This document shows, in pieces, positions 1 to 64,000 of a stretch of 64,000 nt of DNA (position 1 is the stretch's first letter; each line of letters begins with the position of its first letter). Source of the DNA: an uncultured Flavobacteriales bacterium (lineage in GTDB: Bacteria > Bacteroidota > Bacteroidia > Flavobacteriales_D > Sanyastnellaceae). Both the position numbers and the translations under genes were made by a program. A model generated the notes under the pieces. The model did no database searches. It was given only the letters and a program-made list of their open reading frames with translations, and was not told the DNA's origin. Location of the stretch: the NCBI GenBank assembly GCA_965657495.1, contig CBFHPD010000027.1:9888-73887 (forward strand). Direction: 5' to 3'.

Positions 1-988
1 CCGGCACATTCACCGGCAGGTTGTAACCGCCATGTTCCTTAAGCAGAATCGGGAAAATCAGGCAGTGGAACACGATGTTGTCCTTGCCGATGAAGTGGAC
101 CAAATCCGCTTCCGCCGACTGCCACCACGCCCTCCAATCCTGCCCGTTCGCCTCGCACCACTCCATCGTGCTGGTGATGTACCCGATCGGCGCATCCAAC
201 CAAACATACAGCACCTTCCCGTCCGCGCCCTCCACCGGCACGGGCACCCCCCAGTCCAAATCCCGTGTCATCGCCCGCGCCTGCAACCCCCCGTCAATCC
301 AGCTCTTGCACTGCCCCACGACGTGCGCCTTCCAAGCCGCCGCGTCGTGGTGCGGCGCGCCCTCGAGCCGCCCCTCCTCGATGTACTCGCGCAGCCACCC
401 CTCGTGCCGGTCCATCGGCAGGTACCAAAGCGTGGTGTCCTTCAAAACCGGTGTCGCACCGCTGAGCGTCGACTTCGGTTCGATGAGGTCCGTCGGCGAC
501 AGCGTGCTCCCGCATTTCTCGCACTGGTCCCCATACGCCCCCGCGGCCTCACACTTGGGGCACGTCCCGGTGATGTACCGGTCCGCCAAAAACTGCTGCG
601 CCTCCGGATCGAAAAACTGCGCCTCCGTCTTCACTTCAAATGCTCCCTTGTCGAGCAGCGTCAGGAAGAAATCCTGCGCCACTTGGTGGTGCTTCGCGCT
701 GCTCGTCCGGCTGTAGTGGTCGAACGAAATGTCGAGCGCAGCAAAGGCCGCCTGCATTTCCTCGTGGTATGTGTCCACGATCTCGCGCGGCGTCACCCCG
801 TCTTTCTTTGCGCGCAGCGTGATGGCCGCCCCGTGCTCGTCCGATCCGCAGACCCACAGCACGTCGTGTCCTGCGCTGCGCCGCCACCGGGCGTGGATGT
901 CCGCGGGCAAGTAGGCGCCGGCAATGTGACCGATGTGGATCGGGCCGTTCGCATACGGCAGGGCGGAGGTCATCAGGACGCGTGGCAT
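1..988 (-). CDS. metG: Methionyl-tRNA synthetase, N-terminal part. The gene continues past the left edge of the window.
   Basis: My own reverse-strand translation from the ATG at 988-986 gives [35 protein letters not shown]... It has the class I HIGH motif, the zinc knuckle [18 protein letters not shown], and WLDAPIGYI. This frame is absent from the ORF track because it runs off the window. Confidence 0.9.
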
Positions 989-1072
989 GGGCTTGGGTTT
1001 TTGAAAGGCCAAATTTCGCACATTCCCACCCACCCACAACAGATTCCTCCCATCGGGGTGCATCTTGCACCC

Positions 1073-1918
1073 ATGCTTCCGCGCTCCCTCCAACCGGGCG
1101 ACGCCATCGCCCTCGTTACGCCCGCCCGATTCACCGATTCAATCGCAGTTGAACATGCCTCCCAGGCCATCCGTGCGGCCGGGTTCGAACCGTTCCATGC
1201 GCCGGATTTGCTCGCCCGCGACGGGCAATTCGGCGGCAGCGATGCCCAGCGCGCCGAGCAGTTGAACCGAGCGTTTCGGTCCCCGGATGTGCGGGCGGTT
1301 TGGGCCATGCGCGGGGGCTACGGTTGCGCCCGCATCCTGCCGCTCCTTGATGCCGTCGCCTACTGCAAGGACCCCACCTGGATCTGCGGTTTCTCCGACG
1401 TGACAGCCTTGCACGCGTGGTCGGCTCGCATAGGCGTGGCGGCCCTGCACGGACCGGTGGCCGGGACATTCGCGTCAACGCTTAACGCCGAGCAGTTATG
1501 GACGGCGTTGGCACAGCCGGAGGCGCACCAGCGCGGCCGCCACCTCAATCTAACGGCCGAACGTCCGGTGCTCGGCGGCAACCTCAGCGTCCTCTACTCC
1601 CTCCTCGGTACGCCCTATTTCCCAGACGTGACCGGCGCGTGGCTGCTGCTCGAGGACCTCGACGAGTACCTCTACCACCTCGACCGCATGCTCAACAGCC
1701 TCCGCCTCGCGGGCGTGTTCGACCGGATGCACGGGCTGGTGCTGGGCAGCTTCACGGACTTGCACGACAACACGATTGCCTCAGGCCAAACCACAGACAA
1801 CCCCTTCGGACGGACCCTCCCCGACATGGTCGCCGACCACGTGCCGGCGGGGAAACCCGTGGTGTGGGACGTGCCGGTCGGGCACGGCGAGGAAAACGTT
1901 CCGGTGGTGCTCGGCTGA
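1073..1918 (+). CDS. LD-carboxypeptidase (peptidase S66, LdcA/MccF-like)
   Basis: Internal ATG at 1073 of track ORF 32..1918. Sequence [20 protein letters not shown]...[19 protein letters not shown]...[11 protein letters not shown] is typical of S66. The upstream 32-1072 part of that ORF is antisense to metG. Confidence 0.8.
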
Positions 1919-1956
1919 GGGCGGTTGAAGTACATTTGGCCTACAAAATCAACGCC

Positions 1957-3156
1957 ATGTACGGAAAGCTGCAAGCCCACCTTCAAAATGAATTGAAAGA
2001 AATCGAAGCCGCCGGGCTCTACAAGCGCGAGCGCATCATCGCGGGCCAGCAGGACGCGGAAATCACGCTGACCGACGGCTCCAAAGTGCTCAATTTCTGT
2101 GCGAACAACTACCTCGGGCTGAGCAACCACCCGCGCATCATGGACGCGGCCAAACGCGCCATCGATACGCACGGTTTCGGTATGTCTTCCGTCCGCTTCA
2201 TCTGCGGCACCCAGGACATCCACAAAGAGCTCGAGCAGGCCATCGCTGACTTCCATCAAACCGAGGACACCATCCTCTACGCGGCCGCCTTCGACGCGAA
2301 CGGCGGGGTCTTCGAGCCCCTTCTCGGCGCGGCCGACGCCATCATTTCCGACAGCCTGAACCACGCCTCCATCATCGACGGCGTGCGCCTTTGCAAGGCG
2401 GCGCGGTACCGGTATGCGAACAACGACATGGCCGACCTCGAAGCCCAGCTGAAGGCGGCCAACGAGGCGGGCCACCGCTTCAAGATCATCGTGACCGACG
2501 GCGTGTTCTCCATGGACGGCTACGTGGCTGCCATTGACCAAATCTGCGATCTCGCCGATCAATACGACGCCCTCGTGATGGTCGACGAATGCCACGCCAC
2601 GGGCTTCATCGGCAAGACCGGCCGCGGGAGCATCGAACTCCGGGACGCCATGGGCCGGGTGGACATCATCACCGGCACCCTCGGCAAGGCGATGGGCGGG
2701 GCGATGGGCGGCTTCACGACCGGCCGCAAAGAGATCATCGAGCTGTTGCGTCAACGCAGCCGGCCGTATTTGTTCTCGAACTCCTTGGCGCCGTCGATTG
2801 TCGGGGCGGGCATTGAGGCGTTCAAGATGCTTTCAGAATCAACTGAACTGCGGGACCGGCTCGAGGAGAACACGGCGTACTTCAAGGCGGGCATGCGCCG
2901 GGTCGGCCTTCCATTCAAAGACGGCGAGAGCGCGATCGTGCCCGTCATGCTGGGCGATGCCCGGTTGTCGCAGGTCATGGCGGACAAGCTGCTGGAGCGC
3001 GGCATTTACGTCATCGGATTTTTCTATCCCGTGGTGCCAAAGGAGCAAGCGCGCATCCGCGTGCAGTTGTCGGCAGCCCACACCCGGGAGCAGTTGGACC
3101 GGGCCATTGCGGCGTTCGAGGAAGTGGCGAAGGAGTTGGGGGTGATCGGCGCTTGA
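1957..3156 (+). CDS. kbl: Glycine C-acetyltransferase (2-amino-3-ketobutyrate CoA ligase)
   Basis: ATG at 1957 within ORF 1498..3156. [28 protein letters not shown]...[10 protein letters not shown]...[12 protein letters not shown]...GTLGKAMGG (PLP lysine context). Clear alpha-oxoamine synthase family signature. Confidence 0.9.
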
Positions 3157-3157
3157 G

Positions 3158-4192
3158 GTGGCGCGGTGGCTGGTTGTCGGTGGCGGACTGGCGGGCACGC
3201 TGGCCGCCGAAGCGCTGTGGCTTGCAGGAGAGGACGTGGTGCAACGGGACGCGGGGTTGCCGAGCGCTTCACGCGTTGCGGCGGGGATGTTCAATCCAGT
3301 CTCATTCCGCCGGGTGGTCGAGGTCTGGGACGCCGCAGAGCACCGGCAAGTCGCCGAGGCGGTGTATGCGCGGTTTGAACGGTTGCTGGGAGGGAAGTAC
3401 TGGTTTGAAGTGCCGGTGGTGCGCGCCTTTCCCAATGCGGATTACGCAGAGGTGTGGCGGTCGAGGATGTCCGCGGGGCATGATGTTTCAAAATGGATTG
3501 AATTAGCGGATGCACCGGGGGGGATGCGGTTTGAGTTCGGTGCAGGGCGCGTGGAGGGATCGGGTTGGGTGCACGTGACCCAATTGCTGGACGACTGGAA
3601 GGCGTGGGCCGCAAGTGGCCCTGATCGGTTGACGTGGGAAACCGGAGCGTGGAACTGGTCGGACGGTTTGCCCGCTGGGTACGACGGCGTGGTGGATGCC
3701 CGCGGCGTGGGGGCCGTTGAAGATTTGAAGCAATGGGGAATACAGGTCAATCCAAACCACGGCGAAGTGCTCACCTTGCGTCCGGGCGCTTGGACCGAGG
3801 GGTTCACGCTGAATGCGAACAAGTGGGTCCTCCCGCAGCCGGATGGGCGCGCGCGGCTTGGGGCCACGTATGCATGGGGCATCTTGGATGACCGCACCCA
3901 GGCCAAATCCCAGCACGAGTTGTTCGCCCCCTTCGAAAAGTGGGGTCGGTTCAATTTGAATGATGTCGAAGAACACCGAGCAGGCCTTCGGCCCGCCTCC
4001 CCCGACCGCCGGCCCATTGTCGGCAAGTTGAGCAACCGGTATCCGTGGTACGCCCTGCTGAACGGCCTCGGAACGCGTGGGGTCCTCGTGGGGCCGCGCG
4101 CAGCACAAGACCTCGCCCGTCAATTGCTTCAGGACGCCCCTCAACGGGATTTGACCAATCCCACGCGATTTCGTAGTTTCAACGAAATCTGA
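3158..4192 (+). CDS. FAD-dependent oxidoreductase (DAO / MnmC-oxidase-like family)
   Basis: GTG start 2 nt after the kbl stop. N-terminal Rossmann motif VVGGGLAGTLAA. C-terminal RAGLRPASPDRRPIVG...NGLGTRGV is typical of the DAO family. Confidence 0.7.
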   Translation: MARWLVVGGGLAGTLAAEALWLAGEDVVQRDAGLPSASRVAAGMFNPVSFRRVVEVWDAAEHRQVAEAVYARFERLLGGKYWFEVPVVRAFPNADYAEVWRSRMSAGHDVSKWIELADAPGGMRFEFGAGRVEGSGWVHVTQLLDDWKAWAASGPDRLTWETGAWNWSDGLPAGYDGVVDARGVGAVEDLKQWGIQVNPNHGEVLTLRPGAWTEGFTLNANKWVLPQPDGRARLGATYAWGILDDRTQAKSQHELFAPFEKWGRFNLNDVEEHRAGLRPASPDRRPIVGKLSNRYPWYALLNGLGTRGVLVGPRAAQDLARQLLQDAPQRDLTNPTRFRSFNEI

Positions 4193-4201
4193 ATCAGAAG
4201 G

Positions 4202-4822
4202 ATGGCGAAAAAGAAGAAGGGAAAGAAGAAAAAGGACAAACAAGCGGTTCCGGTGGCTGAGGCACCGCGGATGAGCGAAGTTGAATTTGCCCCGGTCCGA
4301 GAAGTGTTCATCACCGAGTGGGCGGGCTTGATGGTCGGGTGGGGCTTTCCAAAGGCAATGGGGACGGTGCACGGCTGCTTGCTTGCACGCGCCGATTCGC
4401 TGACGATGCGGGAAGTGAAGGACCTCACGGGGCTTAGCCAAGGAACGGCCTACACCATGCTCAAGCGCTTGGTGGACATGCGGCTCGCGCACGAGGAGCA
4501 CCGGCACGGCACACGGCAGGTGCGGTACTTGGCCGAGCGCGACGCGTGGCAAGTGGCTTCGTCGGCGCTGAAGGCGAGGCGCGAGCGCGAGCTGAATCCG
4601 CTGTTGGCGATGCGCGGTTTGCTGGAACAACTGCCTCCGGTCGACGGCCCGCCCACCGTGCGGGACGAGGAAGCAGCGCCCGATTCTGCAGCGGTGTTGA
4701 GCGCGACGCTGCAGCCCTTCGTCCACTGGGCCGAGCAGGTGGACGGCCTGTTTAGTGCCTTTGAAGTGGAGGATGAAAAGTGGTGGAGCCGGTTGGTGAA
4801 GCGGTGGAAAACCCGCACATGA
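4202..4822 (+). CDS. Winged-helix transcriptional regulator (GbsR/MarR-like) with a poly-lysine N-terminus
   Basis: FITEWAGLMVGWGFPKAMGTVHGCLLARADSLTMREVKDLTGLSQGTAYTMLKRLVDMRL matches the GbsR-type wHTH pattern. The N-terminus is MAKKKKGKKKKDK. Confidence 0.6.
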   Translation: MAKKKKGKKKKDKQAVPVAEAPRMSEVEFAPVREVFITEWAGLMVGWGFPKAMGTVHGCLLARADSLTMREVKDLTGLSQGTAYTMLKRLVDMRLAHEEHRHGTRQVRYLAERDAWQVASSALKARRERELNPLLAMRGLLEQLPPVDGPPTVRDEEAAPDSAAVLSATLQPFVHWAEQVDGLFSAFEVEDEKWWSRLVKRWKTRT

Positions 4823-4884
4823 TTTGGCTTGAATTCACAACGTCCTGAAGAGATTAGCCGTAATTTTCGCCCAAATTCAGCACC

Positions 4885-5397
4885 ATGCTCAAACCAGAAG
4901 TTGCCCACGCCCTCAACCAGCAAGTCGAATTGGAAGCGCAAAGCTCCCACGCTTACCTCGCGATGGCCGTCTGGGCAGAAACCGAAGGCTACGATGGAAC
5001 CGCGAACTTCCTCTACCGCCACGCGGAGGAGGAGCGCGGGCACATGCTGAAACTCATCCGTTTCATCAACGAGCGCGGCAGCAAGGCCGTGGTTCCCCCG
5101 CTCGGCGCCCCAAGCCCGTCGTTCAGCGGACTGAAGGAGGCGTTTGAGAGCGTGCTGGAACACGAGACCCGGGTAACCGAGAGCATCAACGAAGTGGTGG
5201 ACGTGTGCTTGCGGGTCAAGGACTACCCCACGCACAACTTCATGCAATGGTACGTGGCCGAGCAGTTGGAGGAGGAAGGCATGGCGCGCCGGATCTTGGA
5301 TCGCTTGGCATTGGCTGGTGATGCGTCGGGAGCCCTGTATCACTTCGACCGCGATATCACTTCCATCGAGCCGATGGAAGAAGGAGCAGGCGCCTAA
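4885..5397 (+). CDS. ftnA: Non-heme ferritin
   Basis: MLKPEVAHALNQQVELEAQSSHAYLAMAVW...EERGHMLKLIRFINERG...LEHETRVT...FMQWYVAEQLEEE shows the ferroxidase-centre Glu/His pattern. Confidence 0.85.
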   Translation: MLKPEVAHALNQQVELEAQSSHAYLAMAVWAETEGYDGTANFLYRHAEEERGHMLKLIRFINERGSKAVVPPLGAPSPSFSGLKEAFESVLEHETRVTESINEVVDVCLRVKDYPTHNFMQWYVAEQLEEEGMARRILDRLALAGDASGALYHFDRDITSIEPMEEGAGA

Positions 5398-5406
5398 GGC
5401 CCCCGC

Positions 5407-5964
5407 ATGAAGAGGGTTGTCGTTTCGGTGGTGTCGTTGTGCTTTGCGGGCATGGCTTGGGCGGTGGCCGCGCATTGGAGACAAGGCGATGAAGACCAAA
5501 AGGAGTACGGCATCGACCTGCTCAACACCTCGGCAGCCGTCGAGTCCTGGGTGATTTGCGGATTCACCGAAGGGCTCAAGTGGCCGGAAGAAACGAAGAC
5601 GGGAACCTACCGCATCGGGGTCTTGGGGGACGCCGAATTGCACAAGTTTTTGATGAACGGTTGCAACATGCACCCCTCGGGGAGCCAGATCGTTGAAATT
5701 ATTGCGTGTCCGGAGGTTCCGGACGATACGTACTACCACATTTTGTATGTTGGTGATGTGGCAAGTCCTGCGTGGAACGCTTGGCGCCCTGCCTTGCAGG
5801 ACGCTCCGACGGTGGTGGTCACGCACGCCGAAGGGGGCGTCCCGGGAGGGGCCATGGTGAACTTCCATTATGTGGATGGCGAGCTGACGTTGCAACTGGA
5901 TGTGGAGCGGGCGGAGCGTTTACAGATTTCAATAGGTAATGAACTGAAGTCATGGGTGGAATGA
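5407..5964 (+). CDS. YfiR-like periplasmic protein (DUF4154)
   Basis: Signal peptide MKRVVVSVVSLCFAGMAWA. Blocks YRIGVLGD...YHILYVG...VVVTHAEGGVPGGAMVNF...LQLDVERAERLQISIGNELK align by eye with Pseudomonas YfiR. Confidence 0.6.
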   Translation: MKRVVVSVVSLCFAGMAWAVAAHWRQGDEDQKEYGIDLLNTSAAVESWVICGFTEGLKWPEETKTGTYRIGVLGDAELHKFLMNGCNMHPSGSQIVEIIACPEVPDDTYYHILYVGDVASPAWNAWRPALQDAPTVVVTHAEGGVPGGAMVNFHYVDGELTLQLDVERAERLQISIGNELKSWVE

Positions 5965-6863
5965 ATGTCCTGCGGATTTGTGTGCTGTGCCTGTGGGCAT
6001 TTGGCGGTGTGGCATTCGCCCAATCGCCTGTGGAGCGGGCTATTGTGTTGGGCAATCAAGGGGCGTGGGAGGAGGCCGCTGAGGTGTTGCGACCGGCAGT
6101 AGCTGGGGATTTCCAAGCCGACCCCCAAGCATGGTACATCCTCGGGTTTGCCCTCAAGGAGCAATACAAGCAATCCGAGAACCCCGCCATTGACAACCCC
6201 CAGCGGTTGGGGGCGATCCAGTCGTTCCAGCGGAGCTTGCAACTTCAGGAAGCCCGCGGGGAAATAGATGCCTCGTTGGTGAATGCCATGGAGGCCATGG
6301 CCGAGAGTTTCCTGAAAGATGCGGCTGCACGGGTCATCCAATTCGCCCCGGGCGACGATGCGGAAGTCCTCGGTTTACTCAAGCGGTACGAGGCGGAGTG
6401 GGCGCAATTGCATCCCGATGCCCGTTTTGAAGACCAAGAGTTCGACATGTATTTCATGCTTGCGGAGGCCAATAGCGCACTGCTCGACCCCGCGCTCGGG
6501 CTCAGCAATGGGGTGCGGCAGGCCGCCTTTGAGCAAGCCGTCGCGCATTACGAAGCGGCGGAAGCGCTGCGGCCTGACGATGATCGCACCCATTACAATT
6601 TGGCAGTGACCTGGTACAACGAAGGGGTGCGGAAAATCCGGGCCATAGACAACCAGGTGACCTTGCCTGAATTGATGCGCATCCAATCCGAATGCGTGCA
6701 GTTTTTCAAGCGCGCCCTCGACCCCATGCAATCGGCGTACGCGCTGAATCCAAAAAAGGCCCGGACCCTCAACGGCCTGATGATCATCCACCGGGCGTTG
6801 GAGCAGCGCGAGGAAAGCGACCGGTTCCGGGTGGAATTGGAAGCCTTGAAGGGCGGACGCTGA
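5961..6863 (+). CDS. Secreted TPR-like repeat protein
   Basis: The ATG at 5961 overlaps the preceding stop as ATGA. Signal peptide MNVLRICVLCLWAFGGVAFAQ, followed by helical repeat-like sequence (AWYILGFALKEQ, HYNLAVTWYNEG). Confidence 0.55.
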   Translation: MNVLRICVLCLWAFGGVAFAQSPVERAIVLGNQGAWEEAAEVLRPAVAGDFQADPQAWYILGFALKEQYKQSENPAIDNPQRLGAIQSFQRSLQLQEARGEIDASLVNAMEAMAESFLKDAAARVIQFAPGDDAEVLGLLKRYEAEWAQLHPDARFEDQEFDMYFMLAEANSALLDPALGLSNGVRQAAFEQAVAHYEAAEALRPDDDRTHYNLAVTWYNEGVRKIRAIDNQVTLPELMRIQSECVQFFKRALDPMQSAYALNPKKARTLNGLMIIHRALEQREESDRFRVELEALKGGR

Positions 6864-6945
6864 TCCGGGGGTTATTGACATGCGGCGGTTCACGCCCGCT
6901 GAAGAAAGGCGTTGACGGCGAAGCCATTCCGCCTAAATTGTCGGC

Positions 6946-8883
6946 ATGATTCGCAGGTCAGGTTCCATTGGTACAACACGTGCCCCCATTGAGGATGCCG
7001 GGGAGCGAACCAATGCCGGACCTCGGCCGGGCGTGAAAATCAGCGGAACTGGGCGCCTGCGCTTTCCCATTGGGTGGCGAATGGGCATCGGTTTTGGCTT
7101 GTTTGGCGTAGCCGTTTCCGTTCAATTCATTTTGACCCGAAACACGTTGGTGGAAAATGCCCGGCTCAGCACGCAAGTCGACGAGGTCCTCACCCCCAGC
7201 CTCGATGCCTTGCACGATTTGGAGTTGACCATCGCTGAATCGGAGTCGCACATCATTCAGTGGCTCTACGTTCAAGCGGATGCGGACCATCCCAAACGCC
7301 GGCGCCTCCTCGCCTTGCAGGACAGCGTCATTCCCGCTCAGCTGGAGCAAATCGACCGGTACGCCATCTCGTGGTCTCCGGAGATGCAGCAGGAGTGGGA
7401 CAACTTGAAATACCACCTGGGGCACATGATCATCCTGTACGAGCGGATTGAGCGCTTGCTTCCGGAGTTTGAGTCCTACAACACCCCCGCCCTGCCCATG
7501 ATGGCGCGGAGGGAAGTGCAAATGAACCCGGGGGAGGAGGGCCTCGGTTCCGTCTACGAAGCCATCGATGCCGCCATCATCAGCTTGAATGCGGCCAACC
7601 GGGAACTCACCCGGCTTTCAATGGCGCGGATGGATGAATTGAGTTCTCGGCTCCGCTTGTATGCGGGCAACGTGGCGGTGGGCGTCTTGATGCTGGGCAT
7701 TGTCATCGCCACCTTGGTGACGCGTTCGATCCTCACGCCGGTTCGGGATTTGAAGCGCACCTTGCTGTACATGGGCAGGGGGGTGCAACCGGACCAACCG
7801 GTGAAGGTGGGCCCCGATGAGATCGGGGAGATGGCGAATGCGGTAAACCGGCTCGCGGAGGGGTTGAAGCGCACCCGGAGTTTTTCCATCGAGGTCGGTA
7901 AGGGCCATTTCGAAACGGAGTACATCCCCTTGAGTGAGGACGACACCTTGGGCCATGCCTTGTTGAAAATGCGCGATGAACTGGCTTCGAACGAGAAGGA
8001 GCTCGAGCGCAAGGTGCGGTTGCGCACCACAGAAGTGGAGGAGCAGAAGGCACGCATCGAGTCGCTGTACACCGACCTCCGGGACAGCATCGATTATGCG
8101 GTGCGGATCCAAAAGGCCATCCTGCCCACGGAGGGCGAGCGCGAGCGGGTGTTCTTCGAAAACGCGGTGTTTTATCGCCCGCGTGACGTGGTTTCGGGGG
8201 ACTTTTATTGGTTCCACAAGGCGGGCCGGGCGCGCATGTTTTCGGCCATCGATTGCACGGGGCACGGCGTGCCGGGCGCGTTCATGAGCCTGATCGGACA
8301 CAATGCGTTGGAGCGGGTTTCGAAGGTGTTCACGCAGCCCGACAAGATGCTGACGCACCTCAACCGCATCGCGTGGGAAGTGTTGAGCCAGCAATATGGC
8401 AAGCGCGTGACCGCGCAGGTGGGGGCGGATGAATTGCCTGAACCGGCGGGGGAGATGGGCGGCTATGCAGGGATTCAGGATGGCATGGATTTGGCCATGG
8501 CGAGCATCGACATGGAGAACATGGTCCTCCAATACAGCGGCGCGAACAACCCGTTGTACATCGTCCGCCGCCGAGAGGTCATTACGTTGAATCCCGACAA
8601 GATGGCCATCGCTTCATTCTTGCCTGAAACAGCGCACTATTCGAATACGGAGTTCGATTTGGAGCCCGGTGATTTGATTGTTGCGGCCACCGACGGTTAC
8701 GTGGACCAATTTGGAGGGCCGCTCGGCAAGAAATTCATGCGCCGCCGGTTCCGCGAGCTGTTGGTCGAGTTGTCTGCCCAGCCCATGCCGGAAATCCAGC
8801 GCATCCTCGAGACGACCTTCGACCGTTGGAAGGGAAACGAGGAGCAAGTGGACGACGTGCTGGTGATTGCTGTCCGGGTGTGA
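6946..8883 (+). CDS. Membrane sensor with HAMP domain and PP2C/SpoIIE-type serine phosphatase output
   Basis: Two TM segments flank a helical periplasmic region of about 200 aa. HAMP region (PDEIGEMANAVNRLAEGLKRT), then a coiled coil, then the SpoIIE pattern IQKAILP...VSGDFYWF...DCTGHGVPGAFMS...ATDGYVDQFG. The start could instead be the ATG at 7081 (MGIGFGLFG). Confidence 0.8.
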   Translation: MIRRSGSIGTTRAPIEDAGERTNAGPRPGVKISGTGRLRFPIGWRMGIGFGLFGVAVSVQFILTRNTLVENARLSTQVDEVLTPSLDALHDLELTIAESESHIIQWLYVQADADHPKRRRLLALQDSVIPAQLEQIDRYAISWSPEMQQEWDNLKYHLGHMIILYERIERLLPEFESYNTPALPMMARREVQMNPGEEGLGSVYEAIDAAIISLNAANRELTRLSMARMDELSSRLRLYAGNVAVGVLMLGIVIATLVTRSILTPVRDLKRTLLYMGRGVQPDQPVKVGPDEIGEMANAVNRLAEGLKRTRSFSIEVGKGHFETEYIPLSEDDTLGHALLKMRDELASNEKELERKVRLRTTEVEEQKARIESLYTDLRDSIDYAVRIQKAILPTEGERERVFFENAVFYRPRDVVSGDFYWFHKAGRARMFSAIDCTGHGVPGAFMSLIGHNALERVSKVFTQPDKMLTHLNRIAWEVLSQQYGKRVTAQVGADELPEPAGEMGGYAGIQDGMDLAMASIDMENMVLQYSGANNPLYIVRRREVITLNPDKMAIASFLPETAHYSNTEFDLEPGDLIVAATDGYVDQFGGPLGKKFMRRRFRELLVELSAQPMPEIQRILETTFDRWKGNEEQVDDVLVIAVRV

Positions 8884-8895
8884 AGCATAAAAAAA

Positions 8896-8918
8896 CCGGC
8901 CCCCGAGTGGGAGGCCGG
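8896..8918. terminator. GC-rich hairpin between convergent genes. It is a canonical intrinsic terminator for the minus-strand USP gene.
   Basis: CCGGCCCCC-GAGT-GGGAGGCCGG, preceded on the plus strand by an A-run at 8888-8895. That run gives a U-run after the hairpin on the minus strand. Confidence 0.55.
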
Positions 8919-8940
8919 CCATTCTTCAGTTCATTTTGAA

Positions 8941-9777
8941 TCAATTCCGGGCGAACACGGAATTGCGGATAACCCGCGTTTCCTTCGGGTTCAAAATCAG
9001 CACCGGAATCTCGGCTTCGTTTGTGATGACTTGCTGCTCGTAAGTTTGGCCCAGAATGCCCATGAGGGATTTCTCGTGCAAGTTCATGATGCTGATCAAA
9101 TCGGCATCGATCGATGAGGCATAACGGATGACATCCTTGACAAAGGCGCTTGAACTGTGCTCGGAGACCTTGGTCGTGTGTTCTATGCCCAAATCCTCGA
9201 AGTAATCTTTGGCGTAATTGACGTTGCGGTCGAGCTGGTTCTTCAAGAATTCGTCGTCCTCCGCCGGCGAAATCAGGTGGACCCGCCCCTTGAAATAGGT
9301 CGCCATTTCAGCCACGATGGAGAGCTTCTGCTTCGTGTCTTGGTGCAAGTCGAGCGGCACCACGATGTCGTCGTACCCCGTTTCCCGGATGCCTTTCTCC
9401 TGGGTGATGATGGTCGGCACCGAACAGTTGGTCACAATCTTCAGCGCGCGCCCACCGGTGATGAACTGCATGCCCTTCAATCCGTGCGTGCCCATGATGA
9501 TGAGGTTGGCCATTTCCTCAACACTCGCGTCGTCGATTTCTTCGAAAATGGAACCGATGCGGATGGTGTACCGGATGTTGTGCGTGTACTTGTTCTTGCA
9601 CCGCTCGAGCAACGCTTCCATGCGGGCACGCGATTCAGGGAAGTCTTTTTTGTTGCCAACAACGTGCAGCAAAATGATCTCGCTGTCGATGGCTTTGCCC
9701 ACGACAAAGGCGTGTTCGATGGAGACTTCACTCACCGGCGTGAAGTCGAAGGGAACGAGGATGCGGTGTTTCGGCAT
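8941..9777 (-). CDS. Tandem universal stress protein (two UspA domains)
   Basis: ATG at 9777 inside ORF 8941..10134. MPKHRILVPFDFTPVSE...LLHVV...IIMGTHGLKG, with a second repeat VVPLDLH...LISIMNLHEKSLMG. The 119-aa upstream extension in the track is Pro/Gln/His-rich junk. Confidence 0.8.
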   Translation of the reverse strand: MPKHRILVPFDFTPVSEVSIEHAFVVGKAIDSEIILLHVVGNKKDFPESRARMEALLERCKNKYTHNIRYTIRIGSIFEEIDDASVEEMANLIIMGTHGLKGMQFITGGRALKIVTNCSVPTIITQEKGIRETGYDDIVVPLDLHQDTKQKLSIVAEMATYFKGRVHLISPAEDDEFLKNQLDRNVNYAKDYFEDLGIEHTTKVSEHSSSAFVKDVIRYASSIDADLISIMNLHEKSLMGILGQTYEQQVITNEAEIPVLILNPKETRVIRNSVFARN

Positions 9778-9840
9778 GTTTTTGCAGTTTGTCGCGAAGG
9801 TACATCTCCAACCGGTTTTTTTCCCTGATACCTTTGCGGC

Positions 9841-11619
9841 ATGTGGAAGCCGACCTGGAAGAGTGTGCAACCGTGGCTGAAGGCTTGGGCTAAAAGCGAG
9901 CAGTCCCTGCTGGCTTGGGCAGCAGTCATCGGCATGGTGGCCGGTGGCATGACAGTGGCCCTCAAGAACGGGGTAGCGCTGTTGCGCCGGGGGTTGCTTG
10001 GCGTGCAGGAGGTCACGGCTTGGGAAGGCGTGCTGGCCTTGGGACCAGTGCTGGGCTTGGTGGCCACGGCCTGGTTTGTTCGGCGCGGGGCGAAGGGGGA
10101 CCACCCCGGACCGGGGGTGCCGGCTACGTTGCACGCGCTCAGCCGCCGGCAGGGGCGCTTGAAGCGCAGGTGGATGTACTCGCCCTTGTTGGCGAGCTGG
10201 TTGACGGTGGGGCTGGGCGGTTCGGGTGGATTGGAAGCCCCGGCCTTGCAGGCCAGTGCGGCGTTCGGTTCAGAGGTGGCCACGGCAACGCGCCGCAACT
10301 TCAACCGCCGCGTGCTGTTGATTGCCTGCGCAGCGGCGGCTTCGCTGGCAGCGACGTTCAAGGCACCCGTGGCGGCCATCATCTTTGCCGTGGAGGTCAT
10401 CATGATCGACCTGACGGCAGGGAGCTTGGTGCCGTTGTTGCTGGCCTCGCTCAGTTCGCTGCTGACCGCTTGGTTTTTGCTAGAAGGCGAGGACGTGTTG
10501 GCGGCGCCGGATTTGGCGGCTTTTGCGGTCGCGCGGTTGCCGTTTTATGCGGGCTTGGGGCTCCTCAGTGGGGCCGGAAGCGTGCTGTTCTCCAAACTCT
10601 ACCTCTGGTCGAGCGGCCGGATGCGCCGCGTGAAAGGGAGGGGCATACGCATCGCGTTGGCGGGCGTGCTCATGGGCGCAGCCGTGTGGTTGTTTCCGAG
10701 CTTGTACGGGGAGGGGTACGAGGTCATCAACGGGTTGTTTGATGGGGTGTCCACGGGCCTGGCCGCGGACATGGCCATCCATTTGTTCGCCCCGGAGGGA
10801 CTCTTGCTCGTCCTTGTGTTGCTGGCTGCATGGGCATTGAAGCCTGTGCTGACGGGGTTCACGGTGGGAGCCGGCGGGGTGGCGGGAGTCTTCGCGCCGG
10901 TGCTGTTTTCGGGGGCCGTGTTGGGCTACGTGTTCGCTGTCGGCCTCAATTTGCTCGCGGGCGCGGATGTGATGCCGGTGGGCAATGCGGTGTTGGCCGG
11001 ACTTGCGGGGATGTTGGCCGGGGTGCTGCACGCCCCGCTCACGGCCGTCTTTTTGGCAGCAGAAGTCAGCGGGGGGTACGATTTGTTCGTGCCGGTGATG
11101 TTGACGGCGGCGTTGAGTTTCCAGTTGGCCCGCCACCTGCTGAAGCACTCGGTTTACACGAAGGAACTCGCGGAGAGCGGGGATTTGCTCTCGCACAACA
11201 AGGACCAGGCGGTGCTGACGTTGATGTCCTTGAAGGATGAGGTGGAGAGTGATTTTGTGGCGGTGGCGCCGGATGCGACGTTGGGGGATTTGGTCCAAAT
11301 CATCGCCCGCTCCTCGCGCAACCTCCACCCGGTCCTCGCCCCCGACGGGGAACTGCTCGGCATCATCGACCTGCAGGACATCCGCCAAATCATGTTCGAC
11401 CGCGACCAATACGAAACCCTGAGCGTCCACGAGTTGATGGCGGCTCCACTCGCCACGCTCGAAGTGCACGCGCGCATGGACGATGTCATGGCGCAGTTCG
11501 AACGGACGAAGGCGTGGAACCTTCCCGTGGTCGCTCAGGGCAAGTATGTGGGCTTCGTTTCGCGGTCACGCCTGTTCAGCGCTTACCGCCGCTGGCTCCG
11601 CGAAACGCACCAGGATTAG
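9841..11619 (+). CDS. ClC-family voltage-gated chloride channel/antiporter with a C-terminal CBS pair
   Basis: Selectivity-filter-like GSGGLEAP and GVFAP motifs, about 10 TM helices, and a C-terminal CBS pair (VAVAPDATLGDLVQII...HPVLAPDGELLGIID; ...WNLPVVAQGKYVGFVSR). Confidence 0.85.
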   Translation: MWKPTWKSVQPWLKAWAKSEQSLLAWAAVIGMVAGGMTVALKNGVALLRRGLLGVQEVTAWEGVLALGPVLGLVATAWFVRRGAKGDHPGPGVPATLHALSRRQGRLKRRWMYSPLLASWLTVGLGGSGGLEAPALQASAAFGSEVATATRRNFNRRVLLIACAAAASLAATFKAPVAAIIFAVEVIMIDLTAGSLVPLLLASLSSLLTAWFLLEGEDVLAAPDLAAFAVARLPFYAGLGLLSGAGSVLFSKLYLWSSGRMRRVKGRGIRIALAGVLMGAAVWLFPSLYGEGYEVINGLFDGVSTGLAADMAIHLFAPEGLLLVLVLLAAWALKPVLTGFTVGAGGVAGVFAPVLFSGAVLGYVFAVGLNLLAGADVMPVGNAVLAGLAGMLAGVLHAPLTAVFLAAEVSGGYDLFVPVMLTAALSFQLARHLLKHSVYTKELAESGDLLSHNKDQAVLTLMSLKDEVESDFVAVAPDATLGDLVQIIARSSRNLHPVLAPDGELLGIIDLQDIRQIMFDRDQYETLSVHELMAAPLATLEVHARMDDVMAQFERTKAWNLPVVAQGKYVGFVSRSRLFSAYRRWLRETHQD

Positions 11620-12062
11620 GCGTGCTGGCCTTGCGCGAACCCTTCGGGGTTCACGATTGGCAACACCGCACGGTGCAAGTAGGTGCCTTTGAAGGTGCTC
11701 CACATCACGCCGCGCATCGTGCTGATCGCTACGCCGTTGAGGTTGTTGATGAGGTCCTTGGGAATGGCGATTTGACCGTTCTCATCCTTCTTTGCGTGTT
11801 GCGCCAAACCGTCCACTTGAAAGACCATTCGGCCGGAGAAGTGGGCCAAATCTTGTTGGCTGTCTTCGTGGGTGGTTTTGATCATGCAAATCACGCCGAT
11901 GGCCGATTCTTTTTCCATGATTTGATGCTTCAATTGCACATTGAAGTTCATCTTTTGATCCGGAGCGAATCCGGGTGCCGGCTCAGCCAAGTTGCAGCTG
12001 AGCATGTCCATGCCGCCGATGCGGTAGGTGAAGGTGTTTTCGGGTGCAGTCATGCTGTTCAA
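11616..12062 (-). CDS. Hypothetical protein, possibly with a SecB-like chaperone fold
   Basis: 148-aa ORF with good coding appearance. By eye it is collinear with E. coli SecB (TFTYRI.. versus TFQIQRI.., ...LPIVNPEGF versus LAPVNFDALF). The functional call is weak. Confidence 0.4.
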   Translation of the reverse strand: MNSMTAPENTFTYRIGGMDMLSCNLAEPAPGFAPDQKMNFNVQLKHQIMEKESAIGVICMIKTTHEDSQQDLAHFSGRMVFQVDGLAQHAKKDENGQIAIPKDLINNLNGVAISTMRGVMWSTFKGTYLHRAVLPIVNPEGFAQGQHA

Positions 12063-12092
12063 AATTCGTTGAATGTGCCTACCTGTACGGAG

Positions 12093-12121
12093 CGTACCCC
12101 GAAAGGTTCGGACGTTTTTTT
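12093..12121 (+). terminator. Plus-strand intrinsic-terminator-like hairpin with a T7 run and no plus-strand gene immediately upstream
   Basis: CGT-AC-CCGAA-AGG-TTCGG-ACG followed by TTTTTTT (12115-12121). Confidence 0.3.
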
Positions 12122-12163
12122 ACGCGGAATCGACGGGGACTGAAAACCAACTGCTTAGGTGTT

Positions 12164-12955
12164 TCAATTTAAAAAGTCCGCTGTGACGTCGAAGAATTCG
12201 TCCGGTTGTTCGGCGTGCAACCAATGGCCCGCCCCTTCCATGGCGTGGTGCTCAAATTGCAAAAACGCGGCATCGAAAGCGGCCAGGTCGTCGGCGCTGA
12301 CGTAATGCGAACGCGTGCCGTAGATGGACATGGTGGGCAGCGTGTTGACACTGAGTTCCACCGGCCCGACGACCTCCGGCAGGGCCGCGTTCAACACGGG
12401 CAAGTTGGCCCGCCAAGCATATCCGCCTGCTTTCAAGCGCCGCAGGCCTTTCATCAAGAACGCGACAATCGCGGGGTCTCCGAGGCGCTGCCGCACGTCC
12501 GCCTCCACCTCTCCCCGGTCCGACACACGGCCGAGATCCACGGACATCAACGCGTCGAAAATCGGCTGGTGGTGCACGGGGTAGGCGCGCGCGGCCATGT
12601 CGGCGATGACGAGCCGCTCCACCCGTTCGGGGTGGGTCAAGCCGAGGAGCAGGGCGGTTTTTCCGCCCATGCTGTGGCCGAGTACGCTCGCACGCTCAAG
12701 GCCGTGCTGGTCCATGAATGCGATGACATCGGCCACCATGGCCGGGTAGGTGTGCACCGGATCGTGGGGGCTGCGCCCGTGGTTGCGCGCGTCAAGCAGC
12801 CACACCCGGTGCGTCTCTGCGTAGCGTTTTCCGAGGGTTTGCCAGTTGTCGGAGGAGCCAAGCAGGCCGTGGAGGATGATGAGGTGGGGAGCGCCGGGCT
12901 CGCCGAGTGAGCGGTGGAAGATGGGGATGGGCATGGCGGTGCAAATTTGGCCCAA
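12164..12955 (-). CDS. Alpha/beta-fold hydrolase (YbfF-like esterase)
   Basis: HLIILHGLLGSSDNW, nucleophile elbow GHSMGG, and C-terminal GHWLHAEQPDEF. The start could be the internal MPIPIF, 7 codons downstream. Confidence 0.8.
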   Translation of the reverse strand: MGQICTAMPIPIFHRSLGEPGAPHLIILHGLLGSSDNWQTLGKRYAETHRVWLLDARNHGRSPHDPVHTYPAMVADVIAFMDQHGLERASVLGHSMGGKTALLLGLTHPERVERLVIADMAARAYPVHHQPIFDALMSVDLGRVSDRGEVEADVRQRLGDPAIVAFLMKGLRRLKAGGYAWRANLPVLNAALPEVVGPVELSVNTLPTMSIYGTRSHYVSADDLAAFDAAFLQFEHHAMEGAGHWLHAEQPDEFFDVTADFLN

Positions 12956-12979
12956 AACCAGGCCCCACCCAAGCGCCCG

Positions 12980-13696
12980 CTACCCCCGCGGCTGCAGGCA
13001 GTCCAGGTACCGCCGCACCGTCGCCTCCAGCCCGTCGTACAGGGCATCCGAAATCAGCGCGTGCCCGATGCTCACCTCGGCCAAATGCGGCACCGCATGC
13101 ACAAACGCCGGCAAATTCGCGGCATTCAAATCGTGCCCCGCATTCACGCCCAAGCCCAGCCCGTGCGCGTATTCCGCCGCCCGCGCAAACGGCTCCACCG
13201 CCGCCGGGTCCGGGAACCCCGCCGCGAACGGCTCGGTGTACAACTCGATCCGATCGGTACCGACAGCTGCCGCCGCGTCCGCCAACCGCGGCGCCGTCTC
13301 GAGGAACAACGACGTCCGCATCCCGGCCTGCCGCAACTCCATCACCACCTCCTGCAAAAACGCCGCGTGGCGCACCGTGTCCCACCCCGCGTTGCTCGTC
13401 AACGTGTCCGGCGGGTCCGGCACCAACGTCACTTGGTCCGGCTTCACTGCAAGCACCAGGTCGAGGAAATCCCGGCTGGGGTAGCCCTCCACATTGAACT
13501 CGGTGTGCACCACGGGACGCAGCGCGCGCACGTCGTCGTACGTGATGTGACGGGCATCGGGCCGCGGATGCACGGTGATGCCGTGCGCCCCAAATTCCTG
13601 GATGCGCACCGCCGCTTTGACGACGTCGGGCAGGCCTCCTCCGCGGGCATTGCGCAGGGTGGCGATTTTATTTACGTTGACGCTGAGGCGTGTCAT
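12980..13696 (-). CDS. pdxJ: Pyridoxine 5'-phosphate synthase
   Basis: ATG at 13696. MTRLSVNVNKIATLRNARGG..PDV...GITVHPRPDARHI...EFNVEGYP...VTLVPD...IELYT...VNAGHDL...EVSIGHALI. Confidence 0.9.
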   Translation of the reverse strand: MTRLSVNVNKIATLRNARGGGLPDVVKAAVRIQEFGAHGITVHPRPDARHITYDDVRALRPVVHTEFNVEGYPSRDFLDLVLAVKPDQVTLVPDPPDTLTSNAGWDTVRHAAFLQEVVMELRQAGMRTSLFLETAPRLADAAAAVGTDRIELYTEPFAAGFPDPAAVEPFARAAEYAHGLGLGVNAGHDLNAANLPAFVHAVPHLAEVSIGHALISDALYDGLEATVRRYLDCLQPRG

Positions 13697-13758
13697 GATG
13701 TACCTTTCGGTTTTGAAACGGACCAAACCGGCCGTCAAAATTACACGCAAACCCCCTC

Positions 13759-14409
13759 ATGTACGCACAACGCTTGCTCAACCGGGACCTGCCCACCGCC
13801 CGGCCCGACGATGCGGTCGGCCGCGTCCTCGAATTGATGGACGAATACAAGGTGCGCCAGCTCCCGCTCGTGGACGGCGATGCGTTTGAAGGGTTGGTCT
13901 ACGAGGACGACTTGCTCGAGGCGGAGGAGACCACGCCGATGGCCTTGCTGCTCGGTCAGCCGGTCATGGCGGCGCCGCATTTGCACGTGTACGATGTGGT
14001 GGCGAAGCTCGTTGAGGCGGAGGTGGACGTCCTGCCGGTGGTGAAGGAGGGGCATTACCTCGGGGCGGTGACGCGGGCGGCGATCTTGACGTTCCTGGCG
14101 CAAGATGCGGCGTGGGGCCACGTCGGGGGGACCGTGGTGGTGGAGGTGCCGGAGGTCGATCTGAGCTTGTCGGAAATGGCGCGGATTGTGGAGTCGAATG
14201 GCGCGCGGGTTTTGGCCTACACGGTTGCGGCTCAGCCAGATAACCAAAAGGTAGAAGTCACCTTCAAGCTCAATACGCAAGATGTGGAGCCGCTGCTCGA
14301 CGCCCTCCAACGCTTCGGTTACACCATCCAAACCTTCTTCCACAGCCCGGAACTCGAGGAGGAGATGCGGGAGCGGTTCGAGGCCTTTATGCGGTACCTG
14401 AATACGTAA
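13759..14409 (+). CDS. CBS-domain pair protein
   Basis: Two CBS-like repeats (VRQLPLVDGDAFEGLV; VDVLPVVKEGHYLGAVT) plus a C-terminal ACT-like segment. It sits between pdxJ and nadK, as is usual in Bacteroidota. Confidence 0.7.
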   Translation: MYAQRLLNRDLPTARPDDAVGRVLELMDEYKVRQLPLVDGDAFEGLVYEDDLLEAEETTPMALLLGQPVMAAPHLHVYDVVAKLVEAEVDVLPVVKEGHYLGAVTRAAILTFLAQDAAWGHVGGTVVVEVPEVDLSLSEMARIVESNGARVLAYTVAAQPDNQKVEVTFKLNTQDVEPLLDALQRFGYTIQTFFHSPELEEEMRERFEAFMRYLNT

Positions 14410-14412
14410 GTG

Positions 14413-15291
14413 ATGAAGATTGCCCTGTTCGGAAAGCGCTTCGATGCGGCCTACGACGACGCCGTGAAACACGTGCTGCGGCGGGTGTTGGAGCTCGACC
14501 CCTCGCCCTGCGTGAACGGTCCGTTTCGGGAAGAGCTGCTCGAGCGCATGGACCTCGCTGAGCACTTGCGGGAGTACACCACGGCCGAGGAGGTGGCCGC
14601 GTGCAACCTCATGGTGGTCATCGGCGGCGACGGTTCCGTGCTGGAAGCCGCTACGTGGGTCCGCCATTCCATGGTGCCCGTCCTCGGGGTGAACACCGGG
14701 CGGCTCGGTTTCCTCTCCAACGTGGGCACGGACGAAGTGGACCTAGCCATGGACGCGGTGCTCGCGGGCAAGGTGTGGTACGAAGACCGGGCGATGCTGG
14801 AAGTCCGTGTGGACGGCGAATACCTGAGCGACTTCCCATTTGCATTGAACGAAGTGGCGGTCATGAAGCGCGACACGTCGAGCATGGTGACGGTGGAGGT
14901 GACGCGCGACGACCAATTCGTGAACACGTACTGGGCGGACGGGTTGATCGTGGCGACGCCGACGGGTTCGACGGCTTATTCACTCAGCGCGGGGGGACCG
15001 ATTGTGATGCCAGGCTCGGAGGTGTTGAGCATCACACCCATCGCGCCGCACAACCTGAACGACCGCCCGCTCGTGGTGCCATTCACGGGCCGGCTCGAGC
15101 TGACGCCGGATGGCCGGGAGCAGCAGTTCTTGCTCGGGTTGGATTCGCGCACGTTCCAAATCGCAGCGGGCTCCACCGTCCAAGTGACCCCGGCCCCCTT
15201 CCGGTTGCGCCTGCTCAACCTCGAGCACCAGGAGTTTTTCTCCACGGTTCGGGCGAAGATGCACTGGGGCGTGGATCCGCGGACGCGGTGA
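14413..15291 (+). CDS. nadK: NAD(+) kinase
   Basis: GGDGSVLEA, NTGRLGFL and TPTGSTAYSLSAGGPIV motifs. Confidence 0.9.
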   Translation: MKIALFGKRFDAAYDDAVKHVLRRVLELDPSPCVNGPFREELLERMDLAEHLREYTTAEEVAACNLMVVIGGDGSVLEAATWVRHSMVPVLGVNTGRLGFLSNVGTDEVDLAMDAVLAGKVWYEDRAMLEVRVDGEYLSDFPFALNEVAVMKRDTSSMVTVEVTRDDQFVNTYWADGLIVATPTGSTAYSLSAGGPIVMPGSEVLSITPIAPHNLNDRPLVVPFTGRLELTPDGREQQFLLGLDSRTFQIAAGSTVQVTPAPFRLRLLNLEHQEFFSTVRAKMHWGVDPRTR

Positions 15292-15365
15292 TGCTTCGGG
15301 ATTTGGGCTAAATTCACATGCCTGTTCGGGCAATGTCTTGTACTTTCGCGCGTTGACAGCCGGAG

Positions 15366-16238
15366 ATGGAACGATTGAACCTTTTCAGAATTTGCTTGTT
15401 GTCGGCCCTTGCAACGGGCTTGCTGGCGGCGCCGGCGAGCGGTGTGGCGCAAGGGAAATTCGATCGCTCGAAGGAGTTGGGGTTGATGCTCGGCACGTCC
15501 TATTACATGGGGGATTTGAATCCAGGAGGGCACTTTGGGGGGCGCAAGCACGTCGCCTACGGGGGCTTCTTTCGAAGCAATTTGAACCGGCGGCTGAGCG
15601 TGCGTGGGCACATCCTTTCGGGCCGAGTGGAAGCGTGGGACGCAGACAGCGAAGCGGCGTGGCAGCGCAACCGCAACTTGCATTTCCGGAACCACATCAC
15701 GGAAGTCGGTGGCATCCTCGAGATCAATTACATCGACTACCAAATCGGCACGCCCAGCCGCAAAGTCTGCGCCTACCTGCTCACGGGGTTGAGCGTTTAC
15801 ACGCACATGCCCGAGGCGGCACTGGACGGGACGTGGTTTGAATTGGCACCGCTCAGCACGGAGGGGCAGGGCACTTCGTGGGGCGAGGCGTATGGCGTGG
15901 GCTCCTATGCGCTGACCGGTTTGGCGCTGCCGTTTGGATTCGGTTTCAAAGTGAATTTGGGTCCGTTTGCTGGATTCAATTTGGAATGGGCCGTTCGCAA
16001 GACCTGGAACGATTACCTCGATGACGTCAGCGGCGTCTATGCGGACCCCCTTGTTTTGAGCGATGAGCGAGGCGATTTGTCGGTTCAGCTTGCGGACCAA
16101 TCCCTTGAACGCCCCACCGCGCTCGACAACAACACGGGGCTCATGCGCGGCGACCCCGGACGCGATGATGCTTATGGTTTTGTCACCGCATCCGTCACCT
16201 TCCGCGTCGGCAAAAAACCCACAACGTGTTGGAATTGA
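15366..16238 (+). CDS. Outer-membrane beta-barrel protein of the DUF6089 type
   Basis: Signal peptide followed by alternating beta-strand pattern (GLMLGTSYYMGDLN, GGFFRSNLNRRLSVRG...). It occupies the conserved position between nadK and uppS. Confidence 0.6.
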   Translation: MERLNLFRICLLSALATGLLAAPASGVAQGKFDRSKELGLMLGTSYYMGDLNPGGHFGGRKHVAYGGFFRSNLNRRLSVRGHILSGRVEAWDADSEAAWQRNRNLHFRNHITEVGGILEINYIDYQIGTPSRKVCAYLLTGLSVYTHMPEAALDGTWFELAPLSTEGQGTSWGEAYGVGSYALTGLALPFGFGFKVNLGPFAGFNLEWAVRKTWNDYLDDVSGVYADPLVLSDERGDLSVQLADQSLERPTALDNNTGLMRGDPGRDDAYGFVTASVTFRVGKKPTTCWN

Positions 16239-17023
16239 TGGCTGAAAATCAACCGACCACTGAGCAGAAGCAGTTCCTTGGTGCGCACGGCATCTTGCCC
16301 GACCGCGTGCCCCAGCACGTGGCCATCATCATGGATGGGAACGGCCGGTGGGCGAAGGACCGCGGTGAGGATCGCGTGTTCGGACACATGCACGGCGTGG
16401 ATTCGGTGCGTGCCGCGGTGGAAGCTTCGTTGAAATCGGGGGTGCGGTACTTGACGCTCTACGCGTTTTCCACGGAGAACTGGAACCGCCCGAAGGAGGA
16501 GGTGGATGCGCTGATGGATTTGCTGGTGCGCACGCTGGTGCACGAGCTCGACGACTTGATGAGCAAGGGGGTGCGGCTGCGGGCCATCGGGGATTTGTCG
16601 TCCTTGCCGGAGGAGGCGCAGCAGGGCTTGCGCGAGGCGGAGCAGCGGACGGCGCATTTGACGGGCCTGGATTTGGTCCTCGCCCTCAGTTACAGTGCCA
16701 AATGGGAGCTCGTCGAAGCGGTGCGCCAAATCGTGCGCGAAGGCGTCGCCCCCGAGGACATCGACACCGAGACGCTGGACCGCCACCTCACGACGGCCGA
16801 CCTGCCGGACCCCGAGCTCATGATCCGCACCAGTGGGGAGCGCCGCATCAGCAACTTCATGCTGTGGCAACTGGCTTACGCGGAATTCCACTTCACCCCC
16901 GTGATGTGGCCCGATTTCCGGGAGGCTCATTTTTTGGAGGCCATCCGCGATTACCAGCGGCGTGAACGGCGGTTTGGCGGACTTTTAGATACGAATCACA
17001 ACGAATGGAACCAGGAGGCATGA
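16238..17023 (+). CDS. uppS: Undecaprenyl-diphosphate synthase (isoprenyl transferase)
   Basis: HVAIIMDGNGRWAK, LTLYAFSTENWNRP and IRTSGERRISNFMLWQLAYAE. The ATG at 16238 overlaps the preceding TGA by 1 nt. Confidence 0.9.
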   Translation: MAENQPTTEQKQFLGAHGILPDRVPQHVAIIMDGNGRWAKDRGEDRVFGHMHGVDSVRAAVEASLKSGVRYLTLYAFSTENWNRPKEEVDALMDLLVRTLVHELDDLMSKGVRLRAIGDLSSLPEEAQQGLREAEQRTAHLTGLDLVLALSYSAKWELVEAVRQIVREGVAPEDIDTETLDRHLTTADLPDPELMIRTSGERRISNFMLWQLAYAEFHFTPVMWPDFREAHFLEAIRDYQRRERRFGGLLDTNHNEWNQEA

Positions 17024-19542
17024 TGGGAGTTTTACGACGCGTGGGGAGCGCCCTGCTGTTGGCTGTGGCAGGAGCATTTACCGCTTCAGGCCAAATCAAC
17101 ATGGACCTGCCACACGACTACCGCATTGCGGGGGTTTCCGTGCTCGGGGCCGACTACTCGGACGTCCAGGCGATCAAGCTCTTCGCTGCGTTGCAGGTCG
17201 GGGAGGAAATCACGCTTCCGGGTGAAGAGGTCAGCAAGGCGATCCGCCGCTTGTGGGAGCAGGACCTCTTCGGCGACGTGTCCATCGAGCTCGCCGAAGT
17301 CCGCGGTGACGACGTTTACCTCGTGATCCGCGTGGTGGAACTGCCGCGCTTGACCCGTTACACCATCACCGGTGTCAGCCGCTCCGAACAGGAAACGCTG
17401 AAGGGCAAAATGGACCTCCTCACCGGCCGCATCGTGAACGAAAACGTGATGGCCACAGCGCGCAAGCGGCTCCTCGACCATTACGACGAGAAGGGTTACT
17501 GGGACGCGGAGGTGAACATCCAGCAGGTGCCCGACACAGCTTTTGCGAACGGCGCCATGCTCAGCATCGAAGTGAACAAAGGCGAGAAGGTCAAGGTGGG
17601 CGAGGTGCGGGTTTTGGGCCTGGAGCAACTCTCGGAAAAGGAAGTGAAGCGGGCGATGAAGGACCTGAAGGAACGGGCGTGGTTCCGGATTTTCAAGTCC
17701 ACCAAGTTCGTGGAGGAGAACATGGCCACTGCGCGCCAACAAATCCTCGGGCTGTACAACAACCAGGGCTACCGCAACGCGCGCATCCTGCGCGACACCA
17801 TTTACCGCTTGCCGGAAGGGGATGTGGGTGTGGCGTTTGAAATCGAAGAGGGCAATCCCTTCTATTTCGGCGACATCACGTTCACGGGGAACACGAAGTA
17901 CCGCTCGACCCAGCTCGATTCCATTTTGGGCATTCGGACCGGGGAGGTGTACAACCTCGAGCGCCTCGAGACGCGGCTGTTCATGGACCCCAAGGGCGTG
18001 GACCTCAGTTCCTTGTACCAGGACGATGGCTATTTGACCTTCCAAGCGATGCCCGTCGAGACCTCCATTGAAAACGACACCATCGACATCGAGGTGCGCA
18101 TGATGGAAGGCAAGCAATTCCGCATTGGAAAGATCATTGTGGAGGGCAATACGAAGACGAACGACCACGTCATCTACCGCGAAATCCGGACCCGGCCGGG
18201 CGACTTGTTCAGCCGCACGGACATCATTCGGACGCAGCGGGAATTGGCCCAGCTCAACTACTTCAATCCGGAGGCGTTCGGCATCAACCCCATTCAGCAT
18301 CCGGAAGACGGCACCGTGGACATCGAGTACCGCGTGGAGGAGAAGCCTTCAGACCAAATTGAACTCAGCGGCGGCTGGGGCGGTGGCCGGGTCGTCGGAA
18401 CCCTGGGCATCAGCTTCAACAACTTCTCCGTCAAGAACTTGTTCAACGGCGATGCGTGGCGGCCCATTCCGACGGGCGATGGCCAGCGGTTGAGCATCCG
18501 CGCCCAGTCGAACGGCCTGTTCTTCCAGAGCTACAACTTCAGCTTCACGGAGCCGTGGATGGGCGGCCGCAAACCCAATTCGCTCTCCTTCTCCGCTTGG
18601 CATTCGGTCCAAACCAACGGCCAAACGCGCAAGGTCGACGGGGAAATCAACCCCCTGCGCCAGAGCCTGAACATCACCGGGGTGCAGGTGGGCCTCGGCC
18701 AGCGCTGGAAGAAGCCGGACGACTGGTTTGTCATGCAGGCGGCCCTGAGCTACCAGCACTTTGTGTTGAACGATTACGGGGTGTTCTTCAGCTTCGCAAA
18801 CGGGGTGTCAAACAACTTGGCCTTGACGTGGAGCTTGGGACGGAACTCGGTGTCGGACCCGATTTATCCGGTGTGGGGGTCGAATGTGAACGTGACCGTC
18901 AAGGCGACTCCGCCCTATTCCGCTTTCCGCGGGGACGGCATTGATTACGAAGGCATGTCGGACCAGGAGCGCTTCCGTTGGGTGGAGTACCACAAATGGA
19001 AGGTGAAGGCCGAATGGTACACGCCCCTCACGCAATCTTCCGGCGAGAACCCGAAGACTTTGGTGTTGCGCACGCACGCCGGGTTTGGCCTCATCGGGCA
19101 GTACAACCGCGAGGTGGGGTTGTCGCCGTTCGAACGCTTCTACCTCGGCGGGGTGTTCCTGAGCGGATTCGTGCTCGATGGCCGCGAGATCATCAACTTG
19201 CGCGGCTTCGACGATTTGAGCTTGACCATGCCCAACCAAAACACGGGCGCCCCGGTCATCGCGAAATACGGCGCCGAGCTCCGCTACCCGCTGTCCACCA
19301 ACCCCAGCGCCACCATCTACCTCTTGTCCTTCCTCGACGCGGGCAAAACGTGGGCCGACGCCCGTGAATTCAACCCCTTCCAAGTGTACCGCTCCGCCGG
19401 TGTCGGCATGCGGATCTTCCTGCCGATGTTCGGTTTGTTGGGCTTGGACTACGGCTGGCGCCTCGACGACATTCCCACCGCGCCCAACATGGCCCGCGGC
19501 CAATTCCACTTCAGCATGGGCATGAACATCGGAGAATTGTGA
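17020..19542 (+). CDS. bamA: Outer membrane protein assembly factor BamA
   Basis: Signal peptide, repeated POTRA-like modules, and a C-terminal barrel ending ...QFHFSMGMNIGEL. The ATG at 17020 overlaps the uppS stop as ATGA. Confidence 0.9.
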   Translation: MMGVLRRVGSALLLAVAGAFTASGQINMDLPHDYRIAGVSVLGADYSDVQAIKLFAALQVGEEITLPGEEVSKAIRRLWEQDLFGDVSIELAEVRGDDVYLVIRVVELPRLTRYTITGVSRSEQETLKGKMDLLTGRIVNENVMATARKRLLDHYDEKGYWDAEVNIQQVPDTAFANGAMLSIEVNKGEKVKVGEVRVLGLEQLSEKEVKRAMKDLKERAWFRIFKSTKFVEENMATARQQILGLYNNQGYRNARILRDTIYRLPEGDVGVAFEIEEGNPFYFGDITFTGNTKYRSTQLDSILGIRTGEVYNLERLETRLFMDPKGVDLSSLYQDDGYLTFQAMPVETSIENDTIDIEVRMMEGKQFRIGKIIVEGNTKTNDHVIYREIRTRPGDLFSRTDIIRTQRELAQLNYFNPEAFGINPIQHPEDGTVDIEYRVEEKPSDQIELSGGWGGGRVVGTLGISFNNFSVKNLFNGDAWRPIPTGDGQRLSIRAQSNGLFFQSYNFSFTEPWMGGRKPNSLSFSAWHSVQTNGQTRKVDGEINPLRQSLNITGVQVGLGQRWKKPDDWFVMQAALSYQHFVLNDYGVFFSFANGVSNNLALTWSLGRNSVSDPIYPVWGSNVNVTVKATPPYSAFRGDGIDYEGMSDQERFRWVEYHKWKVKAEWYTPLTQSSGENPKTLVLRTHAGFGLIGQYNREVGLSPFERFYLGGVFLSGFVLDGREIINLRGFDDLSLTMPNQNTGAPVIAKYGAELRYPLSTNPSATIYLLSFLDAGKTWADAREFNPFQVYRSAGVGMRIFLPMFGLLGLDYGWRLDDIPTAPNMARGQFHFSMGMNIGEL

Positions 19543-19582
19543 TGCCCCCTACCTGCCCAGACCTTTGTATCTTCAACCGCTC

Positions 19583-20266
19583 ATGAAAACGACCCTGCTG
19601 ACCGTGCTGCTCGCCACCTTGACCCTCGGGGGGTGGGCCCAGAAATTCGCCTACATCGATTCGGATTACGTGTTGTTGCACGTGCCGGAGTATGCCGAGG
19701 CGCAGCAAACGCTGAACCAGTTGGCCATTGATTGGCAGGCAGAAATCGAGGCCAAAATGGAGGCCGTCGAACGCCTCGAGCTGGCCTACCGCGCTGAGCG
19801 CGTCCTCCTCACCCCCGAAATGCGCGCCAAGCGGGAGTCGGACATCCAGGCCAAGCGCGAAGAAGCCCGCGCCCTCCAGCGCGAGAAGTTTGGCGTAGAG
19901 GGCGAGCTCTTCCGCCAGCGCCAAGAACTCATTCAACCCATCCAGGATTTGATCTTCGAAGAGCTCAAAGAAATCGCATCCGGTTCGAGCTACATGGTCA
20001 TTTTTGACAAGAGCAACCAGAGCAACATGCTCTACACGAACCCCAAATACGACATTTCCGACCGCCTGATCAAGGCGTTGGGCTATGTTCCCGGCGAGAC
20101 GATTGAAGCCGAGGAGCCCGCCGAAGGGGATGGCGGCGAATCGCTGCTTGACAAAGCACGCGGTGCGATGGACCGGGGTACGGAATCCGTTCGTGGTGCC
20201 GTCGGCGGTGCGGTTGAGGGAGCCCGTGGGGGCATTTCGCCCGGCGCAAGCCGCAACAAGGATTGA
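19583..20266 (+). CDS. OmpH/Skp-family periplasmic chaperone with a disordered Gly/Glu-rich tail
   Basis: MKTTLLTVLLATLTLGGWAQKFAYIDSDYVL followed by coiled coil. It follows bamA directly. Confidence 0.8.
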   Translation: MKTTLLTVLLATLTLGGWAQKFAYIDSDYVLLHVPEYAEAQQTLNQLAIDWQAEIEAKMEAVERLELAYRAERVLLTPEMRAKRESDIQAKREEARALQREKFGVEGELFRQRQELIQPIQDLIFEELKEIASGSSYMVIFDKSNQSNMLYTNPKYDISDRLIKALGYVPGETIEAEEPAEGDGGESLLDKARGAMDRGTESVRGAVGGAVEGARGGISPGASRNKD

Positions 20267-20330
20267 TTTTGGCACAGCTTGTGCACAGCCCTGTGCGCAG
20301 AAGAGAGATTGAAACTACATTCGCACTTCA

Positions 20331-20837
20331 ATGAAGAACATGATGAAGCATTTGATGATGGCCTTGGCCCTGGTGATGGGCATGACAACCGCAGCCCAAG
20401 CCCAAAAGTTGGGGCACGTGGATACGCAAGCCATTTTGATGGAACTCCCTGAACGGGCCGACGCCCAAGCGGCCATTGAGTCGCGCGCCGCAGAGTACGA
20501 GATGGAGATGACGAGCATGCAACAGCAGCTCCAAACCAAGTTGCAAGAGTACCAGTCGAAAGCAGAGACATGGCCCGCCGCCATCCGCCAACAGAAGGAG
20601 CGTGAGTTGCAAGCACTCGACCAGGGGCTTCAAGAATTCGCGTCCACGGTACAGAATGACTTGGCACAGATGGAACAAGAGCTCCTCATGCCGATGATCG
20701 AGCGGGTGCAGGAGGCCATCAACAACGTGGGGGAAGAGCAGGGCTACTCGTACATCTTTGACACGAGCGCAGGCGCAACGGTCTACGTGGGAGGCGAGGA
20801 CGCGGGTCCTGCCATCCGCGCGAAACTGGGCATGTAA
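20331..20837 (+). CDS. OmpH/Skp-family periplasmic chaperone (second copy)
   Basis: Signal peptide, QKLGHVDTQAILMELPE, and coiled coil. Confidence 0.8.
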   Translation: MKNMMKHLMMALALVMGMTTAAQAQKLGHVDTQAILMELPERADAQAAIESRAAEYEMEMTSMQQQLQTKLQEYQSKAETWPAAIRQQKERELQALDQGLQEFASTVQNDLAQMEQELLMPMIERVQEAINNVGEEQGYSYIFDTSAGATVYVGGEDAGPAIRAKLGM

Positions 20838-20855
20838 GCACCGCGCACAACGGAC

Positions 20856-21650
20856 ATGCGTCCATTGGGCATTTTTGATTCGGGCATTGGCGGTTTGACC
20901 GTGGCCCGGGCAGTGGCGGACCGGATGACCGGTTCGCCGCTGTTGTATTTTGGCGATACGGCCCACCTTCCGTACGGCGAGAAATCGCCCCACCTCATCC
21001 GGCACTACGCCTCCCGCATCTCGCACCATTTGCGTGACGAAGGGTGCCGCGCCATCGTGGTGGCTTGCAATTCCGCTTCGAGCAATGCCCTCGATGCGGT
21101 CCGCGATGCCGTCGGCCCCGACATCCCCGTGGTGGATGTCGTAGAGCCCGTGGTGGCGTACCTCAAGTCCCGCTGGCCCGCTGGCCGGGTGGGCGTCATC
21201 GGTACCCGCGCCACCATCGACTCGGGCTTGTACCAGCGCCTGCTCGAGGCCGCCGGGTTGGCGGTGACCGCGCGCGCCACTCCCTTGCTCGCGTCAGCCA
21301 TCGAAGAGGGGTTCCACAAAGGGGCGGTGAGCGAAGCCTTGCTCGCCGCGTACCTCGGGGATGGCGCGTTCGATGAGGTGGACGCCCTCGTGTTGGGCTG
21401 CACCCATTATCCTTTGATTGCGGACCAAATCCGATCGCACTTGCCCCAGCGGGTCGAAGTGGTCGACAGCCCGGCCCTGGTCGCCGAAGCGGTGGCCTCC
21501 TTGTTCCTTGAGGAATGCCATCCCGGCGTCGCACCGACCGCGTCGCACCGTTTCTTGGTGTCTGATTGGACGGACTCTTTCGCCCTCGGGGCACGCCGGT
21601 TTTTTGGTGAGGCCATCCAGTTGGAGGCCACGGATTTGTGGAAGCGCTGA
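20856..21650 (+). CDS. murI: Glutamate racemase
   Basis: GIFDSGIGGLTV, VVACNSASS and LGCTHYPL catalytic Cys motifs. Confidence 0.9.
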   Translation: MRPLGIFDSGIGGLTVARAVADRMTGSPLLYFGDTAHLPYGEKSPHLIRHYASRISHHLRDEGCRAIVVACNSASSNALDAVRDAVGPDIPVVDVVEPVVAYLKSRWPAGRVGVIGTRATIDSGLYQRLLEAAGLAVTARATPLLASAIEEGFHKGAVSEALLAAYLGDGAFDEVDALVLGCTHYPLIADQIRSHLPQRVEVVDSPALVAEAVASLFLEECHPGVAPTASHRFLVSDWTDSFALGARRFFGEAIQLEATDLWKR

Positions 21651-21653
21651 GCG

Positions 21654-22172
21654 TTAGCGGAACCAGTTGGCGTAAGTGACGTACCGATCCGCCGTGTCGG
21701 ACAGGTGGTCACGCAGCTCCGTTCGGACGCCCCCCTTTTCCCGGGCCGGTGCTCCGGCCCACAGGGTGAAGGCTGGGATGCGGGTGCCGGCAAGCACCAC
21801 CGCACCAGCCGCCACCACGGCACCTTCCCCGACCACGGCGCCGTCCATGACCACGGCGCCCATGCCGATGAGCGCTCCCCGCCCGATGTGCGCCCCGTGG
21901 ACGATGGCCTTGTGCCCGACGGACACCCGGTCTTCGAGCACGGTTTCGGACTGCTCAAACGTCCCGTGGATCACGGCACCGTCTTGGATGTTCACCCGCG
22001 CTCCAATGGTGATGGGCGCCACGTCGCCGCGAACAACCGCTTGGAACCAAACCGTGGAATCAGCCCCCAGCTTTACCTCGCCCACAACGGTCGCGTTGGG
22101 GGCCAACCAGCATGTGGCGTCAATGAGCGGGTGGTGGCCGCGTGCAGGCAGGATGAGGGGGGCGTGTTCCAT
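21654..22172 (-). CDS. Gamma-class carbonic anhydrase-like / left-handed beta-helix (hexapeptide) protein
   Basis: ATG at 22172. Hexapeptide repeats and His pattern (VWFQAVVRGD...IQDGAVIHG...VGHKAIVHG). Confidence 0.8.
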   Translation of the reverse strand: MEHAPLILPARGHHPLIDATCWLAPNATVVGEVKLGADSTVWFQAVVRGDVAPITIGARVNIQDGAVIHGTFEQSETVLEDRVSVGHKAIVHGAHIGRGALIGMGAVVMDGAVVGEGAVVAAGAVVLAGTRIPAFTLWAGAPAREKGGVRTELRDHLSDTADRYVTYANWFR

Positions 22173-22189
22173 GATGGGAAGGTAGCGAA

Positions 22190-23707
22190 TCAGCCGCGGT
22201 GTTTGGGGCGCTGGGGGTCCCAAGCGGATTCGAGCCATTCCGCTCGGTCGAATACGCGGTACTGCAAAGCGGCCCCGACATCTTCCTCAGTGATTTCGTT
22301 CCCTTCCCGGATCAAGGCGTGGGTCAATGCGACACTGCGCAGTGCGGCCAAGGCCCGCCCGGAAAACCGCCACCGCCGCATGGCCATGGCCAGGTGGCTT
22401 TCCGCGGGATCGGTCCACGGCAGTCCGTGGGGACGCCGCCCCCGCACCCGTTGGACGATTTCCCGGGCGCTTTCGGTGGTGAGGCCGGGTGATGCCGCGG
22501 GTTGGAGCGACGGCATGCGGGTCTCGAGGTGAATGGGGAATCGATCGACCAGGGGCCCGGACAGGCGCTTGAGGTAGTTCCGCACTTGCGCCGGGGTGCA
22601 CCGGCAGCGGCGCTCGGCATCGAGGAAGTACCCGCACGGGCAGGGGTTGGCGGTCGCGGCGACGAGGCTGCGCGCCGGGAGTTGGGTGCTGCCCGCCGCC
22701 CGTGCCAGTTCCACCACCCCGCGCTCCAACGGAACGCGCAGCGTTTCCATGGCGGGCCGTGACCATTCCGGCAACTCGTCTAGAATCAACAAGCCCCGGT
22801 GGGCCAAAGTCAGTTCCCCAGGCAGAAAGGCCGCCGAGCCATCCAAGGCGTGGCGCCCGGCAGCGCGCGATCCGATGAGGGCGGCCACCCCGCTCCCCGC
22901 GTGTGGATTGCGCAAGGGGGGTGCCCAGGGGTCGGAACGGATGAGACCTTTGGCGGCGTGCAACCGCCGGAGGGTTTGGGCTTCCGAAGGGCTCAGCGCC
23001 GGAAGCAGCCCGTGCAGCGCCCGTGCAGACGTGGATTTGCCCGTTCCAGGGGATCCCAACAGCATCACATGGTGCTCGCCCGCGGCGGCAAGCAGCAGGC
23101 CCCGAAGCAAGTGGTCGTCGCCGTGCACGTCTTCCAAGCGCACTTCGGTCGCGGCCATCGGCGAAGCTTGCCGGCTGACCCACCGTGGCAAAGGCCGCGT
23201 GCCCCGCAAGTGCTCCACGACCTCCGTCAGGTGCTGGGCCCCGTAGAGCGGGGCATCCGCTGTGCTCCCTGAACTGGCTGGAAGCACATGGGCCGCGACC
23301 ACCGTGGCCGAACAACCTGCCTCCACCGCGGCCAGGGGCGCGTTTGCGCTGCTGGGGTGGCCGCGCAAAGAGCCGTCGAGGCCGAGGGCGCCCGCGCTGC
23401 AAAGGTGGGCAATGCGGTGGGCGGGGATGGCTCCGATTTGGGCCAACACCACCAAGGCCAACGGCAGGTCCAAATCCTCCGGGTGCAAACTGGCATTGCC
23501 CGGGCTGATGCTCACCGTCAAGGCTTCCCGCGGCCACGACCACCCCCCGGCCTGCAGGGCCCCGCGGATGCGCAGGAAGGCATCGCGGGCGAGGGACCCG
23601 CTCATGCCGGCCACATGGAACTGGATGCCGCGGCCCGATCGCAATTCAATGGACACGGGCAGGACATCGACCCCGCGCGAAGCGGCGCCGTACGTGCGCA
23701 CAAACAT
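22190..23707 (-). CDS. YifB/ComM-family Mg-chelatase-like AAA+ ATPase
   Basis: Lon-protease-like N-domain (DLDLPLALVVLAQIG), Walker A LLGSPGTGKS, and Walker B GLLILDELPEW. Confidence 0.85.
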   Translation of the reverse strand: MFVRTYGAASRGVDVLPVSIELRSGRGIQFHVAGMSGSLARDAFLRIRGALQAGGWSWPREALTVSISPGNASLHPEDLDLPLALVVLAQIGAIPAHRIAHLCSAGALGLDGSLRGHPSSANAPLAAVEAGCSATVVAAHVLPASSGSTADAPLYGAQHLTEVVEHLRGTRPLPRWVSRQASPMAATEVRLEDVHGDDHLLRGLLLAAAGEHHVMLLGSPGTGKSTSARALHGLLPALSPSEAQTLRRLHAAKGLIRSDPWAPPLRNPHAGSGVAALIGSRAAGRHALDGSAAFLPGELTLAHRGLLILDELPEWSRPAMETLRVPLERGVVELARAAGSTQLPARSLVAATANPCPCGYFLDAERRCRCTPAQVRNYLKRLSGPLVDRFPIHLETRMPSLQPAASPGLTTESAREIVQRVRGRRPHGLPWTDPAESHLAMAMRRWRFSGRALAALRSVALTHALIREGNEITEEDVGAALQYRVFDRAEWLESAWDPQRPKHRG

Positions 23708-23719
23708 GTTCGAAACGGA

Positions 23720-24298
23720 TTAGCAGAGCGCGCGCTCCACGTGATCGATCAGGCTGTGAATGACCTTGATGTGCACTTCTTGCACCCGGTCGGCATAGCC
23801 GTCCCAAGGCACGCGCACTTCCACATCGCAACACCCCGCCAGTTCGCCACCGGATTTGCCGGTCAGGGCGATGACGCGCATGCCCATCGCTTGGGCCGCA
23901 CGCGCAGCCGCCACGACGTTCGCGGAGTTGCCACTCGTGCTGATGGCCAACAAGGCGTCACCCGGCCGCCCGATGGCTTCCATATAACGCGCAAACACCT
24001 GGTCGAAGCCGTAGTCGTTGCCCACACACGTCAAATGGGAAGGATCCGAACAGCAAAGCGCCGCCAGCGCTTTCCGGTCTTCCCGGTAGCGCCCACTCAG
24101 CTCCTCGGCGAAATGCATGGCATCGCACATGCTCCCTCCGTTGCCGCACGAAAGGGCCTTTCCTCCCTGTTCCAACGTTTCTACCAGCACCTGCCCGGCC
24201 GCTCCCACGGACTCGAGGAATGCCGCATCGCCCAGCACCCGCTCAAGCAGTTGAGCGGCCTCTTCCAAATGCGATCGTATGGCTTGATTTGCTTTCAT
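23720..24298 (-). CDS. SIS-domain protein (phosphoheptose isomerase GmhA / DiaA-like)
   Basis: CGNGGSMCDAMHFAEEL, LLAISTSGNSANV and the ALTG pattern. Confidence 0.75.
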   Translation of the reverse strand: MKANQAIRSHLEEAAQLLERVLGDAAFLESVGAAGQVLVETLEQGGKALSCGNGGSMCDAMHFAEELSGRYREDRKALAALCCSDPSHLTCVGNDYGFDQVFARYMEAIGRPGDALLAISTSGNSANVVAAARAAQAMGMRVIALTGKSGGELAGCCDVEVRVPWDGYADRVQEVHIKVIHSLIDHVERALC

Positions 24299-24370
24299 GG
24301 GACGAAGGAAGTCATCGGACGTGCCACCGCCACATGGAATTCACGGACGCGGGCGCAGGGTTCATGGGTG

Positions 24371-26356
24371 TCAGTGGAATGCAGCGAGGCCTTCTTGGAG
24401 GAATGCGATGAAGAGCTCGGGGTCGGGGTCGTAGCCGGCTGAGCCGCCGATTTGGTTCCCCGCATGGTCGAGCATGACGTAGAACGGCTGGGCGTTTTGG
24501 TTGAACTTCGATGCCTGCAGGTAGCTCCACTTGTTCCCAATGTTGCGGATCTTGAAGTCCTTGCCGCCGTAGGTTTCGACGCGTTGTTCGTCTTCGGGCA
24601 AGGCTTGCCGGTCATCCACGTACAAGCTGACGAGCACCACGTCTTCGGTGAGGATGCGCGCGACTTCTGCATTGGGCCAAACTTGCTCCTCCATCTTCCG
24701 GCAATTCACACACGCCCATCCCGTGAAGTCCAACAACACCGGCTTGCCTTCCGCCTTCGCCGCAGCGAGCCCTTCCTCGTAATCGGTGAACCGTGCTTCC
24801 ACGTGCCCCGCGTGGGACCCGCCGTCCGCGCTTACCCCATGCTGCCATTCGCTGTAAAACGCAGGCGGCGGGAACCCGGAAATCAGCTTCACCGGAGCGC
24901 CCCACATGCCGGGGAACAGGTAAATCGCGAAGATGAAGGCGATCATGCCGATGGAGAACCGGAACACCCCGATGCGCCGGTTGTCGCTGTCATGCGGCAA
25001 CACAATCCACCCGAAGAGGTAGAAGGCGATGGCCAACGAAACAGCCACCCAAATGGCAATGAAGAGTTCCCGCTGCAGCAAGCCGAGTTGCAAGACGAGA
25101 TCGGCGTTGGACAGGAATTTGAAGGCGAACCCGATCTCAACCAAACCCAACACCACCTTCACGTTGTTCAACCAACCGCCGGATTGCGGCAAGGAATTCA
25201 GCCAGCCGGGGAAGGCGCTGAAGAGCGCGAACGGAAGGGCCAGGGCAAGCGAGAAACCGAACATGATGGCCGTCGGTGCCGCGTAAGAACCTGTTGCCGC
25301 TCCCGCGAGGGCGCTGCCCACCAAGGGACCCGTGCACGAAAACGAAACGATCGCCAAGGTGGCGGCCATGAAGAAGATGCCGACGATGCCGCCCCGGTCG
25401 GCGGCTTGGTCGGTTTTGTTAGCCCAGCTCGCCGGAAGTTGGATCTCGAACGCGCCCAGGAAGCTCGCGCCAAAAATTACGAGCAAGATGAATAGGAACA
25501 CGTTGAAATAAGGGTTCGTGGAAATGACGTTCAAGACGTCCGGGCCGAAGATGGCCGTCAACAACAGCCCCAGCCCCGTGTAGATCAAGATGATGAACAG
25601 GCCGTAGATCATGGCGTTCCGGATGCCTTGGGCGCGGGTCTTGCTCTGCTTCGTGAAGAAACTCACCGTCATCGGGATCATCGGGAACACGCACGGCGTG
25701 AAAAGCGCCGCGAACCCGAGCAGCATGCCGAGCCAGAAAACGCCCCAAATGCCTTCCTCCTGATCGCCGCCTTCGTGCGTTTCTGCGGCGGGCTCGCCTT
25801 GTTCCTCGTCGGCGCCATGGCACAGGTGTTGCGACGGCGGGCAGTAGTCGCTGATGGCGGGTCCGACCGACCCGAGGGCCACTGCGAAGTCAATGTCCTC
25901 CGGGGGTAAGCAGCGCGCGGAATCGCAGACCATGAAGGACAGGAAGCCCTTGATGGAATCGGTCGCGGCTGCCTCGCTGAGGTCGAGCTGGGCGACCCAG
26001 AAGACCTCCTCTTCGAAGAAGTTCAGGTCCATCATGAAGTTGGGGTCGTACTCGGTAAGGGGCGCGCATTCGCGGACCTCGCCATCCCAGGTGACGCCTG
26101 CGGGGAGTTGCAGCTCGAAGTACGTGGGCAGCGGACCCATGTCGTTCTCGAGGTGCTGGCTGTAGATGTGCCAACACGGCTCGACGCTCGCGTGGAAAAC
26201 GAGGTCGGTTTTGCCGGATTCGGTGGAGGGGTGGAGGCCGATTTGCCACTTGACGGGGTCCAGGATTTGGCCTGAAACGAGCAAGGGAGTGAACAGGGTG
26301 ATGAGGAAGGCCAAAGCCAACGCTCCACCGCCGATGTGTCGCAAATTCTTGAACAT
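24371..26356 (-). CDS. dsbD: Thiol:disulfide interchange protein DsbD-like (N-terminal domain, DsbD membrane core, C-terminal thioredoxin)
   Basis: ATG at 26356. Membrane-core Cys in FTPCVFPMIP and SFSCTGPLVG. Thioredoxin FTGWACVNCRKME. Confidence 0.8.
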   Translation of the reverse strand: MFKNLRHIGGGALALAFLITLFTPLLVSGQILDPVKWQIGLHPSTESGKTDLVFHASVEPCWHIYSQHLENDMGPLPTYFELQLPAGVTWDGEVRECAPLTEYDPNFMMDLNFFEEEVFWVAQLDLSEAAATDSIKGFLSFMVCDSARCLPPEDIDFAVALGSVGPAISDYCPPSQHLCHGADEEQGEPAAETHEGGDQEEGIWGVFWLGMLLGFAALFTPCVFPMIPMTVSFFTKQSKTRAQGIRNAMIYGLFIILIYTGLGLLLTAIFGPDVLNVISTNPYFNVFLFILLVIFGASFLGAFEIQLPASWANKTDQAADRGGIVGIFFMAATLAIVSFSCTGPLVGSALAGAATGSYAAPTAIMFGFSLALALPFALFSAFPGWLNSLPQSGGWLNNVKVVLGLVEIGFAFKFLSNADLVLQLGLLQRELFIAIWVAVSLAIAFYLFGWIVLPHDSDNRRIGVFRFSIGMIAFIFAIYLFPGMWGAPVKLISGFPPPAFYSEWQHGVSADGGSHAGHVEARFTDYEEGLAAAKAEGKPVLLDFTGWACVNCRKMEEQVWPNAEVARILTEDVVLVSLYVDDRQALPEDEQRVETYGGKDFKIRNIGNKWSYLQASKFNQNAQPFYVMLDHAGNQIGGSAGYDPDPELFIAFLQEGLAAFH

Positions 26357-26397
26357 GGTCCCGCGAAGATACTGCGCCGGCCGCATCTGCGCCCCCA

Positions 26398-27096
26398 TTA
26401 AAGGTTAAGCTCCTCGCCGAGCGCGAGGCCGAATCGCCGGCGGACCATCCACGCCCCGAGGTAGACCAGTGGGGTGTCGGCAAGGGCGACCAATACCTTG
26501 AAAACGAATCCATTGAGGAGGAGGGTACCGAAGAGGCCCCACTCGATTTCGCCGACCGCGCACAGCAGCAGGAGGACGGTGGTGGTGTCGAGGAATTGGC
26601 TCGGGATGGTGCTGAGGTTGTTGCGAAGCCACAGGAAGCGGCCGCGCGTCAGGGCTTTCCAGAAATGGAAGATGCGGACGTCGACGAACTGGGCGAGCAG
26701 GTAGGCTGCCATGGAGGCGCCGACGGCGAGGGTGGTTTGGCCGAAGACGTCGGTGAACTGCTGGTCGTTGACGGGGGACCAAGTGGCCGCCGGCGCAGCT
26801 TGGGCGAGGAGGACCATGCCGAGCACGAAGACCGAGGCGACGAGGCCGGCCACCACGACTTGGTTCGCCTTGCGCCGGCCGTAGAGCTCGGAGATCAGGT
26901 CGGTGACGAGGAAGGTCAGGGGGTAGGGGAGCAGCCCCACGCTTTGTTCAAAGGTGAGTCCCGCGAATTCCCAAGTGAAGAACTTGCGGAAGATGAGGTT
27001 GCACGTCACGAGGCTTGCGATGAACAAGCCGCTGAGGATGAGGAGGATGCGGTGCGCTGCCGCGCGTTCTTCCGCGTTGAGGGGGCGACCGGTCAT
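26398..27096 (-). CDS. yhhQ: Queuosine-precursor transporter (YhhQ / VUT family, DUF165)
   Basis: ATG at 27096 inside ORF 26398..28140. LPYPLTFLVTDLISELYG, FVDVRIFHFWK and FLWLRNNLSTIPSQFLDT. It overlaps the tilS stop as ATGA. Confidence 0.8.
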   Translation of the reverse strand: MTGRPLNAEERAAAHRILLILSGLFIASLVTCNLIFRKFFTWEFAGLTFEQSVGLLPYPLTFLVTDLISELYGRRKANQVVVAGLVASVFVLGMVLLAQAAPAATWSPVNDQQFTDVFGQTTLAVGASMAAYLLAQFVDVRIFHFWKALTRGRFLWLRNNLSTIPSQFLDTTTVLLLLCAVGEIEWGLFGTLLLNGFVFKVLVALADTPLVYLGAWMVRRRFGLALGEELNL

Positions 27097-28322
27097 GGGG
27101 CGGTGAATCGGAGGGTTTGTTGCGTGGGGGGGGTGAGGGCGGCGGCGCGGCTGGCGCGGAGGCCGACGAGCCAATGGACGGTGCCGGCGGCGTCGACGAG
27201 GACGCGGTGGGCGGCCCGCTCGGAGGGCGGCACCTTCGCTTGGGTGAGCAGGTCGCTGATGAGCTGGTGGCCATCGAATCCGAAGGGGGCGATCCGGTCG
27301 CCGGGCTGCCACACGCGCAGGGTGAGGGGCCAAACCACCGCATCGGCATCCAGCAGGCACGCCGCCCGATCCACCCGCGGTTCGGCCGGCTGCCCCTCCA
27401 GCACCTCCCAATGCAGCCCCGCGGCGGCACCGCCCTGCGCCGGGCGCGGAATGGACACGGGTTCGAACCCGTCCCGGGCGGCGGCGAAGACGAGGGCGTC
27501 CCGGTCGCGGGTGATGCGCCCACCCGCCACGTCCACGAATGCCCCGGGGTTGGCGAGCCCTGCGAGCACGGAGCCGGACACCCCGTGGAGCCGCCCCCAA
27601 GCCCAAAGCCGCTCGGTGTGGAAGGCGGCACGGGGCGCCAGGGCAAACCGGTTCGGGTCGGCCGGGGCTTTGAACGGGGCGAGGTCGGTGGCGAGGTCGC
27701 GGGCACGCGCGCTGATTTGGCCCAAATGCCCCACCGTGCCCGGCCGCAGCTCCTCCAACAGCGGCAGGACCTCGTGCCGCACGCGATTCCGCAAGTACGC
27801 GCCCTCCGCATTCGACGCGTCCTCCCGCCACCGCACGCCCTGCGCGACCGCCCACGTCCGCAAGTCCGCCCGGCGCACCTGCAACAACGGCCGCAGTACC
27901 ATCCCCCGCCTCGCCGGCATCCCTGCCAACGCGGCCACTGGATCCACCGCCCGCATCACGTGCAACAGCACCGTCTCCGCCTGATCGTCCGCATGGTGCG
28001 CCGTCAGCACCCACGCCCCCATCGCTTCCATCCAGGTGTACCGCGCCTTCCGCGCCTCCGCCTGCACGTTGCCCTTCCCCACCGGCCGGTGCGCTACCCG
28101 GCACGGCCACCCACGCCGCACCGCCTCCCGCACCACCCACTGCGCATCCGCCACCGCATCCGCCCCCCGCAACCCGTAGTTCATGTGCGCCACCCAGCCG
28201 CTCAGCCGCGCCCGGGTCGCCAGTTCCAACAAGGCCATGGAATCCGCTCCGCCGCTCACCGCCAGCACCACCGGTTCCCCCGGTTGCCAGCCCAGCCGGC
28301 GCAGCGGCTCAACGAGGTCCAT
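27093..28322 (-). CDS. tilS: tRNA(Ile)-lysidine synthase
   Basis: PP-loop VLAVSGGADSMAL and downstream HHADDQAET. Start taken at MDLVEPL (28322). Confidence 0.85.
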   Translation of the reverse strand: MDLVEPLRRLGWQPGEPVVLAVSGGADSMALLELATRARLSGWVAHMNYGLRGADAVADAQWVVREAVRRGWPCRVAHRPVGKGNVQAEARKARYTWMEAMGAWVLTAHHADDQAETVLLHVMRAVDPVAALAGMPARRGMVLRPLLQVRRADLRTWAVAQGVRWREDASNAEGAYLRNRVRHEVLPLLEELRPGTVGHLGQISARARDLATDLAPFKAPADPNRFALAPRAAFHTERLWAWGRLHGVSGSVLAGLANPGAFVDVAGGRITRDRDALVFAAARDGFEPVSIPRPAQGGAAAGLHWEVLEGQPAEPRVDRAACLLDADAVVWPLTLRVWQPGDRIAPFGFDGHQLISDLLTQAKVPPSERAAHRVLVDAAGTVHWLVGLRASRAAALTPPTQQTLRFTAP

Positions 28323-29580
28323 CGCTGCCCAATGCGTCCAACAAAGCCCGCGCCTTGAGCAGGCATTCCGCATATTCCCCCTCGGCCGAACTCGCCGCGG
28401 TGATGGCGCCCCCCACCTGGAAGCTCGTCTTCGCCGTGGCGGCGTTGTGGAGCACGGTGCGGATGACCACGTTGAAGTCGAAGTCCCCGTCCGGCGCGAG
28501 GTAGCCGATGGCGCCGGAATACCAGCCCCGCCGATTGGCTTCCAACTCGTCGATGAGCTGCATCGCCCGGATTTTGGGCGCGCCCGTCATCGAACCCATC
28601 GGGAACGTCGCCCGCAGGATGTCGGTGAACGTCGCCTCGGGGCGCACCTTGCAGGTCACCGTCGAAATCATTTGGTGCACGGTTTCGAAGGTGTGGATGC
28701 CGCAAAGTTCCGGCACGTGCACGCTGCCCCGTTCCGCTACGCGGCTCAGGTCGTTCCGCACGAGGTCGCAGATCATGATGTTTTCCGCGCGCTCCTTCGG
28801 GTCGTTTTGCAAGGCGTAGGCCAAATCCGCATCCTCCCTTGCATCGCGCCCGCGCCGCGCCGTGCCCTTGATCGGCTCCGACCGCAACTCCCTGCCCCGC
28901 CGCCGCAAAAACCGTTCGGGCGAGCCGCCGAGGGCGTAGCATTCATCGACGCGCACAAAGGCCGAAAACGGCGCCCGGGTCCGCCCCTGCAACCGCCGGA
29001 ACACGTCCCACGGCCGCTCAAGCTCCCCGTCCCCCGACCACGTCATGCACAAGTTCATCTCGTAGATGTCCCCGCGGCGGAGGTGGCGCTGCACCCGCCC
29101 CCAACGTTGCGCGTAGGTCGCCTCGTCCCAATGGGGCCGCATCACCACCCCAGGGGCGGCCGGCTCGTCCGGTTCCGCCGAGCGCTCCAGCGCTTCGAGG
29201 GCGGCTTGGGCGGCCTCGTCGCTCGCTCCGTGCACGATTTGGCCCCCGGCTGCATCCCAACGGATGACGGCCCGCGGCACGGTCAACGCCGCCACCGGAA
29301 AGTCCAACCGGTCCACGCGTTCCGTCTGCAACGCCTCGATGCTGTTCTTCAAATCGTAGCCCAACACGGCGAACACCCACTCCCCGCGCGCCTCGTCGAT
29401 GAACTGCTGCATCGCCGCGAGGGTCTGCGGTCCTTCCCGCTCGATGCGCAGGGTGCGTTCCGCCCCCAAGGCCAGCAACGTCACGCCCTCCTCCCGCCCA
29501 TCGAACAGGCAGTGCACGTGGGACTCGTGGGCGCAAATCGCGCTCCAGTCCGGCAAGGGGCGGCGTGCGGCGGAGGCCAT
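28309..29580 (-). CDS. pabB: Aminodeoxychorismate synthase component I (chorismate-binding enzyme family)
   Basis: GGSPERFL, PIKGTARRG, ENIMICDLVRND, PMGSMTGAPK and RGWYSGAIGY. Confidence 0.8.
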   Translation of the reverse strand: MASAARRPLPDWSAICAHESHVHCLFDGREEGVTLLALGAERTLRIEREGPQTLAAMQQFIDEARGEWVFAVLGYDLKNSIEALQTERVDRLDFPVAALTVPRAVIRWDAAGGQIVHGASDEAAQAALEALERSAEPDEPAAPGVVMRPHWDEATYAQRWGRVQRHLRRGDIYEMNLCMTWSGDGELERPWDVFRRLQGRTRAPFSAFVRVDECYALGGSPERFLRRRGRELRSEPIKGTARRGRDAREDADLAYALQNDPKERAENIMICDLVRNDLSRVAERGSVHVPELCGIHTFETVHQMISTVTCKVRPEATFTDILRATFPMGSMTGAPKIRAMQLIDELEANRRGWYSGAIGYLAPDGDFDFNVVIRTVLHNAATAKTSFQVGGAITAASSAEGEYAECLLKARALLDALGSDGPR

Positions 29581-29586
29581 GGGCGT

Positions 29587-30990
29587 TTAGACGTGGAGGG
29601 CCCGGTCGCCCGTGGCCGCGAGGGCGGCTTCTTTCATGGCTTCGGTGAACGTCGGGTGCGCGTGCGACATCCGGCTGATGTCCTCCGCGGTGGCCCGGAA
29701 TTCCATGGCGACGACGGCTTCAGCAATCATGTCCGCGGCCCGCGGCCCGATCATGTGCACGCCAAGGATTTCGTCGGTTTCGGCATGGGCCAGCACTTTC
29801 ACGAAGCCATCGGTGTCCATCGAAGCGCGCGCCCGTCCGCTCGCTTTGAACGGGAAGGAACCGGCGCGGTAGGGGATGCTGTCGGCTTTGAGCTGCTCTT
29901 CGGTTTGGCCCACACCCGCGACTTCCGGCCACGTGTACACGACGCCCGGAATCAGGTTGTAATCGATGTGCGGCTGTTCGCCGGCGATGAATTCCGCTGC
30001 AGCGGTGCCCTCCTCCTCGGCCTTGTGGGCCAACATCGCCCCGCGCACCACGTCGCCGATGGCGTAGATGTGGGAAACGGCCGTGCGCAAATGCGCGTCC
30101 ACCGGAATCCGGCCGCGCTCGTCCGCCGCAAGGCCCGCGGCTTCGAGGTTCAGCCCATCGGTGTACGGGCGGCGCCCCACTGCCACGAGGCAGTAATCCA
30201 CCGTCCATTCCACGTCCTTGCCTTTCTTGTCAGCCGCTACGACGGTGACTGAATCGCCGTTGTTGGTCACAGATTTCACGCCGTGCTGCAAGTGGAACTT
30301 GACGCCGAGCTTTTTCATGGAACGCATCAGGTCCTTGCCCAACGCCCGGTCCATCGTGGGGATGATGGTGTCGAGGTATTCCACCACGTGCACCTCCGTT
30401 CCCAACCGCGCATACACGCTGCCGAGCTCCAACCCGATGACCCCGCCACCGATGACTAGCATGGATTGCGGCCGATCCGCGAGGGACAGGGCCTCCGTCG
30501 AAGTGATGATGCGGTCCTTGTCCGGCTGGGCAAACGGCAACGCCGACGGCTTCGATCCGGTGGCGATGATGATGTGGTCGGCGCTGACGTCCACCGCCTC
30601 GCCCTCCGCCGGCGTCACCCGCACGGTGTGCGGATCGACAAAGCTGCCAAACCCTTCCAGCCGGGTGATATCGTTCTTCTTCATCAGGAAGTCGATGCCG
30701 GCGGTGGTCTGTTCCACCACGGCCGCCTTCCGGGCAATCATTTGGGGGAAATCGAGTGCGAGCCCTTCGACCCCGATGCCGTGCTCAGCGAACTGGTGAA
30801 CGGCTTGGTGGTAGTGCTCGGAGCTGTCGAGCAGGGCCTTCGACGGGATGCAGCCCACGTTGAGGCAAGTGCCCCCGAGGGTGCTGTACTTTTCAACGAG
30901 GGCGGTCTTTTTGCCCAACTGCGCTGCGCGGATGGCAGCGACGTATCCGCCCGGCCCACCGCCGACGACCAAAACATCGAATCGTTCCAT
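29587..30990 (-). CDS. lpdA: Dihydrolipoyl dehydrogenase (E3)
   Basis: VVGGGPGGYVAAIRAAQLG, redox disulfide GGTCLNVGCIPSK, and C-terminal HAHPTFTEA. Confidence 0.92.
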   Translation of the reverse strand: MERFDVLVVGGGPGGYVAAIRAAQLGKKTALVEKYSTLGGTCLNVGCIPSKALLDSSEHYHQAVHQFAEHGIGVEGLALDFPQMIARKAAVVEQTTAGIDFLMKKNDITRLEGFGSFVDPHTVRVTPAEGEAVDVSADHIIIATGSKPSALPFAQPDKDRIITSTEALSLADRPQSMLVIGGGVIGLELGSVYARLGTEVHVVEYLDTIIPTMDRALGKDLMRSMKKLGVKFHLQHGVKSVTNNGDSVTVVAADKKGKDVEWTVDYCLVAVGRRPYTDGLNLEAAGLAADERGRIPVDAHLRTAVSHIYAIGDVVRGAMLAHKAEEEGTAAAEFIAGEQPHIDYNLIPGVVYTWPEVAGVGQTEEQLKADSIPYRAGSFPFKASGRARASMDTDGFVKVLAHAETDEILGVHMIGPRAADMIAEAVVAMEFRATAEDISRMSHAHPTFTEAMKEAALAATGDRALHV

Positions 30991-31100
30991 GCCACAAAGT
31001 TACGGCGGGGAGTTCGAGTGGGGAATCGCTTTCATTCCGTTTCTTTGCCAATTCTAACCGGTGTGTACGCCTTCCGTGCGTGCACCTGACTCATCTGCCC

Positions 31101-33635
31101 ATGTGGAACCGCATCGCCTCTTTCGTCCTTCGCCGCCGCAACCTGCTGTTGCTGGTGCTGCTGGCGGTGACGGCGTTTTTTGGGCTGCGGATTCCCGATG
31201 TGCGGTTGCAATACACCTTTGGGGGGCTGTTGCCGGCCACGGATTCGACGGCCTTGGAGTACGCCCACTTCCTCGAACACTTCGGGGCGGAGGGCAATGT
31301 GCTGCTCATCGGGACCGACAACGAGGTGCTGACGGAGCCGGCCAAGTTGCAAGCATGGTATGAGTTGACGGAAGCGGTGCGCGTTTTGCCCGTGCGGGTG
31401 GACACGACGGACAACGGGGTGAAGGATCCGGTGGCTTTGCCGATGATCGACAGCGTGTTCTCGGTGACGCATGCCTACACGTTGGACAAGGACACGGCGC
31501 AGCGCCGGTTTGTGGTGTGTCCGCTGGTGGCGCCGGGCCGGATGCAGGTGGGGGGGGAGGTGGACCAAACCTTCACCGACAGCCTCCGCGCGGCCGTCCT
31601 GAACTTGCCATTCTACGAGGGATTCCTGTACACCGAAGCGGCGGACGCGACCTTGATGATGGTGTTCCTCGACGCGGAGTTGTTCAACTCGGAGAAGCGC
31701 GGCAAGGTGGTGGAGGACATCACGGCGCTCGCTGACGCGTGGAGTGCGGAGCACGGCCAGCCGCTGTACCTCAGTGGGTTGCCGTTCATTCGGACCGAGA
31801 TGACGAACAAGGTGAAGGGCGAGATCGGCTACTTCATCGGGGCGGCGCTGCTGGTGACGGCCCTGCTCCTGTTTTTGTTCTTCCGCAACCCGACCGTCAT
31901 GGGGGTCAGCCTCGTGGTGGTGGCCACGGGGGTGGTGTGGTCGTTGGGTACGATGGCGGTTTTGGACTACCCCATCACGCTGCTGATGAGCCTCATTCCG
32001 CCGCTGATGATCGTGATCGGCGTGCCCAATTGCATCTACCTAGTTAATAAGTACCACGCGGAATTCAAGCGCCACGGGAACAAGATGATGGCGCTGCAGC
32101 GGATGATTGTGAAGGTCGGCAACGCGACGCTCCTGACGAATTTCACGACGGCCCTCGGCTTTGCGACGTTCATTTTTACGCACTCCGATGTGCTGCGGAA
32201 CTTCGGGGTGGTGGCCTCGATCAACATCCTCGCGGTGTTCGTGATCAGCATCATCGTCATCCCGTCGCTCATGCTGTGGCTGCCGGCGCCGAAGCCGAAG
32301 CACACGCGGCATTTGGACCGCCGGTGGATGTTCGTGTGGGTAAATCACCTGGTGAACATCGTGCAGGGGCACCGGTCGAAGGTGTACCTCGGCGCGCTGG
32401 GGGTGCTCGTGTTCAGTGTCGCGGGGATGGTCCAAATGCAGACCACGGGCAACATCGTCGACGACCTGCCCGACACCGACCGGGTCATCACAGACCTCAA
32501 GTGGATGGAAGACCGGTTCCATGGGGCGATGCCGTTCGAGGTGCTGGTCGACACGGGCAAGCCGGGCAAGGCGACCTCGCCGTCGATGCTCTCGAAGGTG
32601 GAGCGGTTGCAGGCCTTGCTCGCGGAGTACCCGGAGTTCAGCCGGTCGCTGAGTGCGGGCGACGCCATGAAGTTCGCCATGCAGGCCTTCTACAACGGCG
32701 ACCCGGCGCGGTACCGCTTGCCGAACCGGCGGGAGCGCTCGTTCATCGGGCCGTACCTGCGGGGCACAGAACAAGCGGCGGCGGAGTCGGACGAGGCGGC
32801 AGGAGTGGCGGCGAACTTCATGGACACGGCGAAGGCGGTGACCCGGATTTCGGCCCAAATGGCGGACATCGGCACCATCGAGATGCGCGACCTGCTCAAC
32901 GACCTCAAGCCGCGCATCGATTCGATTTTCCCCGCGGAGGACTACCGCCTTACCCTGACCGGAACGAGCGTCGTCTTCCTTGAGGGGACGAGTTACATGG
33001 TGAAGAACCTCGGCATCTCCATTGCGCTGGCCATTTGCGTCATCGCGGGCATGATGGCCCTGCTGTTTCGGTCGGCGCGGATGGTGCTGATTGCGCTCGT
33101 TCCAAACCTCTTTCCGCTGCTGTTCACGGCGGGCGTGATGGGGTGGGCGGGCATTCCGATCAAGCCTTCGACGATTTTGGTCTTCAGCGTGGCCTTCGGC
33201 ATCTCGGTGGATGATACGATCCACTTTTTGGCCAAATACCGGCAGGAGCTCAACCTCAAATCCTGGAACATAGGGCAGGCGGTCATCCTCGCCCTGAAGG
33301 AAACGGGTGTGAGCATGATGTACACGTCCATCGTGCTGTTCTTCGGCTTCCTCATGTTTGCCATGAGCGGCTTCGACGGCACCCGCTCGCTCGGCTTGCT
33401 CGTCTCGATCACCCTCGGCGTGGCCATGTTCACGAACCTGCTGCTGCTGCCGTCGTTGTTGCTCGCCTTTGAAAAGGTGCTGACGACCCAGTCGTTCCGC
33501 GAGCCGTTCTTCTCGCTGCTCGACGAAGAGGAGGACATCGAGCTCGAGGAATTGGCGGTGCGGCAGGGGCTGGCGCCGGGCAAGGGCGATGAGCGGCACG
33601 AGGAGCTCGTGCGCCAACGGAAGGACCGGGATTGA
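31101..33635 (+). CDS. MMPL/RND-superfamily exporter (12 TM, two SSD-like halves)
   Basis: MWNRIASFVLRRRNLLLLVLLAV, two blocks of 5-6 TM helices each preceded by a large loop, and GVPNCIYLVNKY / GISVDDTIHFLAKY motifs. A GTG at 31080 is an alternative start. Confidence 0.75.
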   Translation: MWNRIASFVLRRRNLLLLVLLAVTAFFGLRIPDVRLQYTFGGLLPATDSTALEYAHFLEHFGAEGNVLLIGTDNEVLTEPAKLQAWYELTEAVRVLPVRVDTTDNGVKDPVALPMIDSVFSVTHAYTLDKDTAQRRFVVCPLVAPGRMQVGGEVDQTFTDSLRAAVLNLPFYEGFLYTEAADATLMMVFLDAELFNSEKRGKVVEDITALADAWSAEHGQPLYLSGLPFIRTEMTNKVKGEIGYFIGAALLVTALLLFLFFRNPTVMGVSLVVVATGVVWSLGTMAVLDYPITLLMSLIPPLMIVIGVPNCIYLVNKYHAEFKRHGNKMMALQRMIVKVGNATLLTNFTTALGFATFIFTHSDVLRNFGVVASINILAVFVISIIVIPSLMLWLPAPKPKHTRHLDRRWMFVWVNHLVNIVQGHRSKVYLGALGVLVFSVAGMVQMQTTGNIVDDLPDTDRVITDLKWMEDRFHGAMPFEVLVDTGKPGKATSPSMLSKVERLQALLAEYPEFSRSLSAGDAMKFAMQAFYNGDPARYRLPNRRERSFIGPYLRGTEQAAAESDEAAGVAANFMDTAKAVTRISAQMADIGTIEMRDLLNDLKPRIDSIFPAEDYRLTLTGTSVVFLEGTSYMVKNLGISIALAICVIAGMMALLFRSARMVLIALVPNLFPLLFTAGVMGWAGIPIKPSTILVFSVAFGISVDDTIHFLAKYRQELNLKSWNIGQAVILALKETGVSMMYTSIVLFFGFLMFAMSGFDGTRSLGLLVSITLGVAMFTNLLLLPSLLLAFEKVLTTQSFREPFFSLLDEEEDIELEELAVRQGLAPGKGDERHEELVRQRKDRD

Positions 33636-33672
33636 TTTCGGATTCTGCCGGATGCGCCCGTAATTTGGCCAC

Positions 33673-34542
33673 ATGAAAGGCATCATCCTCGCCGGGGGCT
33701 CCGGCACGCGGCTTTGGCCCTTGACGAAGGCGGTGAGCAAGCAGCTCATGCCGATTTACGACAAGCCGATGATCTACTACCCGCTTTCCACCCTCATGCT
33801 GAGCGGGATCCGGGAGATTTTGATCATCTCGACCCCCGAGGATTTGCCCGGTTTCAGGCGCTTGCTTGGCGATGGTGCGGCCCTCGGGCTGTCGCTCGAG
33901 TACGCTGAACAACCAGAACCCAACGGACTCGCCCAGGCCTTCGTCATCGGGGAGTCCTTCATCGGCAACGACAAGGTGGCCCTCGTCCTCGGGGACAACA
34001 TCTTCTACGGCAAAAGCTTCGGCCGCCAATTGCGGGCGAACACCGACCCGGATGGCGCCATTGTTTATGCCTACTACGTGACCGATCCGGAGCGCTACGG
34101 CGTGGTGGAATTTGATCCCGAAGACCGGGTGTTGAGCATCGAGGAAAAGCCCGCGCAACCGAAGTCAAATTTCGCGGTGCCTGGGCTGTATTTCTACGAC
34201 AACGATGTGGTGGAGATCGCCAAAGGACTCCAGCCGAGCGCCCGGGGCGAGTACGAGATCACAGACGTCAACAAAGCGTACTTGGAGGCGGGCATGTTGT
34301 TCGTATCCAAGTTGGATCGCGGCATGGCCTGGCTCGACACAGGGACGCACGAGTCCTTGCTCCAAGCGTCGCAATACGTCCAAACCATCGAGGCGCGCCA
34401 AGGCTTGAAAATTGGGTGCATCGAAGAAATCGCTTGGCGCATGGGTTACATCGATGATGCCACTGCCGCTGCCCTCGCTGAGCCGTTGCGCAAGTCGGGG
34501 TATGGCGATTACGTATTGGACCAAATCCGCCGCGGGCGCTGA
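33673..34542 (+). CDS. rfbA: Glucose-1-phosphate thymidylyltransferase
   Basis: [36 protein letters not shown]...LGDNIFYG...EITD. Confidence 0.92.
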
Positions 34543-34544
34543 AC

Positions 34545-35513
34545 ATGAACCATCCTTTGTTACACCGCCTGAAAGGAACGGCTGATGCCGGCATCGAGGC
34601 CTTCCTCGACCGCTGGCCCGCCGACGAGGCGGACGGGCTATACGCCCCCATCCATTACCTCATGGCGCTCGGGGGCAAGCGGCTGCGGCCCGTGCTCGGA
34701 TTGGCCGCTGCGGAAGCCGAAGGCGCCGGTGCCGATGCGGCCATGCCGGCAGCCCTCGCCGTGGAGCTCTTCCACAACTTCACGCTGATGCACGATGACA
34801 TCATGGACGCGGCCCCCTTGCGGCGCGGCCAAGCCACGGTGCACGCGAAATGGGACGAAAACACCGCCATCCTGAGCGGAGATGCCATGTACACGCTGGC
34901 CCACGTGGCGCTGAGCGAGTTGGCACCCGATGCACTCGTGCGGGTGCTGCCGCTCTTCAATGCCACCGCCTTGGAGGTGTGCATCGGCCAACAGAGCGAC
35001 ATGGCCTTTGAGCAGCGCGGGGACGTGAACGTGGCCGAGTACCTCGAGATGATCCGGTTGAAGACGTCCGTGCTGTTGGCGGCATCGCTGGCCATGGGTG
35101 CTGCGGTAGCGGGGGCCTCGGAGCGGCGGGTGAGCGCGTGGTACCGGGCGGGCGAGCAGCTGGGGTTGGCGTTCCAAATGCAGGACGACCTCCTCGACGC
35201 ATTCGGTGACGCGGCAACCGGCAAGCAAGTCGGCGGGGACATTTTGGCGGACAAGAAGACGTTTTTGCGGCTGCACACCGATGCGGTGAGCGATGCGGTG
35301 CGGCGGTGGGATGGGCCTGCGTCCGACCCGGTAGCGAAGGTGGCGGCCGTGCAGGAAGCGATGCGGTCGGCCGGGGCAGAGGAGGCCGCTCGGGAGCGGA
35401 TGGCACTTTACGTGGAGGCGGCGCGCCGGGAATTGGAGGCGCTGGCGTTGGCTCCGGAGTGGCACGCGGCGTTCGATTCCATCGCCGATCACATCGTGAC
35501 CCGGAACGCATGA
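34545..35513 (+). CDS. Polyprenyl (geranylgeranyl/farnesyl) diphosphate synthase
   Basis: First and second Asp-rich motifs LMHDDIMD and FQMQDDLLD. Confidence 0.85.
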   Translation: MNHPLLHRLKGTADAGIEAFLDRWPADEADGLYAPIHYLMALGGKRLRPVLGLAAAEAEGAGADAAMPAALAVELFHNFTLMHDDIMDAAPLRRGQATVHAKWDENTAILSGDAMYTLAHVALSELAPDALVRVLPLFNATALEVCIGQQSDMAFEQRGDVNVAEYLEMIRLKTSVLLAASLAMGAAVAGASERRVSAWYRAGEQLGLAFQMQDDLLDAFGDAATGKQVGGDILADKKTFLRLHTDAVSDAVRRWDGPASDPVAKVAAVQEAMRSAGAEEAARERMALYVEAARRELEALALAPEWHAAFDSIADHIVTRNA

Positions 35514-35851
35514 ACGGGTTGTTGGCAGGCCGGGACCTTCCGGCGGGAGTGACCACGGAAGCGTTCGTTCACCGGGTGGTTGAGCAGTTGGCCAAGGATT
35601 TCGACCTCGATGAGGACCGCATCCGGAACGCGAAAATCGGGGTGGGGCCGTTGTTGAAGGACGTGATTTCGGCGGGGTTGGAGGGCGATCCGGGGCCAGT
35701 GTTTGCCGCGTTTTACCGCTTGGATTTGGGGGAGGAGCGCGTGCGGCGTGTGTTGCACGACCACGACCGCGAGGAGGCGGCAGGCCAGCTGGCGGAGTTG
35801 GCCCTGCAGCGGGCAGCGTTGAAAGTTTGGACGCGCTTGAGTTACCGGTGA
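35510..35851 (+). CDS. Hypothetical 113-aa protein, translationally coupled to the polyprenyl synthase
   Basis: The ATG at 35510 overlaps the upstream TGA as ATGA. I recognise no family. Confidence 0.45.
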   Translation: MNGLLAGRDLPAGVTTEAFVHRVVEQLAKDFDLDEDRIRNAKIGVGPLLKDVISAGLEGDPGPVFAAFYRLDLGEERVRRVLHDHDREEAAGQLAELALQRAALKVWTRLSYR

Positions 35852-35889
35852 AACGGGGTTTGGTCTAACTTCCGGCCCAAATCTCACGC

Positions 35890-36480
35890 ATGCGCAGCAA
35901 TTACGACCTCCTTTCTGCGAGCCGGTCCCCCCTCAGCGGGCAATGGCTCCCTGCCATCGGCGCCTTTCTCGTGGTGGGCATCCTCTCGAGCATCGGCAGC
36001 ACCTTTTCCGCCGGCGTTTTGCCGCTCATCCTCGCCGGTCCCTTCGGCTTGGGGCAATCGAAGTTTTACCTGGCCATTGCGCGGGGGGAACAACCTCCGT
36101 TCGAGGAGATCTTCAGCGGGTTTCACCAATTCGTGCGGGCCATGGCCATCGGGTTGCTCGTGGCGTTGGCCGTGGGCATCGGGATGGTCCTGTTGGTCAT
36201 TCCGGGCATCATTGCGGGCGTGGGCCTGAGCATGGCGTATTACGTAGCGCTGGACCGCCCGGATTTGGAGGCGCCTGAGGTGCTGAAGGCGAGCTGGGAG
36301 CTGGTGTGGAAGGGTGGCCACTTTTGGAAGGTCTTTGGTTTTGGCTTGCTCGCGTTTTTGTTGACCCTGTTGGGGTTGCTCTGCTTGGGGGTGGGTGTGC
36401 TCTTCACCACGCCGATGATTTTGGTGGGCCAAGCCATGCTGTACGACGAGCTGCGGAGTTCCTCGGCCGTCAACTTCTGA
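35890..36480 (+). CDS. DUF975-family integral membrane protein
   Basis: LSGQWLPAIGAFLV.., GPFGLGQSKFYLAIARGEQPPFEEIFSGF, and 4-5 TM helices in the pattern typical of DUF975. Confidence 0.6.
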   Translation: MRSNYDLLSASRSPLSGQWLPAIGAFLVVGILSSIGSTFSAGVLPLILAGPFGLGQSKFYLAIARGEQPPFEEIFSGFHQFVRAMAIGLLVALAVGIGMVLLVIPGIIAGVGLSMAYYVALDRPDLEAPEVLKASWELVWKGGHFWKVFGFGLLAFLLTLLGLLCLGVGVLFTTPMILVGQAMLYDELRSSSAVNF

Positions 36481-37578
36481 TCAACCGCGACGGAGCCATT
36501 CGGCGAACAGCGGATCGGCGAGTTGCCACGCGCCGTCGGATGTGCGCATGACATGGTTGTGGTGTGCGAGTCCTTTGAGTGCGGAGTTCACGCTGCTCGC
36601 CGCCGGCAGGTTGTGTGCTTGGAGGAAGGCCATGGCCGTGGGTTGCGGGACCCCGTTGGGGTGTTGCGCGATGGCCTTGAGCAACGCGGCTTGCGCGGTG
36701 GGAAGCTGATTCAAGATTTGGCCCATGTAGCCTTGATGACTGGCCAAAACGGCTTCCTGTACCTCCCGGGCGTCCGCCACCGTAGGCGGGCCCTTCCGGT
36801 CGTACAACCGGTTGCACTGCGACTGGATCCAATGCGTCGTCCCTCGCGCCCAATCGTATACCGCGTCCACCACCTCATCCGCGGCGTGGCGGCCATCCGC
36901 GGCGAAATGCCGCTGAATGAAGTCCCCGTACTCCTCCCTCGGGACGGGGAGCAGTTCCATGATTTCGCAGGATTGGTAAAACGGGCGGTTGTGCTCGCTG
37001 AACATCGCGCGCATCATGCTGCCGTGGCTGCCTGAAAAGGCAAACCGCACCTCCGGGAACGCCTGCATCCATTCCCGAAAAATGGCTTCGGCGTGGTCCC
37101 CATCGAATCGCGTAATCTGCTGGAATTCATCGAGGCACAGGATGAACCCGGGCTCGAGGCGGGCCAAATACGCACCGATGCGCTCGAGGGCGGGGGCCGC
37201 CGCCGCTTCCCGTCCCAAGCGGAGCGATGCGCTCGGCATCCCCGTCACGGGGTCCACGGTCATGCGCACCTCGAATTGTGCGAGCAGCCGCTGCCACAGC
37301 CCGGGATTGCGCGGGGTCAAGACGCCCTCCCGTTCGACCAGTGCCCGGGCGATTTTTTCGACGGCCTCGTGGAGGGATTGGCAGGAGAGCAGATCCACCA
37401 GCATCCCCGGTCGGCCGTCGAGCAACCGCCGCAGCAGGGCGGTCTTGCCCATGCGCCGTTCGCCGTACAGGACGATGTTGCGGCCGTTGTCAGCGTGGTT
37501 CACCAACGCCGCGAGTTCGTGCATGCGGTCGCAGAAGAGGTCGGGGCCGCGGTAACCTTGGAGGATGAACGGGTTCAT
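36481..37578 (-). CDS. AAA-type ATPase (ATPase_2 / archaeal-ATPase-like) with a C-terminal winged-helix-like domain
   Basis: ATG at 37578. FCDRMHEL..., Walker A LYGERRMGKTAL, and Walker B FILCLDEFQ. Its stop abuts the DUF975 stop (36480/36481). Confidence 0.7.
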   Translation of the reverse strand: MNPFILQGYRGPDLFCDRMHELAALVNHADNGRNIVLYGERRMGKTALLRRLLDGRPGMLVDLLSCQSLHEAVEKIARALVEREGVLTPRNPGLWQRLLAQFEVRMTVDPVTGMPSASLRLGREAAAAPALERIGAYLARLEPGFILCLDEFQQITRFDGDHAEAIFREWMQAFPEVRFAFSGSHGSMMRAMFSEHNRPFYQSCEIMELLPVPREEYGDFIQRHFAADGRHAADEVVDAVYDWARGTTHWIQSQCNRLYDRKGPPTVADAREVQEAVLASHQGYMGQILNQLPTAQAALLKAIAQHPNGVPQPTAMAFLQAHNLPAASSVNSALKGLAHHNHVMRTSDGAWQLADPLFAEWLRRG

Positions 37579-37600
37579 GCGGCAAGGATACGAACTATTT

Positions 37601-37633
37601 GTTACGAAAGTTTCGTAACGATGTTTTCGTGAC
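37601..37633. promoter_or_regulatory. Perfect 9-bp inverted repeat plus a third half-site in the divergent intergenic region. Candidate operator.
   Basis: GTTACGAAA-G-TTTCGTAAC at 37601-37619, then TTTCGTGAC at 37625-37633. It lies in an AT-rich spacer between the ATPase start (37578) and the DUF2130 start (37701). Confidence 0.35.
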
Positions 37634-37700
37634 GCGAATTTCAATTTGTTTGTGATGCGCCGCAATGGGCGCGCACATATTTTTGAAAAAAAACCAAGCC

Positions 37701-38975
37701 ATGAGTGAAGTTACTTGCCCCCATTGCCAACATTCCTTTGCATTGAGTGATGCGGGGTACGCCGACATCCTGCGCCAAGTGCGCGACCACCGGTTTGCGG
37801 AAGAGTTGAAGGAGCGCCTCGCTGTGGCCGATCGCGAGAAGCGCAGTGCGGTGGAACTTGCGGAGGCCAATTTGCGGCAGTCGATGCGTGAGGAAGTGCT
37901 GCAGAAGGACCAGGAATTAGCCACCTTGAAGGCCCAAAACCAAGCCATGCTAGCCGAGCAACTCGCCCAAAAAGACAAGGAGCTAGCGGCGGTGGCGGCG
38001 AAATTGCAAGAAGCGGAAATGGCCCGCAAACTGCAGGTTGCAGAGGCCGTTCAGGCCGTTGAACGGGAGCGCGACCAGCTCAAGCACCAGCTCCAGTCGA
38101 AGGACACCGAGGCGGAGTTGATCGAAAAGCGGTTGCAGCACGAACTCGCGGTGCAACTCGCGGCCAAGGACGAGATCATCAAATCCCGCGAGGAAGAATT
38201 GGTGCGCCAACGGGATTTGAAGCAAAAGCTCTCCACAAAAATGCTCGGCGAAACCCTCGAGCAGCATTGCCAAATCGAGTTCGAAAAATTGCGATCCACC
38301 GCCTTCAAGAGCGCGGTGTTTGAGAAGGACAACGATGCCCGAACCGGCAGCAAGGGGGATTTTATCTTCAAAGAAAGCGACGCAAATGGAAACGAAATCG
38401 TCTCCATCATGTTCGAGATGAAAAACGAGGCGGATGAGACGAAAACGAAGAAGCGCAACGAGGACTTCTTCAAGGAACTGGACAAGGACCGGACGGAAAA
38501 AGGGTGCGAGTACGCGGTGTTGGTCTCCCTGTTGGAGTCGGACAACGAACTTTACAACCAAGGCATTGTGGACGTGTCCCACCGCTATCCGAAAATGTAC
38601 GTGGTGCGGCCCCAATTCTTCATCCCCATCATCACCCTGCTGCGGAATGCGGCCATGAATTCGATGGAGTACAAGGCGGAACTCGCCCGGGTGCGCAACC
38701 AAAATGTGGACATCACCAACTTCGAGGCGAAGATGCTCGAGTTCAAAGAAGGGTTCGGCCGGAATTACCGCATCGCCAGCGAGCATTTTGAACGGGCGGT
38801 CGGCGAGATCGACAAGACCATCGACCACCTCGAGAAAACAAAAAAAGCGCTGCTCGCTTCAGCAAACCAGCTGCGGCTCGCCAACGACAAGGCGGACGAA
38901 TTGAGCATCAAGCGACTGACCCACGGCAACCCCACCATGCAGGCCAAGTTCGACGAGCTCAAGGGCGGGGAGTGA
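37701..38975 (+). CDS. DUF2130-type protein: N-terminal CxxC knuckle, long coiled coil, PD-(D/E)xK-like core
   Basis: [13 protein letters not shown], about 170 aa of E/K/Q/L coiled coil, then GSKGDFIF...[11 protein letters not shown] (D...ExK arrangement). Confidence 0.7.
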
Positions 38976-38977
38976 CC

Positions 38978-39478
38978 TCATTCGAGGTAGTCGAGCGGGT
39001 TCAGGTAAAACATCTTCTTCCACCCTTGCCTGTCGCTGTCGATGCGCCAGGGGTAGGGGATGAGCGTGACGATGGAATAGTGCAAATGGGGCGGTCGCCC
39101 AGCGGCGTTTCCGCTGTCGCCCAAGGTACCGATGGGGGTGTCAGGGCCCGCAAACGAGAACGGGGTGGCCTGGATTTCATCGAGGTGCGCGTAGTAGTGC
39201 AAGCGCCACTTGGGCCCGAGCGCCAAGACCACGTTTCCACCGATGGCGTTCTCGCCGGCGAACAGCACGAGCGAAGGGGTGGCTGGCCGGATGGGGGTGC
39301 CGATTTTGCCAAACACGTCCACCCCTTTGTGCGTGACCGAACGGCCCCATGGGTAGGCCCAGAAGGTTTTGGGGTTGATGTCGTTTTTGCGCCCCCCTTC
39401 CACGGGGTTTTGAAAAGGTTGTGGCAGGAGCAGCCCCAACAAGAGGACGGCGAGCAAGGCCCACAGGATGCGTTTCAT
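38978..39478 (-). CDS. M23-family (LytM-type) metallopeptidase
   Basis: ATG at 39478. Signal peptide MKRILWALLAVLLLGLLL. HKGVDVFG...GDSGNAAGRPPHLHYSI shows the HxxxD and HxH pattern. Confidence 0.75.
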   Translation of the reverse strand: MKRILWALLAVLLLGLLLPQPFQNPVEGGRKNDINPKTFWAYPWGRSVTHKGVDVFGKIGTPIRPATPSLVLFAGENAIGGNVVLALGPKWRLHYYAHLDEIQATPFSFAGPDTPIGTLGDSGNAAGRPPHLHYSIVTLIPYPWRIDSDRQGWKKMFYLNPLDYLE

Positions 39479-39618
39479 CGGGTTCAAGGTGTTTGGAACA
39501 ATAGCACAACGCGCGCCGTGGACCTTTTCGCGTGCGGCACAACAGGAAGGTGGCAATTCGCATGGCCGCCCCGAATGCCGTTCGTATCTTTGCACGTCAA
39601 ACCCTTCTCCCCGTCCAC

Positions 39619-42339
39619 ATGGACACACTCGACTTCCTGAGCCAACTTGAGCCGACGGCGCTTGAGGCCCACTACCAGCGGTATTTGGCAGACCCCGAAT
39701 CGGTTGACGCCACCTGGCGGCATTTCTTCAAAGGATTTGACCTCGCCCTCGCCACGTATGGCGAAGAAGCCGCAAGCCCCGTTGCAAAAAAGGAGTTCCA
39801 AGTCCTTGACCTGATCCACGGCTACCGCACCCGCGGCCACCTGTTCACCCAAACGAACCCCGTTCGTGCGCGCCGCACCTACACGCCCGACCTCGCCCTG
39901 GCACAATTCGGGCTGAGCGACGCCGACCTCGATACGGTGTTTCAGGCGGGCTCGGAGGCGGGGATCGGTCCAGCGACCCTACGGGAAATCGTGGCGCACC
40001 TTGAGGAGACCTATTGCCACAGCATCGGCATCGAGTACATGTTCATCCGCGATTTGCCCCGCTTGAACTGGATTCGGGAGCACATCGAGTTGGGGAACCG
40101 CCCGCGGATTGAGGAGGCGGACCGGATGCAGATCTTGAAAAAGCTGCACCAGGCGACGCTGTTTGAGGAGTTTTTGCAGAAGAAATTCGTGGGCCAAAAG
40201 CGCTTCTCCCTCGAGGGAGGCGAATCCCTCATTGCCGCGCTCGACGCGGTCATCGAGGACGGTTCCACCCGCGGCGTGCGCGAGGTCGTCATCGGCATGG
40301 CCCACCGGGGCCGCCTGTCGACCCTCGCCCACATCCTCGGCAAGCCCTACGCCGAAATCTTCACCGAATTCGAAGGCAAGGCGTACGACGATGACGGCGA
40401 CTTCGACGGCGACGTGAAGTACCACCTCGGCTACTCGCGTTCCTTGACGGCCGACACCGGTGAGCCCCTGACCATCACGCTCGCCCCCAACCCGTCCCAC
40501 CTCGAAGCGGTGGGGCCGGTGGTGGAAGGCCTGAGCCGGGCCCGCATCGACGCCCTCGGTGGCGACGCCTGCGCGGTCTTGCCCATTTTGATCCACGGCG
40601 ATGCCGCCATTGCCGCCCAAGGCGTGGTCTACGAAGTGGCCCAAATGGCCCAGCTCGACGGCTACCGTGTCGGCGGCACCATCCACATCGTCGTGAACAA
40701 CCAAGTCGGCTTCACGACGAACTACCTCGACGCCCGGAGTTCCACCTACTGCACGGATGTCAGCAAGGTGACGGAATCGTTGGCCTTCCACGTGAACGCC
40801 GACGACCCCGAAGCGGTGGTCCAGGTCATGCGCATCGCCTGCGCCTACCGCCAAACTTGGGGCCGCGACGTCTTCATCGACCTCCTCGGCTACCGGAAAT
40901 ACGGCCACAACGAGGGCGACGAACCCATGTTCACCCAGCCGCAGTTGTACAAGTCCATCGCCAATCACCCCAACGTGCTCGAGCTCTACAAGCAGCAGCT
41001 CATCGCCGAAGGCACCCTGTCAGCGGATGATGCGGAGGGCATGCGCGAGGCGCAAGTGGCGCGCATGGAGGCCGGCTTTGAAGCCGCTGCCAGCATGGAA
41101 CGCGCCATCGTCGAGGATTTCCTCCACGATTTGTGGAAGGACTACCACAACGCCATCGGCGATGAGTGGCGCAACCCGGTGGAAACAGCCGTTAGCCGCG
41201 AACGCCTAGAAACGCTGGCCCGCGCGATGAGTACCCTCCCGGAGGACAAGAAGATTTACCGGAAGGTGGCCAAGTTGATGCGCGACCGCCTGAAGATGAT
41301 CGACGAAGATCGGCTGGACTGGGCGCTCGGTGAGCTGCTCGCCTACGCCACAATGCTCACGGAAGGCCACCCGGTGCGCATCAGCGGACAGGACGTGGAG
41401 CGCGGCACGTTCTCGCACCGCCACGCCGTGGTGAAAACGGAGGACAGCGAGGAGGAACTCATTCCGTTGAACCACTTGGAGGAAGGCCAGGCCCGCTTCC
41501 AAATCTTCAACTCCCTGTTGAGCGAGTACGCCGTAGCCGGGTTCGATTACGGGTATGCGTTCGCGCGTCCGGAGGGCTTGACGGTTTGGGAAGCGCAATT
41601 TGGGGACTTCAACAACGGAGCCCAAATCCTGTTCGACCAGTTCCTTTCGTCCGCCGAAGACAAGTGGCGGACCATGAACGGCCTGACCCTCATGCTTCCC
41701 CACGGCTACGAAGGCATGGGCTCGGAGCACAGCTCGGGCCGCATGGAGCGCTTCTTGCAACTCGGTAGTGGCGAGAACCTGTTCGTTTGCAACATCACGG
41801 AGCCGGCGAACTACTTCCACCTCTTGCGCCGTCAGGTCAAGCTGCCGTTCCGCAAGCCGCTCGTCATCTTCACGCCGAAGAAATTGCTGCGCTACCCGAA
41901 GGCGGTGTCTTCTTTCGACGCCATGGCCACCGGCCATTTCGCTCCTGTCATGGACGACCCGCGAACGGCTGCTGATCCGGGCACTGTGGACACCGTGGTG
42001 TTCTGCTCCGGAAAAATCTACTACGAATTGCTCGAGCGGTTGGAAACGACGCCTGCACCTAACATTGCCTTCGTGCGAGTGGAACAACTGCACCCGTACC
42101 CGGCGGTTGAGATCGAAGCCGTGCTCGCCGGTTATTCCCCGAAGGCCCAGTGCCTTTGGGTACAAGAAGAGCCGCGCAACATGGGGGCGTGGTCCTTCAT
42201 CTTGCAGCATTTCACGCACCGCGAAATTGCGTGCATTTCGCGTTCGGCCAGTGCGAGCCCGGCTTCGGGTTCACCGGTCGTCCACACCCAACGCCAACAA
42301 GCCATCATCAACGAAGTCTTTGACTACGCCCACAACTGA
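39619..42339 (+). CDS. sucA: 2-oxoglutarate dehydrogenase E1 component
   Basis: ATG at 39619. MDTLDFLSQLEPTALEAHYQRYL, GMAHRGRLSTLAHILGKP, GDAAIAAQGVVYE, YRKYGHNEGDEP, and QFGDFNNGAQ. Confidence 0.92.
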   Translation: MDTLDFLSQLEPTALEAHYQRYLADPESVDATWRHFFKGFDLALATYGEEAASPVAKKEFQVLDLIHGYRTRGHLFTQTNPVRARRTYTPDLALAQFGLSDADLDTVFQAGSEAGIGPATLREIVAHLEETYCHSIGIEYMFIRDLPRLNWIREHIELGNRPRIEEADRMQILKKLHQATLFEEFLQKKFVGQKRFSLEGGESLIAALDAVIEDGSTRGVREVVIGMAHRGRLSTLAHILGKPYAEIFTEFEGKAYDDDGDFDGDVKYHLGYSRSLTADTGEPLTITLAPNPSHLEAVGPVVEGLSRARIDALGGDACAVLPILIHGDAAIAAQGVVYEVAQMAQLDGYRVGGTIHIVVNNQVGFTTNYLDARSSTYCTDVSKVTESLAFHVNADDPEAVVQVMRIACAYRQTWGRDVFIDLLGYRKYGHNEGDEPMFTQPQLYKSIANHPNVLELYKQQLIAEGTLSADDAEGMREAQVARMEAGFEAAASMERAIVEDFLHDLWKDYHNAIGDEWRNPVETAVSRERLETLARAMSTLPEDKKIYRKVAKLMRDRLKMIDEDRLDWALGELLAYATMLTEGHPVRISGQDVERGTFSHRHAVVKTEDSEEELIPLNHLEEGQARFQIFNSLLSEYAVAGFDYGYAFARPEGLTVWEAQFGDFNNGAQILFDQFLSSAEDKWRTMNGLTLMLPHGYEGMGSEHSSGRMERFLQLGSGENLFVCNITEPANYFHLLRRQVKLPFRKPLVIFTPKKLLRYPKAVSSFDAMATGHFAPVMDDPRTAADPGTVDTVVFCSGKIYYELLERLETTPAPNIAFVRVEQLHPYPAVEIEAVLAGYSPKAQCLWVQEEPRNMGAWSFILQHFTHREIACISRSASASPASGSPVVHTQRQQAIINEVFDYAHN

Positions 42340-42349
42340 TTCCTGAGCC

Positions 42350-43609
<1,260 letters not shown>

Positions 43610-43618
43610 CGCTGGCGC

Positions 43619-45778
43619 CTAGCGCTTGACCCACTTGGCGTTGAGCCGTTCGCCGGTGGCGAGCACCCACTGCAGGGTGTACGTGCCCGGCACGAGTCCG
43701 TCGAGTTGCAAAGTGGTGGCGCCCGTGCCGCGGTGTTGAGCGACCAATTGCCCGCGGAGGTCCACCACTGCGAGGGTCCAAGCCGCCGCGGAGTGCAGGC
43801 CACTCAGCCGCAGGGTACCGCCGGAGGGGTTGGGGCCGATTTCGAGGGAGGTGGCAGCGGAGGTTTCCGCGAGGCCGTTGGTGGCGCAGACGGTCACGTT
43901 GTAGGTGCTCGATGGCGCCTCGTTGGGGGTGTTTTCGTCGACCAGGATTTCACCGGTCGGGCCGGTGACGAGGTAGCCGCATTCTTCAGGGAAAACGCCG
44001 TTGTTGAAGACGAAGCTCAAGGCTTGGCCTTCCTCCACGGCAATGCGGGCGCGCGCCTCCGAGAATTCGAAAAATGCTTCGCCGGAGACCAAGCCGGGAA
44101 TCGTCGTCACCAGCTCTTCTTCCACATAAATGCCGAGCGAACCGTAATCCCAGCCGTCGCCATAGGTGTCGAACACGGTCACGTCCACGTACCCGCATGT
44201 GGGCTCGGGCCTGCACGGCTCGAGGCCGAAAATGGCGGGGGAGGCGTTGCTGCTGAAGTTACCAGCCCATTGCCAAACCAACGTCCCCTCCGCATCGATG
44301 ACCTCGAATGCCTCGCCTTGCACGCCATTTCCCGAGCGGATCAAGTTCACGAGGCTCCCTTCGTCCACCGCAAACGCGTAGGCATCGGTGTAGCCGCCGT
44401 TCAGGGTGGCCGTGGCAACGACCTCGCCGTCGACTTGCACGTACATCGGGGTTTCCCAGCCGTCTCCAGCGTTGTCGAACAGGTTGAGGGTCCACGTCCC
44501 GCAGGTTCCCACCGGGTTCGGGAAGGTGAAGGGCATGACGGCGTCCAGCACATGCACGACCCCGTTGTAGGCGAGCTGGTCGGGGAGTCCGACGGGAGCG
44601 CCATTCACCGCAATGTCACTGCCCGCGACTTCGATGGTTAGTGCCTCCCCGCCGTAGGAGAGGAGGACTTGGTTGTTGTAGAGCTCGGCAGCGAGCCATT
44701 CCGTTTCCACAATGTGCTGCTGTAGAATTTCTTCCATGTATTGCGAGGCGAGCAGTGCCTCGACGGAAGTGAAGCCGTTGGCCGCAGCGAAGTCGATCAA
44801 GGCCTGGTCGCTCGGAGCGAACACGGTAAAGGGGCCGGGAGCGGGCTCGTTGTCGTTGAGGACAGGTTGACCGCGAAGGTCGTCGTCGAGGAAGGCATCG
44901 AAAACGGCGGACTCGAACAGCGACAGGTCATCGCGGGTTTGGATCACGTCGAGGACTGTGGCGCTGGGGTAGCCTTCCGGCGCGAGGGTTTGGTTGATGA
45001 GGTGGACCACGCCGTTGTCGGCGGCGATGTCGGCGAGCAGGACCTGGGCCCCGTTGATTTCAATCCCTGCATCGGAGGTGGTGACGGAGAGGGTCTGGCC
45101 TTGCACCGTGGGCAGCTCCATGCCCGCGACCAGGTCGCTCGCTGTATACAGGCCGGGCACGATGTGGTAGGCGAGGGCATCGGGAAGGTCGTAGAAGGCC
45201 AGCAAGTCGAATTGGTTGAGGTTCATCAATTCGCCCACGGCCTCCACGGCCGCGTCGGTGGGGGCAAACACCGTGAAGGTGTCCACGCCAGCCAGCAGAC
45301 TTCCCCAATAGCTGTTCAAGGCCCAGCTGGTTTGCCAAGCCGTGTAGCCCTGCGCTTCGAAGTCGAGCTGGGTTTCGTTGAGGAGGTCGGTGAGGGTGTA
45401 GGCGTCGACGGTGATCTGGCCCACCATACCCAACTGCGCTTGCAAGCCGATGCTCGAGTCAAACTGATACACCCCGGGAACGTCAAAGGTCACGACCCCC
45501 ATGCACGTGCCTTCCACCGTTCCCTCCGTGGTGGCCAAATAAAAATCGACCGGGTTCCCGAAAGGCTCCCCGGTCAACGTGTTGGCGATGCCATTCACAT
45601 CGTGCGTCCCTTGCGCATTGACGAAGGCCACGCTCTCGCCCGGCGCGATGACCAGCTCGGAGGGGGCGAAATAAAAGTCGGCCACAGCGATGACGTGGTC
45701 CGCTTCACATTGTGACCAAGCTGAAGCCTGGATCAGCAGGGCCATGATGGCCGCAGCAACAAAGTGGATTCGGTGCAT
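43619..45778 (-). CDS. Secreted multidomain protein: cupredoxin-like N-domain, two FAS1 (fasciclin) domains, two GDGW-containing repeats, T9SS C-terminal sorting domain
   Basis: ATG at 45778. Signal peptide. FAS1 marks TVFAPTDAAV...NGVVHLINQTL and FTVFAPSDQAL...NGVVHVLDAV. Repeats FDNAGDGWETPMYV / FDTYGDGWDYGSLGIYV. The CTD is GPNPSGGTLRL...VVDLRGQLV...LVPGTYTL. Confidence 0.75.
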   Translation of the reverse strand: MHRIHFVAAAIMALLIQASAWSQCEADHVIAVADFYFAPSELVIAPGESVAFVNAQGTHDVNGIANTLTGEPFGNPVDFYLATTEGTVEGTCMGVVTFDVPGVYQFDSSIGLQAQLGMVGQITVDAYTLTDLLNETQLDFEAQGYTAWQTSWALNSYWGSLLAGVDTFTVFAPTDAAVEAVGELMNLNQFDLLAFYDLPDALAYHIVPGLYTASDLVAGMELPTVQGQTLSVTTSDAGIEINGAQVLLADIAADNGVVHLINQTLAPEGYPSATVLDVIQTRDDLSLFESAVFDAFLDDDLRGQPVLNDNEPAPGPFTVFAPSDQALIDFAAANGFTSVEALLASQYMEEILQQHIVETEWLAAELYNNQVLLSYGGEALTIEVAGSDIAVNGAPVGLPDQLAYNGVVHVLDAVMPFTFPNPVGTCGTWTLNLFDNAGDGWETPMYVQVDGEVVATATLNGGYTDAYAFAVDEGSLVNLIRSGNGVQGEAFEVIDAEGTLVWQWAGNFSSNASPAIFGLEPCRPEPTCGYVDVTVFDTYGDGWDYGSLGIYVEEELVTTIPGLVSGEAFFEFSEARARIAVEEGQALSFVFNNGVFPEECGYLVTGPTGEILVDENTPNEAPSSTYNVTVCATNGLAETSAATSLEIGPNPSGGTLRLSGLHSAAAWTLAVVDLRGQLVAQHRGTGATTLQLDGLVPGTYTLQWVLATGERLNAKWVKR

Positions 45779-45943
45779 CGTGTGATAACAAGCGGCAAAA
45801 GAATTTGGTTCATGCTGCATCCACGGTGCCGAACCAACCCGTTTGTTCATTCATCTTTTTCCTCACCCATTCACGATTTGACGTGGTTTTGGCGAGGGCG
45901 ATCACCAAACACCATAATAGGGTATTCGGAGCGTCCGGAGGGG

Positions 45944-46060
45944 TTAAAATCCGGCGTAGAGTGTGGCGATTTCCCCGCCTTCTGCGACGAGGAGCAAGGC
46001 CAGCGCACCGGCCGCGATGAGGAGGCGCCAGGCCCAGCGGGGGAGTTTAGAACGCATCAT
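45944..46060 (-). CDS. Unlisted 38-aa single-pass microprotein ending in LYAGF (candidate DltX-like acyl-shuttle peptide)
   Basis: Hand translation gives MMRSKLPRWAWRLLIAAGALALLLVAEGGEIATLYAGF*. Basic N-terminus, one TM helix, short acidic tail, Tyr 4th from the C-terminus and a terminal Phe. It overlaps the 3' end of the upstream gene by 14 nt in the same operon orientation. Confidence 0.4.
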   Translation of the reverse strand: MMRSKLPRWAWRLLIAAGALALLLVAEGGEIATLYAGF

Positions 46061-47120
46061 GGGCGAGGATTTTTTCGGCGATTTGGGCGGCCCCGAAGCT
46101 GCTGTGGTGCTGGTGGTCGCGGAATGCACCGGGCGTGTCGTTGAGATCGCGGGCGTCGATCCAGGGGAAGGGGGAGGCGCTGAGGATTTGGGCCAAATCC
46201 GCTTGCAGCCGCACATAACCCGCCTCCGCCTCCGGCGCATGGCTCCGCACGAACGGCGCGTTGAACGGCCCGAGGATGAAGGTCGCCTCGATGCCCCACG
46301 CGGCACAGGCCGCGATGAAGCCCTCGAGCTCGGCGGTCCGGGCCTCCAGCACCGCGGGATCCGAAGCCACGGGCTTGAACCATGCGTCGTGGTGAAAGTC
46401 CGCCAGCACCCCCCGCTCGAAATCGGTGTTCGGGTCCGGAGCGGTCGGCGGTTCGCCTTCCCACGGGCGGACCGGCGTGCCCAGGGGCTTGGATGCCACC
46501 CAGCCGCGCAGGTCTTTGAACCAGGCCTTGCGGGCACAGCGCAACAGGCCGGCGGGGTTGAGGCGCTGGGGCAGGGACAGGGCGGCGCGGCCCTCGGCGA
46601 TGGGGCGGGCGACGACAGCAGGCAGGCCGTCCGTGCCGTGGAGCAGCAGCGGATCCACATACCGCGACCAGTACGTCGGGTTGATGGGGCCGTGCTCCGC
46701 GTTCCAGTAGACCGGATTGATGTAGTAAATCAGTTGCAGACCGTTCAGCTGCTGGGCGTGTTGGGCCAAAACCGGCAGGTGCACGCCCGCCGTCCTTCCC
46801 GCTCCCGCAAGCACGGCAAACCGCGGCTCCACCCCGTTCAGGAAGTCCGGCCAGTTGCCGCCCGGCAGGCCCGTGGTCTCGGAGGTCCCGAGGCACAGCA
46901 CGCCATCGTGCAACCGCAGCGATTCGAGGAAGTGCGCCACCTCCGCATGGTCGTCATGCCGCCACGCCAAGCCGCTCACCGCGCGGTCCGGGGCCCCAGC
47001 CGGCGCCGTCGGACGGTACGCTGGGATGAGCCCGGGCCCGAGGATCAGGGCGGCCGCGAGGACCGCCAGGAGGAAGCGCCCGTGGGCGGCTTGGGATGCA
47101 GTTTGGCCTGCACGCTTCAT
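46047..47120 (-). CDS. Membrane-anchored DltD-like / SGNH-like acyl-transfer partner of the MBOAT protein
   Basis: The ATG at 47120 overlaps the MBOAT stop as ATGA. N-terminal anchor FLLAVLAAALILGPGLI, candidate nucleophile block LCLGTSETTG, and a candidate Asp/His block FRDHQHH near the C-terminus. The family call rests on context and motif layout. Confidence 0.5.
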   Translation of the reverse strand: MKRAGQTASQAAHGRFLLAVLAAALILGPGLIPAYRPTAPAGAPDRAVSGLAWRHDDHAEVAHFLESLRLHDGVLCLGTSETTGLPGGNWPDFLNGVEPRFAVLAGAGRTAGVHLPVLAQHAQQLNGLQLIYYINPVYWNAEHGPINPTYWSRYVDPLLLHGTDGLPAVVARPIAEGRAALSLPQRLNPAGLLRCARKAWFKDLRGWVASKPLGTPVRPWEGEPPTAPDPNTDFERGVLADFHHDAWFKPVASDPAVLEARTAELEGFIAACAAWGIEATFILGPFNAPFVRSHAPEAEAGYVRLQADLAQILSASPFPWIDARDLNDTPGAFRDHQHHSSFGAAQIAEKILAHDAF

Positions 47121-48301
47121 CGCATCACCGCTTGCCACCACTCGGCCCACGCGCCCAGCGGATAATGGAACATTCCCCAGCCCAGCGTGACGAACAGCCA
47201 CGTGCCCGCCACGCTCGCCGCCTCATACCCCGGCCCCTGCCACCTCGCCGGCCGCCAGCGCTCCCGCCACAGCTTGTTCACCACAAGCCCCACGCCGTGC
47301 CACGCCCCCCACAGCACGAAATGCAGCCGGTCCCCATGCCACAGCCCGCACACCAGGAACGTCACCACGTACGCCCCCGACGTGACCAGCAAGCGCCTCC
47401 CCCGAAGCGCCTCCCACCGGTTCATCCACCCGATGAGCGGCAAGAACACATACGCCCGCAAGAACCGCGAAAACGTCATGTGCCACCGGCGCCAAAACTC
47501 CCCCAAACTCCGCGATCCATACGGCCGATCGAAGTTCTCCGGCACCCGGAAACCCATCCACCGCCCCACGCCTATCGCGATGTCCGTGTACCCCGAAAAG
47601 TCCAACAAAATGAACGCGGAATAGGCGGTGAGGGACACCCCCATCGACGCCACGGGCCCCCACCCCACGGCTCCCCAATCCACCGCCCAAGGCCGCACCA
47701 CCGGCACCAAGACCAGCGTCTTGAACGCGCCCAACCCCACGCGCCACACCCCCGCCATCGCCCCGGCCACCTCCACCCGGCGCGGCCGGTGCGCTCCCCC
47801 GTAAGCGAAGTTCCGATACGTGTCGATCGGCCCCGCCAAAATCGTTGGAAAGAAGAACGTGTAGTTCAAAAAGCCCAGCACATCCGACCGCTCGATGCGC
47901 CCCCGGCGGTTCTCCACCAACCAATGCACCCACCGAAACAAGATGTAGGACAGCCCCAACTTCTCGACGCTCAAGACCGGCCCCTGCACCACCGGCTCGA
48001 GCGCCCCGTAAATCAGCGGGTAGTTCCGCACGCTGAACAACGCCACCAGCCCGCCCACCAAGGCCCCCAAGAGCCCAGCCCGCTTCCGCACGAGCACCCC
48101 GCCTCCGTAGACCAACAGCCCCAGCAGCCCCAGCACAATCAAGGTGTGCTCCCGCACAAGCGTCAGCAACACCAGCACGTTGACCACGAGCAAGGCCATT
48201 CCACGCACGTGCACGGCCCGCGGCGCCGCCACCCGCAATCCGTTGTAGGCGAGCACGCCAAGGAGGATGCCGAGGAACAGCTCGTAGGATTGGAACAGCA
48301 T
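47117..48301 (-). CDS. MBOAT-family membrane-bound O-acyltransferase (AlgI/DltB/PatA-like)
   Basis: FFPTILAGPIDTY, the invariant His context SLGEFWRRWHMTFSRFLRAYVF, and CGLWHG. Polytopic membrane protein. The C-terminus ...EWWQAVMR carries no Tyr motif. Confidence 0.8.
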   Translation of the reverse strand: MLFQSYELFLGILLGVLAYNGLRVAAPRAVHVRGMALLVVNVLVLLTLVREHTLIVLGLLGLLVYGGGVLVRKRAGLLGALVGGLVALFSVRNYPLIYGALEPVVQGPVLSVEKLGLSYILFRWVHWLVENRRGRIERSDVLGFLNYTFFFPTILAGPIDTYRNFAYGGAHRPRRVEVAGAMAGVWRVGLGAFKTLVLVPVVRPWAVDWGAVGWGPVASMGVSLTAYSAFILLDFSGYTDIAIGVGRWMGFRVPENFDRPYGSRSLGEFWRRWHMTFSRFLRAYVFLPLIGWMNRWEALRGRRLLVTSGAYVVTFLVCGLWHGDRLHFVLWGAWHGVGLVVNKLWRERWRPARWQGPGYEAASVAGTWLFVTLGWGMFHYPLGAWAEWWQAVMR

Positions 48302-48333
48302 AGCGGCGAAGGTACGAAGCCCGCCCAGCGGGT

Positions 48334-48376
48334 AAAAAAGAAGCGCCCGACTCCCTTTTCAGGTCATCGAGCGCTT
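48334..48376 (-). terminator. Weak terminator-like element downstream of moeZ
   Basis: On the minus strand, AAGCGC...GCGCUU arms (48376-48371 and 48346-48341) are followed by CUUUUUU. The loop is long, so this is tentative. Confidence 0.25.
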
Positions 48377-48447
48377 ACAAACCAACCAATCCACGAGCAG
48401 GTTTACGTGACGTGTTCGAAGAAAGTTACACGCGGCCGAAATTTTTT

Positions 48448-49602
48448 TCAATACCGTGCGAGTTCGGGCGCCACGGCGGCTTGCCAGCCCAAGATGCCGC
48501 CCTCGAGGTTGTGCAGGTTGGTGAACCCGTGTTCGGCCTCGAGCAGGCGAATGGCCCGTGCGCTGCGGATGCCCGAGCGGCAGTGGACCACCACCGGCTC
48601 GTCGCGTGGGATGCGGTCCACGCTTTCCGGCAACGTGTCGAGTGGGATGAGCACCCCATCGAGGTGGGCGATGCCGTATTCGTAGGGCTCCCGGACATCG
48701 ATCACCGTGTGGGGCCGCCCCTCGGCCTGCCAGCGGGCGAGCGCTTCGGGGGAGATGCTGCGGACTGCGGGCTCCGGTGCGGTTTCGGCATTCAAACCGC
48801 AGAACTCCTCATAGTGGATGAGGTCGGATTGGGTCGGGTGGTCGCCGGTCAGCGGGTTGCCCGGGTGCTTGCGGAGCTTGACGGTCCGGGTGGTGAAGGT
48901 GGTGGCGTCAAACAGGTACAACCGCCCGACAAGGGGGTCGCCCACACCGCTGAGCACCTTGATGACTTCGAGTGCCTGAAGCGATCCGAGGATGCCGGGC
49001 AGCACGCCGATGACGCCGCCTTCGGCGCACGAGGGCACCAGGCCGGGAGGGGGGGGCGAGGGGAAGAGGTCCCGGTAGTTGGGCCCGCGTTCACCGCCTT
49101 TGAGTGGTGCGTTGAACACCGAACATTGCCCTTCGAACCGGTAGATGGACGCATAGACGTTCACTTTGCCCTCGAGCACACAGGCGTCGTTCACGAGGTA
49201 CCGCGTGGGGAAGTTATCGGTCCCATCGGCCACCACGTCGTAGTCGCGGACCAAATCCCGGGCGTTCTCCCGCGTAAAGGCCACGTTGTGCACTTCGACC
49301 CGGATGTGCGGATTCAGAGCCCGCAACCGCTTGGCCGCCGCCACAGCCTTCGGGGTGCCCACATCGGCCGTGGTGAACAGCACCTGCCGCTGCAAGTTGG
49401 TGTCGTCCACCACGTCGAAATCCACGATGCCGATGCGGCCCACGCCCGCCGCCGCCAAATACAGCAGCAGCGGACTCCCGAGCCCCCCTGATCCGATGAC
49501 CAGCACCGACCCTTCCTTCAGCCGCCGCTGCCCCTCGAGGTTGAACTCGGGGATGATCAAGTGGCGGCTGTACCGCTCGAGTTCTGCCTTGGAAAACGTC
49601 AT
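48448..49602 (-). CDS. moeZ: E1-like adenylyltransferase/sulfurtransferase (MoeB/ThiF domain fused to rhodanese; MoeZ type)
   Basis: YSRHLIIPEF, GSGGLGSPLLLYLAAAGVG and DxD..NLQRQ. C-terminal rhodanese with the active-site loop VVHCRSGIRS. Confidence 0.85.
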   Translation of the reverse strand: MTFSKAELERYSRHLIIPEFNLEGQRRLKEGSVLVIGSGGLGSPLLLYLAAAGVGRIGIVDFDVVDDTNLQRQVLFTTADVGTPKAVAAAKRLRALNPHIRVEVHNVAFTRENARDLVRDYDVVADGTDNFPTRYLVNDACVLEGKVNVYASIYRFEGQCSVFNAPLKGGERGPNYRDLFPSPPPPGLVPSCAEGGVIGVLPGILGSLQALEVIKVLSGVGDPLVGRLYLFDATTFTTRTVKLRKHPGNPLTGDHPTQSDLIHYEEFCGLNAETAPEPAVRSISPEALARWQAEGRPHTVIDVREPYEYGIAHLDGVLIPLDTLPESVDRIPRDEPVVVHCRSGIRSARAIRLLEAEHGFTNLHNLEGGILGWQAAVAPELARY

Positions 49603-49886
49603 GGCTGCGCAGGAATTCCGCCGGCGATGGCCGGGATGATGCTGATGTCGGTGCCGGTGTCCACCGGCGTGTTCACGCCTTCAAGCGCCTCGATGTCCTC
49701 GTCCTCGACGTACACGCGGATGAAGTGACGCAGGGTGCCATCGGCATCGAAGAGGTGGGGCTGCAGGCCCGGGTGCGCTTCGGCGAGCGCGTTCAAGACG
49801 CCGCCCACGTGGGGGGCGTCGGCGACAAACGTAGCGGCTCCGGCAGTGAACTTGCGGAGCGGGGTAGGGATGATGAGTTGTGCCAT
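49599..49886 (-). CDS. cysO: ThiS/MoaD/CysO-family sulfur-carrier protein with a Gly-Gly followed by a 5-residue tail
   Basis: ATG at 49886. MAQLIIPTPLRKFTAG... shows a beta-grasp size and pattern. The C-terminus, hand-translated, is IIPAIAGG-IPAQP*. The stop overlaps the moeZ ATG as ATGA. Confidence 0.7.
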   Translation of the reverse strand: MAQLIIPTPLRKFTAGAATFVADAPHVGGVLNALAEAHPGLQPHLFDADGTLRHFIRVYVEDEDIEALEGVNTPVDTGTDISIIPAIAGGIPAQP

Positions 49887-49890
49887 GGGA

Positions 49891-50364
49891 TCATGGGTTT
49901 GAGGTGGATAAACGAGGGGAAACAGCTGCACCTTCGCGCAGCAGAAACAAGGGCTCTTCCTGAAAGAAGCGCCCGGAATCGCTCAACTGCCAGGAGCGCG
50001 CGTGGTGCACGCCTTCCGGGTAGACCGAAGCGATGAGGTAGGAAAAGAAGGGCAGGGCCACGCGGAGGTCGTGGATGCTTGGCACCGCCGGATGGCGCGG
50101 GTGGCTGTGGTAAATGCCAAGCAGTTGCCGGCCCGTGGCAAGGGCGCGCCGTTCCGCGCGCAGGTAATCGCGCTCGGTGATGGCAAAGCGCCGCCGTTGG
50201 TCGCCGGTTTGGGCATTGTCAACGGGCAGGGCCTCGGTGATGTGCCGCCCTTGCGCACCTTCCAGGCCAAACAAAAACCCGCAGCACTCATTCGGAAACG
50301 CCCGTTCCGCATCCGCCCGCACCGCATCCCACGCGCCCGGCTCGAAGTTCAATCGCGCTTTCAT
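49891..50364 (-). CDS. mec: JAMM/MPN+ metalloprotease (Mec-type)
   Basis: ATG at 50364 inside ORF 49891..51303. Glu in NECCGFLFG and the complete JAMM motif HSHPRHPAVPSIHD (HxHx7SxxD). Confidence 0.8.
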   Translation of the reverse strand: MKARLNFEPGAWDAVRADAERAFPNECCGFLFGLEGAQGRHITEALPVDNAQTGDQRRRFAITERDYLRAERRALATGRQLLGIYHSHPRHPAVPSIHDLRVALPFFSYLIASVYPEGVHHARSWQLSDSGRFFQEEPLFLLREGAAVSPRLSTSNP

Positions 50365-51272
50365 GACAGCCGAGCCAAGGTGTGGTGGTACTTGCTCGCA
50401 TCGTCGGCCAACACGGTGACCACCACGCCCCGGTCGAGCCGCTCCGCCACGGCCACCGCCCCGGCGACGTTCGCGGCGGCCGACGGCGACAGCAGCAGCC
50501 CAGCAACCTTCGCCGCGCGCCGCATCATGGCGTAGGCGGCGTCGGTGGAGACCGCTTCGAAGGCGTCCGCGAGGGCCGCGTCGAAGATGCCGGGAACCCG
50601 GGCGGTTTCGAGGTGCTTCCAACCTTCGAGGCCGTGCAGCGCGGTTTCGGGTTGCAGGCCGATGCACGTCACGTCGCCGCGGCTGCGCAGGCCCCGGGAC
50701 GTTCCGGTGAAGGTCCCGGTGGTGCCGAGCCCTGCCACGAAATGCGTGATGCGGCCGGCGGTTTGGGCCCAAATCTCCGGAGCGGTCGACGCCTCGTGCG
50801 CCCGCCAGTTCGCATCGTTGTTGTACTGGTCGACGTAGGCGTAGCGGTCGGGCGCTGCGGCTACGAGTTGGCGGGCGGCATCTTGCGCGCCTTCGGTGGC
50901 TTCGAAGGGGCTGGTCAGGTGCAGTTCGGCACCGAGCCATTGCAGGATACGCTTCCGTTCGGGGGAAGCGTTTTCCGGCATGCACAGGGTTAGCGGGATG
51001 CCAGCGGCCGCGCAGCATGTGGCGTAGGCGATGCCGGTGTTGCCGCTCGTGGCATCGAGCACACGGCGCCCCTCGAGGTGCGGGGCGACCTCGGTCAGGA
51101 TGGCGTGGGCAGCGCGGGCTTTGACGCTGCCGCCAAGCTGCTGCCATTCGACCTTGGCGTGGATTTCGACCTTGGGGTGGGGCTCGAGGGCGTGGAGCCG
51201 AAGGAGCGGCGTGTTGCCGACGTGGGCTTGGAGGTGTTGGAGCCGGGTGAGCGGCGATGACGGAGGGTGCAT
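50361..51272 (-). CDS. cysM: PLP-dependent cysteine synthase (CysM/CysK family)
   Basis: GNTPLLRL, PLP lysine in GGSVKARAA, SGNTGIAYA, and GLGTTGTFTG. Confidence 0.85.
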   Translation of the reverse strand: MHPPSSPLTRLQHLQAHVGNTPLLRLHALEPHPKVEIHAKVEWQQLGGSVKARAAHAILTEVAPHLEGRRVLDATSGNTGIAYATCCAAAGIPLTLCMPENASPERKRILQWLGAELHLTSPFEATEGAQDAARQLVAAAPDRYAYVDQYNNDANWRAHEASTAPEIWAQTAGRITHFVAGLGTTGTFTGTSRGLRSRGDVTCIGLQPETALHGLEGWKHLETARVPGIFDAALADAFEAVSTDAAYAMMRRAAKVAGLLLSPSAAANVAGAVAVAERLDRGVVVTVLADDASKYHHTLARLS

Positions 51273-51301
51273 GAGCGAAGGGGTTGGAAATGTTGGGCAA
51301 C

Positions 51302-51328
51302 AAAAAAGGCCCGCACTTGCGTGGGGCC
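51302..51328 (-). terminator. Intrinsic terminator (GNRA-looped hairpin plus U6) lying 29 nt upstream of the cysM start codon
   Basis: Minus-strand RNA GGCCC-CAC-GCAA-GUG-C-GGGCC followed by UUUUUUG. It is either the terminator of the mre/rodA operon or an attenuator for cysM. Confidence 0.55.
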
Positions 51329-51512
51329 TAGAGCTTTCGAAGGGATGGTTTCAGTCCGGACTTAACCGTTCCTCAGCACATAGCACGACGCATTGCAATC
51401 CAGTCCCACCGGGGCCGGCATACAACACATACAGCAACATGCGTGATTTGAAATCATATCTTAAAGGTAGCGAGCGGGAAGATGAAAGCCAAGATTTGGC
51501 CCATGAAAAAAA

Positions 51513-52835
51513 TTAGCGCAACACTGTAAACCGCTCAGCATCAAGCCGAAGCATGATGAAAATCAGCACGCTGAAGCCCATCAGCGACGAGCCGCCATAG
51601 CTGAAGAATGGCAAGGGGATGCCGATGACGGGGGCGAGGCCGAGCACCATGCCCACGTTGATGAGCACATGCATGAACAGCACACTCGCCACGCCGTATC
51701 CGTAGACCCGCGTGAAATGCGACCGCTGCCGCTCGGCAAGGAACAGCAGCCGCCACAACAGGAAGAGGTAAAGCAGGACCACGGCGGCGGAGCCGAGGAA
51801 GCCCCATTCTTCGCCCACGGTGCAGAAGATGAAGTCGGTTTCCTGCTCGGGGACGAAGGCGTAGGCTGTCATCGGACCATTGAGGAATCCCTTGCCGGAG
51901 AGGCCGCCGGAGCCGATCGCGGTCTTGGCGTGGCGGATGTTGTAATCCGCGTCGGGGTTGCCGACGTCGATGCCAAACAGCACGTGGATGCGATCGCGTT
52001 GGTGCGGTGCGAGCACTTGCTCCATGCCGGTGTGCAGCGCGATGCTGAAGCCGAGCGCGCCGATGAGGGAAAGGAGGCCCCAGAGCCGGATGCGTTTGCG
52101 CGCGCGGGGCAAGCTCGATTGGATGATGAACCAAACCACCGTTCCGCCCCCAGCACCGATCACGCCCCACAACACGTACACGCCGGTCGCCGCCCCGATG
52201 ACGGGATACTGCACCACGGCCGCCCCGGACAGGATGGTTGCCACCGCCACCACCAGGCCCGCGAAGGCCACCACGAGCACGTTGCCGCTCAGCCCTTCCC
52301 GGTAGAGGGCGAACACGAAGCCGCCGAAGACGAGCACGGTGCCGGCATCGGGCTGGAGCAGGATGAGGCCGGCCGGCAAGGCGACCACCGCAATGGCTTG
52401 CAACCGGGTCTTGAAACTCCGGAGCTTCCCGTCGCCGCGGCTCAGGAGGTAGGCCAACATGAGGGCGGTGGTGGATTTGGCAAACTCCGAAGGCTGCAAG
52501 CTGAAGCTGCCGAAGGCGAACCACGAGCGCGCGCCGCCGATGACCTTGCCCACCGCGAGGACGGCCGCGAGGACGATGAGCATCGCGAGGTAGCTGAGGA
52601 TGGACGTGCGGATGAAGAATTCCCCTTCGATGTTGAGCACGAGGAAGGCCAAAACCGCGCACACCGCAATCCAAAGCAGCTGCTTCCCATGCTTCCCTTC
52701 GAGGGTGAGCCAATCCACCGCTTCCCCGCCGCTGGTCGCGCTGCCGATGTTGAGCCAGCCCAACACGGCCAGTCCCAAAACGAGGCCGATGGTCACCCAG
52801 TCGAGCCGGGAGCGGATGTTCGCGCGGCGGCTCAT
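51513..52835 (-). CDS. rodA: Rod shape-determining SEDS glycosyltransferase RodA
   Basis: FtsW/RodA/SpoVE pattern (QPSEFAK, LQPDAGT, ETDFIF, GIPLPFFSYGGSS). The start overlaps the mrdA stop as ATGA. Confidence 0.9.
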   Translation of the reverse strand: MSRRANIRSRLDWVTIGLVLGLAVLGWLNIGSATSGGEAVDWLTLEGKHGKQLLWIAVCAVLAFLVLNIEGEFFIRTSILSYLAMLIVLAAVLAVGKVIGGARSWFAFGSFSLQPSEFAKSTTALMLAYLLSRGDGKLRSFKTRLQAIAVVALPAGLILLQPDAGTVLVFGGFVFALYREGLSGNVLVVAFAGLVVAVATILSGAAVVQYPVIGAATGVYVLWGVIGAGGGTVVWFIIQSSLPRARKRIRLWGLLSLIGALGFSIALHTGMEQVLAPHQRDRIHVLFGIDVGNPDADYNIRHAKTAIGSGGLSGKGFLNGPMTAYAFVPEQETDFIFCTVGEEWGFLGSAAVVLLYLFLLWRLLFLAERQRSHFTRVYGYGVASVLFMHVLINVGMVLGLAPVIGIPLPFFSYGGSSLMGFSVLIFIMLRLDAERFTVLR

Positions 52836-54649
52836 GGGGTTTCGGGGAAGGGGTCGTGCGCCGCGAGGATGCGGGCCTCGCGATCGGGGTTAGACAAGCT
52901 GTCGCCGAGGTAGTGCTCGATGAGCAGGGAGGCAATGGGGGCTGCCCACGATCCGCCCGATCCGGCGTTTTCCACATAGACGCTGAGGGCGATGGCCGGG
53001 GTGTCCCGGGGGGCGAAGGCCATGAAGACGCTGTGCTCGAGGGCGTCGAGGTTTTGGACGGTGCCGGTTTTGCCGCAGACGGTGATGCCAGGAATGCGGG
53101 CGCGCCGGCCGGTCCCGCCCACCCCTTCAACCACCTGCTGCATGGCCGCTACGACGGGCGCAAACAGCTCCGCATCGACCCCGGTTGCTACGAGGGAATC
53201 GATGCCCGTGGGCTTCCCTTTGCCGCCCACGTCGCGGATGGCGTGCGGCGTCCGGTACCAGCCACGGTTGGCGATGATGGCGGCGAGGTTGGCCATCTGC
53301 AAGGGCGTGGTCAACAGCTCGCCTTCGCCGATGGCGATGGAGTAGATGGTCGAATACGCCCAGCTCCGCTGTCCATAAACGTTGTCGTAGTAGCTGGTGT
53401 CCGGCACGAGGCCTTTCCGGATGCCCGGCAGTTGCCCGCCCAAGTCCGTTCCGAAGCCGAAGCGCCGGATCCGTTCCGCCCAATGCCCCAACCCGAGCGC
53501 CGCATCCTCGAACAGGTTGCTCGACCGCCGGGCTTGCACCATGCGCCGCATCACCTCGTGGAAATACGGGTTGCACGAGTGCACAATGGCTTGGGACAGG
53601 TCGTCGTTGGTGTGCGGTCCGTGGCAGCCGATGATGCTGCGGTCGCACCGGATGCGGGTGGTGGTGCGGATGGCGCCTTCATCGAGGGCGATGAGACCTT
53701 GCACCATTTTGAAAATCGAACCGGGGCGGTAGGAGGCTTGGACCGCTCGGTTGAACAAGGGCTTGGCGGGGTTGTGCAGCAGGCTGTCGTAGTTGGCGCC
53801 GCGTTTGGGGCCGTGCAGCAGGTCGGGGTGGTAGCTGGGTGCGCTGACGAGGGCGAGGATTTCGCCCGTGGCGGGTTCGATGGCGACCACGCTGCCCCGC
53901 TTGCCTTGCATGAGGCGTTCGGCATAGGCTTGCAGGGATTTGTCCAGCGTCAAGGTCAGGTCCGCTCCGGGGGTGGCCAAGGTGTCGCGCCGGCCGCCAT
54001 CGAGGGGCACTTGGTAGTTGTTGCGCACGTCGACAAGGTGGTAGCGCATGCCTTTTTTGCCCCGGAGTTCGCGCTCGTACAAGGCTTCGAGCCCGGATTT
54101 GCCCTTGTAATCGCCCAGCCGGTAGTAGGGGTCTGTGTCCAAATCCTTGGCGCTCGTCTCCCCAAACGATCCCACCAATTGCGCCGCCAGCCCCTCCTGG
54201 TTCGAACGGATGGCCCGGGTCCGGACCTTCACCCCCGGGAACCGCCACAACTCGCCCGAGATCCGCGCGTATTCATCGGCCGGGAGCTGCCGCACAAGGA
54301 CCGACGGCCGGTAGCTCGCATACGCATCCGCCTTGGCAAAGGCCGCCTCGAGGGCCGCCCGCTCCCAGCCCAGGAGCGCAGCGAACGCGGCGGTGTCCAT
54401 GCCTTCTCGGGCGGCCCGCGGGGTGTACAGCAAGTCGTAGCTCGCCCGGTTCGTCACCAGCAGCTCCCCGTTCCGGTCGTACATCAACCCGCGCGCCGCA
54501 TCGAGGGTTTCCCGCGATTCCGTGAGCCGCGCGGCGTAATCCGTCCATTCGTCGCTGCCCAATTGCAGCTGGGCCAACCGCCCGATGAACACGACCGCAA
54601 TGAAGCCGAAGAGCCCCCCGATGACCCACATGCGTCCCTTGTAGTTCAT
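52832..54649 (-). CDS. mrdA: Penicillin-binding protein 2 (elongasome transpeptidase)
   Basis: ATG at 54649. MNYKGRMWVIGGLFGF anchor, and transpeptidase motifs GSIFKM (SxxK), SCN (SxN) and KTGT. Confidence 0.9.
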   Translation of the reverse strand: MNYKGRMWVIGGLFGFIAVVFIGRLAQLQLGSDEWTDYAARLTESRETLDAARGLMYDRNGELLVTNRASYDLLYTPRAAREGMDTAAFAALLGWERAALEAAFAKADAYASYRPSVLVRQLPADEYARISGELWRFPGVKVRTRAIRSNQEGLAAQLVGSFGETSAKDLDTDPYYRLGDYKGKSGLEALYERELRGKKGMRYHLVDVRNNYQVPLDGGRRDTLATPGADLTLTLDKSLQAYAERLMQGKRGSVVAIEPATGEILALVSAPSYHPDLLHGPKRGANYDSLLHNPAKPLFNRAVQASYRPGSIFKMVQGLIALDEGAIRTTTRIRCDRSIIGCHGPHTNDDLSQAIVHSCNPYFHEVMRRMVQARRSSNLFEDAALGLGHWAERIRRFGFGTDLGGQLPGIRKGLVPDTSYYDNVYGQRSWAYSTIYSIAIGEGELLTTPLQMANLAAIIANRGWYRTPHAIRDVGGKGKPTGIDSLVATGVDAELFAPVVAAMQQVVEGVGGTGRRARIPGITVCGKTGTVQNLDALEHSVFMAFAPRDTPAIALSVYVENAGSGGSWAAPIASLLIEHYLGDSLSNPDREARILAAHDPFPETP

Positions 54650-55164
54650 CGCCGCCCCGCATTCCAATTGAAAACGGTGCGCACGCCGAGCAAAAGGACG
54701 GTCGTCAGGGCGGCCGAAGATGCCGATTGGCCCAGTGCTTTCGGAATCAAATCCCACCGGCCCGCTTCCACCATGAACAACCACAAAGCATGCACCCAAA
54801 CGAACAGGAACGTGTACGCCAGCATCCACCCCCAGCCCAATGCCGCAGCATCCGGCCCAGCGTCCACCTCATACCCCTCCCGCGGCGCCAACAACCGCGC
54901 GATCCACGGTTGCAACATCCCGCTCATCAAGCCCGCCGCAGTGAACAAGCCGCCGCCCAACGTAGACAAATCCGTGGCCAGCCCCATCGCACCGCCCAGA
55001 AGCAGGTACGCTATCGGACGCCACCGCAAGGGCAGTAAAAACAGGGCGTACAAGTGGAAGAGCGGGGTCATCCAACCGTCGAGCAGGACGAGGTGGTGGA
55101 ACACCCACGTCTGGGCCATCCAAGCCAGCGCGAAGCGGAGCAGGGTGCGCAAGGTGCCTTCCAT
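54646..55164 (-). CDS. mreD: Rod shape-determining protein MreD
   Basis: ATG at 55164. Small polytopic membrane protein located between mreC and mrdA. Confidence 0.7.
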   Translation of the reverse strand: MEGTLRTLLRFALAWMAQTWVFHHLVLLDGWMTPLFHLYALFLLPLRWRPIAYLLLGGAMGLATDLSTLGGGLFTAAGLMSGMLQPWIARLLAPREGYEVDAGPDAAALGWGWMLAYTFLFVWVHALWLFMVEAGRWDLIPKALGQSASSAALTTVLLLGVRTVFNWNAGRR

Positions 55165-55925
55165 CACGTGTCGCTTTCGGTGAAGGTGGGCACGGCGGGT
55201 ACGGCGAGGACTTCCACGTACCGGAGGGTTTGGAAGTTGACGGACCAACGCAAGTGCACCGTGAGGAATTCGTCGGACGGGTTTTGGGTCACCCGCTGCA
55301 CCGTTCCGAGGGGGATGTCGGGCGGGAAGATGCCTTGGTAGCCGGTGGTGAACACGGTGTCGCCCACGGCAATTTGTGCGCTGCGGGCCACGTCGAGCAT
55401 GCGGCCGGCTTGCGCAGCCGTCCCATCCCAAATCACGCGGCCGATGACGCCTTCCCGCCCTGCGCGCCCGCTCCACTCGAGTTCGGTGTGCAACAGCGGC
55501 AGCCCGAGCGCGTAGTCGCCGCGCACTTCAACGATGCGGCCGACTGCCCCCGCCGCGCAAACCACGGCTTGTCCCGGGGCGATGCTGTCGGCAGATCCGC
55601 GGTTGAGGATGAAGGAGTTCGCCGAGCGGTGCCATGAGATGTGGACCAGTTCCGCCGCGTGCCCCCGGCCTTCGCCATGCATCAATCGCGCCCGCAACCG
55701 GGCGTTCTCCTCCGCGAGTTGCAGGTTGTCCACCTCCAGCTGCCCCAAACGCGCCCATTCCATCAGCTGGGCATTCCATGCCCCCGACCACCCGAGGCTC
55801 CACCGCACCCACACCCCGCGCGGATGGGCGTGCGAGCGAGCGACCCACGCCAACGCGAAGGCCTGCAGCACGAGGAACAGGATGAACACGTGGTTCCGTA
55901 CGAGCAGTAACCAAAGGTTGCGCAT
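55164..55925 (-). CDS. mreC: Rod shape-determining protein MreC
   Basis: N-terminal anchor, coiled coil (LQLAEENARLRARL), and beta-barrel core with GQAVV..AGAVGRIVEV and GIFPPDIPLG. Confidence 0.85.
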   Translation of the reverse strand: MRNLWLLLVRNHVFILFLVLQAFALAWVARSHAHPRGVWVRWSLGWSGAWNAQLMEWARLGQLEVDNLQLAEENARLRARLMHGEGRGHAAELVHISWHRSANSFILNRGSADSIAPGQAVVCAAGAVGRIVEVRGDYALGLPLLHTELEWSGRAGREGVIGRVIWDGTAAQAGRMLDVARSAQIAVGDTVFTTGYQGIFPPDIPLGTVQRVTQNPSDEFLTVHLRWSVNFQTLRYVEVLAVPAVPTFTESDT

Positions 55926-55940
55926 GCTGCGGCGTCGGGA

Positions 55941-56966
55941 TTAGTCGCGCATCAAGAACGTGAATCGATCGATGTTCTTGAGGGCAATGGCGGTTCCTTT
56001 CGCGACGGCGTGCAGCGGGTCTTCGGCGATGTGCACCGGCAGCCGGGTCTTTTGCTTGATCCGCTTGTCGAGTCCTCGCAAGAGTGCTCCGCCGCCGGCG
56101 AGGTAGATGCCCGTCCGGTAGATGTCTGCGGACAATTCGGGCGGTGTTCCCTCGAGGGCGCTGTGGATGGCCTCTTCGATCTTGCTGATGCTCTTGTCGA
56201 GGGCGTCGGCGATTTCGCTGTAGGAGACCAAAATCTCCTTCGGGATGCCCGTCATCAAGTCCCTTCCCCGCACGGCATAATCCTCCGGCGGGTTGTCCAA
56301 TTCCTTGGTCGCCGACCCCACCTCAATCTTGATCTGCTCCGCGGTCCGCTCTCCGATGAGGATGTTGTGCTGGCGCCGCATGTACTCCTCGATGTCGGAA
56401 GTGAATTCATCCCCTGCCACCCGGATGTTCTTGTCGGTGACAATGCCGCCCAATGCGATGACCGCGATCTCCGAGGTGCCCCCTCCGATGTCGATGATCA
56501 TGTTGCCCATGGGCTCTTCCACGTCGATGCCGATGCCGATGGCCGCGGCCATGGGCTCGTGGATGAGGTAGACGTCTTTGCCGCCGGCGTGTTCCGCGCT
56601 GTCCTTCACCGCCCGCTTCTCCACTTCAGTGATGCCCGAGGGGATGCAAATGACCATCCGGAGCGAAGGGTGGAAATACCGCCGGGATTTGCTCATCATC
56701 TTGATCATCCCTTTGATCATCTCTTCCGCCGCCTGGAAGTCGGCGATGACCCCGTCTTTCAGGGGCCGAATCGTCTCGATGTTCCGGTGCGTTTTCCCGT
56801 GCATTTGCTGGGCTTTGCGACCGATGGCTACGGTTTTGTTGGTCGTCCGATCTTTCGCCACAATCGACGGCTCATCCACCACGACCTGATCGTTGTAATA
56901 GATGATGGTGTTGGCGGTGCCAAGGTCGATGGCGATCTCTTTGATGAAGAAGTTGAACAGTCCCAT
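55941..56966 (-). CDS. mreB: Rod shape-determining actin homologue MreB
   Basis: IAIDLGTANT, EPMAAAIG, DIGGGTSEIAV and LAGGGALLRGLD. Confidence 0.95.
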   Translation of the reverse strand: MGLFNFFIKEIAIDLGTANTIIYYNDQVVVDEPSIVAKDRTTNKTVAIGRKAQQMHGKTHRNIETIRPLKDGVIADFQAAEEMIKGMIKMMSKSRRYFHPSLRMVICIPSGITEVEKRAVKDSAEHAGGKDVYLIHEPMAAAIGIGIDVEEPMGNMIIDIGGGTSEIAVIALGGIVTDKNIRVAGDEFTSDIEEYMRRQHNILIGERTAEQIKIEVGSATKELDNPPEDYAVRGRDLMTGIPKEILVSYSEIADALDKSISKIEEAIHSALEGTPPELSADIYRTGIYLAGGGALLRGLDKRIKQKTRLPVHIAEDPLHAVAKGTAIALKNIDRFTFLMRD

Positions 56967-57099
56967 TGAGGTGTCAGTCGGGTGTGCGAATCAGGCTTGC
57001 GGTCGGGCCAAAGATAGTGCGAGCAACCGGTCTCCGACCGATTCGTTTCGAACGACTTGACACCGGTTCCGCAACGCGGATTTCCGCGCGGTATTGCCC

Positions 57100-58638
57100 T
57101 CAGTGTTTAAAGTGCCGCACGCCGGTCATGTACATGGCCAAATCGTGGTTGTCGCAGTAATCGATGCTCAACTGATCTTTGATCGATCCGCCCGGTTGGA
57201 TGACCGCAGTGATGCCCGCTTGGTCCGCCAATTCCACGCAATCGGGGAAGGGGAAAAACGCGTCCGAAGCCATCACCGCACCGTCGAGCGACAGCCCAAA
57301 GGCCTCCGCCTTCACCACCGCTTGCTTCAGCGCATCCACGCGCGAGGTCTGCCCGGTGCCACTCGCCACCAAGGCGCCGTCCTTCGCAAACACGATGGTG
57401 TTCGATTTGGTGTGCTTGGCCACTTTCATCGCGAAGACCAAATCCCGCACCTCACCAGCCCCCGCTTCCCGCTTCGTCACGCACCGGAGCGCTTCCGCTC
57501 CCTCCGTCGCATCGTCCACTGCCTGGACCAAAAACCCGTTCAACGCCGTCCGCACCGAATGCTGCGGCATGGCGGTCGGTTTGATGCGCAACAAAATCCG
57601 GTTCTTCTTCTGCTGCAAAATGGCCAAGGCCGCTTCCGAGAATTCTGGCGCGATCACCACTTCGGAGAACAAGTCGGCCATCGCGGCAGCGGTCGCCTCA
57701 TCAATGGGCCCGTTCGCAATCAAGATTCCGCCGAAGGCAGAAACCGGGTCCGACGCCAAGGCCGTCCGGTACGCTTCTTCCATCGTTTCCCGGGTCGCCA
57801 AACCGCACGCGTTGTTGTGCTTCAAGATGGCAAACGTCGGCGCATCGCCTTCGAATTCGCGCATGAGCTGCACCGCGGCATCCACGTCGAGCAGGTTGTT
57901 GTATGACAGCGCTTTTCCGTGCAATTGGTCGAACAGGGCGGCGAGGTCGCCGTAGAACCGGCCCGGCTGGTGCGGGTTTTCTCCGTAGCGCAGGGTTTGG
58001 CCATGCAATTCGCTCACATTCAGGGTGTCCAAGGCGTCCAGTCCGGCGTCCTCCGCCATCCACGCATGGATGCGCGTGTCGTAGTGAGAACTCACGCGGA
58101 ACCCGTGGGCCGCCAGCCGCTTGCGGTCCGCGAGCGAGCTCACCCCGTCGCGCTCCTGCAGCAACGCCAGCAGGTCGGCGTACTGCGCTTGGCTCGGCAC
58201 CACCACCACGTCCTGGTGGTTCTTCGCGGCCGCGCGGATCAGGGCGATGCCACCGATGTCGATCTTCTCCACGATGGCTTCGCGCGCCGCGCCGGAAGCG
58301 AGTGTCTCCTCAAACGGGTACAAATCCACGATGACGCAGTCCACGTTCGGCAGCCCGTAGGCCTTCATTTCTTCCTGGTCACTGGCGAGCCCGCGGCGCC
58401 CGAGGATGCCGCCGAACACCTTCGGATGGAGCGTCTTGACGCGCCCGCCGAGGATGGACGGGTAGTCCGTCAGCGACTCCACCGGCACGACTTCGGCCCC
58501 CATCGCTTCGATGGCAGCTTGGGTGCCGCCGGTGGAATAAATGGTCACGCCCAGCCGCTGCATTTCAGCAACGATGGGCGCAAGGCCTTCCTTGTTAAAC
58601 ACAGAAATGAGGGCCGATTGGATGCGAACGTCGGACAT
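57100..58638 (-). CDS. purH: Bifunctional AICAR transformylase / IMP cyclohydrolase
   Basis: ATG at 58638 inside ORF 57100..59910. ALISVFNKEGL, GGRVKTLHPKVFGGIL, KHTKSNTIV and ASDAFFPF. Confidence 0.93.
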   Translation of the reverse strand: MSDVRIQSALISVFNKEGLAPIVAEMQRLGVTIYSTGGTQAAIEAMGAEVVPVESLTDYPSILGGRVKTLHPKVFGGILGRRGLASDQEEMKAYGLPNVDCVIVDLYPFEETLASGAAREAIVEKIDIGGIALIRAAAKNHQDVVVVPSQAQYADLLALLQERDGVSSLADRKRLAAHGFRVSSHYDTRIHAWMAEDAGLDALDTLNVSELHGQTLRYGENPHQPGRFYGDLAALFDQLHGKALSYNNLLDVDAAVQLMREFEGDAPTFAILKHNNACGLATRETMEEAYRTALASDPVSAFGGILIANGPIDEATAAAMADLFSEVVIAPEFSEAALAILQQKKNRILLRIKPTAMPQHSVRTALNGFLVQAVDDATEGAEALRCVTKREAGAGEVRDLVFAMKVAKHTKSNTIVFAKDGALVASGTGQTSRVDALKQAVVKAEAFGLSLDGAVMASDAFFPFPDCVELADQAGITAVIQPGGSIKDQLSIDYCDNHDLAMYMTGVRHFKH

Positions 58639-58710
58639 GTGGAGTGGATTTGAGCGCGCAAATCTACGATTTTCCTTCACGCAGCCGAAAGGAAACATGT
58701 AGCTTTGGGC

Positions 58711-59958
58711 ATGCTTTGGATGCGCCTGCTTCGGGAGAGTTTCTTGTTCGCTTGGTGGGCGATTTGGGCCAACAAATTGCGGACCTTCCTTTCGCTCCTC
58801 GGGGTGATGGTCGGCATTTTCATGATCTCGGCGGTGTTCACCGTGGTGGACTCGTTGGAGGACAACTTGAAGGACACGTTCAACATGTTGGACGAGGACG
58901 TGATGTTCGTCCAAAAATGGCCATGGGCATCCGGCGGTGAGGACTACCCGTGGTGGAAATACGTCCAACGCCGCGAGCCCACGGAGCGGGACATGGAGGC
59001 CCTTGCCGATCGCTTGACGCTCGCACAAGCCATCACCTACCAGGCGAACGACCGCACGTCCCCCGAGGCCGGCAACAGCCGGTTCGAAGGCGCCCGCGTG
59101 ACCTCCGTGACCCACACCTATCCCGACGTCATTTCTTTGAAAATAGCCGACGGCCGCTTCTTCACCGAGGTGGAAAGCCGGGCCGGCCGACCCTTGGCCC
59201 TCATCGGTGCCGAAATCGCGCTCGGCCTGTGGGGCCGTCAAGACGTGGTGGGGGAGGTGTTCACCATCAAGGGGCTGAAGCTCGAAGTCATCGGGGTATT
59301 TGAAAAGGAGGGTGCGTCCATCATCAGCGACGGCATGGACCGGGTCATCATGATGCCCGTGACCTTCGCCCGCCGCATTTCCGACGTGGACCGCGCGGGA
59401 GGCTCCATCCTTGTCAAGGCCGCAGACGGCGTGACAAATGAAGCGCTCAAAGACGAGATCACCCAGCAGTTTCGGGCGGTGCGGCGCTTGCGTCCGGCGG
59501 AGGACAACGATTTCGCCATCAACCAAGTGAACATGCTGTCGTCCATCATCGACGGCATCTTCGCTCAGTTCGAAATCGGCGGCTGGTTCATTGCCATTTT
59601 CGCCATCCTCGTGGGGTGCTTCTCCATTGCGAACATCATGTTCGTGTCCGTGCGGGAACGCACGCGCATCATCGGGGTGCAGAAGGCCATCGGTGCGAAA
59701 GGCACCTTCATACTGACCCAGTTCCTGTTCGAAGCCGTGGCCTTGTGTTTGTTCGGGGCCGGTTTCGCGCTCGTGGCCATAGAAGTGCTCATCGCTGTGG
59801 TGAACGCCATGGACCTCGGTTTGCAACTGGCGATTCGGCCAGGCCGCATCCTCGTTGCGGTGGGCGTGGCAGTGTTGTCCGGGTTGATTGCGGGGTTGGC
59901 TCCGGCCCAAACCGCAGCGCGCATGGCCCCGGTGGACGCGATGCGCTCCAATGGGTGA
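58711..59958 (+). CDS. ABC-transporter permease of the FtsX/MacB type, with no adjacent ATPase
   Basis: ANKLRTFLSLLGVMVGI, a large periplasmic loop, then three C-terminal TM helices with the RERTRIIGVQKAIGA motif. The track start at 58705 is a TTG, so I prefer the ATG at 58711. Confidence 0.75.
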   Translation: MLWMRLLRESFLFAWWAIWANKLRTFLSLLGVMVGIFMISAVFTVVDSLEDNLKDTFNMLDEDVMFVQKWPWASGGEDYPWWKYVQRREPTERDMEALADRLTLAQAITYQANDRTSPEAGNSRFEGARVTSVTHTYPDVISLKIADGRFFTEVESRAGRPLALIGAEIALGLWGRQDVVGEVFTIKGLKLEVIGVFEKEGASIISDGMDRVIMMPVTFARRISDVDRAGGSILVKAADGVTNEALKDEITQQFRAVRRLRPAEDNDFAINQVNMLSSIIDGIFAQFEIGGWFIAIFAILVGCFSIANIMFVSVRERTRIIGVQKAIGAKGTFILTQFLFEAVALCLFGAGFALVAIEVLIAVVNAMDLGLQLAIRPGRILVAVGVAVLSGLIAGLAPAQTAARMAPVDAMRSNG

Positions 59959-60705
59959 TCAGCTGTTGGCCTCGGCTTTGCGTTTGGCCTTCTTCAGTCC
60001 CATGTCCCAGCTGATGCCCGCCATCACACTTGATGTGGGCATGGAGGTCGGTTCAACGGTGGTCGAAACGGAGCCGTCGCCGGCGATGCTCAAGTCCACC
60101 ACTTGGTCCAATTCTCCGCTTGAAATGTCCGCGTAACGGGCCGTGATGTAAAACCCTTCCGCCATCCGCAACCGGAATCCGAATCCCCAGCCGTAATTCC
60201 AGGTCGCCCCAAAATCCTGCACCTTCGCATCGCTCAACACGTCCTGAAGCGTGGCGTCGTCCGTGGTGAATTCCGTATTCAACACCGCCGCTCGTCCACC
60301 TGCAAAGCCGTCTGCAAACGGCTGGAACCACCCCTTGAACGGAGACAGCCGCAGCACATAATGCGCCGTCAGGAATTGGTTCCTTGCGCGCATGGTCCCC
60401 GTTGTGGTGCCGTCAAGGTCGACCTCCGATTCCCAGCTCCCGATGGGTTGATATGCCAAATCAATTCCACTTGCCAACAATCCCTTCTCGCCCTTCTTCC
60501 GCCACTGCACCCCCGCGCCCCACGTCGCTCCTTCGGGCGTGACTTCCATCAATGTGGATCCTGCTTGGTCAGCTAAAGCAAACACACTGAATTGTTTCTG
60601 CTTCTTTTCTTCGGTGGGTTCGGATGGGGATTGGGCTGCAAGTGTTCCGCCGAAAAGGAGCATCGGAAGGGCAGATGCGAGGGCCAACATGGTTTGCTTC
60701 ATCAT
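59959..60705 (-). CDS. Putative outer-membrane beta-barrel protein
   Basis: Signal peptide MMKQTMLALASALPMLLFGGTLAAQ, alternating strand pattern, and an aromatic-rich C-terminal region. Confidence 0.5.
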   Translation of the reverse strand: MMKQTMLALASALPMLLFGGTLAAQSPSEPTEEKKQKQFSVFALADQAGSTLMEVTPEGATWGAGVQWRKKGEKGLLASGIDLAYQPIGSWESEVDLDGTTTGTMRARNQFLTAHYVLRLSPFKGWFQPFADGFAGGRAAVLNTEFTTDDATLQDVLSDAKVQDFGATWNYGWGFGFRLRMAEGFYITARYADISSGELDQVVDLSIAGDGSVSTTVEPTSMPTSSVMAGISWDMGLKKAKRKAEANS

Positions 60706-60768
60706 GGTATAAAGGTAAGTAGGTCTCAGAACAACTTACAAATGCCGTGCCAATTGTATCTTGGACGC

Positions 60769-61623
60769 ATGCGGAAAGTTCTTGTTACGGGTGCAGGGGG
60801 GCAGCTCGGCCGCCGGTTGATGGCGCTGGCGAAGGAGGCGGAGTTGGAGGTGGTCGGCCTGGATCGGGCAGGGTTGGACATCACCCAGCCCGGCGCGGTG
60901 GTGTCCGCGTTGCAGGCGATTCAACCGGACGCAGTCATCAATGCAGCGGCTTACACGGCCGTGGACCGGGCGGAGCAGGAGCAGGCGTTGGCCCACGCGG
61001 TCAACGTGGATGGGCCGCGGAATCTGGCAGTGGCATGCGCGGTGCAAGGCGTGGATTTCCTGCACATCAGCACGGATTACGTCTTCGATGGGGCGAAGAG
61101 CGCGGCGTATGTGCCGGCCGATGCGGTGGCTCCGCTCGGGGTGTATGGCCAAACCAAATGGGAGGGCGAATCCGCGGTGTTGGCCGCTGGAGACCGCACT
61201 TGGGTGGTCCGCGCAGCGTGGCTGTACGACTCTGAAGGCCCCAACTTTTTGCACACCATGCTCCGGCTGGGGCAGCAGGGCCGTTCCTTGAAGGTGGTGG
61301 ACGACCAAATCGGCACGCCCACCTCTGCGCACTACTTCGCGGAGGCGCTGCTGGCCTGGGCGGCGGAACCGGACCGGTGGGCGCCCGGGATTTGGCACTT
61401 CGGGCACCGCGGCAGCACGAGCTGGCACGGTTTTGCGGCGGCGATTTTTGAGCAGACAGGGATGGAAGTGGATTTGGCCCCCTGCCCGACGGAGGCCTAT
61501 CCCACACCGGCGAAACGCCCCAAGCATTCGCACCTCGACCCCGAGGCGTGGCATGCTGCATGGGGCAAGGAACCGGTGCATTGGCGCGAGGCCTTGGAGC
61601 ATTGCATGCGCGACGTGGTGTAA
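60769..61623 (+). CDS. rfbD: dTDP-4-dehydrorhamnose reductase
   Basis: ATG at 60769. VLVTGAGGQLG, INAAAYTAVDRAE, STDYVFDG and YGQTK. Confidence 0.88.
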   Translation: MRKVLVTGAGGQLGRRLMALAKEAELEVVGLDRAGLDITQPGAVVSALQAIQPDAVINAAAYTAVDRAEQEQALAHAVNVDGPRNLAVACAVQGVDFLHISTDYVFDGAKSAAYVPADAVAPLGVYGQTKWEGESAVLAAGDRTWVVRAAWLYDSEGPNFLHTMLRLGQQGRSLKVVDDQIGTPTSAHYFAEALLAWAAEPDRWAPGIWHFGHRGSTSWHGFAAAIFEQTGMEVDLAPCPTEAYPTPAKRPKHSHLDPEAWHAAWGKEPVHWREALEHCMRDVV

Positions 61624-61647
61624 CTTGCCGAGCAGAAATTTCAAGCG

Positions 61648-63375
61648 ATGGATCAAGCGGAATTGGAACAGGAAGTGCGTGTGCGCGCTGCGGCGTGGAC
61701 GCAACCTCCTTTTGACGAGGCCACCCGGTCGGAAGTGTCGGAGCTCTTGGCGCGCGGCGGCGAGGCCCTCATCGACGCGTTCTACACGGATTTGGAGTTT
61801 GGGACGGGCGGGCTGCGCGGCGTCATGGGCGTGGGCACGAACCGGATGAACGCCTACACGGTGGGGCAGGCGAGCCAGGGGTTGGCGCGCTACATTTTGG
61901 GCCAAATCCCAGCCGACCAATCCGCGGTGGCCATCGCCCACGATTCCCGCCTGAACAGCCCCTCCTTCGCCCGCGTCGCAGCAGAAGTGTTCGCGGCCCA
62001 CGGCATCAAAGCCTACCTGTACGACGGCCTGCGCCCCACCCCGCAGCTCTCCTTCACGGTCCGGGAACTCGGCTGCACCGCCGGCATCGTCCTGACCGCG
62101 AGCCACAATCCGAAGGAGTACAATGGCTACAAAGTGTACTGGGCGGATGGGGGCCAAATCGTTCCCCCGCAAGACGCCGGCATCATCGCAGAAGTCCGGT
62201 CCGTCGCCCTGTCCGACGTGCGAAGCGCTGCGGATTCAACCCTGATTGAAACCATCTCACCTGCCCTCGATACCACCTTTCAGGACTACGTGCTCGGCCT
62301 CCGCATGGATGCGGACTTGATCGCCCACGGCTCGGACTTGAAGGTGGTCTACACTCCGCTCCACGGAACGGGGGCGGTTTCGGTGACGCCGGCCCTCCGC
62401 GCGGCGGGCTTCCGGGCAGTCCAAGTGGTGCCCGAGCAGGCCGAGCCCGACGGGCATTTCCCCACGGTGCACAGCCCCAACCCGGAGGAGGGCGCAGCGC
62501 TTTCGGCGGCCATCGCGCTCGCCACTGAGTCCGGCGCCCAGCTCGTCCTCGGGACCGACCCCGACTCCGACCGCGTCGGCCTCGCCGTCCGCACGGAAGA
62601 TGGCGACTACCGGCTGTTGAATGGCAACGAAACCGGTGCCTTGCTTGTGGATTACGTGCTGAATGGACTCGAGCAGTCCGGCCGCATGCCGGCCCACCCG
62701 TTCATCGCCAAGACCATCGTCACTTCGGAGTTGATGGCGGAAATCGGTCGTGCAAGGGGCATTGAAGTGGTGGAGACCTTGACGGGGTTCAAGTGGATCG
62801 CCGCGGCCATCCGCGAGCGCGAAGGCCAGTCCACCTTTGTGGTGGGGGGCGAGGAGAGCTACGGCTACATGATCGGCGACCGCGTGCGCGACAAGGATGC
62901 GGTGGCGAGCGCGTGCTTGCTGGCGGAGTTGGCGCATACGTGCGGCGGCGATTTGCTCGGCGAGTTGCGCCGGATTCACGAAACGCATGGTGCGTATCAG
63001 GAGGCGTTGGTAAGCCAAACCCTGAAGGGCCGCGCGGGCAAGCAAGCCATTGCCGACCGCATGGCGGGCTTTCGCTCCGATCCGCCTGCGGCGCTGGCTG
63101 GGGATGCGGTGGTGGAATTGCGGGACTATGCGGCGGGCGAGGTGCGGGATTTGGTCACGGGTGCGAGCCGACCCACCGGTGTTCCGCCCTCCAATGTCAT
63201 CCAGTTCGTCACGGCGTCGGGTGCCGTGGTCACTGCGCGCCCAAGCGGCACCGAGCCGAAGATCAAGTTCTACTTCTCCGTTCGGGCCTCCGCGGACGAT
63301 GCACGCGCCGACTACGCGGGCACGGTGGCGCATTTGGCCGAGCGCATCGAGGCGTTGAAAGCAGCCTTCGTCTGA
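61648..63375 (+). CDS. Phosphoglucomutase / phosphomannomutase-family phospho-sugar mutase
   Basis: Active-site loop TASHNPKEYNGYKVY, metal loop GTDPDSDRVG, and GEESYG. Confidence 0.85.
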   Translation: MDQAELEQEVRVRAAAWTQPPFDEATRSEVSELLARGGEALIDAFYTDLEFGTGGLRGVMGVGTNRMNAYTVGQASQGLARYILGQIPADQSAVAIAHDSRLNSPSFARVAAEVFAAHGIKAYLYDGLRPTPQLSFTVRELGCTAGIVLTASHNPKEYNGYKVYWADGGQIVPPQDAGIIAEVRSVALSDVRSAADSTLIETISPALDTTFQDYVLGLRMDADLIAHGSDLKVVYTPLHGTGAVSVTPALRAAGFRAVQVVPEQAEPDGHFPTVHSPNPEEGAALSAAIALATESGAQLVLGTDPDSDRVGLAVRTEDGDYRLLNGNETGALLVDYVLNGLEQSGRMPAHPFIAKTIVTSELMAEIGRARGIEVVETLTGFKWIAAAIREREGQSTFVVGGEESYGYMIGDRVRDKDAVASACLLAELAHTCGGDLLGELRRIHETHGAYQEALVSQTLKGRAGKQAIADRMAGFRSDPPAALAGDAVVELRDYAAGEVRDLVTGASRPTGVPPSNVIQFVTASGAVVTARPSGTEPKIKFYFSVRASADDARADYAGTVAHLAERIEALKAAFV

Positions 63376-63376
63376 G

Positions 63377-63973
63377 TCACCGGTTTTCGAGCGCCTCCAC
63401 GCCTTCGCGCAGGTTGTCGAGGCCTTCTTCAGCCTGTTCTCTGGCGCGCTCGAGGAAGCCTTTTTGGCTCATCTCAGGCACCAGCCACGAGGCCATGTCC
63501 GCCACCACGGGGTACAACACCGCCCGGCGCACCTGATCCTTCGGCAGCCACTCGTCGCGCCCAAATGCCGCGTTCAAAAAGTAGATGACCACGCTCAACA
63601 GCAAGCCCACCTTCGCCACCCCGAGCACCGCGCCCAGGGCCTTGTTAGCCAATCCCAACGCGACCAAATCGACGGCCTTTTCCAGCACCTTGCCCAACAG
63701 GTAAACCCCGAGCAACACCGCCAAGAAGGCGATCAGGAAGCTCAGTCCGTGCAAGGTCGATGCTTTCACATCGATGCTTCCGCGCAACATTTCGGCCACC
63801 CGATCGGCCCCGTGGTACCCGGCGTACAGGCCCGCCACCAAGCCCACCAGCGTCGCCACCTCGATGATGAGGCCCTTTCGGAACCCGCGCCATGCGGCGA
63901 GCACAAGCGGAATGGCGAGCGCCACATCGATGAAGGTCCAGACCGGTTCTTCCATGTCGTGAAGGTATGCCAT
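63377..63973 (-). CDS. cvpA: CvpA-family membrane protein
   Basis: Four TM helices with the characteristic N-terminus DVALAIPLVLAAWRGFRKGLI. The start is ambiguous (63991, 63973 or 63955). Confidence 0.65.
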   Translation of the reverse strand: MAYLHDMEEPVWTFIDVALAIPLVLAAWRGFRKGLIIEVATLVGLVAGLYAGYHGADRVAEMLRGSIDVKASTLHGLSFLIAFLAVLLGVYLLGKVLEKAVDLVALGLANKALGAVLGVAKVGLLLSVVIYFLNAAFGRDEWLPKDQVRRAVLYPVVADMASWLVPEMSQKGFLERAREQAEEGLDNLREGVEALENR

Positions 63974-64000
63974 CTTGCACCTCATGTTCAAACTACGTCC

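Follow-up and report, generated by a model that had tools for sequence, protein, structure and literature searches.

Three overlapping minus-strand genes, lying in a 64-kb stretch of DNA (the window, that is, the whole stretch analysed), raise the question of whether a member of the Bacteroidota encodes an envelope acylation system of the Dlt type and, if it does, what supplies the acyl group. In the two papers that describe the acyl-shuttle mechanism, bacterial systems that combine an MBOAT with an SGNH protein have been sorted into two types, namely, the Dlt pathway, with a separate DltX, a ligase and a carrier, and the remainder, in which the MBOAT itself bears the shuttle motif, the donor is acyl-CoA and a microprotein is lacking (PMC12148441). 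The FXYXXF acyl-shuttle motif has been shown biochemically to carry an acyl-Tyr intermediate in both DltX and PatA (PMC12148441). The ORFs of the three genes were confirmed, and the features of the locus are as follows.

47117..48301, minus strand: DltB-like MBOAT O-acyltransferase, 394 aa (Pfam, NCBIfam, PDB, AF2/Foldseek)
46047..47120, minus strand: predicted DltD-type SGNH acyltransferase, 357 aa (homologues, AF2, fold matches)
45944..46060, minus strand: DltX-like single-pass microprotein, 38 aa (conserved ORF and C-terminal motif)
48346..48363, minus strand: terminator-like hairpin with T-run, between the upstream ThiF/rhodanese gene and the MBOAT start (consensus scan only)

The presence of a three-gene Dlt-like module in the window is confirmed, and the interpretation of the trio as a Dlt-like acylation module, put forward in an earlier sequence-only reading, is supported. 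The stop codon of the MBOAT gene and the start codon of the DltD-like gene overlap as ATGA, while the DltD-like and microprotein genes overlap by 14 nt. The mechanical ORF of the DltD-like gene extends upstream to a GTG at 47201; the ATG at 47120 was preferred as start because there are homologues of 357 aa (P0001, P0006). A plus-strand ORF of 400 aa (45963-47165) overlaps the DltD-like gene, for which 34 homologues were identified, and was read as a probable high-GC antisense artefact. The hairpin could possibly form the upstream boundary of the three-gene unit, with terminator-like sites in the region no more numerous than expected from shuffling. Scans upstream of the MBOAT gene for sigma-70 and Bacteroidota -7 promoter motifs returned nothing usable.

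The MBOAT matched Pfam MBOAT (PF03062; E=4.7e-20, 72.6 bits, above the cutoff of 27), and its sole NCBIfam match was LTA_dltB (TIGR04091), at 187.6 bits and thus under the equivalog cutoff of 375. Among PDB sequences its closest solved relative is DltB of S. thermophilus (StDltB; E=4.8e-40), and Foldseek comparison of its AF2 model (pLDDT 92.7) with DltB gave a TM score of 0.80 over the full length (E=2.6e-16). The protein ends in ...EWWQAVMR and possesses no Y-x-x-F; this C-terminal end was likewise found in 0/120 database relatives and 0/37 MBOATs of related loci, with lengths of approximately 394-402 aa. The MBOAT is thus of DltB size, and its earlier description as having no fused motif holds. 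Two histidines are invariant across 72 MBOATs of the family: His274 (47480-47482, in FWRRWHM), which aligns with StDltB His289, and His322 (47336-47338, in GLWHG), which aligns with StDltB His336, the signature MBOAT catalytic His. The FWRRWHM histidine had been singled out from the sequence as the invariant residue; its invariance stands, but the canonical catalytic His is His322. Residues ~286-302 form a long DltB-type segment equivalent to the DltC docking site on DltB. Placement in a family with a different known partner set is contradicted by a neighbour-joining tree, where the MBOATs of the trio form a separate clade that is not nested in that of the fused MBOATs (bipartition support 97.5%), and by fold, which is nearest to DltB.

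The middle protein is predicted to be anchored in the membrane by an N-terminal helix (~6-31) and to expose its catalytic domain to the periplasm (AF2 pLDDT 91.7), with a putative catalytic triad of Ser80 (46881-46883), Asp335 (46116-46118) and His338 (46107-46109). The 35 family members share Ser80 (GTS80E), Asp335 and His338 without exception, as they do the blocks GTSE, GAGRT, NP and D-x-Q-H. The best twelve Foldseek matches of the model in the PDB were all DltD crystal structures, with PatB and generic SGNH proteins approximately 1000-fold worse and esterases among the lower matches. Sequence models gave lower scores: the protein from the window scored 13.2 bits with Pfam DltD, where 22.7 are required, and its counterpart at one related locus (L004) reached 23 bits against the TIGR04092 cutoff of 150. 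Pfam DltD was matched by 21/35 family members at E<=0.01 (best 3.5e-12), and those of the 34 homologues at ~35% identity carry PF04914. HMM-sequence search of PDB sequences with the family profile found no DltD; in an alignment of the profile to DltD of E. cloacae, GTSE/GASE and D..H match up. By its anchor, SGNH fold and predicted Ser-Asp-His triad, the modelled protein is of the DltD type, in agreement with its original description. Its kinship with DltD is visible only through the Pfam matches of its relatives and through fold comparison.

The third gene encodes a protein of 38 aa (MMRSKLPRWAWRLLIAAGALALLLVAEGGEIATLYAGF) with a basic N-terminus, one transmembrane helix and an acidic tail ending in T-L-Y35-A-G-F38. 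This charge asymmetry fits an N-in/C-out topology (cytoplasmic N-terminus, periplasmic tail), and Tyr35 (45956-45958) is predicted to be the acyl-shuttle residue. An intact ORF of 36-40 aa directly follows the DltD-like gene in 43/43 distinct related loci, so the conservation of the microprotein anticipated for relatives was found. Among these loci Tyr(-4), the C-terminal Phe(-1) and I/V(-8) occur in 43/43 and D/E(-9) in 41/43, whereas position -6 is Y/F in 33/43 and T/C in 10/43 (T in the window). The tail, D-I-x-Y-[IL]-Y-A-N-F, has been conserved while the DNA diverged, with the partner protein down to 27-35% identity. The microprotein of the window gave no match to Pfam DltX (PF12459; gathering threshold 25 bits) at E<=10 and no significant match in Pfam/NCBIfam; two of ten family members showed weak end-to-end matches to Pfam DltX (18.1 and 13.6 bits; E=0.002 and 0.048). 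Of the model searches proposed with the sequence-only reading, that with Pfam MBOAT was passed by the protein of the window, while the Pfam DltD and DltX thresholds were missed. As a single-pass, N-in/C-out protein with an invariant Tyr, the microprotein corresponds to the functional definition of a DltX-type shuttle, with the -6 position variable. Most gene callers miss the microprotein gene (36-40 aa), and where called it is labelled 'hypothetical'.

The trio family is found almost entirely among Bacteroidota metagenome-assembled genomes, and the assignment of the host to this phylum was borne out. All three ORFs are intact in 43/43 distinct loci spanning several Bacteroidota orders. All-vs-all clustering of flanking ORFs at 44 loci revealed no fourth conserved gene, none beyond the trio occurring in more than seven loci, and the three genes are the only ones conserved across 42-44 loci. 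An mreBCD-PBP2-rodA cluster precedes the trio in the window and in its nearest relatives; the idea that this linkage hints at peptidoglycan was rejected, as it is confined to the sublineage of the window (not in L004, L006, L007, L050). The 'rfb genes nearby' of the original description do exist as an RmlA-like nucleotidyltransferase gene ~11 kb off and RmlD ~12 kb off, but neither is conserved beside the trio. An association with T9SS cargo was also considered using a home-made C-terminal-domain HMM (35 matches/745 kb, at least one in 18/44 loci) and set aside, an excess over genomic background not being demonstrable.

The reported lack of a nearby ligase or carrier gene was corroborated. Five phmmer queries (two adenylating enzymes, a DltC-like carrier, E. 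coli AcpP and B. subtilis DltC) at E<=10 detected neither an AMP-binding ORF nor one for a carrier protein across the 64-kb window, and no adenylating enzyme or carrier was found within 10 kb at 39/43 distinct loci. The three carrier queries (DltC-like, AcpP and B. subtilis DltC) revealed no PP-binding ORF in the window or the Bacteroidota loci. In two lineages the trio does lie beside adenylation and carrier genes: at L008 a full dlt-like operon is arranged divergently to it, and at L027, L030 and L040 an A-PCP didomain gene is located directly downstream. The latter gene is accompanied by an LpxL-like acyltransferase and is missing from sister loci; it may belong to an independent AlmEFG-like cassette.

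The trio resembles the Gram-positive Dlt system (DltX, DltA, DltB, DltC, DltD; D-alanylation of teichoic acid) in its ~400-aa DltB-type MBOAT without fused motif, its separate microprotein that spans the membrane once and ends in an x-x-Y-x-x-F shuttle tail, its SGNH protein of DltD fold that has an N-terminal anchor and a Ser-Asp-His triad (predicted in the trio) and the long DltB-type segment at the carrier-docking helix. It differs in the absence of dltA and dltC from the operon and from the surrounding 10 kb (39/43 loci), in gene order (B-D-X vs X-A-B-C-D), in a diderm host without teichoic acids, in a first motif position of Y/T/C rather than F, and in that its three proteins score under the curated equivalog thresholds and its MBOAT forms a separate clade. 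With the PatA/PatB (peptidoglycan O-acetylation) and AlgI/AlgJ/AlgX-type systems it shares a diderm host, an MBOAT with a periplasmic SGNH protein, no dedicated ligase or carrier and, by analogy, Tyr-based shuttle chemistry; the PatA tail of N. gonorrhoeae, FIYANF, is nearly identical to the YIYANF of the trio family. In the fused systems, however, the motif is carried on two extra C-terminal transmembrane helices of an MBOAT of 435-494 aa (nine sampled, no linked carrier) rather than on a separate microprotein beside an MBOAT of ~394-402 aa, and the partner has a PatB or AlgX fold in place of the DltD fold. Gram-negative dlt-like operons (E. cloacae plasmid pGX1Z-1L and L008) combine a diderm host with DltD, a DltX-like microprotein (…HFEYQKF) and a DltB-sized MBOAT; that of pGX1Z-1L is ordered dltD - 40-aa ORF - MBOAT - AMP-binding - ACP. 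These operons differ from the trio in encoding their own adenylating enzyme and carrier, and their MBOATs group with canonical DltB rather than with those of the Bacteroidota trio.

The analysis established three folds or families, invariant catalytic and shuttle residues, strict three-gene linkage and a lack of linked ligase and carrier genes. Taken together, we give an even chance to the reading that the trio works as a Dlt-type acyl relay of MBOAT and SGNH protein with a split shuttle, at the inner membrane and periplasm of a (Flavobacteriales-like) member of the Bacteroidota, a slight lean towards carrier feeding included. By analogy with DltB/DltX/DltD and PatA/PatB biochemistry, from which the order of transfers is inferred, the DltB-like MBOAT would accept an acyl or aminoacyl group that is bound to phosphopantetheine as a thioester in the cytoplasm and pass it through the His274/His322 tunnel onto Tyr35 of the periplasmic tail of the microprotein. 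The tail would then swing the ester to Ser80 of the anchored DltD-type protein (Ser80-Asp335-His338), which would esterify a hydroxyl group of an envelope molecule located in the periplasm or the outer leaflet. Bacteroidota are diderms known to lack teichoic acids, and for this reason teichoic acid cannot be the acceptor in this host; the hydroxyl might instead belong to peptidoglycan, to LPS or lipid A, to a lipid containing glycerol or to a glucan.

As to the donor, the DltB-type segment for carrier docking is still present in the MBOAT, and on this ground we slightly favour a dedicated or housekeeping carrier protein whose gene lies elsewhere in the genome, with acyl-CoA almost equally likely. 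The adenylation and carrier genes beside the trio in two lineages point the same way. The conserved His pair is spaced by 47-48 residues, and PLGG is absent, in 156/156 MBOATs of the family. All sampled DltB or carrier-linked MBOATs have a spacing of 47-53 (L. oris, B. cereus, E. faecalis fragment, E. cloacae plasmid, L008, S. meliloti). The sampled S. meliloti MBOAT is adjoined by an ACP gene. The fused acetyl-type MBOATs, in contrast, possess 'PLGG' and an eight-residue deletion (spacing 40) in 9/9 sampled sequences, at the site where helix HC of StDltB contacts DltC (PMC11035591). This correlation of the indel with the donor was drawn from ~15 outgroup sequences hand-picked from plasmid matches, and the PLGG/spacing-40 criterion was derived here from the nine sampled sequences rather than taken from publications. 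The 'stand-alone' part of the earlier view is less secure than the rest, as the donor could be a carrier protein encoded elsewhere, to which this one sequence feature points.

The best-surviving alternative, in line with the earlier 'stand-alone' view, is that acetyl-CoA or some other acyl-CoA feeds the same relay directly in the manner of PatA/PatB, without ligase or carrier, and that an envelope polymer of general occurrence (for instance, peptidoglycan or LPS) becomes O-acetylated; we regard this as a serious contender, though one more doubtful than probable. Canonical dlt operons keep dltA and dltC, and the absence of linked adenylation and carrier genes from 39/43 loci (10 kb) and from the whole window speaks for it, as does the lack of any other gene conserved beside the trio, which would be expected for a universal-metabolite donor. 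The characterised bacterial MBOAT-SGNH systems without a carrier all use acetyl-CoA (PMC12148441). It is also favoured by the docking segment: only 3/6 DltC-contact residues are conservatively retained in the MBOAT, and the stretch equivalent to HC varies between family members. The elongasome genes preceding the trio in the window and its closest relatives would suit a peptidoglycan acceptor, but are confined to one sublineage. Against direct acyl-CoA feeding, the MBOAT has a segment of DltB length, without the 'PLGG' and short loop found in 9/9 fused MBOATs of the CoA type that were sampled, and it branches outside the clade of the fused proteins (97.5% bootstrap).

It is very unlikely that the trio is a degenerate dlt remnant, or mainly an esterase or remodelling enzyme, with no transmembrane acyl transfer. 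Scores under the curated DltB and DltD equivalog thresholds, the absence of dltA and dltC near the trio, the frequency of hydrolases among SGNH proteins and the esterases among the lower fold matches would agree with such a reading. However, catalytic and shuttle residues are invariant in 72 MBOATs, 35 DltD-like proteins and 43 microproteins, the three ORFs are intact in 43/43 loci across several Bacteroidota orders, and a 37-aa ORF would not outlast such divergence without selection. That the microprotein is a chance ORF beside an ordinary two-component MBOAT-SGNH pair, as its being uncalled by most gene callers and the lack of a significant Pfam/NCBIfam match for the window copy might suggest, is effectively refuted by conservation, as it occupies the same position in 43/43 loci at a length of 36-40 aa, with Tyr(-4)/Phe(-1) invariant and its tail conserved despite partners at 27-35% identity, and the MBOAT carries no shuttle motif itself.

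The trio family breaks the two-type scheme of MBOAT-SGNH systems: in a diderm phylum, it combines a shuttle microprotein that is separate and strictly conserved with the lack of a linked ligase or carrier. Literature searches for a DltX-like system in Bacteroidota returned nothing relevant. We tentatively propose, at somewhat less than even confidence, that the trio represents a third MBOAT-SGNH envelope acylation architecture, widespread in uncultured Bacteroidota, with a split shuttle and no dedicated ligase or carrier, fed directly by acyl-CoA or in trans by a carrier that also serves another pathway, and placing an ester on a non-teichoic acceptor. If this is true, an ester (acetyl, aminoacyl or other) would be carried on peptidoglycan, LPS/lipid A or a periplasmic glycerol-containing molecule, a modification that would be undescribed in Bacteroidota. 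For annotation, the family is a case of microprotein genes of 36-40 aa overlooked by most gene callers. Its characterisation would show whether a DltB-type MBOAT can run on CoA or a shared carrier and would make the Tyr relay accessible to study in a compact system of three proteins, while the envelope ester could bear on antimicrobial-peptide resistance, phage and lysozyme sensitivity, and host interaction of Bacteroidota.

The trio comprises three minus-strand ORFs, present with exactly the coordinates and overlaps proposed in the sequence-only reading:

47117-48301, minus strand, MBOAT, 394 aa, ending GTG ATG CGA TGA
46047-47120, minus strand, DltD-like gene, 357 aa, starting at the ATG within the MBOAT stop region
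45944-46060, minus strand, microprotein ORF, 38 aa (MMRSKLPRWAWRLLIAAGALALLLVAEGGEIATLYAGF), overlapping the DltD-like gene by 14 nt

The GC content of the window is 63%. A 400-aa ORF (45963-47165, plus strand), antisense to the DltD-like gene with its 34 homologues, is read as a GC artefact. The mechanical ORF of PurH (AICARFT/IMPCHase plus MGS; 57100-59910, minus strand) is 936 aa long, with Pfam domains beginning only at residue ~443, and its orthologue in the related locus L001 has 512 aa; high GC content has probably extended the ORF artefactually at the N-terminus.

The MBOAT matches the Pfam MBOAT family (4.7e-20). Its sole NCBIfam match is LTA_dltB (187.6 bits, under the equivalog cutoff of 375), and a sequence search for solved relatives found S. 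thermophilus DltB entries alone (E=4.8e-40). An AF2 model from 72 family sequences (pLDDT 92.7) can be superposed along its entire length on DltB (TM 0.80, E=2.6e-16); eukaryotic MBOATs rank next. The one histidine singled out previously as invariant, His274 (RRWH), is so and is equivalent to DltB His289; the equally invariant His322 (LWHG), the equivalent of the catalytic DltB His336, had gone unnamed. A Y-x-x-F end was never seen in the MBOAT or its relatives (394-402 aa), in agreement with the proposed lack of a C-terminal shuttle motif. Neighbour-joining (NJ) analysis, with outgroups taken from plasmid records, resolved three groups. One holds canonical or carrier-linked Dlt MBOATs, another the trio family (100% bootstrap together with the trio of L008, the most distant relative) and the third the fused-motif MBOATs (97.5% bipartition support). 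On this grouping, the MBOAT is not part of a family characterised as working with other partners.

The DltD-like protein alone falls under the Pfam DltD threshold (E=0.058), while 21 of the 35 family members match at E<=0.01; PF04914 is found on homologues at ~35% identity and one homologue carries the NCBI name DltD. Invariant in the alignment are G78-T-S80-E, G106-A-G-R-T, N135-P and D335-x-Q-H338, which correspond to the SGNH blocks with a predicted Ser-Asp-His triad. The AF2 model (pLDDT 91.7) shows an N-terminal helix (residues 6-31) followed by an alpha/beta domain; its best 12 PDB fold matches are DltD crystal structures (E 2e-6 to 4e-5), with generic SGNH esterases and PatB appearing only at ~1e-2. 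Searched against the PDB by sequence alone, the family profile did not reach DltD. The assignment of the middle protein as DltD-type is upheld by the fold matches, the invariant blocks and the Pfam matches of its relatives. This subfamily is small and well separated: a search of 1.84 billion proteins gave only 137 representative clusters at E<=1e-3.

Scanning genomes with the DltD-like alignment yielded 40 loci. All come from MAGs and nearly all from Bacteroidota (Flavobacteriales, Bacteroidales, Crocinitomicaceae, Cryomorphaceae, Saprospiraceae); the closest is a Flavobacteriales MAG at 91% identity. Together with exact-protein look-ups this gave 43 distinct loci, and every one has a 36-40-aa ORF overlapping or directly 3' of the DltD-like gene. 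Where gene callers report this ORF it is labelled 'hypothetical protein'; in most loci it is uncalled. Anchored at their C-termini, the microproteins all carry Tyr(-4), Phe(-1) and I/V(-8), with D/E(-9) in 41/43, Ala(-3) in 38/43 and, at position -6, Y/F in 33 loci and T/C in 10 (tail consensus D-I-x-Y-[IL]-Y-A-N-F). A 13-residue hydrophobic core separates a basic end (mean 3.3 Lys/Arg in the N-terminal 12 residues) from an acidic one (2.0 Asp/Glu in the last 13), a pattern that fits a single-pass, N-in/C-out topology. Judged by its sequence, the microprotein has the FXYXXF acyl-shuttle architecture that is described for DltX and the C-terminus of PatA (PMC12148441). The Pfam DltX model did not match the window microprotein and matched two of ten family members weakly (E=0.002 and 0.048). 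A fused Bacteroidales MBOAT of Phocaeicola massiliensis (L061:3144-4625) ends in a last TM helix and tail (…LLLVALIYLVIQIKSSDIQPFIYFQF) resembling the free microprotein (…LLVYLLMYxxxxDIxYIYANF). This tail was the top match of the microprotein profile among the tested tails and DltX sequences, a hint that fission or fusion may link the two forms.

In the window, mreB, mreC, PBP2 and rodA are followed by cysM, JAB, ThiS-like and ThiF/rhodanese genes, the trio and a fasciclin T9SS protein gene, after which sucB and sucA lie on the other strand. L001 keeps this order minus the cys cluster and fasciclin gene, and in more distant loci the neighbours are unrelated. As clustering of flanking ORFs across loci found no conserved gene apart from the trio, the trio is an autonomous three-gene module. 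By comparison with L001, the window has an inserted CysO-type sulfur-carrier cysteine synthesis cluster (48448-51272, minus strand; PALP cysteine synthase, Prok-JAB, ThiS-like carrier, ThiF plus rhodanese) that separates rodA from the trio. The product of the fasciclin gene (43619-45850, minus strand), which lies 93 nt downstream of the microprotein, is 743 aa long, combines two fasciclin domains with a T9SS C-terminal sorting domain and is the sole T9SS-CTD match in the 64 kb window. In 18/44 loci the trio is flanked by T9SS cargo genes, a count for which enrichment over background could not be established.

Five phmmer probes for a ligase or carrier gave zero matches in the 64 kb window at E<=10, as the sequence-only reading had anticipated. 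Across Bacteroidota trio loci no carrier was found, with two exceptions. The first is seen in three Bacteroidales MAGs (L027, L030, L040), where the microprotein is followed by genes for an amino-acid-adenylation plus PP-binding didomain protein and an LpxL-family acyltransferase (L040:5959-8699, with equivalent positions in the others). In all three, the gene of the didomain protein (598 aa) and the LpxL/Lip_A_acyltrans-family gene overlapping it have the trio on one side and an RND efflux operon on the other. The pair is reminiscent of a lipid A aminoacylation cassette (fused AlmE-AlmF plus AlmG) and may be an independent AlmEFG-like cassette, since sister loci are without it and the RND pump follows directly. 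The second exception is L008, where the trio is divergent to a complete DltA-MBOAT-DltX-DltD-DltC-like operon. This Logan contig (SRR17828891, L008:3077-11310) holds two Dlt-like modules, the full operon with a 49-aa microprotein and the MBOAT-DltD trio with one of 37 aa; in the full-operon MBOAT, Asn replaces both conserved His (RWN and WNG). WNG also replaces the catalytic WHG in a dlt-like MBOAT of E. cloacae plasmid pGX1Z-1L (L064:3204-4322). An annotated dltB (388 aa) stands alone after a TetR regulator on B. cereus plasmid pb1 (L058:3225-4391); PLSDB lists no other dlt genes nearby, but as its gene table is not complete they may merely lack annotation.

The apparent lack of a ligase and carrier may mean no more than that their genes are unlinked to the trio. 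DltC docks on the horizontal helix HC of S. thermophilus DltB (Met302, Val305, Ile306, Met309, Lys312, Arg317; PMC11035591). In a small outgroup sample, all nine fused-motif MBOATs without a linked carrier, N. gonorrhoeae PatA among them, show Y-[IV]-Y-I-[PS]-L-G-G with an 8-residue deletion after it at the HC position (His-His spacing 40, measured in 8/9), whereas every DltB or carrier-linked MBOAT is of the long form (spacing 47-53), including an S. meliloti MBOAT with a fused motif and adjacent ACP gene. All 156 trio-family MBOATs are of the long form (spacing 47-48) and lack PLGG, which favours a carrier protein as the probable donor; we give a trans-encoded or housekeeping carrier roughly an even chance. 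Acyl-CoA as the donor is slightly less probable. In its favour, the six DltC-contact positions read L, I, G, N, E and R, only three conservatively kept, and the HC-equivalent segment varies within the family; the uniform long form speaks against it. The 8-residue indel between the two conserved His, which cleanly splits bacterial MBOATs in the comparison of outgroups L058-L071 with MBOAT residues 274-322 (47336-47482), may offer an easy way to predict the donor type. The S. meliloti plasmid pMl9 locus (L071:2988-7594) is a hybrid, its 522-aa MBOAT combining a fused C-terminal PFLYQGF with a long DltB-type segment; it is followed by genes for an annotated TonB-dependent receptor (409 aa), an acyl carrier protein and a large member of the HAD family.

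With all three ORFs present, the earlier observation is borne out and its interpretation as a Dlt-like acylation module supported. A Dlt/PatAB-type relay is best supported, in which an acyl group would pass from the MBOAT His to microprotein Tyr35, from Tyr35 to Ser80 of the DltD-like protein and from Ser80 to an acceptor hydroxyl. The folds, residues and gene linkage were established directly; the order of transfers would follow by analogy. The trio would work like Dlt, yet it is no operon-level member, because dltA and dltC are absent and, to our knowledge, its host has no teichoic acid. Nor is it of PatA/AlgI type, since its motif is unfused and its MBOAT lacks the PLGG form. MBOAT-SGNH pathways besides Dlt are described as being without a DltX-like microprotein (PMC12148441), and a literature search found no paper on the trio family. 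Its machinery is recognisable by homology, and the family contradicts the present two-class picture of MBOAT-SGNH systems and suggests that Bacteroidota modify their envelope in a way not yet described.

Follow-up and report, generated by a model that had tools for sequence, protein, structure and literature searches.

The window analysed here, a 64-kb stretch of DNA from an uncultured Flavobacteriales bacterium, contains three minus-strand cistrons that are chained together by overlaps (Table 1). A short MBOAT acyltransferase is encoded first, a DltD-like protein second, and the last cistron is a micro-ORF. The TGA stop codon of the MBOAT gene shares the tetranucleotide ATGA with the ATG start codon of the DltD-like gene. 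The micro-ORF begins with ATGATG at 46060, inside the 3′ end of the DltD-like gene, and terminates with a TAA stop codon at 45946..45944 (minus-strand DNA ATGATGCGT...GGATTTTAA). The genes flanking the module are unrelated to it: a fasciclin-domain protein is encoded downstream, and upstream lies a ThiF-rhodanese/ThiS/JAB/PALP cluster, followed by rodA, PBP2 and mreDCB.

Table 1 Features of the three-gene module in the 64-kb window, with GC content by codon position for the module genes and two reference frames.
Feature	Coordinates	Strand	Basis or remark	GC at codon positions 1/2/3
Short DltB-type MBOAT acyltransferase, 394 aa	48301..47117	minus	Pfam MBOAT 4.7e-20	0.63/0.47/0.89
DltD-fold SGNH-like transferase (DltD-like gene), 357 aa	47120..46047	minus	AF2 model, Foldseek, homologues	0.72/0.51/0.85
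DltD-like/micro-ORF overlap, 14 nt (...HDAF-TAA versus ATGATG)	46047..46060	minus	translational-coupling junction	
Micro-ORF, 38 codons + stop, translation MMRSKLPRWAWRLLIAAGALALLLVAEGGEIATLYAGF	46060..45944	minus	proposed acyl-shuttle microprotein	0.76/0.55/0.79
Predicted single transmembrane helix WAWRLLIAAGALALLLVA, codons 9-26	45983..46036	minus	hydropathy, charge, AF2	
Acyl-shuttle-type hexapeptide TLYAGF-COOH, codons 33-38	45947..45964	minus	motif conservation	
238-aa frame upstream of 46060				0.52/0.86/0.73
Fasciclin gene				0.63/0.44/0.79

A sequence-only reading of this DNA had located the micro-ORF and translated it codon by codon, and re-deriving both on the minus strand gave exactly the same position and peptide. 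Four basic residues (R3, K5, R8 and R12) lie ahead of a single hydrophobic stretch that covers approximately residues 9-26, with a best 19-residue Kyte-Doolittle mean of 1.94. The acidic C-terminal tail claimed in that reading is AEGGEIATLYAGF, which contains two acidic and zero basic residues. As had also been pointed out, Tyr35 is the fourth residue from the end and Phe38 is the last; the codon of Tyr35, the proposed acyl acceptor, occupies 45958..45956. When the peptide was modelled alone, AF2 returned a helix (pLDDT 93 over residues 11-20) and a tail with a pLDDT of 60, at which the model is uninformative. The mean net charge in 124 family peptides (see below) is +3.4 over the first 14 residues and -1.5 over the last 13. 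This charge bias follows the positive-inside rule and agrees with the N-in/C-out single-pass topology proposed earlier, as a prediction; the peptide would lie in the inner membrane, with its N-terminus facing the cytoplasm and its C-terminal tail the periplasm.

The micro-ORF enters the list of open reading frames solely as the tail of a 238-aa ATG ORF (45944..46660), which the sequence-only reading had called spurious. The window has a GC content of 63% and is rich in long spurious frames. GC content by codon position showed that the 238-aa frame is indeed spurious upstream of 46060, where it forms an out-of-frame shadow of the DltD-like gene, and that the micro-ORF has the same codon-position pattern as the adjacent real genes (Table 1).

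Related loci were collected by scanning genomes with the alignment of the DltD-like protein. The scan returned 40 loci, all of them in Bacteroidota MAGs, including Flavobacteriales, Cryomorphaceae, Crocinitomicaceae, Parvicella, Saprospiraceae, and rumen and sediment Bacteroidales; a few lie in evidently mislabelled bins. Although the identity of the DltD-like proteins across these loci falls from 91% to 27%, an ORF of 36-40 aa is found in the same place in 40/40, and its frame and terminal Tyr and Phe are kept even where the DltD-like proteins are only 27-35% identical. In 39 loci the micro-ORF shares its first 4-32 nt with the DltD-like 3′ end, so that the latter gene does not extend across the micro-ORF. 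The 40th (L022) yielded its micro-ORF once a wider start window was allowed; the DltD frame extends further there and the micro-ORF is nonetheless intact. Two other gene models were rejected. A longer start inside the 238-aa frame was ruled out by codon-position GC together with the N-termini of the orthologues, and a fusion of the peptide with DltD is in-frame in none of the loci.

An alignment of 41 sequences showed that Tyr35 and Phe38 are invariant, with Leu22, Ile31 and Ala36 conserved in at least 90%. The dN/dS and codon-periodicity tests suggested in the sequence-only reading were run; dN/dS was ~0.1-0.3 (Nei-Gojobori) for the closer relatives of the window in comparisons with unsaturated dS, and the codon-position GC was coding-like. 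The micro-ORF is under purifying selection.

Pooling gave 124 distinct peptides, which comprise every distinct sequence found. The C-terminal residue, Phe(0), is present in 124/124 peptides and Tyr(-3) in 123/124, the exception being a natural variant, P0083, in which Phe replaces Tyr(-3). Ala or Thr occupies position -2 in 121/124, Ile or Val position -7 in 124/124, and Asp or Glu position -8 in 120/124. At the first position of the hexapeptide, Tyr was found in 90 peptides, Cys in 21, Phe in 6, Thr in 6 and Ser in 1. The commonest ending in the family is YIYANF, and the clade of the window ends TLYA(G/N/T)F.

The motif was also used by itself as a probe. A metagenome scan with a DNA pattern for D-I-x-Y-I-Y-A-N-F-stop retrieved 19 stretches, 14 of which are micro-ORFs of 35-38 aa, the other five being non-ORF, chance or unrelated matches. 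Of these micro-ORFs, 13 have sufficient DNA upstream, and every one of the 13 directly follows a DltD-like gene; an MBOAT gene stands before the DltD-like gene wherever the contig is long enough. Linkage to both an MBOAT and a DltD-like gene therefore holds in 41/41 genome loci (the window and the 40 relatives) and, for the DltD-like gene and wherever the contig allows the MBOAT gene, in 13/13 testable metagenome loci; clustering of neighbouring ORFs recovered these two genes as the only conserved partners.

Searching 1.84 billion representatives with the family HMM identified 47 proteins, all unnamed, and all 33-40 aa long except for one stop-readthrough call and one repeat artefact. It had been anticipated that standard gene callers would probably miss this ORF. 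This was true of the exact window peptide, which is absent among ~15 billion proteins, but not of all its relatives, of which ~47 clusters (33-40 aa) have been called.

These data bear directly on the alternative that the micro-ORF is an untranslated chance frame or frame artefact in a genome with 63% GC. High-GC DNA yields many long spurious ORFs, the enclosing 238-aa frame among them; this explanation could also draw on the absence of the exact window peptide from the protein collections and on a promoter and terminator scan at the micro-ORF, in which nothing stood out above chance. However, AT-rich relatives, in which open frames are scarce, have retained the micro-ORF, its C-terminal residues are essentially invariant, and both dN/dS (0.1-0.3) and codon-position GC are those of coding sequence. 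Moreover, a DNA scan that used the motif alone returned to the same gene pair. A chance frame is thus exceedingly improbable and effectively refuted, and we regard it as virtually certain that the micro-ORF is a real gene.

Both partner genes have relatives in D-alanylation operons. The best NCBIfam match of the MBOAT protein is TIGR04091 (LTA_dltB), at 187.6 bits; this score is below the cutoff of 375, and the window MBOAT is therefore no DltB equivalog. Its sole solved relatives are the DltB structures 6BUG and 8JEM (E 5e-40; 4.8e-40 for 6BUG), with both His motifs aligned, such that His274 and His322 correspond to DltB His289 and His336. The DltD-like protein of the window had no Pfam match at E<=0.01. 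Many of its homologues (n=34) carry the DltD family PF04914, and the L018 orthologue scored 34.3 bits against a cutoff of 22.7. Invariant columns of the DltD-like family include G78-T-S80-E and D335-x-x-H338, in which Ser80, Asp335 and His338 form a putative Ser/Asp/His triad. In the AF2 model (pLDDT 91.7), residues 6-31 form an N-terminal helix that resembles the DltD membrane anchor. With the DltD-like family as a sequence profile, nothing was found in the PDB, whereas the fold search did give matches: the best 12 that Foldseek returned from the PDB were crystal structures of DltD without exception (E 2e-6 to 4e-5), and behind them came generic SGNH proteins and esterases and PatB. The DltD-like neighbour named in the sequence-only reading is thus confirmed by its fold, by PF04914 in many homologues and by the invariant triad residues. 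Taken together, the MBOAT and DltD-like neighbours are true homologues of DltB and DltD.

Every characterised bacterial polymer-acylating MBOAT system has a Tyr tail, either fused to the MBOAT or supplied as DltX, and in bacterial MBOATs other than DltB (PatA, AlgI etc.) the hexapeptide is fused C-terminally on two extra helices (PMC12148441). The window MBOAT ends ...WAEWWQAVMR and has no C-terminal FxYxxF tail. Likewise, the module MBOATs of the relatives are ~400 aa long and end right past the core, with the motif absent. One locus (L014) provides an internal control, since a second MBOAT of 472 aa, encoded directly after the module, does bear a fused tail (...GEGSQFIYFQF). In the window the shuttle motif is instead found on a separate cistron, two genes downstream of the MBOAT gene. 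Being short and without the motif, the module MBOATs are thus built like DltB, whose architecture requires a tail supplied in trans.

The C-terminus of the peptide had been likened in the sequence-only reading to that of DltX, given there as (I/F)YNEF. This ending was borne out: 16 NCBI-named DltX proteins with PF12459 all end FIYNEF, and the Tyr-x-x-Phe-COOH spacing is the same as in the new family. The window peptide itself matched neither PF12459 (DUF3687), even at E<=10, nor an NCBIfam DltX model, and an NCBIfam search of the peptide family returned nothing relevant. Pfam DltX weakly matched 10/41 relatives (best E 0.0018), and was the most-matched family among the members. Aligning the peptide family with the 16 DltX proteins by hhalign gave a probability of 42% (P 2.6e-4) over 33 ungapped columns, in an alignment that pairs the two helices and the two C-termini. 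It scored 19.9. Shuffling the DltX columns 200 times gave 8.3 +/- 2.1, the maximum being 18.6, so that 0/200 reached 19.9. The family HMM reached no Firmicute DltX library-wide at E<=1e-3, and querying PDB sequences with a profile of the peptides produced spurious transmembrane matches only and no DltX chain. At the sequence level the new peptide family is distinct from DltX, with a profile similarity that is weak but not random; judged by these alignments, it is plausibly but not provably homologous to it.

The elucidation of the acyl-tyrosine shuttle, in DltX and PatA, dates only from 2023-2025. In Dlt systems the invariant Tyr in the C-terminal FXYXXF motif of DltX receives D-Ala that DltB takes from DltC, and DltX passes it on to a Ser of DltD; PatA auto-acetylates its Tyr, and the acetylated FIYANF donates to PatB (PMC12148441). 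The following steps are proposed for the Bacteroidota module on the pattern of the Dlt and PatAB pathways. His322 of the short MBOAT, with His274, would transfer an acyl or aminoacyl group to the hydroxyl of Tyr35, the donor being a cytoplasmic thioester. The flexible tail of the peptide would then carry the acyl-Tyr ester to Ser80 of the membrane-anchored DltD-fold protein, which would esterify an extracytoplasmic envelope acceptor. For the acyl-Tyr intermediate, as for the transfer direction, the known systems serve as the model. The motif, the linkage and the short MBOAT support the earlier suggestion of a DltX-like single-pass microprotein beside a DltD-like gene, and the peptide is most likely a DltX-type acyl-shuttle subunit of a DltB/DltD/DltX-like module in Bacteroidota.

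The main rival to a shuttle is a non-catalytic role in docking or assembly, in which the peptide would be a scaffold, assembly or stabilising subunit whose C-terminal Tyr and Phe dock into a pocket of the DltD-like protein with no acyl group carried. The conservation and the linkage fit such a subunit equally well, DltX's C-terminal peptide binds DltD and DltE as a ligand (PMC13653941), and a natural Tyr-to-Phe variant exists (P0083). On the other hand, it would leave the short MBOATs without the Tyr tail common to all characterised polymer-acylating MBOAT systems (PMC12148441), and without the Tyr of the peptide there would be no acyl acceptor at the outer funnel. Furthermore, Tyr is kept in 123/124 peptides though Phe would dock similarly. 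We therefore consider a purely structural role distinctly unlikely and retain the acyl shuttle as the preferred function.

The gene neighbourhoods offer hints about the donor and the acceptor of the shuttled group. Searches for carrier genes, with ACP and DltC queries, and for adenylation genes found none in the 64-kb window or in 38/41 loci. In three Bacteroidales loci (L018, L021 and L031), the micro-ORF is directly followed by a gene for a 607-aa protein with fused AMP-binding and PP-binding domains (A-PCP), which corresponds to a DltA-DltC fusion. In all three loci the A-PCP gene is accompanied by one for a lipid-A-type acyltransferase. Wzx-like, DegT and GT4 genes precede the module in the same three and in related loci, and Wzx-like genes also adjoin it in L052 and L053; these polysaccharide-synthesis flanks hint at a surface glycan as the acceptor in several loci. 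The A-PCP and polysaccharide gene neighbours thus make it plausible that in some lineages the donor is carrier-bound and the acceptor is a surface polysaccharide.

One reading of the donor is orthodox D-alanylation, with DltA and DltC encoded elsewhere and the peptide a divergent DltX orthologue that carries D-Ala. It is consistent with DltB as the best family match of the MBOAT (TIGR04091, 187.6 bits; 6BUG), with the DltD fold of the SGNH partner and with the didomain gene that follows the micro-ORF in the three Bacteroidales loci. That gene, however, occurs in only 3/41 genome loci and in no metagenome locus, and it may serve another pathway because of the lipid-A-type acyltransferase gene beside it. 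The 187.6 bits of the MBOAT are also far under the DltB equivalog cutoff, the window yielded no carrier or adenylation gene, and to our knowledge Bacteroidota lack teichoic acids. We accordingly hold orthodox D-alanylation to be doubtful. Put forward here tentatively, and less likely than not, is a self-sufficient B-D-X module that has no DltC-type carrier, is fed by acyl-CoA like PatA, and esterifies a glycan or lipid of the Bacteroidota envelope.

The DltB-like/DltD-like/microprotein operon is compact and widely conserved in marine, sediment and rumen Bacteroidota. Within the acyl-shuttle model, it suggests that a major Gram-negative phylum has an envelope esterification not yet characterised. 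It would extend a known acyl-shuttle mechanism without overturning it or introducing a new one. In the literature searched, descriptions of such a peptide are confined to Firmicutes and to dlt operons in a few enterobacteria. If the module does work without a carrier, it would be the first split acyl-shuttle system, with the shuttle as a microprotein, outside D-alanylation. In evolution it would also be intermediate between the Dlt arrangement, in which a short MBOAT works with DltX, and MBOATs with fused tails. A 2025 JBC paper states that non-Dlt MBOAT/SGNH pathways have no DltX-like microprotein and that the shuttle microprotein is peculiar to Gram-positive Dlt systems; a carrier-free module would contradict the first of these statements (PMC12148441). 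The shuttle model yields a sharp prediction, namely an acyl adduct on Tyr35. In addition, the family has a signature that could improve the annotation of small ORFs: an ORF of ~37 aa that ends D-I-x-(Y/C/F/T)-(L/I)-Y-A-x-F and overlaps the 3′ end of a DltD-like gene.

Three known systems can be set beside the module. One is the OatA-type AT3-SGNH O-acetyltransferase, which shares with the model proposed here an acyl-Tyr on an extracytoplasmic segment that passes its group to an SGNH Ser (PMC12148441). OatA differs in having an unrelated AT3 membrane domain, in placing the Tyr on an internal loop and in being a single fused polypeptide.

The fused tails of PatA, AlgI and WssH present the same Tyr-x-x-Phe-COOH after the final outward transmembrane helix. 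The YIYANF of the new family is one residue off the FIYANF with which N. gonorrhoeae PatA ends, the published motif being FXYXXF (PMC12148441). An hhalign comparison of the peptide family with the fused tail of the second MBOAT in L014 was weak, covering 12 residues only (P 0.029). In contrast to the fused-tail MBOATs, the motif is here carried by a separate polypeptide and the MBOAT is without the two extra helices; the SGNH protein beside it is of the DltD type, whereas those of the PatA and AlgI systems are of the PatB/AlgJ/AlgX type.

The third is DltX. Both are single-pass microproteins whose N-terminus is basic and whose short C-terminal tail is extracytoplasmic (predicted in the new family), both have Tyr at -3 (in 123/124 peptides of the new family) and Phe as the last residue, and both are partnered with a tail-less short DltB-type MBOAT and a membrane-anchored DltD-fold protein. 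The only invariant residues reported for DltX are one helix Leu and the Tyr (PMC5541007), and both are kept in the new family; the Leu-to-Tyr spacing, however, is 13 residues in the new family and 22 in DltX. The new peptides are also shorter (36-40 aa, compared with 42-50 aa), and their tail reads (T/Y/C/F)(L/I)YA(N/G/T/D)F instead of FIYNEF. In the clade of the window the motif begins with Thr, and elsewhere with Tyr, Cys or Phe, whereas DltX has the canonical Phe. The new gene stands last in its operon (B-D-X) and overlaps dltD, while the DltX gene stands first (X-A-B-C-D); the new module is mostly without dltA and dltC in cis, while DltX belongs to a dltXABCD operon. The hosts differ as well, Gram-negative Bacteroidota in one case and Firmicutes in the other, and the Pfam and NCBIfam DltX models do not capture the new family, DltX itself carrying PF12459. 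Lacking an HMM match and dltA/dltC, and having another gene order and a non-canonical first motif position, the window peptide therefore stands outside formal DltX membership, and this unnamed Bacteroidota peptide is thus best called a divergent variant of the DltX kind.

Upstream of the operon formed by the MBOAT, DltD-like and micro-ORF genes lies a sulfur-carrier-type cluster encoding a PALP (CysM-like) enzyme, a Prok-JAB protein, a ThiS-like small protein and a ThiF+rhodanese (MoeZ-like) protein. Beyond it is a cell-shape cluster, in which mreD and mreC were assigned by position only. On the micro-ORF side comes a fasciclin protein, encoded on the same strand and beginning 93 nt downstream of where the micro-ORF stops, with a weak plastocyanin-like match at its N-terminus (E 0.0011). 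Its C-terminus, judged by eye, looks like a T9SS sorting domain. Several ORFs of 279-529 aa, read in a different frame or from the opposite strand, overlie the operon; when translated they are rich in Pro/Arg/Gly, as is typical of shadow ORFs in high-GC DNA, and thus ORF length alone is unreliable in the window.

Coordinates of features in the window and in related Bacteroidota loci (L-numbers, own coordinates)
Feature	Sequence	Position	Strand	Remarks
sucA + sucB	window	39532-43609	+	opposite side of operon from cell-shape cluster
Fasciclin protein	window	43619-45850	-	743 aa, two fasciclin domains
Overlapping ORF	window	45963-47165	+	over operon
Overlapping ORF	window	46057-46896	-	over operon
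Overlapping ORF	window	47096-48685	+	over operon
Sulfur-carrier-type cluster	window	48448-51272	-	just upstream of operon
ThiS-like small protein	window	49599-49931		cluster member
Cell-shape cluster	window	51513-56966	-	rodA, PBP2 (transpeptidase), mreD- and mreC-position ORFs, then mreB
Micro-ORF	L014	7091-7204		
Second MBOAT	L014	7264-8682	+	472 aa, directly 3' of module
AMP-binding + PP-binding didomain protein, lipid-A-type acyltransferase	L018	7299-10054	+	607 and 311 aa, directly 3' of micro-ORF
Counterpart of L018 pair	L021	2013-4717		
Counterpart of L018 pair	L031	5950-8666		

Among the 124 distinct peptides of the family, only P0083, from the P0068 cluster of rumen Bacteroidales, lacks the Tyr that all others share and has Phe there (...ISCLFTTF). 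A sequencing error or an inactive allele could account for this substitution, or the Tyr may not be strictly required. A conserved stretch translating ...GGKEFEDINYIYANF-stop is common to four metagenome contigs: L041 (~1270-1373), L047, L048 and L057. Many in-frame stops precede it. It is no micro-ORF, no DltD-like gene lies beside it, and it may be another gene read out of frame.

In some Bacteroidales, the didomain and acyltransferase genes are a possible donor-loading pair, and the Wzx-like, DegT and GT4 genes upstream (L018, L021 and L031) point to a possible polysaccharide context. The 83-aa P0102 is a readthrough of the L014 micro-ORF, whose TGA stop was taken as Trp by the gene caller; this longer product is probably an artefact of the genetic-code setting. 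The second MBOAT of that locus ends in ...GEGSQFIYFQF, a fused FxYxxF tail, and since it adjoins the module, the split and fused architectures are neighbours in one locus.
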